Shown one piece after another: positions 1 to 64,000 of a DNA stretch of 64,000 nt (positions are counted from its first letter, which is position 1; every line of letters starts with the position of its first letter). The position numbers and the translations under genes are program-made. Below the pieces are notes generated by a model, which did not search any database, was not told the DNA's origin, and saw nothing but the letters and a program-made list of their open reading frames with translations. The stretch covers positions 1 to 64,000 of the IMG/VR virus record IMGVR_UViG_3300032236_000747; one strand, written 5' to 3'.

Positions 1-14622: not shown

Positions 14623-14896
14623 TGTAATAAGGGCGTGGACTATGCCTGAAGGAAATATACTAGCAGTATTAAATGGACCCGGTACTGCTCACTTAAAAAG
14701 TAAATGGGTTATTCAAATCAAACCAAACGACGAAGCTAATAACTATCTAGGTGCTGATACCCAAGTTATTTGGGCCACTGAGGAACTTGAAAAGTGGGAA
14801 GGCGTTAAGCGCAGGAGTTGGAACATGTGGAGTTTTCCAACTAAACACGATGCTGAGAAGTTCCAAACACTGTACTGTCTAAAATGGCTAACGTAA
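14600..14896 (+). CDS. Hypothetical protein
   Basis: Operon context. Confidence 0.6.
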   Translation: MRARTLDDVIRAWTMPEGNILAVLNGPGTAHLKSKWVIQIKPNDEANNYLGADTQVIWATEELEKWEGVKRRSWNMWSFPTKHDAEKFQTLYCLKWLT

Positions 14897-15192
14897 GATA
14901 CCGAACAGTTGATGTAGGACCAGACATGGTTAATGTTGAGGAAATACATAAGGTAGTTGTACATCGATTTAGAATAGGTGATGTAGATGATCCAGAAATC
15001 TATGCCGCACAGCCTATTTGGGAATGGCAACAAAGCGATGCAGGCAAGTTTGTTATGGAACATGCTATCGAAGCGCCAGTCTGGCTCAAAGATATAGATC
15101 ACCAAACATACGGCTATCGTTATGCTATAGTAGCAGAACTAGAAAAAAAGAAACTAGCAGAGTTTTATTTAAGATTTGACAAAGTCATATAA
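14884..15192 (+). CDS. Hypothetical phage protein
   Basis: Operon context. Confidence 0.7.
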   Translation: MANVRYRTVDVGPDMVNVEEIHKVVVHRFRIGDVDDPEIYAAQPIWEWQQSDAGKFVMEHAIEAPVWLKDIDHQTYGYRYAIVAELEKKKLAEFYLRFDKVI

Positions 15193-15222
15193 AGAATGTA
15201 TAATAATATTAACGAGGAAGAT

Positions 15223-15591
15223 ATGAATCCATTTCGCGATCAAGAAAAGTTTATGAAGGCTTGCGACCAAACAGTTGATGGCCCGCCTGGATCACAGTTT
15301 GATATGTACTGTGCTCTTATTGAAGAAGAACATAAAGAACTAAAACAAGCACTAGCAGATAATGATAATCTCGAAGTGTTAGACGCACTTATTGATATCC
15401 TAGTTGTTACTATTGGTGCTATTCATAGCGCAGGATTCGATGCTGAAGGTGCTTGGAAAGAAGTTATGAAAACTAACTTCGCAAAGATTGATAAGGAAAC
15501 CGGAAAAGTGCGCAAGCGTGAAGACGGTAAAGTTTTAAAACCACTAGGCTGGGTACCCCCTAATCTAGAACCATTCTTAGAGAAAAAATGA
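15223..15591 (+). CDS. MazG-like all-alpha NTP pyrophosphohydrolase
   Basis: EEEHKEL, DALIDILVV, NFAK, REDGKVLKP motifs. Confidence 0.85.
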   Translation: MNPFRDQEKFMKACDQTVDGPPGSQFDMYCALIEEEHKELKQALADNDNLEVLDALIDILVVTIGAIHSAGFDAEGAWKEVMKTNFAKIDKETGKVRKREDGKVLKPLGWVPPNLEPFLEKK

Positions 15592-16418
15592 GATCGCATT
15601 ATTGGACATGTAGTAAGTTTGCAGATTGGCTTCGCGGCACACCTAAAGGTGGTCCAAAGACCAGTGAAGGATGGAATGAATGGCATGTACTTGCTGGGCA
15701 AAGCCGTCTACGTTACTGGTTAGCAGAAGAAGGATTAGATTATGTTCAACGGTTTGTCTTTTATATCCCAGATAAGATCCACGACATTAAGTATTACATT
15801 AATAACCGTTGGATTACTCGCAGTCACTCTCTTACTGCCCATACTCGCGATATTGCGCCTGGATCTTGGCAAGATGTGGGAAATCGTTTTCTGCCTTGCC
15901 TATTTAATGAGTTACAGGATTTTGTGGAAGTGGAACTCGCCTGGCACCACATCGCTTGGCACGACGAAGCTCGAGAAAAATATTCAACTCCATTCTGGGC
16001 TCACGGATGGTGGCGTGTCAGAGCATGGCGCTGTCCACAAGCCGGTCTTGACAGTCTTGAATGGCAACGTAACCTCCGATGGAAAGAAGACGAAGTTGGG
16101 ACCGACTCAGACAGCTTGGGCAAACTTACACCCCAAGCAGTCAAGGCCCAAGAGATTCTTGATCTTTACACATGGTGGACGCAGACATATCGTAATCGAC
16201 TAGAGCCAATGAAAGCAAGTGGTTGGAGTGCCTACTGCGAAGCCGCACGTCTAGCCAATGGTGGTAGACTAAGTTTCAGCAGTGATAAAACTCCCGAGCT
16301 TGCCAAGATGAGTAAGATTGCCTTGAAGAAGCTGCACAAGATAGAGGCTGATTATGAAAAGGAAGATGAAGCTATGCTGATTCGTCTTATCAAAGTGCGT
16401 CATGCCCTATGGACCTAA
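15588..16418 (+). CDS. Hypothetical phage protein (Trp-rich)
   Basis: 276-aa ORF with ATGA coupling. Confidence 0.75.
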   Translation: MRSHYWTCSKFADWLRGTPKGGPKTSEGWNEWHVLAGQSRLRYWLAEEGLDYVQRFVFYIPDKIHDIKYYINNRWITRSHSLTAHTRDIAPGSWQDVGNRFLPCLFNELQDFVEVELAWHHIAWHDEAREKYSTPFWAHGWWRVRAWRCPQAGLDSLEWQRNLRWKEDEVGTDSDSLGKLTPQAVKAQEILDLYTWWTQTYRNRLEPMKASGWSAYCEAARLANGGRLSFSSDKTPELAKMSKIALKKLHKIEADYEKEDEAMLIRLIKVRHALWT

Positions 16419-16624
16419 ATGTAGTAAAGGTTAAATGGAATCACGAGCAAGATCCATATGTCTCTAATGCTTGGTGGAACGAAACCTGCGCTCTGATCAT
16501 GGAGCGATTCGGTCTACCGGGTGATAGATACAATACCTGTGTAACTGAAAATTACATGGATTTTATTTTTAATGATCAAAAAGATGCTACAATGTGTAGA
16601 TTATTTTTAAGTGAGAGGCTATGA
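16409..16624 (+). CDS. Hypothetical protein
   Basis: Operon context. Confidence 0.65.
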   Translation: MDLNVVKVKWNHEQDPYVSNAWWNETCALIMERFGLPGDRYNTCVTENYMDFIFNDQKDATMCRLFLSERL

Positions 16625-16827
16625 CACAAGACGAACTAAGAGAACATATTAATACTGAGATACTAAAATTTGTAGGGCGCGAAGACGTAGACCAGGTCAA
16701 GGAAGAAATGCGTGTTGTCTTAACTAAGATAATCACAGAAAACATTGACCAAATTGATTTTATTCAGCAAGTAATCGAAGAAGGCAGTAAAAATGATATC
16801 ACTAAAACAATGGATGGAAATAGTTAA
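16621..16827 (+). CDS. Hypothetical protein
   Basis: GAGAGG RBS. Confidence 0.65.
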   Translation: MTQDELREHINTEILKFVGREDVDQVKEEMRVVLTKIITENIDQIDFIQQVIEEGSKNDITKTMDGNS

Positions 16828-17350
16828 CTACCGCATTACAGAAGGTAGTGACTATGCTTGGGAATGTTACGGCACCCATGCCTACAGTTTAGATAGCTGG
16901 AACGGAGATCATTATGGTCATAGTTTCTGCATCACGTTTGATCAGAAGACGCAAGAAGTCTACGAAGTTCAAGCACACGACTATAAAAATCAACGTGCAT
17001 ATCGTATGATTAATCCAGCTTATGCTAAAAAGCATAAGAAGGAATGTAAGCGCAAGGACGTCAAAATGAATGAAGCGTGGGAAGATGTTAACTACGTTGA
17101 TTTAGATGTAGATGATGATTGGGAAGAAAAAGCCAAAGCGATATATAACGGTACTGACTATGATACTCGTGTAAAAGTTCCGATTGACATTCCAGACGAA
17201 GAACTGTTACAATATATGAAAATGGCGCACGAGCGTGATATGACCTTCAATGCGTTTGTTGAAGAAGCACTACGCTATGCTATCGACGAACATAAAGCTG
17301 GGCATCTTACAAAAGAAGATGCTCAAAAATGGTTAGACTCAAAGGATTAA
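16793..17350 (+). CDS. Hypothetical phage protein
   Basis: 185-aa ORF. Confidence 0.75.
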   Translation: MISLKQWMEIVNYRITEGSDYAWECYGTHAYSLDSWNGDHYGHSFCITFDQKTQEVYEVQAHDYKNQRAYRMINPAYAKKHKKECKRKDVKMNEAWEDVNYVDLDVDDDWEEKAKAIYNGTDYDTRVKVPIDIPDEELLQYMKMAHERDMTFNAFVEEALRYAIDEHKAGHLTKEDAQKWLDSKD

Positions 17351-17351
17351 A

Positions 17352-18416
17352 ATGAATAACCGCCCAGTTAGGGATAATATGACTGTTGAAGATTATTTGG
17401 ACGTACATCGTCATATCGAGAACGCTGTCTCTCGTTCTGACAGTCCTGTTTTAACCACAGGTGATGTGTCTGATCATATCACTAGCAAGTTAATGCTAGA
17501 TCGTTGGGATAGGGGTGTTAACACACATGCCGACGGTGTTAAACTTTTATGTACTCGACGTGATTGGTCACGTTGGGCAAGAGTAAAGTTTAAAGAATGG
17601 CACTTTCATGAGATAAACGAAGAATCTGGTATTATTCAAAATCCTATTACAGGATGTATGATTCATTATTATTCTCGTAGAGATAACATGAACGTCAATG
17701 TGTTTGGCGAACTTGAAGAAGTACACAAGACTATGTCCAGTCTATTGTCAGAGTTTACAGAGCTTGACTGTTATATTGACTGGGTTTATAGTGCAGACGG
17801 ACACCAAATCCGTGTTCCTGTTAACAGCGACCGTATGCCTGTTCAAGAAATGTATCCTTTCTTAGAAGACGAGCAGTTGACTGATTACTACGATCGCTTC
17901 ATGGAAAGTAACAGCAATATCTTGTTGTTGATTGGACCACCCGGTACTGGTAAGACCAGCTTTATTCGAGGCCTGCTACATCACTGTAAGACCAGTGCTA
18001 TGGTTACCTACGATAGTGGCATCCTTGAAAAAGATATGATTTTTGCTACCTTTTTAGAAAGCGACAGCAAAATGATGGTACTAGAAGATAGTGATAACTT
18101 CTTGATGAGCCGTAATGACGGTAACACTATGATGCACAAGTTCTTGAACGTAGGTGACGGACTTGTTAGTTTGAAGGATAAGAAATTAATCTTCACAACA
18201 AACTTGCCAAATGTCAAAGATGTTGATCAAGCATTGATCCGACCCGGTCGTTGTTTTGATGTTCTTGAGTTTGGTAGTCTTACCTTGGAACAATCTGTTA
18301 AAGCAGCAGCCGCATTAGGACTAGAAGAACCGTCTGGCAAAGATGCGTTTACTGTTGCTGAACTGTTTCATTCACAGACCTACAAACCTAAAGTTAAAAA
18401 GATGGGGTTTGTATGA
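17352..18416 (+). CDS. AAA+ ATPase
   Basis: GPPGTGKT, VLEDSD, TTN, RPGR. Confidence 0.9.
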   Translation: MNNRPVRDNMTVEDYLDVHRHIENAVSRSDSPVLTTGDVSDHITSKLMLDRWDRGVNTHADGVKLLCTRRDWSRWARVKFKEWHFHEINEESGIIQNPITGCMIHYYSRRDNMNVNVFGELEEVHKTMSSLLSEFTELDCYIDWVYSADGHQIRVPVNSDRMPVQEMYPFLEDEQLTDYYDRFMESNSNILLLIGPPGTGKTSFIRGLLHHCKTSAMVTYDSGILEKDMIFATFLESDSKMMVLEDSDNFLMSRNDGNTMMHKFLNVGDGLVSLKDKKLIFTTNLPNVKDVDQALIRPGRCFDVLEFGSLTLEQSVKAAAALGLEEPSGKDAFTVAELFHSQTYKPKVKKMGFV

Positions 18417-18736
18417 TAGCGCAACAACCAGCTGAGGGTGTGTTCATCCGCAAGGAATACAACGATGCCACATACTTTGGTGTTGTCTGTGACTGCGGTT
18501 CAGCTGAACACGATCATAACCTATGGGTAGAAGCAGACGATCATGGCGTAACAGTGACCATTAACACCCAAGCAACTAGCAAATGGTGGGAGTTTAACCG
18601 TTGGAAACAGATTTGGAAATTGTTAACCAAGGGTTATATCGAATACGAATCCAATCTGATATTGACAGAACAACAGGCTCTTAACTATTCAGATATGTTA
18701 AACAAGGCAGCTACTCGTGTCAGAAAACCCAGATAA
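18413..18736 (+). CDS. Hypothetical protein
   Basis: CDC..H motif, coupling. Confidence 0.7.
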   Translation: MIAQQPAEGVFIRKEYNDATYFGVVCDCGSAEHDHNLWVEADDHGVTVTINTQATSKWWEFNRWKQIWKLLTKGYIEYESNLILTEQQALNYSDMLNKAATRVRKPR

Positions 18737-19265
18737 ACCTGTAGCCAGTAGTCCAGACCGACATTCTTTTCAAGGTAAGAATGAAGACGGCGACTGGAAA
18801 GATATGTGGGAAGCTATTCGTAAATCCGAGGAAGACAAGCTCAAAGATCCAGAATGGCAGAAAGATAACATGGAGTACGATCTACGTACGACAGAGTGGA
18901 TCTTAGAAAAAGTACGTGGGGATGATGTATATGCCCAAAACTTATATGCTGCCATGTGTAACAATGATTTTATGAAGTTAGCTGTTATGCCGATTCTAAA
19001 AAATCAAACATGGAGTTGTTCTTGGAGACGTGCGGGCGGCATTATTGCTGACATGCGTGAACAGGGCGACTACATTGATTGGTACTGTAGCGGTATACGC
19101 AACGAACCTACACCAGAAGAACTTGCAGAGTGCACTGAAGAACAGTTAGCTCATTATAAAACTACACAAGCATATGTCGGGGAAAGTGTAGTAACCGAAG
19201 AGATACGTAAAGATTTACAAACATTAGGCTGGGCCGTAATAGAGGAAGAAAAAAATGAATATTGA
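18717..19265 (+). CDS. Hypothetical phage protein
   Basis: YAQNLYAAMCNN, DYIDWYCSG. Confidence 0.75.
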   Translation: MSENPDKPVASSPDRHSFQGKNEDGDWKDMWEAIRKSEEDKLKDPEWQKDNMEYDLRTTEWILEKVRGDDVYAQNLYAAMCNNDFMKLAVMPILKNQTWSCSWRRAGGIIADMREQGDYIDWYCSGIRNEPTPEELAECTEEQLAHYKTTQAYVGESVVTEEIRKDLQTLGWAVIEEEKNEY

Positions 19266-19455
19266 ACCATCGGTAAACTTTTTAGTAGGTGCCATTTTGG
19301 TATCCGTTAGTGTATTTTTAGTAGCAATGTTTATGTTGCTATTAAACAACATCTTTTCAAAGTATTGGAAACCGGTTCGTTTGGTTATGTATAGCCAAGC
19401 CGATTACCCATATCGTCAAGAACCAGTATCTGAAGAAAAGCCAAAAGCTGAATGA
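19255..19455 (+). CDS. Small membrane protein
   Basis: Single TM, GAGGA RBS. Confidence 0.65.
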   Translation: MNIEPSVNFLVGAILVSVSVFLVAMFMLLLNNIFSKYWKPVRLVMYSQADYPYRQEPVSEEKPKAE

Positions 19456-19472
19456 TCTTAGCTTTAGAGTCT

Positions 19473-19500
19473 AACCGGGTATTGACATATCCGGTTTTTT
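19473..19500 (+). terminator. Intrinsic terminator overlapping next -35
   Basis: AACCGGGTAT-TGAC-ATATCCGGTT-TTTT. Confidence 0.7.
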
Positions 19501-19510
19501 CGCGTATAAT
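19482..19510 (+). promoter_or_regulatory. sigma70-type promoter
   Basis: TTGACA-17-TATAAT. Confidence 0.85.
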
Positions 19511-19543
19511 AATAACTATTGTACACCTTATCGGAGTAACTAC

Positions 19544-20725
19544 GTGGCAACTAAACTAAAACAAGCAAGCATTGCTATTCGACAAAATAAAGGTCGAGAC
19601 TTTAGCCCTAAGTGGGACGGAGCAGATGAGTGGAGTGCTGAGAAGTTTACTAAACACTTTCGCGATGCCATGACTTGGTATCGTTTAGAAAGTTCTGTTA
19701 AAGACTTAAAGCCAAAGCTAGTCGAATGGATGAACCTAAACGGTTACAGTAAAGCAGACTCAAATGCTATTCGTAAAACCAAAGACAAGTACTTCAACGG
19801 TACCATGGTAGGTATTGCTGCATGTCTTGTTAAAGGTATGCCAGAAATACATGAAGGCTTTAATCAAAGTCGCGATACTGCAACTTGGTTGCGCAACGAG
19901 ATTGAAAAAGTTCTCAAAGACGGCGCCAATGATCTAGAGGACGACGAAGACGCTCCTAAGGTTGAAAAGGTTGTAGTGTATACTCCTAGTATCCAAGATC
20001 GTATTCGTGAACAAGCAAGTCAAATGAGCGAAGAGATCGATGCCGCTATTGATAACTGGATCACCGATGCAGAGGCGTTTGATCCAAAAGCATTTAAAAT
20101 GATTAGTTTGTTACGTGGTAAAGGTGCCAAAGCACCACAAGCACGTTACATAAAATCATTCTTTCAAAAGAGCTACAACGAACTAGTAGAGTTGTCTAGT
20201 GGCAATGCCGACGAACAACTACGTGAAGCATACAAACACTGCAGCCGTAAGAACATTAAAAAGCTCGTTGAGTTTTACGAAAGTATTTTTACAGCCTGTG
20301 ATCAGATTGCGGCTGAACAAAAAGTTCTTAAGAAGCCCCGTGCTAAGAAAGTTAAGCCAGCAGAAGAGCTAGTGAAGAAGATTAAGTTTAAAGTCACAGA
20401 TGATAAGCTAGGTCTTACCAGTGTGCCGGCTGCAGGACTTATCGGAGCCCAACTAGCAGTAGTGTATAATACCAAGACACGTAAGATTGGTCTATACATT
20501 GCTAGTAGCTCAGCAGGTCTTAATGTCAAAGGTGCTAGTATCACGGATTTCTCTGTTAAGAGCTTTCAAAAGACTCTGCGTAAACCAGATGTTCAGATCA
20601 AAGAGTTTAAAGAACAAAATACACAGAAGCGTGTTGAAACTTGGTTTGACAAAATCAAAGCAACTGATACAACATTAAATGGTCGTGTCAACGCAGAAGT
20701 TATGATCCTGAAAGTATATAAGTGA
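19544..20725 (+). CDS. Hypothetical phage protein (Lys-rich, 393 aa)
   Basis: GGAG RBS, GTG start, strong promoter. Confidence 0.8.
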   Translation: MATKLKQASIAIRQNKGRDFSPKWDGADEWSAEKFTKHFRDAMTWYRLESSVKDLKPKLVEWMNLNGYSKADSNAIRKTKDKYFNGTMVGIAACLVKGMPEIHEGFNQSRDTATWLRNEIEKVLKDGANDLEDDEDAPKVEKVVVYTPSIQDRIREQASQMSEEIDAAIDNWITDAEAFDPKAFKMISLLRGKGAKAPQARYIKSFFQKSYNELVELSSGNADEQLREAYKHCSRKNIKKLVEFYESIFTACDQIAAEQKVLKKPRAKKVKPAEELVKKIKFKVTDDKLGLTSVPAAGLIGAQLAVVYNTKTRKIGLYIASSSAGLNVKGASITDFSVKSFQKTLRKPDVQIKEFKEQNTQKRVETWFDKIKATDTTLNGRVNAEVMILKVYK

Positions 20726-20891
20726 ACTATTGGGAAAGGCAGGAGTTAGAGTTATTGCGTAAGGAAAACGCTTACCTTGATAAACTTTCTCCTTTTCAAA
20801 AGTTAATAGATAGTCATGTAGGATTTATCTTAACGCTGGTATTGGGTTGTCAGTTTTTCTTTGTTATCGGTGTTTTGATTGGATTTTTATT

Positions 20892-21287
20892 ATGAAGTTA
20901 ACAGACTACAGTCGCCATAAGTTGTTACACACATTTGCCCATTGGAAGGTTGACAAGGATTATTCCGATCCTATGTTTAACTATCTAGTATATGGTTATA
21001 GTCCAGGTAGCTTCTTTACGGCTGTTTTAGCCAATGACTTTTTAAGTGCCGTAGCATGCAGTCATTCCGCTAACACTATTCCAGCATTAAAAAATCTATC
21101 CGGCTGGATTCGTGATAATATGCCTAGTCTAGCATATGGTAGTTACGAAGCAGTTCACAAATGGTGTAAACTTTCGGAAGATCAACGTAGGCTTGTATTA
21201 GAGGAATGTCGTTTGATCTACACAAGCAAAGAAGAAACTTGGAAGATTTTAAAAGGTGAGGCTACACAGGAACCGGTGATTTGGTAA
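20892..21287 (+). CDS. Hypothetical phage protein
   Basis: PGSFFTAVLAND motif. Confidence 0.7.
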   Translation: MKLTDYSRHKLLHTFAHWKVDKDYSDPMFNYLVYGYSPGSFFTAVLANDFLSAVACSHSANTIPALKNLSGWIRDNMPSLAYGSYEAVHKWCKLSEDQRRLVLEECRLIYTSKEETWKILKGEATQEPVIW

Positions 21288-21291
21288 TCCT

Positions 21292-21498
21292 ATGAACGAA
21301 AACACTAAACAACTTGCTGAGCAGGCTATACCTCCGTTTAGCAACAGCACTGATCCTACCTGGCAAATCACAGAAAGCGAACTTCAAGAGTTTGCCGATC
21401 TCATTGTTTCGAAATGCTATGATATTGTAACTAGTAACCCAAATCTAGGAACTAGTCTAGCAGGTCGAAATATGAAAGATTACTTTGGAGTCAAGTAA
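21292..21498 (+). CDS. Hypothetical protein
   Basis: Operon context. Confidence 0.65.
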   Translation: MNENTKQLAEQAIPPFSNSTDPTWQITESELQEFADLIVSKCYDIVTSNPNLGTSLAGRNMKDYFGVK

Positions 21499-21787
21499 TG
21501 GGTGCATATGATTTTACAATGAATGCGATTCAGTCAGGCCAAATTCGGGATTTAGAAAAACGTATCAAAAAGTTGGAAGAACAGAATCAGATACTCTACG
21601 AATGGGTGCAATATTTTAGACAGAAAGAAAAGGAAAAAGAAAATGTACGTAAGCCCTGATATACATATTGTGATTTCAACAACTGAAGAAGTTGTTAGAA
21701 TGTGTTGTTTAACTATTGGATTTGTTGTTGCCGTTTGGGGCACAGTAAAAGTATTTGATATTTTAGTAAACAACAGTATTAATAAAA

Positions 21788-22222
21788 ATGAAAATAGATA
21801 ATCTAACTAGGTATGCAGTAAACACTGAAGCCTTACAAAATCCTAAACCAGGCGACTACTGGCACGAAATGTTCTGCCCTTACTTTATTGTAGTAGCAGT
21901 CAACGGACCAAAGTTCACTGTGTTGAGTTGTCTGAGCCACAACTCTGTCAATCGCAAAGACGAACTCTGCGCCAAGGTCGACAATATGGACGGTACCTGG
22001 AGTTTTGATTACAGCAAATCTATGATTGTAGACCGCGGTTGGATCCGCAACGCAGTCCGCTACAACAGCTTCGACGGATTCGTTGCCGATGTTACCCATA
22101 GCGATCGCAATCTACGTATTGTCGAAGAGTGGATAGAGTTTCAAACTGATAAACTTCTTAAAGAACTAAAGTTACTGGGACCACACGCAACCAAGTATAT
22201 GATTAAACGAGAATGGGAGTAA
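21788..22222 (+). CDS. Hypothetical protein
   Basis: 144-aa ORF. Confidence 0.7.
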   Translation: MKIDNLTRYAVNTEALQNPKPGDYWHEMFCPYFIVVAVNGPKFTVLSCLSHNSVNRKDELCAKVDNMDGTWSFDYSKSMIVDRGWIRNAVRYNSFDGFVADVTHSDRNLRIVEEWIEFQTDKLLKELKLLGPHATKYMIKREWE

Positions 22223-22509
22223 AAGCTATGAACAAAGAACTAACCTGTAAGACCTGTAGGCATAACCGAGCTAGTTGGCTTGAGCGTACTTTCAATGTTA
22301 ATACATGGGCGTGGGAGTGTAATAAAGGCTACAAAGAACCCGAATACAATCCTGTAACAGGAAAGACAACACCCGGCCGGCATGAGAGCTGCGGCGTTGT
22401 CCGTGTAATGTCAAAAGTGTGTGGACCAGAAGCTACTGCATGGCAACCATACTATAGAAAGGATCTCTTTAAGTATATCAAGATAGCCGGTTATAAGATT
22501 GACAAATAA
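22213..22509 (+). CDS. Cys-rich hypothetical protein
   Basis: CKTC...C...C...CGP. Confidence 0.65.
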   Translation: MGVKAMNKELTCKTCRHNRASWLERTFNVNTWAWECNKGYKEPEYNPVTGKTTPGRHESCGVVRVMSKVCGPEATAWQPYYRKDLFKYIKIAGYKIDK

Positions 22510-22546
22510 ATAGAATCCATGTATAATATAACGAAAGGAAAATACA

Positions 22547-22747
22547 GTGAGTGATCCATTAGAAGAAGCAGCATTAGTATCAGAGATGATGCTACAAGAA
22601 AGTTTATCTAAACGCAAAGCAGTACCTGAAAAAACAGGATTTTGCTTAGAGTGTGAAGAGCCAACTGAAGGTGCCTTCTGCTCTAAAGAGTGTCGTGAAG
22701 ACTTCGAAGCACGTGAACGTATTAACAAAATCAAAGGCAAAAGATGA
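22547..22747 (+). CDS. TraR/DksA-like C4 zinc-finger protein
   Basis: N-terminal DPLEEA (DxxD/ExA-like) helix; CLEC...FCSKEC. Confidence 0.65.
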   Translation: MSDPLEEAALVSEMMLQESLSKRKAVPEKTGFCLECEEPTEGAFCSKECREDFEARERINKIKGKR

Positions 22748-23163
22748 AAATCGGACTCAGTTACAGCCGTTGCGTTCGTGATATTGTTGACGGCAACGTA
22801 GACATTAGCGATGTACTGGTTGTTATCGCCCGCACAGATTTTGATCCCAGAGTTGATGAACAGTGGTCAGGCATTTGGTCAGGCTATCACGATAGATACG
22901 GACTCAGCAATCCAGAATGGGCCAAGTATCCTGACGAGGACGAAGATCGTTTTCGTAGTGTCAGCATTGAACTTTGGGAAACAGGCAAGTTGCATCAGCC
23001 ACGACAGTTTGGCACCCATCCTCGACGCTTACCATATTACTGGTTGGAAGCCACGTTAACTGATAGTAGCTTAGAAGATAATCCCGCAGTTAAACGTGCC
23101 TGGGAACAGTTTCAAGTTGTTTCCGGTCTCGCCGGATCAAAGACAGTTAAAGATAATTTTTAA
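22744..23163 (+). CDS. Hypothetical phage protein
   Basis: ATGA coupling. Confidence 0.7.
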   Translation: MKIGLSYSRCVRDIVDGNVDISDVLVVIARTDFDPRVDEQWSGIWSGYHDRYGLSNPEWAKYPDEDEDRFRSVSIELWETGKLHQPRQFGTHPRRLPYYWLEATLTDSSLEDNPAVKRAWEQFQVVSGLAGSKTVKDNF

Positions 23164-23172
23164 GGAAGTAAG

Positions 23173-23763
23173 ATGACATTAGTACCAATGGTAATCGAGA
23201 AGACAGGCTCAGGCGAGCGTGCCTTTGACATTTACAGCCGCTTGCTGAACGAGCGTATTGTCCTGTTGAATGGACCAGTTCACGACGATGTTGCAGCTAG
23301 CATCGTTGCACAGTTCTTGCATTTAGAAAGCGCAGACAGCGAAAAAGATATTCACTTTTACATTAACAGCCCCGGCGGTGTTGTTACAGCAGGCATGGCA
23401 ATCTATGATGTTATGCAGTTTATCAAACCCGATGTATGCACCTATGTCATGGGACAAGCGTGCTCTATGGGGTCGTTGCTGGCTAGTTCAGGCGCCAAAG
23501 ACAAACGTTTTATGTTGCCACAAGCACGCCATATGATTCACCAACCCAGCGGTGGTGCCGGTGGACAGGCTACAGACATGGAAATCCAAGTTAAAGAAAT
23601 CTTGAAGATGAAAGATGTATTAACTAAGATCTACGTCAAGCATAACAGCAAAGGTAAGACATATGACCAGTTTATCTCTGATATGGAAAGGGATAAATTT
23701 ATGAGTGCCGAGGAAGCTCTTGAATATGGTCTTATCGATAAAATTGTTGAAAAGCGTAGTTAA
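23173..23763 (+). CDS. clpP: ATP-dependent Clp protease proteolytic subunit
   Basis: DIYSRLL, YINSPGG, ACSMGS, MIHQP, ERD motifs. Confidence 0.96.
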
Positions 23764-24577
23764 ATACCTACTTATTATATCTTTAATATTATCAGCACCT
23801 GCGTTTGCTAAAAAGCATTCGCGGGCTGTTGCTAAACAAGATAAAATATTAGCCACTACCTATCTAGTACAAGACTTAGACAGCGGCGAAATACTAGCTG
23901 AACAAAACAGCAACGAAGTACGTAGTATTGCTAGCATTACCAAGATAATGACAGCAATGGTTGTATTAGATGCTCATCAAGATCTAAATGAACTAGTCGA
24001 TGTTAAACCTATCAATGGCATTAGCGGTGGTATAGGAAATAACCGTATTACCCGCAGTGACTTGTTGGTGCTTACATTAATGAGTTCAAATAATCTTGCC
24101 GCTAAAACATTGGCAATAAACTACCCAGGCGGCGAAGGTGCTGCTATTGCGGCTATGAACGCCAAAGCATCTTCTTTGAATATGCTTAGTACTCACTACG
24201 AAGACCCTACAGGTTTGTTAGATACAAACACAAGCACAGTACACGATCTTGTAAAACTGTTAAATGCTGCCGAAACATACCAATACATAAAGTACGCCAG
24301 CACAGTTACTAGCATGAGTGTAGAGTTAAAAGGAAAGAAAAAGAGCAGGTTAGTAGCATTTCACACCACGAATAATCTGCTACTAAAGATTCCAGACATT
24401 GTTATATCCAAAACTGGTTGGATACGTAAAAGCGGCGGGTGTTTAATCATGGGTATTCATGATCAAGGACGTAGGCTGGCAGTAATCCTGCTAAATAGTA
24501 AGAATACGCATACTCGACTTCGAGATGCTGAATTACTATACGGATTACAACATGGTCAAAACATTCGACGCTCCTGA
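23705..24577 (+). CDS. Peptidase S11 D-alanyl-D-alanine carboxy/endopeptidase (PBP7-like); true start probably near 23747
   Basis: Signal peptide, SITK, SNN, KTG motifs. Confidence 0.9.
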
Positions 24578-25619
24578 AAATATAACAATAGATCAACTAG
24601 CATTAAATCCTGGCGATTTAACTGGTGACTTGATTTCGGGTGGTACTATAACAAACTTTGCCAGTACAGGCATAAGCGACACTGCAACTACTCCCACTCT
24701 AGTAGTAACAGACGGTGTTATTACAGTAGACACAGTTAACGCAAAAACTCTTAACAGTTTCGCAGTGCGTGGAGATGTTAAAGTCTACGGTGCCATTGAT
24801 GCCATGGAGATTCGTACTACGGAACTCTATGTACACAGAAAGTTCGACAAGCAATACCTAGAGTTTGCTAACCCAGAAGGCGAAGCACTTGGCTTTGGTT
24901 TACTATGGACTGGCGGGCCTGTTAGCCGTCAGTTTATTTTGTCTACAGGTCCTGACAGATTCTTTTCTACAGAGACAATCGACATACCTGCTAACAAAAG
25001 TTATTCCGTAGATACACAACCTGTACTAACAAAGGATACTCTAGGTAGATCAGTGGTTAACAGTAATTTAAAAACTGTAGGCGTTCTCAATAACCTAGCA
25101 GTATCAGGAGCTCTTAACATTGCTGATAGCGTACACTTCAATCCTGTTAGTGAAAGATTTAGTATTGGTACTGCTGATGCTAACGGTGTGCTTTCCGTTT
25201 ATGACAGTGAAAATGATGTTGAGTTAGTTATCACAGGTAATACAAGCGGTTCGGGTAGCATAGGAACTTATAATACTAAGAATCTAGACATTGTTACAGA
25301 CAATCAAGTACGTGCAACATATCACGCCACTGGTGATATTACACTAGGTCTAGAAGGCAAGAATACTACTGTACGTACCTACGGCACACTAAGCGTTGGT
25401 GTTAAGAATCCACAAGAACAGTTTGAAGTAGCAGGCAATATGAAGTTTGCCAATAAACTATTTGCCACAGGCAACTGTCCACCTACACACGGTAACTTTA
25501 TTGCCGGTGATATTATTTGGAACAGTGAACCAAAGGCTAATAGTTTTATCGGTTGGGTTTGTGTCAGCGGTGGGCATCCAGGTCAATGGTTGCCTTTTGG
25601 TTCTATCCTTCCTCAATAA
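24552..25619 (+). CDS. Beta-rich hypothetical (possibly virion) protein
   Basis: Gly/Thr-rich, C-terminal GDIIWN..GWVC..G.PG.W.PFG. Confidence 0.7.
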   Translation: MVKTFDAPENITIDQLALNPGDLTGDLISGGTITNFASTGISDTATTPTLVVTDGVITVDTVNAKTLNSFAVRGDVKVYGAIDAMEIRTTELYVHRKFDKQYLEFANPEGEALGFGLLWTGGPVSRQFILSTGPDRFFSTETIDIPANKSYSVDTQPVLTKDTLGRSVVNSNLKTVGVLNNLAVSGALNIADSVHFNPVSERFSIGTADANGVLSVYDSENDVELVITGNTSGSGSIGTYNTKNLDIVTDNQVRATYHATGDITLGLEGKNTTVRTYGTLSVGVKNPQEQFEVAGNMKFANKLFATGNCPPTHGNFIAGDIIWNSEPKANSFIGWVCVSGGHPGQWLPFGSILPQ

Positions 25620-25686
25620 ATCAACAGATTATTATTAGATAAGTCCTCGTAAATACTATGAGGGCCTAATCTTCCCTCACCAACAC

Positions 25687-26019
25687 ATGACCAAAATTAG
25701 TAAAAATCTTAATAAACAAATAAGAAGTTGGCAGATTTATTCTGTCATTGCTCCTGCTGTCTTTGTATTAGTCTCCGGACTATTGTATGTGTGGTATGGT
25801 ATTCCTTTTCAAAGTATATTCTTCTCAGGTGTTGTCATCCTATGTATAACCTGCATAGCATGGTGGCATTGGAGTTTATTCACTATGCTAACCATGCTTC
25901 AAATAATGAAAGACACAGACGACCACTTTGAACTAGTAACCGAACAACTTGATGATCTAAGAACTACGTTCGGTAAACCGTCTCTGCGTTTAATCAAATC
26001 TGTTGACAAAGATCAATAA
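25687..26019 (+). CDS. Two-TM membrane protein
   Basis: Hydrophobic segments; upstream TAAATA. Confidence 0.7.
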   Translation: MTKISKNLNKQIRSWQIYSVIAPAVFVLVSGLLYVWYGIPFQSIFFSGVVILCITCIAWWHWSLFTMLTMLQIMKDTDDHFELVTEQLDDLRTTFGKPSLRLIKSVDKDQ

Positions 26020-26030
26020 CTCTGTATAAT
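26003..26030 (+). promoter_or_regulatory. sigma70-type promoter
   Basis: TTGACA-16-TATAAT. Confidence 0.75.
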
Positions 26031-26038
26031 TAAAAGAT

Positions 26039-26100
26039 AGCGGTCTTGGCTTCATCCCGCTTTATAAACTCTGCCAGCCTATGCTAAACAACATAGGAGA
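26039..26100 (+). promoter_or_regulatory. Candidate preQ1-I-like riboswitch plus RBS-sequestering hairpin
   Basis: AGCGG/CCGCT stem, TGGC/GCCA pseudoknot, A-rich linker, CCTATG/CATAGG hairpin over AGGAG. Confidence 0.6.
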
Positions 26101-26106
26101 AAAAGC

Positions 26107-26652
26107 ATGTCAGACGATTTTAACTACCACGATACAGACCACAGACAATATATCCGTCATCCGGTCCAATACAAGTACACAAGTACCAAAGAGTATCACG
26201 ACGCATTTCCATGTGCGTATAGACAGTGGAGAGCCGATAGCCATTGTAACTTGATTCATGGTTATAGTTTTTCAATGAAGTTCTATTTTGGCACAGATGA
26301 TCTTGATGTTCGTAACTGGGCCGCAGACTACGGCGGACTTAAAGAATTGAAGAAGTTATTAGAGGATATGTTCGATCACACGTTGATTGTGGCACAAGAT
26401 GATCCTGAAATGGAAACATTCAAACTATTACAAGAAAAGAAAATGGCTAAGATTGTTGTACTTCCACGATTAGGTTGCGAGAGTTTAGCAGATATGCTTT
26501 ACAAGTATATCAATGGCGTTTATATTCCAGAGATGTGGGGCGAAGGAGAAAGCAAACGTCTATGGTGCTATCGCGTAGAAGTTCGTGAAACACAATCAAA
26601 CATGGCTTTTAGAGAAGGTCATCGTGAATGGAAAGAGGACTTGTTTGCGTAA
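26107..26652 (+). CDS. queD: 6-carboxytetrahydropterin / 6-pyruvoyltetrahydropterin synthase (QueD-like)
   Basis: C.LIHGY, FDHT, E.LA, VRET motifs. Confidence 0.85.
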   Translation: MSDDFNYHDTDHRQYIRHPVQYKYTSTKEYHDAFPCAYRQWRADSHCNLIHGYSFSMKFYFGTDDLDVRNWAADYGGLKELKKLLEDMFDHTLIVAQDDPEMETFKLLQEKKMAKIVVLPRLGCESLADMLYKYINGVYIPEMWGEGESKRLWCYRVEVRETQSNMAFREGHREWKEDLFA

Positions 26653-26875
26653 ATTCTTTGACAAATACGTGGAGTGGGTTGCTACTGTATGTTTCTTAAT
26701 ATCAGTAGCATTAACCAGTCTTAATCATTATCCGGCATATCTATATACTAGTCTGTTAACGAACCTACTGTGGTTAATCGTCGGCATTGTTTGGAAAAAG
26801 TGGTCACTGATAACTGTTGAAGCAATTGTTTGTATCATGTATATAGTAGGTATAGTTAAGTATTGGTTGTTATGA
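26585..26875 (+). CDS. Small membrane protein (start uncertain)
   Basis: Three hydrophobic segments. Confidence 0.6.
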   Translation: MKHNQTWLLEKVIVNGKRTCLRKFFDKYVEWVATVCFLISVALTSLNHYPAYLYTSLLTNLLWLIVGIVWKKWSLITVEAIVCIMYIVGIVKYWLL

Positions 26876-28050
26876 TTAAAAAGATAGCTGTTATTGGTGC
26901 AGGAATTACAGGCCTAACTACTGCCTATTATTTGGCAAAAGAAGGATATGAGGTTTCTGTTTTCGAAGCTGAACGTTATCCAGCAATGAAAACTAGCTTT
27001 GCTAATGGGGGTCAAATCTCCGTTAGCAATAGTGAAGTGTGGACTAGCTGGAGCAATGTCAGACGAGGCTTTAAGTGGATGTTTAAAAAGGATGCTCCTT
27101 TGCTTATTCGTCCAAGGTTAGACTGGGCACAATGGAAGTGGATGGCTAGGTTCTTTTACTACACCATCAAAGATGTGTATAAAAAGAATACAGCAGAGAC
27201 TGTGAAGATTGGTCTTGAAAGCCGCAGACTCTACGACGAGATTTGTAAAGAAGAAAATATCAGCTTTGATCGCAGTGACTGCGGCATCTTACATTTTTAC
27301 AAGAATCAAGAATATTGGGAAACCGCACAAAAGGTAATGAACCTATACAACGAAAACGGATTAGATCGCGAAGAAGTTAATCCTGCATGGGTTTCAAAGA
27401 TCGATCCGGCACTTGCTAATATAGAAGGTATTGTGGGAGCAACTATTACCGAAAGTGATTGGACTGGAGACATTCACAAGTTTTGTTATGAACTTGCTAG
27501 TGTGCTTAAGAGCAAATACAATGTTCGTTTTTACTACAGCATGAAGATCACTGATCTAAATCATCTCTCCTACGATGATGCTATTGTTGTGTGTAATGGA
27601 GTAGGTAGCACAAAGTTAGCAAAAAGTATAGGGGATGATCTTCCTGTATACCCAGTTAAAGGTTATAGCATTACTATTAATAATGTAGATCCGGAATACT
27701 TACCTAAGGTAAGTTTGTTAGATGACCAGGCTAAGATTGTTACATCTAGTCTAGGAAATCGTTTTAGAGTTGCAGGTACTGCAGAGCTCATAGGTGAGAA
27801 CTACGATATTACTAGAGATCGTATCCAACCACTGTTAGATTGGGTACACACAAACTTTCCTAGAATCAATACACACGATTATACACAGTGGGCATGTTTG
27901 CGTCCAATGACTCCTAACATGATGCCCATTGTTGAACAAAGTAAAAAGAATAAAAAAGTTTTCTATCATACAGGGCACGGACACCTAGGGTGGACATTAA
28001 GCCCTGCTACAGCAAAAATGGTAGTGGAGGTTATTAAAAATGAACGATAA
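26872..28050 (+). CDS. dadA: D-amino acid dehydrogenase
   Basis: GAGITG, TSFANGGQIS, YPVKGYS, LRPMTP, GHGHLGWT. Confidence 0.93.
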   Translation: MIKKIAVIGAGITGLTTAYYLAKEGYEVSVFEAERYPAMKTSFANGGQISVSNSEVWTSWSNVRRGFKWMFKKDAPLLIRPRLDWAQWKWMARFFYYTIKDVYKKNTAETVKIGLESRRLYDEICKEENISFDRSDCGILHFYKNQEYWETAQKVMNLYNENGLDREEVNPAWVSKIDPALANIEGIVGATITESDWTGDIHKFCYELASVLKSKYNVRFYYSMKITDLNHLSYDDAIVVCNGVGSTKLAKSIGDDLPVYPVKGYSITINNVDPEYLPKVSLLDDQAKIVTSSLGNRFRVAGTAELIGENYDITRDRIQPLLDWVHTNFPRINTHDYTQWACLRPMTPNMMPIVEQSKKNKKVFYHTGHGHLGWTLSPATAKMVVEVIKNER

Positions 28051-28212
28051 AGATTGGTTAGATAAAGTAGTTTTAGGTTCTAATGTTTATAATGAACAAA
28101 GACTTCATACTGATTTCCAAGAAGAAGAAGTATTAAAATTTATAGAATGGCTACATAGACAATACGGCATTGCCTATGAAAAGCCCAAAGCACAACACAG
28201 GAATACCCCAAG

Positions 28213-29139
28213 ATGAAAAAGATTTTAGTAACAGGTGGCGCTGGATTTTTAGGTAGCCACTTATGTGAGCGTTTAGTTAACCAAGGGCATCATGTCCTTT
28301 GTGTTGATAACTATTTTACAGGCAGCAAGAAAAATATCGAACACTTGCTAGATAAGAAGAACTTTGAAGTTATTCGACAAGATATCTGTATTCCATTGTA
28401 TGTAGAAGTAGATGAAATTTATAATCTAGCCTGTCCTGCTAGCCCACAACACTATCAGCATGATCCTATTCAAACAATGAAGACCAGTATTCTAGGTGCC
28501 TTCAATATGCTAGGACTTGCTAAACGTACAGGTGCTAAGATTCTACAAGCAAGTACCAGCGAATGTTATGGTGATCCTACAGTACATCCACAGCACGAAA
28601 CTTATTGGGGCAATGTAAATCCAGTCGGTATTCGTAGTTGTTACGATGAAGGCAAACGTGCTGCCGAAACATTGTTTATGGATTACAATCGTCAACATGA
28701 TGTTGACACTCGCATTATGCGTATCTTTAACACATACGGCCCAAAGATGGCTATTGGGGACGGGCGTGTTGTCAGCAACTTTATTGTTCAGGCTCTGCGT
28801 GGCGAAGACATTACCATTTACGGCGATGGCAGTCAAACTCGTAGCTTCTGTTATTTTGAAGATAACTTAGACGGGATGATGGCGCTTATGGATAGCGGAT
28901 ACTCGTATCCTGTTAACATTGGAAACCCAGGCGAGTTTACAATGCTCGAACTAGCCGAACGTGTTATTAGGTTAACAGGAAGTACTAGTAAAATAGTTTA
29001 CATGCCGTTGCCAAAAGATGATCCAAAACAACGCAAGCCAGCTATTGATACAGCCAAAATGGTACTAGACTGGGAGCCAACTATAGATCTAGAAACTGGA
29101 TTGGTAAAAACCATCGAATATTTCCGCGGAATTATTTGA
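28213..29139 (+). CDS. UDP-glucuronate decarboxylase (NAD-dependent epimerase/dehydratase)
   Basis: [32 protein letters not shown]. Confidence 0.93.
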
Positions 29140-29164
29140 CAAAACCACTTTTTGGTGCTATAAT
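29136..29164 (+). promoter_or_regulatory. sigma70-type promoter, leaderless transcript
   Basis: TTGACA-17-TATAAT; ATG 6 nt downstream. Confidence 0.85.
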
Positions 29165-29170
29165 AATACT

Positions 29171-29380
29171 ATGACGGATACAAAAAACAGTTGGGAAGTT
29201 ATAGTAGAACAGGATGAGCATGGCGAACTTATTCTACCGCTTCCCCAAGATTTACTTGATCAACAAGGTTGGAAGGAAGGCGATGAACTCACATGGACTG
29301 ACCGAGGCAACGGCACTTGGGAAATCTCCAAAGTTAGCACTGTCAGCACTGCTACTAGCACTGTTGACAGGGTGTGCTAA
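29171..29380 (+). CDS. AbrB/MazE/SpoVT-like DNA-binding protein
   Basis: LILPLPQDLL..GWKEGDEL pattern. Confidence 0.7.
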   Translation: MTDTKNSWEVIVEQDEHGELILPLPQDLLDQQGWKEGDELTWTDRGNGTWEISKVSTVSTATSTVDRVC

Positions 29381-29579
29381 TACATACCGAACGCTTGATA
29401 TCAGCGAAGTCAATGCTATTCCAGACGACTGTCGAAATCAAACATTGATAACTGATTATCTAACAACTCAACTAAACAACACAAAACCTGCTACACAGAA
29501 AGGCATCGAATATGACGCACAAGTCTCTGCTATCAAGAGTAAAATTTGGCGTGTTCGTTATATGTGTCATCGTACTTAG
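29283..29579 (+). CDS. Putative lipoprotein
   Basis: Lipobox LTGC; AAGGAAGG RBS. Confidence 0.65.
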   Translation: MNSHGLTEATALGKSPKLALSALLLALLTGCANTYRTLDISEVNAIPDDCRNQTLITDYLTTQLNNTKPATQKGIEYDAQVSAIKSKIWRVRYMCHRT

Positions 29580-29844
29580 TGGATGTGCTAGTAGCATCAG
29601 GACTCCTGTTAGCTCAGACAATCTAATAAACTTCAGACCAGATTGTAAGAAAAAGAATGAGCAGTTAACATTCCTGTACAGTATCTTGCCAACTAAACAA
29701 GAAGAACAAACAGCAGCATTTCAAGTATCAATGCTAGGACTCTTTACTAGCGACTATGAAACAAAGCGCATGATGGCAGATGGTAGTATGTCGTTTATGA
29801 TTAAACAAAACATAGATTGGGTGAAACAAGCATGCAGAGGCTAA
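29512..29844 (+). CDS. Putative lipoprotein
   Basis: Lipobox LSGC. Confidence 0.65.
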   Translation: MTHKSLLSRVKFGVFVICVIVLSGCASSIRTPVSSDNLINFRPDCKKKNEQLTFLYSILPTKQEEQTAAFQVSMLGLFTSDYETKRMMADGSMSFMIKQNIDWVKQACRG

Positions 29845-30380
29845 TCTTATTACTGTTGATTCCTGTTAGTGTATTTGCGCAAGATCGCAAGTTTAATCTA
29901 ACAATCACACAAACCACCGAAGCTGTTATTACTGCTGAAGACAACTACAAAGAACGTTTTGAAACAAACAAGTTTGGTAAAAATGTTTGTATTGTTGACA
30001 CAGACCTACAGATAGACGGAGTGTGGCATAAGGCCCACGGCGAATATTCTGGGCGCAATGATTCCGAGTCTTGTAAAACTGCTGCACTTTTGGCTAGAAA
30101 AGACTTGACAAGTTTGATAAAACCATCTATAATAAGCAGCAAGTCGGAAATAACTTACGAAGAAAATGGTAACACAAAACACATCGACGGTTACAAGAAA
30201 GGTGACCTAGTTGATGTAGGCGGGTTACATTCTAATCCAAGTTATCAAAGAGACTTTATACATCAAGGCACAACATGTAAATGGTTGTATGATGTAAAAA
30301 GAAGTGAGAAAGGTGTCAAACAATATAACCTTATTGCTTGTAAACTTTCCGCTGGTTGGATAGTTGAAGATATTTTTTAA
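29832..30380 (+). CDS. Secreted hypothetical protein
   Basis: Signal peptide ending VFA. Confidence 0.7.
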   Translation: MQRLILLLLIPVSVFAQDRKFNLTITQTTEAVITAEDNYKERFETNKFGKNVCIVDTDLQIDGVWHKAHGEYSGRNDSESCKTAALLARKDLTSLIKPSIISSKSEITYEENGNTKHIDGYKKGDLVDVGGLHSNPSYQRDFIHQGTTCKWLYDVKRSEKGVKQYNLIACKLSAGWIVEDIF

Positions 30381-30528
30381 CACACAGAGAAAGAGAGTTT
30401 GGTATGAAAGCGTTTATTATAGGCACCGTGTTCGGTCTTATACTAGCAACTGTTGGTTTTAGCGGGCTTGCTCGCATTCTAGACCACGGTGTTCAAAAGG
30501 TCAAAACTGAATCAGTGGAGATGGCAAA

Positions 30529-31011
30529 ATGAAAAAACTCGCATTACTTCTTGTCGCAGTCTTGTTGACTGCTTGTGGTTCGATGAAAGAGATCGAAGAA
30601 CGCAAGACCTATGCTGAACCAGGTTGGTACCAAGATTGTGCCCAGGCTGGTACAGAGGGTTGGTTCTGGTTTGCCAAAGACTACGCATACGCCTGTGGTG
30701 CTGGTGAATCTATTCACGCACAAGCCGCAGAAGAACAGATGTATGCTATCGCTATGAATAACTTTGCTAAACGTATTAACAGTGAAGTAAACAGCGAAAC
30801 AGAAATCAAGTTTGTTGACGACCGTAAGTCTACATTTACACGCATCTCATATGTTGTTAAGAACACAACTATCCGTGAACACCTACAACGAGAGCTAGGT
30901 CATTTTACAATGAACGGACGCCACTATACGTTTGTACGTCTGAAGATGCCCAAGGCTGTTTTCGATCAGTTGATCGCTGAAGCCAAAGATCAAAAAATGG
31001 CGAAACAATAA
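30529..31011 (+). CDS. Lipoprotein (LPP20-like)
   Basis: Lipobox LTAC, PGWY, GAGES. Confidence 0.7.
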   Translation: MKKLALLLVAVLLTACGSMKEIEERKTYAEPGWYQDCAQAGTEGWFWFAKDYAYACGAGESIHAQAAEEQMYAIAMNNFAKRINSEVNSETEIKFVDDRKSTFTRISYVVKNTTIREHLQRELGHFTMNGRHYTFVRLKMPKAVFDQLIAEAKDQKMAKQ

Positions 31012-31020
31012 AGGAAATAT

Positions 31021-31347
31021 ATGTTTAAGGAAATGTTTGGCGCAGTCGGCGCAGTGATTATGTTTATCTTGATGCTGTTTGGCATTAGTTTGTTGAGCTA
31101 TGAGAGCTATCAGTTCTTTGCTCCTAAATACCGCGCAGTAGATAACAAAGTGTTCAAAGAGTCAGAACAATACAATGACGGTATGATCCGTGATTTGGAA
31201 AACCTCCAAATGGAATATATCAATGCTGATGCGGAGAAGAAACAAGCTCTCCGTGCTATAGTGTTACATCGTTTCTCGGTGTACCCTGAGGATAAAATGC
31301 CTCCTAACCTTCGTAACTTTTATAACGACTTGCGAGCCGGAAAATGA
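31021..31347 (+). CDS. Membrane-anchored hypothetical protein
   Basis: N-terminal TM, AAGGA RBS. Confidence 0.7.
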   Translation: MFKEMFGAVGAVIMFILMLFGISLLSYESYQFFAPKYRAVDNKVFKESEQYNDGMIRDLENLQMEYINADAEKKQALRAIVLHRFSVYPEDKMPPNLRNFYNDLRAGK

Positions 31348-31438
31348 AAGATGTAATGTTGCCCGAATGGGCTGGCAAGGTAGCTTACTTTGCTCTTGGA
31401 TTTATGGTTTGTTTTACTCTTTTTGTTAAAGGTATTCT

Positions 31439-32545
31439 ATGAAAAAAATGTTAATGCTTTTGGCGCTGTTTAGTTTTACAGCATTTGCCGAACCTAGTTT
31501 TCAACAAATCGAAAGTTTGATTGAGAAACAACAATACAGCGCAGCCGAGCAAGGACTAGAACAAGTCATTGCTGCACATCCACAAAGTGCTAAAGCCTAC
31601 TACGCTATGGCACAAGCACAGGCTGGTCTCGGTAACAACGTCAAAGCAAAGTTTGCGTTGGATAAAGCAATGGGCATTGACCCGGACTTGAAGTTTGCTA
31701 GCTCTAGCAATATTGAAAGTCTACAACAAGCAATCACACCACAAGTGAAAAAGATCGAAGTTGTTAGTGAGTCACACATAGCTCGAAATATTTTTATTGT
31801 TCTAGCAGTATTGATTCTAGGTAGCATTGGACTTCTATTTTTTGCCGATGGAAGACGCCGTGCCGCAGAAGAAGCAGAACGTCAAGCAGAAGGCGAACGT
31901 CAAGCAGCAGCCCGTGCCGCAGAACGCGAACGTATTCGAGCAGAACGAGAAGATCAAGAAGCAGCCGAACGTGCCCGAATTGAAGCCGCAGAAGACGTGT
32001 TGCGAGCACACAAAAACTACGGACATGAACGTTTTGACCCAGAGAATCCTGACAAGTTGAAAACTGTCAAGCGCATGAAAGAAGAAGCCGCTGAGAAGCA
32101 ACGTTTGTTCTTGGAAGCACAGGAACGCCGTGAAGCACAAGCCCGCGCAGATGCCGCAGAAGCTAATGCTCGTATGTATCGTACTTCTGCACAAACAGTT
32201 GCCCAACCAACTACTACTGTAGTAAACAACGGTGGCTCTGGTGATTTTGTAACTGGTATGCTAGTTGGCAATATGTTGAGTGGTTCACATCACGATCATA
32301 CAACTATCATCGAACGTGAGACTGTGCGTGAAGTGCCTGCTCCTAGTCGATCTAGCACTTGGGACGATACTCCTGCGACAAGTCGCTCTAGCTCTTGGGA
32401 TACACCTTCTACTCCATCACGTAGCTCTAGCTGGGATGATGACAGTTCAAGCAAGTCTAGCTCAAGCTGGTCTAGCTCAAGCAGTGACTCGAGCTCAAGC
32501 TGGTCAGACAGTTCAAGCGACAGCTCGAGCAGTAGTGATTGGTAA
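31439..32545 (+). CDS. Signal peptide + TPR + TM + coiled-coil + Ser-rich tail protein
   Basis: HPQSAKAYYAMAQAQ TPR; SSSW repeats at C-terminus. Confidence 0.8.
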   Translation: MKKMLMLLALFSFTAFAEPSFQQIESLIEKQQYSAAEQGLEQVIAAHPQSAKAYYAMAQAQAGLGNNVKAKFALDKAMGIDPDLKFASSSNIESLQQAITPQVKKIEVVSESHIARNIFIVLAVLILGSIGLLFFADGRRRAAEEAERQAEGERQAAARAAERERIRAEREDQEAAERARIEAAEDVLRAHKNYGHERFDPENPDKLKTVKRMKEEAAEKQRLFLEAQERREAQARADAAEANARMYRTSAQTVAQPTTTVVNNGGSGDFVTGMLVGNMLSGSHHDHTTIIERETVREVPAPSRSSTWDDTPATSRSSSWDTPSTPSRSSSWDDDSSSKSSSSWSSSSSDSSSSWSDSSSDSSSSSDW

Positions 32546-32657
32546 TAAACATGATACTCGTTGAAGCATTAATGGGTATCGGATTCATGTGCGTACTTGC
32601 GTTAATCGGGTACGCATGTTTTAAACTTGGTAGGTTTTTAGAAAAGAAAGATCCAAA

Positions 32658-33137
32658 ATGAAAAAAGTTTTATTAGTATTGCCGTTGGTTGCCTTATTGG
32701 CAGCATGTGATGTTAAAGAGTCCTCGACTCAGATTGAGCGCCGTAAGCAAGAAGAATTGACCATGCAGGCTGTAACACAAGTTGGTATGCCCGCTATCAC
32801 TAACTTTGCTGAAAAGCGTATGATGAAAGACATCATGGAGTTGCGTGATCAAAACGTAGCTACCACTGCCTATATTGTTGATATGAATGGTAAGTTGCAT
32901 AAGATCTGTACAGCAGTCGGCTATGGCTTGCCATATGCTACTCAGTACACTAACCCTATGCGTATTGCGGGTGATGGACATGGTTATGTAACATTGCCAC
33001 AAGCTGATCCAAATGGTCTGTATAGTCCTGCGAGTGCGGATGGTACATGGGTATTGTGCGTGGATCCAAAGAGTGGTAAACCGCGCCCAGTGTTTATTGA
33101 ACCACGTGTTATCGTTAGTCCTTTTCCACTAGACTAA
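32658..33137 (+). CDS. Lipoprotein
   Basis: Lipobox LAAC; GLPYATQYTNP, QADPNGLY. Confidence 0.75.
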   Translation: MKKVLLVLPLVALLAACDVKESSTQIERRKQEELTMQAVTQVGMPAITNFAEKRMMKDIMELRDQNVATTAYIVDMNGKLHKICTAVGYGLPYATQYTNPMRIAGDGHGYVTLPQADPNGLYSPASADGTWVLCVDPKSGKPRPVFIEPRVIVSPFPLD

Positions 33138-33138
33138 T

Positions 33139-33618
33139 ATGAAGTTATTTGGCCGCTCTGGAGGATATTGGCTCTTCTGGAGCGGTGTTCTATATCTTTT
33201 ATTGTCCGTAATGGTTGCTTTTAGTCCTTACAGAGACTATACTATGCTTGTAGAGTTGGTATGGTTTGGTTTGATAGCTTTACCATTAGTTTGTAATCCG
33301 CTGGCTCGCTGGCTCAATATGAAAGAGAATCATATGTTCGATTGGTTTAAAAGTCGTGAAGAACGTAAGGAAGAATATAATAACGTAGTTAAGTTTCCGG
33401 AGCCTAAAGCAGTTCCAGAGGTTCCCGAAGAACCAGAGAAACCTGCTACTACATATTATCGGTTAGGTATCACTAGCAATGGTCGTGTTAGTTTCCAAAT
33501 GGGCTATAGTGAGATTACTATGAACGCAGGCGGCGTTGATAATATGATTGCACAGTTAGAAGTATTCCGTGACCAAATTCTTCAGTACGAAGACCGCGAT
33601 AACAACAATGATGAATAA
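33139..33618 (+). CDS. Membrane protein (possibly two fused ORFs)
   Basis: Two N-terminal TMs then soluble domain. Confidence 0.6.
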   Translation: MKLFGRSGGYWLFWSGVLYLLLSVMVAFSPYRDYTMLVELVWFGLIALPLVCNPLARWLNMKENHMFDWFKSREERKEEYNNVVKFPEPKAVPEVPEEPEKPATTYYRLGITSNGRVSFQMGYSEITMNAGGVDNMIAQLEVFRDQILQYEDRDNNNDE

Positions 33619-34627
33619 ACGCATCGGCTTCGCTTGTAAATGGAGCGAACTTGATAGTAAGGGGCAGGTAGTATCTGTCCCTGAACTCAATACTGGCACA
33701 ACTACTGTAGCTTGGTTGAAACGCCAAAGTCAACAAGTTGCTGAAGAAAAACTATGGGACTTGATGAAACACAACATCGAGGCTACTCGTAGACTTGTAG
33801 AAAAAGTAGGTACATTAGATGATCACCTCAGAATGGTTCGCCTTAGCAGTGATATACTTCCTGTATATACTCAGTCAGACTTTGCTTATTTTTGGCGCCT
33901 CTCAGATGTTGTTTCTTATATGGAAAAGGAATTCGCTAGGGTCGGCGATATTGCTAGAAGGGATAATGTTCGTCTCAGTATGCATCCTGGTCAGTTCACT
34001 GTACTTGCTTCAGAGAACCCTGGCATCGTTGATCGTTCAATAGAGGAGTTTGAGTATCATGCAGATATGGCCCGCTTCATGGGTTTTGGCAAAACGTTCC
34101 AAGATTTCAAAATCAATGTCCACATATCAGGTCGCCAAGGCCCTGCAGGAATACGATCGGCATACTCCAGGCTTTCTCCTGAGGCTCGTAACTGCATTAC
34201 AATCGAAAATGAAGAAATAACACATGGACTGGATACTTGTCTTACTCTCTGTGATTTACTTCCTATCGTTCTCGATGTCCATCACCATTGGATCAACACA
34301 GGGGAATACATCTCCTCAATGGACTCACGTATTAAACAGGTTGAAGATAGTTGGCGTGGTGTGCGCCCTACTCTTCACTATTCTGTTAGTCGTGAGGATG
34401 TTCTCGTGGGGGCTTGTAATAGTACTCCACCGTCCCTAGACTTGCTGTTAACGCAAGGATACAAAAAAGGAAAGCTCAGAGCACATTCTGATTACTACTG
34501 GAATACAGCAGCCAACGAATGGGCTTTGAGCTTCTTAAAAACACATGATATCATGTGCGAATCAAAGTCTAAAAATCTAGCTAGTTTTAAACTAGCTGAT
34601 CAAGCTAAGGTCTTAGGCCTTCTTTGA
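33608..34627 (+). CDS. uvsE: UV-damage endonuclease (UvsE/UVDE)
   Basis: RIGFAC, RLSSD, SMHPGQF, IENE, DVHHH, RAHSD, ESK. Confidence 0.92.
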   Translation: MMNKRIGFACKWSELDSKGQVVSVPELNTGTTTVAWLKRQSQQVAEEKLWDLMKHNIEATRRLVEKVGTLDDHLRMVRLSSDILPVYTQSDFAYFWRLSDVVSYMEKEFARVGDIARRDNVRLSMHPGQFTVLASENPGIVDRSIEEFEYHADMARFMGFGKTFQDFKINVHISGRQGPAGIRSAYSRLSPEARNCITIENEEITHGLDTCLTLCDLLPIVLDVHHHWINTGEYISSMDSRIKQVEDSWRGVRPTLHYSVSREDVLVGACNSTPPSLDLLLTQGYKKGKLRAHSDYYWNTAANEWALSFLKTHDIMCESKSKNLASFKLADQAKVLGLL

Positions 34628-34903
34628 TTTAGTTACTGTCTTTTTAGCAGCAACTTTTTTAGCAGCAGGCTTCTTAGCAGGAGCCTTTTCTGCTTTTGCA
34701 GCACGTGGTTTACGTGCTTTCTTAGCAGGTTCTTCCGCTACAGGAGCAGCTTCTTCAACTACTGGTGCTACAGGAGCAGGCGCTACAGGAGTTTCAACTT
34801 TGTAAGGAGCAGCTTCTTCGACTACTGCTTCTTCTTTTTTCTTTCTATTTACTACTAATACAACGATAGCAACAATAGCGATAATACCAATTAATATTTC
34901 CAT
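34613..34903 (-). CDS. Membrane-anchored Pro/Ala/Lys-rich protein
   Basis: N-terminal TM, PAKK repeats, AAGGA RBS, TAAATA upstream. Confidence 0.75.
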   Translation of the reverse strand: MEILIGIIAIVAIVVLVVNRKKKEEAVVEEAAPYKVETPVAPAPVAPVVEEAAPVAEEPAKKARKPRAAKAEKAPAKKPAAKKVAAKKTVTKSKKA

Positions 34904-34944
34904 GATGGATTCCTTTTAAAAAACTAATAAAGTATTTACTTGAC

Positions 34945-34952
34945 TATAAATA
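34945..34952 (+). promoter_or_regulatory. T4-like late promoter (divergent partner at 34933-34938, minus)
   Basis: TATAAATA. Confidence 0.6.
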
Positions 34953-34970
34953 TCTATGGAACAGAAAAGA

Positions 34971-35104
34971 ATCTAGGTGTTGGGTGCCGATTTACCGTGT
35001 AGCCACATTGGCTGTGCTAAAAAAAGAAATAGGGAAAATTCATAGCTTGCGGATCCTCGGATGCCCTATTGACCACCCAACAAGATATTTAATCGGATTT
35101 AGAT
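34971..35104 (+). ncRNA. Candidate pseudoknotted leader RNA upstream of SOD
   Basis: Five helices, two of which cross (see findings). Confidence 0.5.
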
Positions 35105-35106
35105 AG

Positions 35107-35661
35107 ATGTACAACTTTATAAAGTCTCTAAACGAAGGATCAAGAAAGAAACTAACTCAAGTTTCTTTACCCTATTCACGAGACGGATTAGGACGTAGCC
35201 TAAGTAAAAACACTATAAACTACCACTACGGTAAACTCTACAAAGCATATGTTGATAGATACAACAGTGGAGAGGGCGATGCTGACTTCAATGAAGCCGG
35301 TGCTTTTTTACACAGTATATATTTTACACAGTTTAGATCGCCTAAGGGTAGCAACAAACCCACAGATACATCAAAAGATTTTATCGAACAGCATTTTAAA
35401 TCCTGGGAAAAGTTTACAGCAGCCTTTGAAAAAGAAGCAATGTCGATACAGGGCAGCGGATGGGTTTATTTGGCCAAGGATGGTAAGATCAAAACTATTA
35501 AGAATCACGAAATCAAAAATGATATTGTGTTATTGATAGACTGGTGGGAACATGCATGGGCATTAGACTATCAAGCAGACAAATCAGGATATTTAAACAA
35601 CCAATGGAAGATTATAGATTGGGATGTTATTAACATAAGATTAGAAGGAGGTGCTTTGTAA
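35107..35661 (+). CDS. Fe/Mn superoxide dismutase
   Basis: LPY, H ligands, GSGW, DWWEHA. Confidence 0.92.
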   Translation: MYNFIKSLNEGSRKKLTQVSLPYSRDGLGRSLSKNTINYHYGKLYKAYVDRYNSGEGDADFNEAGAFLHSIYFTQFRSPKGSNKPTDTSKDFIEQHFKSWEKFTAAFEKEAMSIQGSGWVYLAKDGKIKTIKNHEIKNDIVLLIDWWEHAWALDYQADKSGYLNNQWKIIDWDVINIRLEGGAL

Positions 35662-35674
35662 TCACGGGTGTCAT

Positions 35675-35703
35675 TTGACAGAAATCAAACTATAACTTAT
35701 AAT
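35675..35703 (+). promoter_or_regulatory. sigma70-type promoter, leaderless transcript
   Basis: TTGACA-17-TATAAT; ATG 35710 6 nt downstream. Confidence 0.85.
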
Positions 35704-35709
35704 ATTAAA

Positions 35710-36438
35710 ATGTTAAAAATAAAAAACGTATCTGCGGTAATCGATACAACACAAATACTAACCGATATTAACCTAGAAGTAAAAGAGGGCGAGATACATG
35801 CTATCATTGGCCCTAAGTCCAGCGGTAAGAGCACGTTGGCACACGTTATACAAGGAAACCCTTACATTACACAAAGCGCCGGAAATCTATTATTCCACGG
35901 CAAAGAAATACGTAAACTCAAAGCGCACAGGCGCAGCGAAATAGGAATATTCACAGCATTCCAACACCCACCAGAGATTGAAGGTCTTAGTAATCTAGAT
36001 CTAATAAAAGCATTATTCGAAGCTCGTGTAGGCGGATTGTTTACACCAGAAGTAGAAGTGTCTTACAGAACATTATTAGATGCTATCGGACTTCATCCTA
36101 AGTTCTGTGACGAACCAGTTAACAGTGACATCTTATCCCCCGAAGAATGGCGCAAAAGCGAAATCGTACAAATGGTAATGCTATTACCAGAACTTATTAT
36201 CTTAGATGAAATCGAATCAGATTTATCTGAATCAGCGTTATCGGCTGTAGCTCAGATACTTAAAAACTATCTAGAAGATCAAAAGAAAGGAGTTATTGTA
36301 ATCACACACAGTAAAAGTCTGTTAGACATTTTAGAACCATCTCATGTCCATGTGTTAGTTGATGGCGAGATCCGTGAATCAGGCACGGCAGAACTTTATA
36401 AAAGGATTTTAGAAGATGGCTATCCACAGTTTTCTTAA
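35710..36438 (+). CDS. sufC: SufC-like ABC ATPase (divergent)
   Basis: MLKIKNV, GPKSSGKST, AFQHPPEI.G, ILDE, ITH, HVHVL. Confidence 0.85.
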   Translation: MLKIKNVSAVIDTTQILTDINLEVKEGEIHAIIGPKSSGKSTLAHVIQGNPYITQSAGNLLFHGKEIRKLKAHRRSEIGIFTAFQHPPEIEGLSNLDLIKALFEARVGGLFTPEVEVSYRTLLDAIGLHPKFCDEPVNSDILSPEEWRKSEIVQMVMLLPELIILDEIESDLSESALSAVAQILKNYLEDQKKGVIVITHSKSLLDILEPSHVHVLVDGEIRESGTAELYKRILEDGYPQFS

Positions 36439-37237
36439 AGCTGTAAAAGGCGACCCAGATTGGACATTTACCCCTGAGCAGTATTTCGGTAAAGAATTCA
36501 AAATAATCGATGCTAGTTCCATCGAAGTAGCAGCAGGTGTCAAGGATCAAATGACCTTGAGACAAAACCCTACTGAAAAAGAACTATTGGCAAAAAACAT
36601 ACAAATAGAGCTTAGGGAAGGTAGTCAGCTAGACATGCTGATACTAAACGAAGCAGACAAGCGTTTACAGCAGGTATGTATGTACGATATCATGCTTAGG
36701 GAAGGTAGTATACTTAACCTCGGCGTGTTTATTAAAGACGGTAAGTTTAATAAGCACATTATACAGATTCGCATGGAAACAGGCGCCGTGTTTAGTGCGT
36801 TCGGTCTAATGACCAACGATGTAGGCGGTGATACTGAAATCATCACTAAGATTATTCATCAACATCCGCAAACACAAAGCAGGCAACTGATCCTAGGACG
36901 CTCTAGTGACAATAGTCAAACTGCCTATCAATCCACAGTGGTACTAGATAAAGGTAGTAATGGCAGCGAAGCTAGCGTAGAGAATATGAATCTTACCATA
37001 GGCGATAACTGTAGATGCTTTAGTAAACCAGAGATATATGCTGATTGTAACTCTGTTAAGAGTAGTATAGGTAGTATGACTGAAAAACTAGATGGCGAAA
37101 AGATCTACTATCTACAAAGCAGAGGACTAAGTCCAGAAAAAGCTGTAGAAACTGTGGTTAAAAGTTTCCAAAATCAAGTTATCAACTTACTAAATCACGA
37201 AGATCTCAAACAAGAAGTACGAGAAGTATTCCTGTAA
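36416..37237 (+). CDS. SufB/SufD-family beta-helix protein (divergent)
   Basis: SKPEIY, YYLQSRGL C-terminal motif; coupled to sufC. Confidence 0.8.
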   Translation: MAIHSFLKAVKGDPDWTFTPEQYFGKEFKIIDASSIEVAAGVKDQMTLRQNPTEKELLAKNIQIELREGSQLDMLILNEADKRLQQVCMYDIMLREGSILNLGVFIKDGKFNKHIIQIRMETGAVFSAFGLMTNDVGGDTEIITKIIHQHPQTQSRQLILGRSSDNSQTAYQSTVVLDKGSNGSEASVENMNLTIGDNCRCFSKPEIYADCNSVKSSIGSMTEKLDGEKIYYLQSRGLSPEKAVETVVKSFQNQVINLLNHEDLKQEVREVFL

Positions 37238-37344
37238 ATTCCTCAGTTCATGCCATAATGACGTTTTTACTTTTTAGGTAAATATCATTATGGTATGAAA
37301 AGTAACCAGAAATTTCAATAAATATGGTTACATAGAGGAATAGA

Positions 37345-40300
37345 ATGTCTTATAACAAAATCAACATCGGGCAACAGGCCAATGACGGCACTGGAGATAG
37401 TATTAGAGCTGCTTTCCAAAAAGCGGATTCTATGTTCCAAGAACTGTATCAAATATCCACCGGCGGTACTGGATTAAGATTCACCAAGTTTTTAGATACT
37501 CCCCAGGCTTATATTCCTAGCTCTGTAACTACAGCTACTATTCTAGCTGTTGATAACTACGGAAATACACTTACACAAAAATCACTAGTAGCCGGCAGTG
37601 GCATTTACATCGTTAATAGTTCTACTAACCAGTTAATAATTAATGCTACTACAAGTAGCTTGTTTTCAGATACAAACCCTACACTATCTCGTAATCTACT
37701 TGGTGGCGGTATTCCTGGTCAAATAGGTACTGGTTATCAAGCAAAGTATTTTAATGACCCGTCTGATGCCCAAGATCTAGCTACTAAAAACTACGTAGAT
37801 ACCAATAGTCCATATAGTTCAATTAACATATATGTTAGCACAAACGGATACAGTCCCACAGGTGCCAACGGAATTAAATCATTTGCTAGTGCAGGTATTC
37901 CTTCACAAAAGTGGGGACGTAGTCTAGCATACGCATTCAGATATATCAATGATGCTGCTCAACTAGCAGAAAGTGTTATTAATACAGCTAGCTCTGTGCT
38001 AAGTTCATACGAGCAATACATGACCTATAATAACGGTCTTATAACTGCTACCATTTATGCTGTAGTTCCTAGTCCTGTAGTTCCTGGTTCTACACGTATA
38101 TTGTTTAACTACGGCGATTATAGTGTAAACGGAACTGACCAGTTCCTAGCATTTCCAACACCAAACGTTCGCCCAGGACAATATTTCCTAGGTGGAAACT
38201 CAACTGCTGTCGGCTTTATTCAAGCGTTCGGCGATTATTCTACCGTAGGCATTAGTTACTTTAATAGTGCCACTTGTTATAGAGACACTGGTCTAATCAT
38301 CGATGCCGTTGCCTTCGACATGGCTTTCCCTAACTCAAAGAGTCAGGTAACATTTGCCGGTCTTCAATACTGGAGTCAGTCTAACTATGTCGGTGCTATA
38401 GCTTCAGAAATAACAACTACTACTTCAGCAATAACTCAACTAAAGTTTTTGGTACAAAAGATTGTACAAAGTAATACAACGTTTACAAAGTATTCTAGTG
38501 GTTCACAGATTACAAATTCTAATCACGGTGGCGCCACTGAAGCATCTATGGTATCTGCAGATGTTCAAGTCATCTTAGATATTCTAAACAATGGTACGAA
38601 AGGCGTTACTGATAAAATAGTACCTAATAGTTTAACTTCTAGTACAACTGCCACTGTTTGGTATTCCTACAATCTATTACAACAAAATAAATCATTCTTA
38701 CAACAAGAAATCAATGCTTACATAACTGCAACTAATGCAGGTTATGTATATGACTCTATTAAATGTGCTCGCGATGTAGGATACATGGTTGATAGCATTA
38801 GCTTTGACTTGTTATACGGCGGCAATAGACAAGCTATTCAAAGCGGTGTTTACTATTATGGATATAGTACTTCCAGTGTCATTGCCTACGAACTAACACA
38901 GACACTTGCTGCGTATAATCACATCAACGCAATATTACCTAACATTATACAGGGTATTGCTATTACACCCACTGTAGGCAATACTGTAGGTCAAGTAACT
39001 GCAGGATACGGTGTCGGTGGCGCAACACAGGTCACCACTGCTACTACTTTACTATCAACCATTACTAATATTATTGCCAATGGTCCAAGCGTAGCATCTA
39101 CTCCTAGTCCTATATCTCTTGTAGCGAATTCTAACACCACTACATATAGTGCAGCAAGGTTATTAGAAGCTAACAGAACATTTATCCAGGCAGAAACATT
39201 AGCCTATATATCATACACATATTCAAAGCCAGTCGAATACTATGACGTATATAATACAGGTACTGCGTTTGTACCAGGCGAACCTGTATTGTTCTCTTAT
39301 CAAGTTCCTAAACCACAGATTACTATCTTAGTAGAAAGTGGTATATATGAAGAACAACTACCTATTAAACTTGCCGCTAACGTTAGTTTAAAAGGTGAAG
39401 AAAGTCGTCGTACTATTATTCAACCTGCTCCATTAACTAGTACAAGTAAGTGGGCAAAAACATTCTTTAGAAGAGATAACAACTTTGACGGTTTAACTAA
39501 CAGCAGTCCTGCTAACGCCGGCCAAGGTCTAGCGATTCCTGGACAAGAATATGGTTACCATTATCTAACAGACGCAACAAATCCTAATAGCACACCAAAG
39601 CTAAATTCACAAATGGACGTATTCCTGTTAAATGATGCAAACATTGTTACAGGTCTTACTTCGCAAGGGCACGGAGGATTTATGTGTGTATTTGATCCAC
39701 AGGGTCAAATCTTAACAAAATCTCCTTACATTTATAAAGCCACAAGTTTTAGTTTTAGCATTAACCAACAAGTATTTTCAGGTGGTGTATATGTTGACGG
39801 ATTCGTAGGTAACCTACAAATAGTTCCTGCGGCGGCTACTACTGGTACATATTACACAGGTACATATACTATATCAGTAGCAAGTCCTGCAGCTGGCCAA
39901 GGTCTATACGCAAGAAACCCACCTATGCCGGTTACCTTCTATAGTCTAGGTAATAGATATCAAGTTGCTTATGTAACTAACTATAACCAGGTAGCAGGTA
40001 CCGCAGTATTGAATATCAACCCTTATTTCTTAGGTGGCGGTATTTCTTACCCTAGCGGTGTTATACCTATTGCCAGCGGTGGTGGAACAGGATACAGTAC
40101 AGCGCCTACAGTTATTTTTAGTGCGCCGGATCAAGCAGCCGGACACACGGCCGCAGGTGTTGCTAACCTCAACGCCGGTGTAGTAACTTCTATCACTGTT
40201 ACTAACCCAGGTAGCGGATATACAAACCCAGTTAATGTAAGTTTCCAAGGTGGTGGACCGGTTACAACTGCTACTAGTTTTACTATTAGTACTAGTTCTA

Positions 40301-43300
40301 TTAAACAAGGTTTCATCGGATATCTACCAAGTATCATAGAACTTAATACCCCTGGTAACAAGAGTATGTTGACTGCGGACTTTACGCAGATGAACGATCT
40401 CGGTTATGGTATTATTTCTACAAACAACGGTACCATGGAAGCTGTATCGGTGTTCACATATTATAACCACACAGGTTACTATGCTAAGAACGGGGGAGCT
40501 ATTAGAAGCTTGAACGGTAGTACAGCATTCGGTGACTACGCACTAAAAGCAGAAGGTGCTGACCCTAACGAAGTTCCAACAATTATTACCCTACAAGCTG
40601 ATATGATATCAACTGCTACGGTAGTAAATGCTAACTGGACATCATTATACGGCGGTATTAATGCTACAAACAATACCGGATCTAATACTCTTATTGTAAG
40701 AAATCCTTACTCATTAAGTCAAGGATTCGCTTATCCTGATATTTCAGTCTACGCAAATAGCCAGGTAGAGTTTAACTATGGTCTAACCAGCGGTGGACCT
40801 AATAACGGAACGTTGGGTCTACAACAGTTCAATGTTGTTTCTGCTACCACAGTTTCTAATACCGTTACTAACTCAGGCGGTTGGTTAATACAACTACAAC
40901 TAGCAACATCATTAGTAGGCGGATCAAATGGATTACCTGCTCCTATTAACAGTGGCACCATTGTTACTATTAGGGGTCAGCAACAGTTCATGATCCAAGG
41001 TTTAAATAGACGAAATCTAATAGATCCAAACTTAACTGCTGTTCTATTTTCAGATTCTACAAGCTCGTATAGCATAGCAGCTATTACTGATATTAGTTCT
41101 GCGACCAGCGGTTATAGTGATTTATCATTAAGTGGCTCTTGGAGTTACGTAGGATTATCTACATGGAACAGCAGTACATACGTAGCCACAGCTACTAGTA
41201 CAAGTATAAGAATAAACCCATTAAGTACTACATCCGGTGACGGTGCTAGATTAATAAAGAGCTTAGGCGGCTCTTCTTCTACTCAATACATATTTGGGTG
41301 GAATGGAACTGTGCATAGAGTTACAGGGTACACATATGCTACTGGTGGTCTAACCTATGACACCATAACATTTACTCCTGCATTAACTTCAACTGTTACA
41401 AACTATTCATTATCAAATCCTTATATAAACGTAAGTTTACCAGCAGGTATTAGATATCTAACAACTGGTAGTGTCTATACAAAGATATCAACTATGCGTG
41501 CCACTGGTGCAGATATGTTTAATATCGGAGTTGGAGGATATGACTCAGCTAGATATCCAAACGATATTTACGGACCAAGTACAAAACTACCAAATGCTTC
41601 CAATGAAAGAACTAGTATCGGACAAGGTAGAGTATTTGCAGTAACTACTGACCAAGACGGTAACTTTAGAGTTGGTGACTTCTTTGCTGTTAACCAAGCA
41701 TCTGGTTCTGTAACTATTAACTCCAACATTAACTTGTCCGGCGTAAGTGGATTACAATTCCAAAAAGGTGTACTAGTAAATGAGTTTAGCACAGACGACA
41801 CACTGGGCGCAGGAAGTAACTCAAGCGTTCCTGTACAAACTGCTATTATTGGATACATCAATCACAGACTAGGTTTAGATGTAAACAACGGTACAGTTGC
41901 TAGGATTGGTTCGGGTTACTTAGACCTAAACGGTAACCAAGCAATGACCGGCGGCCTAAAGATGGCTGCTCACAATATCACAATGTCCAATGGCGCCATT
42001 GACATGGGCGGTAGTGGTCAGTCTGCTCGAGTACTATCCGGGCAGATCACTAACCTAACTACAACAACTACCGGCGGTAGTTTGATGGATGTCATCAACA
42101 AAGGATATGCTGATACTAAGATCAGCATAGCAGGAACAAGTACTGTTGATAGTTCTACCGGTGTTATAACTCCAGCCAACGGCATAATGACTGGTGGATT
42201 GATATTGAATGGCGACCCAATGCCAGGTAATGACGGTAGCAGGGCTGCTTCAAAGAGATACGTTGATCAGATTAGACAGATCACAGCAATGAGTGACGTT
42301 AAGTTTTCTAATCCAACCGATACTGACTTTGTTATATTTGGATCAAACACCTTTGTTGCCAACACTTCAACTGTAGGGTCTACTACAAGTACCGCGTATC
42401 CAATATGGAACTACGCAAGACAGGTTATTAATGCCACAGTTACACCCACAAGTGATATTGGGTTTAGTCGTTCAGGCAATAACATAGCAGTAACAATCAA
42501 CGCAAACACTATTACTAACGCACAAATCTGTTCATCGGCAGGTATACAACAAAGTAAGTTAACATTGAACTGTTCGATTATATGCAGTTCTGCTCCTACA
42601 AGTTATCAACAAAACTCGTTAGGATTGTCTAACTTTGATAGCACTTACTTCTGTTCATGCTATGGCTGGATAACATTATGCACACCTAGTACATTAGTTG
42701 TTAACAAAGCATGTTGTGTAGGCAATACACTAAGTGCTGGAACAGGTATTTGCGCATGTGCCGGTGCTAACACATTTAACGGTTCGGCAGCTGCAACATG
42801 GTGCGTATACGCAGGATGTGCAAATACCATTAACGGAATTGTTTGTAGAGACGGTAGTGGAAACTTTGCTGCAGGTACAATATGCGCAGCACTTGTAGGT
42901 AATGCTGCTAGTGCTACCTATGCTTCATGTACTTGTGGAAATGCCGCAAGTTCATGTTGTTCAAATCTTGCGTTTGGCCTGTGTGGTGCTGGTGCTGCTA
43001 TCTACGGAACCATGGGCACTTCATATTCAAACGCAGTTCAGGTTCGCGAAATGGGCCTAGGTGGAACCCAAAACGGTTCCGGGTGTTGGAATCCAAGATT
43101 AGCATTCCACTGGAGTGGTAGAGTAGCAAGTTCTATTACTATGTGTAATGATGGTAACTTTGCCTTTGCTGACAATCCAGGTACAGGATTAATGAACGTA
43201 TGTGCTAGCACTTTTGTTGGTGCGTTGTCGGGTAATGCTAGTTCAGCAAGTGCTATTAGTGGATATAACAATCCAGATTCTGCTGTTAGTGCTAGTACTA

Positions 43301-43758
43301 TAGCCTACAGAACTAGTGGTGCTAATCTCTGTGCCTGTTGTTTTATATCTAGCGGATGTTTTTCAGGTCTAGCTTCAAGTGCCAAATATGCTGACTTGGC
43401 AGAAAACTATCAAGCAGACTGCGGATATAAGCCCTGCACAGTTTTAGAGTTCGGTGGTGTATGTGAAGTTACTGTAGCATCAACAGGCACACGTGCCGTA
43501 GCTGGAGTTGTTTCTACAAACCCAGCTTATAGAATGAATGACGGGTTAGTTGGCGATAATGTAGTAGCTCTAGCATTAACTGGTCGAGTTCCTTGTTTAG
43601 TTAAAGGTCCTATCAAGAAAGGAGACATGCTTGTGTCAGCAGGCGGAGGATACGCTATGGCAGATCCTGATCCTAAACTAGGTAGTGTAATAGGAAAGGC
43701 CCTTGAAGATTTTAACAGCGAAGAAGGTGTAATAGAAGTTGTTGTAGGAAGAATGTAA
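37345..43758 (+). CDS. Very large tail fibre/baseplate-like virion protein
   Basis: N-terminal INIG..ANDGTGD.IR.AF.K motif, C.RD repeats, C-terminal ADLAENY..GRVP..GKAL domain; TAAATA promoters. Confidence 0.8.
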   Translation: MSYNKINIGQQANDGTGDSIRAAFQKADSMFQELYQISTGGTGLRFTKFLDTPQAYIPSSVTTATILAVDNYGNTLTQKSLVAGSGIYIVNSSTNQLIINATTSSLFSDTNPTLSRNLLGGGIPGQIGTGYQAKYFNDPSDAQDLATKNYVDTNSPYSSINIYVSTNGYSPTGANGIKSFASAGIPSQKWGRSLAYAFRYINDAAQLAESVINTASSVLSSYEQYMTYNNGLITATIYAVVPSPVVPGSTRILFNYGDYSVNGTDQFLAFPTPNVRPGQYFLGGNSTAVGFIQAFGDYSTVGISYFNSATCYRDTGLIIDAVAFDMAFPNSKSQVTFAGLQYWSQSNYVGAIASEITTTTSAITQLKFLVQKIVQSNTTFTKYSSGSQITNSNHGGATEASMVSADVQVILDILNNGTKGVTDKIVPNSLTSSTTATVWYSYNLLQQNKSFLQQEINAYITATNAGYVYDSIKCARDVGYMVDSISFDLLYGGNRQAIQSGVYYYGYSTSSVIAYELTQTLAAYNHINAILPNIIQGIAITPTVGNTVGQVTAGYGVGGATQVTTATTLLSTITNIIANGPSVASTPSPISLVANSNTTTYSAARLLEANRTFIQAETLAYISYTYSKPVEYYDVYNTGTAFVPGEPVLFSYQVPKPQITILVESGIYEEQLPIKLAANVSLKGEESRRTIIQPAPLTSTSKWAKTFFRRDNNFDGLTNSSPANAGQGLAIPGQEYGYHYLTDATNPNSTPKLNSQMDVFLLNDANIVTGLTSQGHGGFMCVFDPQGQILTKSPYIYKATSFSFSINQQVFSGGVYVDGFVGNLQIVPAAATTGTYYTGTYTISVASPAAGQGLYARNPPMPVTFYSLGNRYQVAYVTNYNQVAGTAVLNINPYFLGGGISYPSGVIPIASGGGTGYSTAPTVIFSAPDQAAGHTAAGVANLNAGVVTSITVTNPGSGYTNPVNVSFQGGGPVTTATSFTISTSSIKQGFIGYLPSIIELNTPGNKSMLTADFTQMNDLGYGIISTNNGTMEAVSVFTYYNHTGYYAKNGGAIRSLNGSTAFGDYALKAEGADPNEVPTIITLQADMISTATVVNANWTSLYGGINATNNTGSNTLIVRNPYSLSQGFAYPDISVYANSQVEFNYGLTSGGPNNGTLGLQQFNVVSATTVSNTVTNSGGWLIQLQLATSLVGGSNGLPAPINSGTIVTIRGQQQFMIQGLNRRNLIDPNLTAVLFSDSTSSYSIAAITDISSATSGYSDLSLSGSWSYVGLSTWNSSTYVATATSTSIRINPLSTTSGDGARLIKSLGGSSSTQYIFGWNGTVHRVTGYTYATGGLTYDTITFTPALTSTVTNYSLSNPYINVSLPAGIRYLTTGSVYTKISTMRATGADMFNIGVGGYDSARYPNDIYGPSTKLPNASNERTSIGQGRVFAVTTDQDGNFRVGDFFAVNQASGSVTINSNINLSGVSGLQFQKGVLVNEFSTDDTLGAGSNSSVPVQTAIIGYINHRLGLDVNNGTVARIGSGYLDLNGNQAMTGGLKMAAHNITMSNGAIDMGGSGQSARVLSGQITNLTTTTTGGSLMDVINKGYADTKISIAGTSTVDSSTGVITPANGIMTGGLILNGDPMPGNDGSRAASKRYVDQIRQITAMSDVKFSNPTDTDFVIFGSNTFVANTSTVGSTTSTAYPIWNYARQVINATVTPTSDIGFSRSGNNIAVTINANTITNAQICSSAGIQQSKLTLNCSIICSSAPTSYQQNSLGLSNFDSTYFCSCYGWITLCTPSTLVVNKACCVGNTLSAGTGICACAGANTFNGSAAATWCVYAGCANTINGIVCRDGSGNFAAGTICAALVGNAASATYASCTCGNAASSCCSNLAFGLCGAGAAIYGTMGTSYSNAVQVREMGLGGTQNGSGCWNPRLAFHWSGRVASSITMCNDGNFAFADNPGTGLMNVCASTFVGALSGNASSASAISGYNNPDSAVSASTIAYRTSGANLCACCFISSGCFSGLASSAKYADLAENYQADCGYKPCTVLEFGGVCEVTVASTGTRAVAGVVSTNPAYRMNDGLVGDNVVALALTGRVPCLVKGPIKKGDMLVSAGGGYAMADPDPKLGSVIGKALEDFNSEEGVIEVVVGRM

Positions 43759-43761
43759 ACT

Positions 43762-46026
43762 ATGACTGCTCCTATCTGGCAAACTCCTGCAGGATTTATA
43801 AGCACAATAACGCAGTTAGTATTCACATCCACGCAGTTATCGGCTACAGGGGATAATGTATCTTACACTGTTATCAACGGTAGCATACCCAGTGGATTAA
43901 TTTTTACATCTAGTGGGTCTATCTACGGAAGAGCATTTTCAGTTGGTCAGGATATACATAGTCAGTTTACTGTAAGAGCCAGCAATGAAAGTGGAGTAAG
44001 TGATCGTACGTTTACTATGCTTACTACAGGGCACCAAGGTCCAGAATGGATAACTCCTCCCGGTGCTCTATCAGCAGGATTATTTGGAAATCGATATTGT
44101 CTGAACAAAGAAATAGTAGATTATCAACTTAATGCCAGCATAGCAAGGTTGCCCACAGGAAAATCGTTAACTTACTATATAGGCGACAATGACGGAGAAC
44201 TTCCGCCGGGATTAAGATTGCTGCCATCAGGAAGGATCGTGGGACAAATTAACGATGTGCTAGCCATTGATTATCTAGCCAGTGCCATCGGAGGATACGA
44301 CAAAGAACCCTACGACGAATATCCATATGACCACGTAAGTATATTCCAAGGAGGTTCTCAAACTACTCCTAGATTTATACCTAAAAACTATCAGTTCTAT
44401 GTAAGTGTCACAGACGGATCATTAATTAGTAAACAAGAGTTTTCTATAAAAGTAGAAGACCCTAATAACTTTAGAGTAGATAATACATTTATCGATGTTG
44501 ATTCTACAGAATATTCTATAGATTCCGACTTTTTGATAGCACCTCAATGGTTAACTCCTGCTAACCTAGGTGTAGTAAGAGCTAGCAATAATCTAAGTTT
44601 ACAGTTATCAGTATATGATTTTGAATCGTATCTTGGTCCAACAACCTATGATTGGGACACCCCTAGAACAAACCAAGACGGCACTCCTAGTGTACATCCT
44701 CCGGGCTTTAACTTAGATCCTAGTACGGGTGTATTATATGCTGCTATACCTTATCAGCCAGCTTTTAGTATAGATTATAAGTTTACTATTAATGTAGTAA
44801 AAACTGATACACAAACCGGTGAGAAAAATGTTAGTGGCCGTACATTTAATATTACCGTCAAAGGCGTATTAGATAATACAATAAAATATATCACCACAGG
44901 AACTGTAGGAACACTTAGCCCTGGTTATATAAGTGAACTAAAAATTGAAGCCGAGTATGTATCATTAACTAGTCCACTGTTATATACACTAGAATCAGGT
45001 GCACTGCCTCCAGGTCTAACATTGGCTACAGATGGCTCAATACAAGGTCGGGTAGGGTATAATAGTTTCATATCATTTGATCTAGCAAAATACGGATTTA
45101 ATAAGTTTACTGTAGATGGTGGACAAACTACATTTAATAGATACTATAACTTCACTGTTGGTGTAGGAGATATATACCAGCAAGGTGTTAGTACATCATC
45201 ATTTAGTATAGTCATAGATGTTCCCAACTTAAACAAGTTTACTCAAATATATGCTCAACCATTCTTGCCAAGAGACCAACGACTAGCATATAAAGAGTTT
45301 ATCAACGATACATATACATTTGATAAAAATGTTATGTATAGGCCATTTGATAGTTACTTTGGAATACAACAAAAACTACAAGTATTTGTAGAGTTTGGAA
45401 TCGAACAAACCGCACTTGATAACTATTATACAGAAGCACTTGCTGAATATTTTTCTAGAAAGAAGTTCTTATTCAATAGAGTAAGTTATAGCAAAGCTAA
45501 TGACAGTAAAGGAAACTATGTTTATGATGTAGTTTATGTCGAGATAGGAGATACTGTATCAAATGGTATAGGACCAACTGGTCCTATAAATGTAAAAGGA
45601 AATACAGTCTATCCTAACAACGTTTTGAATATGAGAAATCAGCTAGGAAGTATCCTTATAAAAGGTAATACCATACTAACTGACGAATATCAAATGCCTA
45701 GGTATATGAGAACTATTCAACCTAGCAATGGAGATAAGTTGGGTTATATATTAGTTGCTCCGTTATGTTATGCTCTACCCGGAAATGGTGCCACAATAGT
45801 AGAAAAAATAGCCCAATCGGGGTTTGATTTTACCTCAATCGACTTTACTGTTGACCGATTTATTATACAAGATAACTTAACATATTCAGGCGCTAAATAT
45901 TTGATGTTCCCAACTAAAGACAATTTCGGTAATAATATAGGTCAGAGTTTATCTTACGTAACTACCAGCACCGTTCCTGGATCAGAATTGTTAACAGAAG
46001 ACGGATACTACATATATCTGGAGTGA
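43762..46026 (+). CDS. Structural protein with Ig-like (LPPGL) repeats
   Basis: Repeated G.LP.GL.L...G.I.G motifs. Confidence 0.75.
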   Translation: MTAPIWQTPAGFISTITQLVFTSTQLSATGDNVSYTVINGSIPSGLIFTSSGSIYGRAFSVGQDIHSQFTVRASNESGVSDRTFTMLTTGHQGPEWITPPGALSAGLFGNRYCLNKEIVDYQLNASIARLPTGKSLTYYIGDNDGELPPGLRLLPSGRIVGQINDVLAIDYLASAIGGYDKEPYDEYPYDHVSIFQGGSQTTPRFIPKNYQFYVSVTDGSLISKQEFSIKVEDPNNFRVDNTFIDVDSTEYSIDSDFLIAPQWLTPANLGVVRASNNLSLQLSVYDFESYLGPTTYDWDTPRTNQDGTPSVHPPGFNLDPSTGVLYAAIPYQPAFSIDYKFTINVVKTDTQTGEKNVSGRTFNITVKGVLDNTIKYITTGTVGTLSPGYISELKIEAEYVSLTSPLLYTLESGALPPGLTLATDGSIQGRVGYNSFISFDLAKYGFNKFTVDGGQTTFNRYYNFTVGVGDIYQQGVSTSSFSIVIDVPNLNKFTQIYAQPFLPRDQRLAYKEFINDTYTFDKNVMYRPFDSYFGIQQKLQVFVEFGIEQTALDNYYTEALAEYFSRKKFLFNRVSYSKANDSKGNYVYDVVYVEIGDTVSNGIGPTGPINVKGNTVYPNNVLNMRNQLGSILIKGNTILTDEYQMPRYMRTIQPSNGDKLGYILVAPLCYALPGNGATIVEKIAQSGFDFTSIDFTVDRFIIQDNLTYSGAKYLMFPTKDNFGNNIGQSLSYVTTSTVPGSELLTEDGYYIYLE

Positions 46027-46029
46027 TGA

Positions 46030-48864
46030 ATGCCAACTATTAATAACCTGCCTGTACTAACTACTGCTACAACTGCAACTGTTTTCCTAACTGTAGATGA
46101 TAGCACAGGTGTACCTACAACAAAGCAGGCAACATTTGGACAGTTAAGCACTTTTTTTGCTAGCAGTCTAGCAGTTAATTCGGTGGCAGGCAAGCAAGGG
46201 GATGTTGTATTATATTATACAGATATACACGGAACTCCCACTATTGCTACTACTACAACTGTAGGTGCAGTTAAGGTAGGGTCAGGATTGTTAGTGGATG
46301 ACAGCGGTACAATAAGCGTTGGCGGAAATACTGCTAAACTTGTTAAAGGCACTGTAGCTCCTAATGGAAATAATCCCAACGAAGCTAACGATATATGGTA
46401 TGACGGAAACAGCGGAAGGCTATATGTTTGGTATATTGACCCAGTACAAAACTATGGGTCTTGGGTTGATGCTAGTCCCGGCGTTAAACCTAGCACGTCC
46501 TTCACATCTACTAGCTTCCTTAATATAACAAATACCACTTCAAATGCCCTAGGAGTATCGGGAGGCGCGGTAGTAAACAAAGATATATCAGTAGGCGGTA
46601 ATGTTATCACTACATCTATTATTAGTCCAACAGGGTCGGGTTCTAATATATCTATTAATCCAGACGGGCTAGGTGATCTATTCATTACACCATCTACACA
46701 AGTTTATATTAACGATACTGCTACATCAGTAACAACTGCTACAGGTGCTCTTGTTGTTAAGGGGGGTGTAGGCATCGGCGGAAACCTAAACGTTGGCGGT
46801 CTTATTAAAGGTGTTATTACAACTGCTACTACCTTAGCTAACGGTTCGTGGACTGTTTATATCAGTAATACCGGAACTCTAGTATTACCAAATAATCTAC
46901 AAGTCATTAACACTGAATATGTTAATAATATTGTTGTCAATACCGAAACAATAACCAGCAGTATTGTATTCCCAGACGGATCTATCCAAACTAGAGCGTT
47001 TACTTCATCTACGACTGCGTCTAATGCTATTAGTGCTATTAGTGCCCAAATTGCGTTTTCTTTAGTAGATCCAAACTCTGGGACAACAACCCTGTCTCTC
47101 AATAATGCGGTATTGCCTTCTACTCCTTTAGACCTAGGCAGCACCAGTTCACAGTTCAAAACATTATATGCCAGTGGAAAAATGTTTATTGGTAGTGGCG
47201 CAACTGCTGTTCGTTTTTCTAACACCAACGTAGTTGTTAGTACAACTCCTAGCGGAATACAACAAAACGAAACAGGAAATATTGGTATTCTCGGCGAAGC
47301 GGTTGGAGCTGGTGCTACAAGAAACGCAGGAGTATATGGAGTAGGTTATACCGCCGGTTCATTTAGCTCACAGGGCGTTATAGGCGAAGGACATGTATCA
47401 GCAACTAGCGATACAGCACCGTCAGTGGGTGTTCGTGGATATGCGAACGATGCACACAGCGGCGGTACAAACGTTGGACTATACGGTGACGCTACTAACT
47501 CTGCTATTGGTAACTATTCTATATATTTAAACAGCGGAGATATCTACACAGCTGGAGCAAAGGTATGGTATTTAAATGGCAACTTATCATTTAATGGTGC
47601 TTATACTATAAGTGGAACTATTACAACAGCCACCTACGCACAATCATTTAATACAGCCACTCTAGTTGCTAGTTCAGTTAATGCTCAAGTAGCTACCACA
47701 GCAACTACCGCAGGTTATGCGACTACATTTAATACAGCCACTCTAGTTGCTAGTTCAGTTAATGCTCAAGTATCTACAACTACAACAAACTTTAATACAG
47801 CAACTTATGTAGCCCGTGCCGCTTATGCTGATAGTTTTAATACAGCTACACTTGTAGCAACTGCTTTAAGTGTCATCAACAGTTCACCATCTTCACAGAT
47901 AGCAACAACTCCACAAACAGCCAGCAGTACATATTATCCTGTATTTGTTTCAAATAACTCTGCCGGTAATCAGGCAGCATATACTACAAGTAGTTTTGTT
48001 GTTGACCCATCTACTGGGCAACACGCTATCGGTGTTGGCTCAACGCCAACTGCTGGTTTTGCGTTAACTGTTGGTGTACCAACTATCGTAGGTAGTGGCG
48101 GTATATATATAGCCAGCGGTAGTGTGTATTCAATTTACGCTGATAGATCCATGCAAGTTGGCTGGGGGAATGCTGCTTTAGGCGGAACATATCCATCCTT
48201 TAAATCAACAGGTAGTGTATACACAGGTGATTTCCAAATTGGTTTTTCTCAGAATACTGGCCGATTTACTCCGGATATTGCCACTGCTGACGGCGGAACA
48301 ATATTTGACACTATCGGAGCATTTCCATTATCTATTGGTACAAACTCAACAGAAAGATTACGAATCACTTCTACAGGAACTGTAAGAGTTTATAGTACCC
48401 TGTCTTCAATATCAACCACTACAGGTGCTCTACAAGTAATAGGTGGTGTTGGTATTGGTGGCAGTGTTAATATCGGTGGCAATATCACAGCAGCTAACTT
48501 CAAGAAAGCCTCAGGTACTAATATTTCTACAGGAACTATCGTATCTCTTAATACTATCGCAGCTTACGCACAAAGCGGTTACATACTGTTAAAGTCAAAT
48601 ACTACAACATCTATACAGATTATAGGACAAGCTGCACAATATTGTTTTGGAAATGGACAAACAGCATCGACGCTAACAGCTACTATCACTACTACAGTTG
48701 GTTCACTACCGGGAGTTAGTGCTCCATATATGGATCACTGGGGTGATACGCATGTCTACAACCTAACTGATATTACCTACAACTTTATGTATAGAGTGAC
48801 TGCACAGTTACTAGGCGCTAGCAGTAATACCAACTATAACCTAGTGATTGAACAGTTATTGTAA
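46030..48864 (+). CDS. Tail fibre-like protein
   Basis: Thr/Ser/Gly-rich, TGAL.V.GGVGIGG repeats. Confidence 0.75.
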   Translation: MPTINNLPVLTTATTATVFLTVDDSTGVPTTKQATFGQLSTFFASSLAVNSVAGKQGDVVLYYTDIHGTPTIATTTTVGAVKVGSGLLVDDSGTISVGGNTAKLVKGTVAPNGNNPNEANDIWYDGNSGRLYVWYIDPVQNYGSWVDASPGVKPSTSFTSTSFLNITNTTSNALGVSGGAVVNKDISVGGNVITTSIISPTGSGSNISINPDGLGDLFITPSTQVYINDTATSVTTATGALVVKGGVGIGGNLNVGGLIKGVITTATTLANGSWTVYISNTGTLVLPNNLQVINTEYVNNIVVNTETITSSIVFPDGSIQTRAFTSSTTASNAISAISAQIAFSLVDPNSGTTTLSLNNAVLPSTPLDLGSTSSQFKTLYASGKMFIGSGATAVRFSNTNVVVSTTPSGIQQNETGNIGILGEAVGAGATRNAGVYGVGYTAGSFSSQGVIGEGHVSATSDTAPSVGVRGYANDAHSGGTNVGLYGDATNSAIGNYSIYLNSGDIYTAGAKVWYLNGNLSFNGAYTISGTITTATYAQSFNTATLVASSVNAQVATTATTAGYATTFNTATLVASSVNAQVSTTTTNFNTATYVARAAYADSFNTATLVATALSVINSSPSSQIATTPQTASSTYYPVFVSNNSAGNQAAYTTSSFVVDPSTGQHAIGVGSTPTAGFALTVGVPTIVGSGGIYIASGSVYSIYADRSMQVGWGNAALGGTYPSFKSTGSVYTGDFQIGFSQNTGRFTPDIATADGGTIFDTIGAFPLSIGTNSTERLRITSTGTVRVYSTLSSISTTTGALQVIGGVGIGGSVNIGGNITAANFKKASGTNISTGTIVSLNTIAAYAQSGYILLKSNTTTSIQIIGQAAQYCFGNGQTASTLTATITTTVGSLPGVSAPYMDHWGDTHVYNLTDITYNFMYRVTAQLLGASSNTNYNLVIEQLL
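47645..47772 (+). repeat. 47-bp exact direct repeat (47645-47691, 47726-47772) inside tail fibre gene
   Basis: Encodes FNTATLVASSVNAQV twice, 81-bp period. Confidence 0.9.
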
Positions 48865-48892
48865 AATAAATATAAAAACAGGATAATATCTA

Positions 48893-50122
48893 ATGTCTCT
48901 TTCTTTTCCACGTAACGCAAACACAGGCGATATATATGTAGCACCAAACGGTATTGTCTATACGTTTGACGGAACTAAATGGGTAGGAAACACCAATGCG
49001 ACAACCTATCAAACTAGTCCATTGGTTATAACAAACTCTACACCTTCTACGTCATCTACTAGCGGTGCGTTAATAGTATATGGCGGAGCAGGATTCGTTG
49101 GGGATATAAATGTAGGTGGCACAATATATCAAAATGGAGTTGCTGTAGGAACAGGTGGAGGCGGTAGCAGCGGAGTATCTAGTATAATAGCAGGAACTGG
49201 TATTAGTGTTGATCATTCGACAGGCACTGTTACTATTACTAACACTGGTGCTAATTCTACTGGTACGAATCAACCCTTTTCTATAACAGATTTAACAAAC
49301 GCAGGTAGCACAAACACAGGTGCTTTAACTGTTGCAGGTGGAGCAGGAATAAATCAAGATGTATATGTAGGAGGTAGTATTAACCTAAGTGGTTATATTT
49401 TAAACACCTCAACTTTGAATACATTGTTGACTATTGCTCAATACAACTTTGCTACTCCAGGTAATACCACTACTGCGCTTATAACCGGGGGCTACGAAAG
49501 TACAAGTACTACATCAGGCGATCTAGTAGTTCAAGGCGGTATCGGTGTAGGTAAGAGTATTAACGCTGGTCGATATATAACAGGTAATACAGGATCATTT
49601 AACACAATAATATTAAATGGTACTAACCTAACATCACTTCTTTCGGGTAATGGAGTTACCAGTATTACTGCAGGTACAGGCACAGCAGTTAGCACATCAA
49701 CTGGTAATATTACAGTATGGAGTACCGGCGCAGCGCCCACGGTATTAACTAGAACAACAGCATCTGTTACTGTTAACAGTGTTGTATCAAGTAGTTCGGT
49801 TACAGCTACTATAGTTGGTTATACAGGTTATGCCCTTTATAGTGTAGCAGTAACTACAGGAACATGGGTATCTATATACAGCTCAACAGCAACCATGACA
49901 GCTGATTACAGTAGGTCGATTTCAACAGATCCAACTCCCGGCAGCGGTGTTATAGCAGAAGCAATAACTACTCAATCAGGAACAACATTGTTTACACCTG
50001 CTATCATAGGATTCAGCAGCGAAACAGTTCCCACAACAGCTATTCCTGTAAAGATTTATAATAATACAGCAGCTACAACAAATATAACAGTTACCTTAAC
50101 ATTGTTAAAAATGGAAGGTTAA
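48893..50122 (+). CDS. Tail fibre-like protein
   Basis: FP.....GD.Y..NG..Y.FDG.KW N-terminus, GAL.V.GG repeats. Confidence 0.75.
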   Translation: MSLSFPRNANTGDIYVAPNGIVYTFDGTKWVGNTNATTYQTSPLVITNSTPSTSSTSGALIVYGGAGFVGDINVGGTIYQNGVAVGTGGGGSSGVSSIIAGTGISVDHSTGTVTITNTGANSTGTNQPFSITDLTNAGSTNTGALTVAGGAGINQDVYVGGSINLSGYILNTSTLNTLLTIAQYNFATPGNTTTALITGGYESTSTTSGDLVVQGGIGVGKSINAGRYITGNTGSFNTIILNGTNLTSLLSGNGVTSITAGTGTAVSTSTGNITVWSTGAAPTVLTRTTASVTVNSVVSSSSVTATIVGYTGYALYSVAVTTGTWVSIYSSTATMTADYSRSISTDPTPGSGVIAEAITTQSGTTLFTPAIIGFSSETVPTTAIPVKIYNNTAATTNITVTLTLLKMEG

Positions 50123-50123
50123 T

Positions 50124-51758
50124 ATGGATCAAATATTAATCAGCATATACCTTAGAAGGGATGTTCACGACAACGGAATGACACTCCTTGAATATGCTAA
50201 TGCTGTTATAGACGGAGCACAACCGGTACTAGAACACGATCAATTTGTTTATCAGTTTGGTTCGATACAAGACGAACTCAATCTAGTTGTTAACTGGGCT
50301 ATCAATAATTCATTAACAATAGTAGAAGCAAGCAGTGGAATAGCCACTGTTAAAGTGCTAGGAACACTAGATCAACTTAGTTCTTTATTTTCTGTACAAC
50401 TAAGAACAGAAACCACTAATGATACAACATATGTTACACATGACGGTGGTATAACTATCCCTAGTGAAATAAATGACGTTGTAGAACTAGTAGCAGGCCT
50501 AGACAATTCTTTTTCATTTACTCATAGCGCCACATTATCCCCAGACGGTGATCTTAGTGCAAACTCTACATCAGTACCCAATCCTATTGATCTAGCAAAG
50601 GCTTATAAGTTTCCTTCATCAACAGGATCATATAACTCTCAAGGCAACGGAGTATGCGTTGCTATTCTAGAGTTAGGAGGCGGATATACTGCTCAAAATA
50701 TAACAAGTACATTTAGTAGAATTGGATTACCGGACCCCATTCTAGTTGACGTATCAGTTGACGGAGGGACCAATCGTCCAGCAGTCTACGATGCTACCGG
50801 CGCCAGTGGAGAAGTTATGTTAGACATCTACTGCGTGGGCGCGGTTAGTCCTGCAGCAAAGATTGCTATGTATTTTAGTCCAAATACCTTCCAAGGATTT
50901 ATTGATTGTATAATAGCATGTGCTACTGATACCGTTAATAACCCTAGTGTTATAAGCATCAGTTGGGGAACTACCGACAGTAACTGGAGCGTTTATAGAG
51001 TATTCATGGAGTTTGCATTTGCTACTGCTGTAGCTAAAGGTATCACTGTATTTGTTGCGGCAGGTGATTACGGTGTTAGAGCAGTTAGCGGTGGCGCAAC
51101 TTACACTGTACAATATCCAGCAACAAGTCCTTATGTAGTATGTGCCGGTGGTAGTGTTATATCAATCAACACAGATTATTCAATAGCATCCGAAGTACCT
51201 TGGGGAACTAGTGGTGGTGGTTTTGCAGGTGGTGGCGGCGTTAGCTCAATTTTTAGTGTGCCATCATGGCAATCTGGATTTAGTAGTAAAACATACCCAG
51301 GCGGAACTGTAACATCGTTGACAGGTAGAGGTATACCCGATGTATCGGCCATGGCTACTGGTTATACATTTTATTGGTATAACTACACAGTTTCAGGTAG
51401 TCCAGTTCCGAATGCTATAAACACATTTGTAGGCACCAGTGCAACTGCTCCATTATTAGCTGGAATGATGGCTAGGTTAAACCAACTAACTGGTAGACGT
51501 ATAGGCTTTGTTAATGCTGATTGGTATTCAGCTAGAACTACAGCATTTAATGATCTTACCACAGGCGATAATCACGGCGGTAATACTGTTGGATACATGG
51601 GTACAACAGGCTGGGACGCTGCATCAGGTTTAGGAACACCTATAGGAACAGCTATATACGCTCTTTATAAAAAGGGTTCAACTTTTCCAAAACTCAACAA
51701 CGGTTTTCGGCCTACCACTGGCGCTGCTTATCCAAGACGTACAACAGGTGTAAGATAA
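50124..51758 (+). CDS. S53 (kumamolisin/sedolisin) serine protease with prodomain
   Basis: EVMLD (ExxxD), SISWG, AAGD, GTSATAP, GWD..SGLG. Confidence 0.9.
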   Translation: MDQILISIYLRRDVHDNGMTLLEYANAVIDGAQPVLEHDQFVYQFGSIQDELNLVVNWAINNSLTIVEASSGIATVKVLGTLDQLSSLFSVQLRTETTNDTTYVTHDGGITIPSEINDVVELVAGLDNSFSFTHSATLSPDGDLSANSTSVPNPIDLAKAYKFPSSTGSYNSQGNGVCVAILELGGGYTAQNITSTFSRIGLPDPILVDVSVDGGTNRPAVYDATGASGEVMLDIYCVGAVSPAAKIAMYFSPNTFQGFIDCIIACATDTVNNPSVISISWGTTDSNWSVYRVFMEFAFATAVAKGITVFVAAGDYGVRAVSGGATYTVQYPATSPYVVCAGGSVISINTDYSIASEVPWGTSGGGFAGGGGVSSIFSVPSWQSGFSSKTYPGGTVTSLTGRGIPDVSAMATGYTFYWYNYTVSGSPVPNAINTFVGTSATAPLLAGMMARLNQLTGRRIGFVNADWYSARTTAFNDLTTGDNHGGNTVGYMGTTGWDAASGLGTPIGTAIYALYKKGSTFPKLNNGFRPTTGAAYPRRTTGVR

Positions 51759-51795
51759 CACCGATAAATAAAAAATAGTCCAAAGGTCTACACAT

Positions 51796-52449
51796 ATGAC
51801 AAGTCAAATTACAACTTCTGCAAATATAATCAACACCACTTATCCTGTCGCGGGACAGGACAACGATAGCCAAGGTTTTAGAGATAACTTTAGTGCTATC
51901 CAAACTAGTTTATATCAAGCAGCTAACGAAATAACAAAACTTCAGCTTTATACAGCACAGACAACAACATCAACTAACTTTAATAATAACATTGTTAAAG
52001 GAGCTGTGTTTACAAATAATGCAGGACTAGTAGATGCTTCTGCTGGTTATACATTTGCTGGGGGTGGCGGAAACGGATTTGATACAAACTTAACCGGTGG
52101 GAATGGAACAGTATCGTTTGCTAACGGTGAATATTTTATAGCAAACCTAACTACAAGTACAACTTATACCATTGTAGGCTTCCCTGGAAATACTTCCAAC
52201 GGTTATAGTCTAGGTAAAATGAGATTCCATTTAAATGCTACCAACGTAATTAATAGTGCCACATGGTCTGTGAGTTTTAATACCGCCAACGCAAACAGCA
52301 CCGCTACAGTATTTTGGGTAGACAACTTAGATAAATGGACAGGTGCGTATTCATCTACATACAAACCAGCATCACAACAGTTCTTTGACGTATGGAGTTT
52401 TGACGGCGGCTATACATTATATGTTAAGTATCTAGGAATTTCTAACTAA
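51796..52449 (+). CDS. Putative structural protein
   Basis: YPVAGQDNDSQGFRDNF; TAAATA upstream. Confidence 0.7.
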   Translation: MTSQITTSANIINTTYPVAGQDNDSQGFRDNFSAIQTSLYQAANEITKLQLYTAQTTTSTNFNNNIVKGAVFTNNAGLVDASAGYTFAGGGGNGFDTNLTGGNGTVSFANGEYFIANLTTSTTYTIVGFPGNTSNGYSLGKMRFHLNATNVINSATWSVSFNTANANSTATVFWVDNLDKWTGAYSSTYKPASQQFFDVWSFDGGYTLYVKYLGISN

Positions 52450-52697
52450 TGTTGTTTAATCCGTTGCTAGGTGATGTTAGTAGTTTAACATCCGTGGAAC
52501 TAGAATCTAAAATATCAGAACTAACTAAAAAATATTTTATTGCTGCTAGATCAGGAAATGGTCATCTATGCCAACAAATACTCGTAGCCATTGAAGGCTT
52601 CAAACAAGAACTTGCTGCTAAAAATGCTGTCGCTAATAAAGTTGCCACAAGAAACGGCGATGCTAACTTTGATGATCTAATAAATGTCAACAAATAG
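52449..52697 (+). CDS. Hypothetical protein
   Basis: Coupled ORF. Confidence 0.7.
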   Translation: MLFNPLLGDVSSLTSVELESKISELTKKYFIAARSGNGHLCQQILVAIEGFKQELAAKNAVANKVATRNGDANFDDLINVNK

Positions 52698-53241
52698 TCA
52701 AGCATTTACATGGCCCGCAAACTTTAATTGTTCCCTGGTAATAAACGATTGTATATATCCAAATCAATATAATATATCAGTGTCTATGCTTCCAGAGGGT
52801 GCAGACAGTAATCTTGCAAAGTTAGGTTTTAAAAAACTAAAACACTTTGTACGATCATATCTTAATAACTCGTTGATGATCAAACACAATCATCCACTAC
52901 TAGCTGCCTTCGAAACTTTACAAACTATTACAGTAGAGTTCCCAGAAGAACCACATGATTATATTGTAGCCAGTATCTTATTCCATAAGTTTAGCAGTAT
53001 TTTGGAAGGAAATATCAAAATAACGCAAATAACCATTGACAGCAGCATAGGTGATAATGTAAAATATACTGTGAATACAGGTAATAAAATGTTAGATGGC
53101 AACTGCTGGTGGAATAATAACGGCGTTGAAACTAATGATGTAGACCTCTTTCCAAGTTGGGAAGAAGTCAAAGCAGAAAATACCAAGTTCGAACCCAGAG
53201 TAGTATTAGGCGGTAAGAATGAAAACAGACACATTTGGTAG
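52684..53241 (+). CDS. Hypothetical protein
   Basis: Coupled ORF. Confidence 0.7.
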   Translation: MSTNSQAFTWPANFNCSLVINDCIYPNQYNISVSMLPEGADSNLAKLGFKKLKHFVRSYLNNSLMIKHNHPLLAAFETLQTITVEFPEEPHDYIVASILFHKFSSILEGNIKITQITIDSSIGDNVKYTVNTGNKMLDGNCWWNNNGVETNDVDLFPSWEEVKAENTKFEPRVVLGGKNENRHIW

Positions 53242-53740
53242 AGCAATAGTAGAAAGCAACGATGCTTTCACGGCTCTGTACAATGGCGTAAACATCAGCT
53301 TAGATTTGCTAGAGTTCGAAAGCAAAGAAGCAGTCGATCAGTTTAACAGCGCAGTCGAGATAAACGCAGATCCTATCCCAAAAATAAAGACCTACAAAGT
53401 CCTAGACGAAACTATTGAGCTTTTTGATGAGGCAAATCAATGCGAGTGGTTTATGCCCAAAGAATATCAGGATTTTCCCATACATCAATGGTTACTTGAT
53501 CAATGTAAAACTGAAGAACAGCGTACTAGAGTAGACAGCGAACTAACCCTGTTTATCCAGCATGGAATGATCGATGTCCTATTTTACCTTAAATACTTAG
53601 TAGACACCATGCGTGAAAACAACATTGTATGGGGTGTAGGCCGCGGTAGTAGTGTGGCAAGTTACATCTTATACCTGTTAGGTGTACACAAAGTAGATAG
53701 TATAAAATACGATCTCGATATAACAGAATTCTTAAAATAG
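53219..53740 (+). CDS. DNA polymerase III alpha (DnaE) palm fragment
   Basis: RVDSEL, WGVGRGSSVAS..LYLLGV..VD. Confidence 0.8.
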   Translation: MKTDTFGRAIVESNDAFTALYNGVNISLDLLEFESKEAVDQFNSAVEINADPIPKIKTYKVLDETIELFDEANQCEWFMPKEYQDFPIHQWLLDQCKTEEQRTRVDSELTLFIQHGMIDVLFYLKYLVDTMRENNIVWGVGRGSSVASYILYLLGVHKVDSIKYDLDITEFLK

Positions 53741-53749
53741 GAGAACGAA

Positions 53750-53962
53750 ATGGTTAAAAAAGTTTATAGATCAATGCTAGGTAAAGAAGTTGATATGGAA
53801 GCATTGGCATCGAAGCATGCAACTATGCCTGCTGTCAGCAATGCTAAAGTAAATGCCCGTGGCGACGAACTAGGCCCCAATGGACAGATCATTAGAAAGA
53901 GAGAAGACATTGTTGGAGCATACTACGAAAGTAATCCAAAATCACAATCGAATCAAAAGTAA
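53750..53962 (+). CDS. Hypothetical phage protein
   Basis: AGGAG RBS; NARGDELG motif. Confidence 0.75.
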   Translation: MVKKVYRSMLGKEVDMEALASKHATMPAVSNAKVNARGDELGPNGQIIRKREDIVGAYYESNPKSQSNQK

Positions 53963-53971
53963 AGGTAGTAT

Positions 53972-54310
53972 ATGACTGTAGTACGTGGTAAGTTAACTCC
54001 TATCAAGGGTAGAATCCTTGTTAGCGACATGAAGTTTGGCGAAGAGATTACCCGCCTTGGACTGGTATTGCTCAGCGACGACGGAAAAGTACAAGGTATT
54101 AAGCCGCGGTGGGGCAAGGTTTGGGCGTTAGGGGAAGGCGTTACTGAAGTATCTATTGGTCAATGGGTCTTGGTAGAACACGGTCGTTGGACTCGAAAGT
54201 TTGAAATCGAACAAGAAGATGGTGAGATTCTTAGCTTTCATGGAGTCGATCCAAGTGCAATCATGATGGTCAGCGACGAGCACCCAAGCGATGTAATGAG
54301 GGGATCATGA
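53972..54310 (+). CDS. GroES-like co-chaperonin
   Basis: LTPIKGRILV, GLVL, GKV.ALGEG, GQWVL pattern. Confidence 0.75.
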   Translation: MTVVRGKLTPIKGRILVSDMKFGEEITRLGLVLLSDDGKVQGIKPRWGKVWALGEGVTEVSIGQWVLVEHGRWTRKFEIEQEDGEILSFHGVDPSAIMMVSDEHPSDVMRGS

Positions 54311-54774
54311 AACCAAAAGCATATATATTAGTTGGTGTTCCGGGTAGTGGAAAATCTACCTGGTCACGATCTCAAGAGTGGGTCAACCAATGCGAATATG
54401 TATCAAGCGATGCGTTCATTGACGCACATGCACACGATGTAGGTAAAACTTACAACGAAGTATTCGCCGAATTTATAGGACCTGCCACTGAACTAATGAC
54501 CAAACAAGTCATCGAAGCTGTCAAGGTTAAAAGAGATATAATATGGGATCAGACCAATACAACAGTTAACAGCAGACGTAAAAAGTTTATCATGTTGCCC
54601 GGTTATTATATGATTGCTGTTCTGTTCCGAACTCCGGAACCTGACGAGTTAGATAAAAGACTATCTAGTCGCATTGGTAAACAGATACCCAAAGAAGTCA
54701 TGGATAAAATGATCTCTGGATTAGAAGAACCTTCTGAGCAAGAAGGATTCGACGAAGTGTGGTACGCGGCTTGA
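54307..54774 (+). CDS. P-loop kinase (AAA_33 / polynucleotide-kinase-like)
   Basis: GVPGSGKST, DQTN, R...R, EGFDE. Confidence 0.85.
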   Translation: MKPKAYILVGVPGSGKSTWSRSQEWVNQCEYVSSDAFIDAHAHDVGKTYNEVFAEFIGPATELMTKQVIEAVKVKRDIIWDQTNTTVNSRRKKFIMLPGYYMIAVLFRTPEPDELDKRLSSRIGKQIPKEVMDKMISGLEEPSEQEGFDEVWYAA

Positions 54775-54799
54775 CATAAGCCATCCTATACTTTATACT
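54771..54799 (+). promoter_or_regulatory. sigma70-type promoter, leaderless transcript
   Basis: TTGACA-17-TATACT; ATG 6 nt downstream. Confidence 0.75.
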
Positions 54800-54805
54800 T
54801 AGAGT

Positions 54806-64000: not shown

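What the first reader, a model, noticed from the sequence alone, without database searches (positions are those of the whole stretch)
34945..35109. Pseudoknotted leader RNA of about 135 nt upstream of the SOD gene
Seen: after TATAAATA, helices ATCTAGGT(34971)/ATTTAGAT(35097), TGTTGGGTG(34978)/CACCCAACA(35074), GTGTAGCCA/TGGCTGTGC, AATAGGG/CCCTATT, and CCGATT(34987)/AATCGG(35091), which crosses the second helix. The structure ends 2 nt before the ATG and there is no clear Shine-Dalgarno. I do not recognise yybP-ykoY or NiCo consensus. Inference: new cis-regulatory (metal or redox) RNA, initiation element or ribozyme.
Basis: partly seen in the sequence, partly recalled or inferred. Interest (0 to 1): 0.6.

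Follow-up and report, generated by a model that had tools for sequence, protein, structure and literature searches.

The report
Jumbo-phage small RNA beside SOD gene
The stretch upstream of a giant phage's superoxide dismutase (SOD) gene does hold a conserved, pseudoknotted RNA of about 103 nt that matches no described family, but it is encoded on the opposite strand with its own late promoter, so it looks like a separate small RNA gene tied to SOD rather than a simple leader.

Summary
Comparison with 70 distinct homologues from freshwater phage contigs changes the picture.

- **A conserved structured RNA exists.** About 94% of cells form standard pairs, against about 85% in shuffles and 29-43% in slid controls. 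Compensatory changes occur in 21-23 pairs.
- **It lies on the window's minus strand**, 35082 to 34978. G-U pairs outnumber A-C pairs 33 to 2 in that sense.
- **It appears to have its own promoter.** An invariant TAAATA box sits 4 nt before the first helix. The phage encodes a T4 gp55-like late sigma factor, and TAAATA precedes many of its genes.
The outer helix and the CCGATT/AATCGG pseudoknot occur only in this window. The real fold has P1, P3, P3b, a P4/P5 three-way junction and a pseudoknot from the P4 loop to an internal loop.
- **The RNA is always next to the SOD gene.** In most loci it is divergent from SOD and antisense to the SOD 5'UTR. In one clade it is the sense leader, ending 6-7 nt before the ATG. 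It has been gained or lost several times.
- **No known relatives were found.** Rfam gave no match, and a strict pattern scan of 185,579 prokaryote genomes gave no copy.

Function is inferred only: most likely an SOD-linked regulatory RNA. No RNA reads were available.

The parts
34978..35082 (-). Structured small RNA gene, about 103-105 nt, read 35082 to 34978
   Evidence: Covariance model R1 gives 103.2 bits, E 1.6e-26, and this is the only copy in the 354,680-bp phage genome. There are 70 distinct homologues. Covariation was counted.
35086..35091 (-). TAAATA box, putative T4-type late promoter of the RNA, 4 nt upstream of the first P1 base
   Evidence: It is invariant in all 26 aligned sequences and present in all listed hits whose upstream flank is on the contig. 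Genome-wide, TAAATA lies within 80 nt upstream of 75 of 290 ORFs, against 20 of 290 for its reverse complement, with a peak 4-5 nt before ATG. The phage encodes a gp55-like late sigma factor.
35074..35081 (-). P1 5' strand (GUUGGGUG), pairing with 34979-34986
   Evidence: All 8 pairs show changes on both sides, and 95-98% of cells are paired.
34979..34986 (-). P1 3' strand (CACCCAAC)
35064..35069 (-). P2 5' strand (AUAGGG), lying in the internal loop between P1 and P3. It forms a pseudoknot with 35029-35034, which lies in the P4 loop.
   Evidence: 99% of cells are paired and 4 of 6 pairs have compensatory changes.
35029..35034 (-). P2 3' strand (CCCUAU), inside the P4 loop
35057..35060 (-). 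P3 5' strand (CCGA), pairing with UCGG at 34987-34990
   Evidence: The middle pair covaries perfectly: GC 22, AU 23 of 45. All cells in the helix are paired.
34987..34990 (-). P3 3' strand (UCGG).
35050..35052 (-). P3b 5' strand (CCG), pairing with CGG at 34995-34997
   Evidence: Columns 31/93 read CG 46, UA 3 and columns 32/92 read CG 48, UA 1. The minimum-free-energy fold also predicts this helix.
34995..34997 (-). P3b 3' strand (CGG)
35016..35046 (-). P4 hairpin (GCUA 35046-35043 with UAGC 35019-35016, extended by GAA/UUU). Its loop carries the P2 3' strand.
   Evidence: All 6 pairs show compensatory changes, but the register is poorly aligned and only 79-82% of cells are paired.
35001..35013 (-). 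P5 hairpin (AGCCA-AUG-UGGCU) with a nearly invariant loop
   Evidence: GCCA/UGGC changes to GCUA/UAGC and GUCA/UGAC in homologues.
34958..34977 (-). U-rich tail after P1 (CCUAGAUUCUUUUCUGUUCC). This is a possible 3' end region; the true 3' end is unknown.
   Evidence: Most divergent loci have a U-rich stretch here. The scan called no canonical terminator.
34945..34952 (+). TATAAATA on the SOD strand. It is the likely late promoter of the SOD mRNA, whose roughly 150-nt 5'UTR would be antisense to the RNA.
   Evidence: Read from the sequence. The same box lies 25 nt from the ATG in the RNA-less relative L041. A TAAATA box on the SOD strand lies beyond the RNA in 21 of 38 divergent loci.
35107..35661 (+). 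Fe/Mn superoxide dismutase-like gene (184 aa)
   Evidence: Pfam Sod_Fe_C E 1.3e-21 and Sod_Fe_N E 2.5e-8.
34613..34903 (-). 96-aa membrane-anchored protein with an APYKVET motif, downstream of the RNA on the same strand. It has its own TAAATA box (34938 to 34933) and a Shine-Dalgarno sequence.
   Evidence: ORF listed. Homologues follow the RNA in about 24 of 39 divergent loci. It has no Pfam or PHROG match.

Best explanation
The element is a previously undescribed small RNA gene of about 103 nt on the window's minus strand (35082 to 34978).

**Transcription (inferred).** It is probably transcribed from its own T4-type late promoter, TAAATA at 35091 to 35086. Transcription would start on the first base of helix P1, and a U-rich stretch follows the RNA.

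**Fold (shown by covariation).** The RNA forms a compact pseudoknotted structure. P1, P3 and P3b make a rod that ends in a three-way junction with hairpins P4 and P5. The P4 loop folds back and pairs with the 5'-side internal loop between P1 and P3; this is P2. The junction and loop nucleotides are nearly invariant, as in aptamers or protein-binding RNAs.

**Link to SOD (shown).** The gene always sits against the start of the phage's superoxide dismutase gene.

**Mechanism (inferred).** It is an SOD-linked regulatory RNA.
- In this window and most relatives it is divergent from SOD. Its promoter abuts the SOD ATG, and its whole length is complementary to the 5'UTR that the SOD mRNA must carry when made from the facing TATAAATA at 34945.
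- It can therefore act through convergent transcription and/or sense-antisense pairing.
- In one clade the same RNA is the sense 5' leader, ending 6-7 nt before the SOD ATG.

What the fold itself senses or binds is unknown.
For: **Structure**
- MAFFT alignment of 26 sequences: 94.4% paired, against 84.6% shuffled and 29-43% slid, with 21 of 29 pairs changed on both sides.
- The same result held on 46 and 50 distinct model-aligned sequences.
- Mutual information picks out the P3, P3b and G10-C20 pairs.

**Strand**
- G-U 33 against A-C 2 in P1, P2, P3 and P5, and 11 against 0 on the MAFFT alignment.

**Promoter**
- TAAATA is invariant 4 nt before P1.
- The box is directional and enriched upstream of ORFs: 75 against 20 of 290, with a peak at N4-5 before ATG.
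- The phage has a late sigma factor: phrog_12791 E 3.6e-84, T4 gp55 E 1.8e-7.

**Link to SOD**
- Every hit with upstream flank has SOD beside it: 60 of 60 in viral contigs and 64 of 64 in metagenome contigs.
- This holds although the other neighbour differs between loci.
- It also holds although presence needs at least 5 gains or losses on the SOD tree, at least 3 of them forced.
- The orientation differs between loci, and between L014 and L015 only the 95-nt RNA segment is homologous, inverted.
- RNA-less relatives have SOD as a leaderless TAAATA-N4-6-ATG gene, so the cassette changes how SOD is expressed.

**Novelty**
- No Rfam match at gathering score or at E up to 10.
Against: - No RNA reads exist for this phage, so the transcript, its ends and its strand are inferred from sequence only.
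- No canonical intrinsic terminator follows the RNA.
- An antisense mechanism cannot be the shared function, because the same-sense clade has no complementarity to its own leader. A sense-leader mechanism cannot apply to the majority.
- The conserved fold therefore points to a function of the RNA itself that I cannot name.
- All loci come from related freshwater phages, so part of the adjacency to SOD may be inherited synteny.
- In one locus (L144) SOD starts 516 nt away.
- Fold z-scores are weak.
Confidence: 0.55

Rival explanations
1. A stand-alone structured RNA that works in trans and has no functional tie to SOD. It could be part of a ribonucleoprotein, a decoy, or a regulator of host or phage targets elsewhere. 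It would sit beside SOD only because that intergenic spot tolerates insertions or because of inherited gene order.
For: - It has its own promoter box and a U-rich tail.
- It is a single self-contained cassette that appears as a clean 133-nt indel against L041 and can lie in either orientation.
- Its loops are nearly invariant, for example AAUGU in P5 and GGAYCC, as expected for protein or ligand contacts.
Against: - Adjacency to the SOD start holds in 124 of 124 testable hits.
- It holds across two orientations, different opposite neighbours and several gains or losses.
- No partner protein such as Ro/TROVE was found in the phage.
Confidence: 0.25
2. One reading: the plus-strand transcript is the functional molecule, a cis-regulatory leader or riboswitch, or a ribozyme, in the SOD 5'UTR.
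For: - A TATAAATA box at 34945 faces SOD, so the SOD mRNA probably carries this region.
- The complement of a structured RNA keeps most Watson-Crick helices.
- SOD lacks a Shine-Dalgarno sequence.
Against: - G-U pairs on the minus sense become A-C mismatches on the plus sense: 33 against 2.
- The invariant TAAATA next to P1 is on the minus strand.
- In the clade where the element is a true sense leader, it is the minus-sense sequence that precedes SOD.
Confidence: 0.12
3. A DNA-level element rather than an RNA. It could be a small mobile element with terminal inverted repeats, with P1 as the repeats, or a protein-binding or recombination site.
For: - It shows presence/absence polymorphism and an inversion between lineages.
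- It is bounded by an 8-bp inverted repeat.
Against: - It is a single copy per genome.
- It has covarying internal helices, including crossing ones.
- It shows strand asymmetry of G-U pairs.
- The inverted-repeat sequence itself covaries instead of being conserved.
- I saw no target-site duplication at the window/L041 boundary.
Confidence: 0.05
4. A small protein gene on the SOD strand. Candidates are the 40-aa GTG ORF at 34984-35106, or the leaderless 34-aa 'MQKMKSS...' ORF seen in relatives.
For: A TAAATA-N5-ATG start followed by an open frame of 34-48 codons occurs in 13 of 38 divergent loci.
Against: - The frame is not shared between lineages. In this window the frame after the promoter stops after 6 codons.
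- Indels of 1-3 nt occur.
- The substitutions are compensatory for RNA pairing.
Confidence: 0.03

Closest known systems
Riboswitch aptamers built on a three-way junction with a loop-to-internal-loop pseudoknot (for example THF-I, recalled from memory, not tested)
   Same: - A closing P1 helix
- An asymmetric internal loop that pairs with a distal hairpin loop
- A three-way junction
- About 100 nt long
- Invariant junction nucleotides
- In one clade it sits directly before a start codon
   Different: - No sequence or covariance-model match to any riboswitch in Rfam
- Its own promoter lies right at P1
- In most loci it is not upstream of any gene it could control in cis and is antisense to SOD
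- No expression platform and no known ligand
Cis-antisense RNAs opposite 5'UTRs, including riboswitch-controlled antisense transcripts in Clostridium acetobutylicum (S-box) and Listeria (B12/AspocR) and phage antisense RNAs such as lambda OOP (established knowledge)
   Same: - A short transcript from a promoter facing the target gene's promoter
- Fully complementary to the target's leader
- A structured sensor-like domain at its 5' end
   Different: - Here the whole antisense RNA is the structured domain, and it overlaps only the UTR
- The same RNA also occurs as a sense leader in one clade
- Nothing has been shown experimentally
T4 late promoters (TATAAATA, read by gp55) and the T4 stable RNAs C and D of unknown function (established knowledge)
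   Same: - A TAAATA core with no -35 element
- A gp55-like sigma factor encoded by the phage
- A small stable-looking RNA gene in a large tRNA-rich myovirus-like genome
   Different: - No sequence relation to the T4 RNAs was tested
- This RNA lies far from the tRNA cluster and is tied to SOD
yybP-ykoY (Mn2+) and czcD/NiCo riboswitches
   Same: A metal-related gene context (Fe/Mn SOD)
   Different: No match to either model, even at E up to 10 in a 351-nt search, and a different helix layout

Membership tests
Any Rfam 15 family (4227 models, including riboswitches, self-cleaving ribozymes, Y RNAs and phage RNA motifs) | Covariance-model score at or above the family's gathering score | tested here: not met
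   The window gave only the 13 tRNAs at gathering score. For 34850-35200 at E up to 10, the best hit was Atu_At1 at 17.3 bits against a gathering score of 60, E 2.3.
yybP-ykoY / NiCo metal riboswitches | Match to the family model | tested here: not met
   Neither was listed, even at E up to 10.
Riboswitch (generic) | Conserved aptamer-like fold supported by covariation | tested here: met
Riboswitch (generic) | Sense orientation in the 5'UTR of the controlled gene | tested here: not met
   The window and 41 of 46 distinct viral-contig sequences are divergent from SOD. The next gene on their own strand has its own promoter or is convergent. The feature is met only in the same-sense clade.
Riboswitch (generic) | Ligand binding and an alternative expression-platform structure | not testable with these tools
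   This needs in-line probing or reporters. The scan called no terminator hairpin.
Cis-antisense RNA | Own promoter on the strand opposite the target transcript | tested here: met
   Met as a sequence prediction only: an invariant TAAATA box, the genome-wide behaviour of that box and a late sigma factor.
Cis-antisense RNA | Both transcripts exist and overlap | not testable with these tools
   No RNA runs hold this sequence.
tRNA / tmRNA | ARAGORN or Rfam tRNA call | tested here: not met
   There is no call at 34900-35110.
T4-type late promoter | A TA(T)AAATA core with no -35 element, enriched in one direction upstream of genes, and a gp55-type sigma factor present | tested here: met
Y RNA / Ro ribonucleoprotein | A Ro (TROVE) protein encoded nearby or in the genome | tested here: not met
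   PF05731 is absent from the phage genome.

The most novel reading that the evidence does not exclude
The fold is a new ligand- or protein-sensing RNA class, a phage-specific aptamer. It would control a late, normally leaderless SOD gene from either strand. As a sense leader it would gate translation directly. As a divergent gene, ligand-dependent stopping at the U-rich tail, just before the facing SOD promoter, would decide whether convergent transcription and antisense pairing shut SOD off.
Probability: 0.2. Interest if true: 0.85.

Novelty: new variant of a known kind. Interest (0 to 1): 0.66.

Why it matters
Structured RNAs with this much covariation and such invariant junctions usually have a specific biochemical job. 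This one has no relatives in Rfam.

It was found only in freshwater phage and metagenome contigs. A strict pattern scan found none in 185,579 prokaryote species genomes.

It is tied to an oxidative-stress gene that giant phages carry as an auxiliary function. The same RNA serves beside SOD in two opposite orientations, which is unusual. That gives a natural experiment for separating cis-leader, antisense and trans functions.

The work also exposes the phage's promoter grammar, TAAATA with widespread leaderless genes. This helps annotate the whole uncultured clade.

Tried and rejected
- **Rfam:** searched at gathering score and at permissive thresholds. Nothing was found.
- **GenBank phages by DNA:** blastn gave no match.
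- **Exact 17-mer scan:** two hits, L082 and L083, neither matched by nhmmer or the covariance model, so chance matches.
not conserved.
- **RNAalifold's RAGG/YUUU helix:** replaced by CCRA/UYGG, which covaries perfectly.
- **A 3-bp mini-hairpin around CUCG/CUUG:** it fits only the plus sense and breaks in several sequences, so I dropped it.
- **Small ORF on the SOD strand:** the frame is not conserved.
- **RNA reads:** none are available.
- **PA5oct and Vibrio phage 2.275.O:** their SOD loci have different neighbours. I did not search them with the model.
- **Ro/TROVE and RNase III in the phage:** absent.
- **Relatives of a virus record:** cannot be drawn.
- **Papers:** four searches found nothing on this RNA.
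- **Careful tree:** it did not finish, so the quick IQ-TREE tree was used.

Full report
**Setting.** The window is the first 64 kb of a 354,680-bp IMG/VR virus record rated complete. It is a jumbo phage with 13 tRNA genes in its first 10 kb. The finding lies between two genes. On the minus strand is a 96-aa ORF (34613-34903). On the plus strand is a 184-aa Fe/Mn superoxide dismutase (SOD)-like gene (35107-35661; Pfam Sod_Fe_C E 1.3e-21, Sod_Fe_N E 2.5e-8). SufC-like and SufBD-like genes follow SOD, and a UvdE-like gene precedes the region.

**Checking the observation.** Folding energy is not remarkable on either strand, with z-scores of -0.6, -1.3, -1.6 and -1.1. Any claim of function therefore has to rest on comparison with relatives. 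Rfam gives no match at gathering score over the whole window. A sensitive search of 34850-35200 at E up to 10 also gives none; the best hit scores 17 bits against a threshold of 60.

**Homologues.**
- A protein-guided scan for SOD relatives returned 80 viral loci with 60-76% amino-acid identity.
- The upstream region is conserved in 33 of them, absent in 47, and reverse-complemented in five (L013, L015, L020, L021, L022).
- A motif scan that made no use of SOD, followed by a covariance model, found 70 hits (46 distinct) in viral contigs.
- The same approach found 75 hits in freshwater metagenome contigs. The total is 70 distinct sequences, 63 of them full length.
- A strict pattern had no match in one genome for each of 185,579 prokaryote species.
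- The phage's own genome holds a single copy, at 34978-35082 on the minus strand, scoring 103 bits.

**Structure.** On a plain MAFFT alignment of 26 distinct sequences, the proposed structure forms standard pairs in 94.4% of cells. Shuffles of the 3' partners give 84.6% (0 of 500 reach the observed value). Partners slid by 1-3 columns give 29-43%. Changes on both sides occur in 21 of 29 pairs. Model-aligned sets of 46 and 50 distinct sequences give the same picture.

The helices, in the RNA's own sense (window minus strand), are:
- **P1:** 35081-35074 with 34986-34979. All 8 pairs covary.
- **P3:** CCGA at 35060-35057 with UCGG at 34990-34987. Its middle pair is GC in 22 and AU in 23 of 45 sequences, with no exception.
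- **P3b:** 35052-35050 with 34997-34995. The exceptions are compensatory (CG 46, UA 3 and CG 48, UA 1).
- **P4:** 35046-35043 with 35019-35016. It is variable and covaries, but its register is poorly aligned.
- **P5:** the hairpin at 35013-35001.
- **P2:** AUAGGG at 35069-35064 pairs with CCCUAU at 35034-35029. This joins the internal loop between P1 and P3 to the loop of P4, so it crosses P3 and P4 and is a pseudoknot (99% of cells paired).
- **G35073-C35063:** a single closing pair that also covaries (GC 44, AU 3).

The outer helix (34971-34978 with 35097-35104) and the CCGATT/AATCGG pseudoknot depend on 35092-35106. No homologue has that stretch.

**Strand.** G-U pairs are allowed in RNA, but they read as A-C mismatches on the complement. 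In P1, P2, P3 and P5 there are 33 G-U cells against 2 A-C cells in the minus sense. On the MAFFT alignment, which was not fitted to any model, the counts are 11 and 0. The functional strand is therefore the window's minus strand. P4 is uninformative (22 against 19) because of alignment register.

**Promoter.**
- A TAAATA hexamer is invariant 4 nt upstream of the first P1 base in every sequence, whichever way the element faces SOD. In the window it lies at 35091-35086 on the minus strand.
- In the phage genome, TAAATA lies within 80 nt upstream of 75 of 290 long ORFs, against 20 for its reverse complement. There is a sharp peak 4-5 nt before the ATG (24 ORFs; 35 TAAATA-N4/5-ATG sites in all) and a second cluster at 17-25 nt.
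- There is no -35 motif.
- The genome encodes a late sigma factor: phrog_12791 E 3.6e-84, phrog_234 E 1.8e-26, and 34% identity to T4 gp55 at E 1.8e-7.
- T4 late promoters are a bare TATAAATA read by gp55; this is established knowledge.
- I infer that TAAATA is this phage's late promoter core. About a tenth of its genes would then be leaderless, and the RNA would be a late primary transcript starting on the first base of P1.
- The sequence after P1 is U-rich in most loci, but the scan called no canonical terminator. The 3' end is not established.

**Link to SOD.**
- In viral contigs, 54 hits are divergent from SOD and 6 hits (5 distinct) are in the same sense. In the divergent ones the SOD ATG lies 10-25 nt upstream of the RNA 5' end on the other strand, with only the TAAATA box between them. 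In the same-sense ones the RNA ends 6-7 nt before the SOD ATG.
- The two remaining hits sit at contig ends.
- One divergent locus, L144, has SOD 516 nt away.
- In metagenome contigs, 62 hits are divergent, 2 are same-sense and 11 have no upstream room.
- The other neighbour varies. About 24 of 39 divergent loci have the small APYKVET-motif membrane protein on the RNA's strand. The rest have unrelated convergent genes ending 0-33 nt from the RNA.
- Between L014 (divergent) and L015 (same-sense), only the RNA segment of about 95 nt is homologous, and it is inverted.
- Against L041, the window carries a clean 133-nt insertion ending at the SOD ATG.
- On a quick SOD tree the same-sense loci form one supported clade (SH-aLRT 98). 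Presence of the RNA needs at least five changes, three of them forced by supported branches.
- In RNA-less loci SOD is almost always TAAATA-N4-6-ATG, that is, a leaderless late gene.

**Mechanism.**
- *Shown:* a conserved pseudoknotted fold on the minus strand, an invariant promoter-like box, and strict adjacency to SOD in two orientations.
- *Inferred for this window:* the RNA promoter and the SOD-strand TATAAATA (34945-34952) face each other 134 bp apart. A late SOD mRNA would then carry a 5'UTR of about 150 nt that is fully complementary to the RNA. 21 of 38 divergent loci have such a box facing SOD. In the others SOD would be read through from the upstream gene.
- This arrangement allows convergent-transcription interference and sense-antisense pairing.
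- In the same-sense clade the RNA is itself the leader of an SOD mRNA without a Shine-Dalgarno sequence.
- Neither mode can be the single shared function. The invariant junctions and loops therefore suggest that the fold binds something, a ligand or a protein, and couples it to SOD expression. That step is speculation.

**Rivals.** In order of likelihood, the rivals are:
- a trans-acting RNA merely parked beside SOD;
- a DNA-level mobile element;
- a small ORF.

The evidence for and against each is given in the Rival explanations section.

**Comparison with known systems.**
- The layout resembles junction-plus-pseudoknot aptamers. This is a recollection, not a test.
- The genomic logic resembles cis-antisense RNAs, including riboswitch-controlled antisense transcripts.
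- Every membership test I could run against a described family failed: Rfam, tRNA/tmRNA and a Ro partner.
- Four literature searches found no description.
- The nearest cultured phages by SOD (36% identity) are PA5oct-like Pseudomonas jumbo phages and Vibrio phage 2.275.O. Their SOD genes have different neighbours.

**Verdict.** This is a real and apparently new structured RNA family in uncultured freshwater jumbo phages. Its function is unknown, and regulation of SOD is the best-supported guess.

Noticed in passing
Whole genome G000; in the window, for example 37279 (+), 45894 (+), 57926 (-), 63734 (+): TAAATA followed by ATG after 4-5 nt occurs at 35 sites, 24 of them before long ORFs. The motif has no -35 partner and is often preceded by a terminator hairpin. 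This suggests many leaderless late mRNAs in this phage.
   Followed up: partly
G000:C1:128223-129131 (+), outside the window (L238:1042-1950): A 302-aa late sigma factor: phrog_12791 E 3.6e-84, and 34% identity to T4 gp55 over residues 22-116. It has no Pfam match.
   Followed up: partly
window 307-9703: A cluster of 13 tRNA genes in the first 10 kb: Met x2, Leu, Glu, Ser, Gly x2, Asn, Ala, Pro, Arg x2 and Thr.
   Followed up: no
window 33569-37237: A block of stress-related auxiliary genes: a UvdE-like UV endonuclease, the Fe/Mn SOD, a SufC-like ABC ATPase and a SufBD-like protein. A phage carrying Fe-S cluster assembly genes next to SOD is unusual.
   Followed up: partly
window 34613-34903 (-): A 96-aa protein with an N-terminal membrane helix and a conserved APYKVET motif. 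Homologues follow the RNA in about 24 of 39 divergent loci. It has no Pfam or PHROG match.
   Followed up: partly
window 37345-43758 (+): A very long ORF of 2137 aa. I did not examine it.
   Followed up: no
window 35006-35008 (minus strand; P5 loop) and the bases before the SOD ATG: The nearly invariant P5 loop AAUGU is complementary to the ACAUU or AUAUU that precedes the SOD AUG in the same-sense clade, and to AUAUU in divergent loci. That is only 5 A/U-rich bases, so it may be chance.
   Followed up: no
L094, L113, L130 and similar loci, SOD strand just beyond the RNA: A conserved TAAATA-N5-ATGCARAAA opens a 34-36-codon frame that runs antisense through the RNA and stops in the GUUAAC junction. 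It is absent or out of frame in other lineages. In the window it stops after 6 codons (34953-34973).
   Followed up: yes
L144 (IMGVR_UViG_3300032242_001329): This is the only locus where the SOD start is 516 nt from the RNA instead of 10-25 nt. Something has been inserted between them.
   Followed up: no
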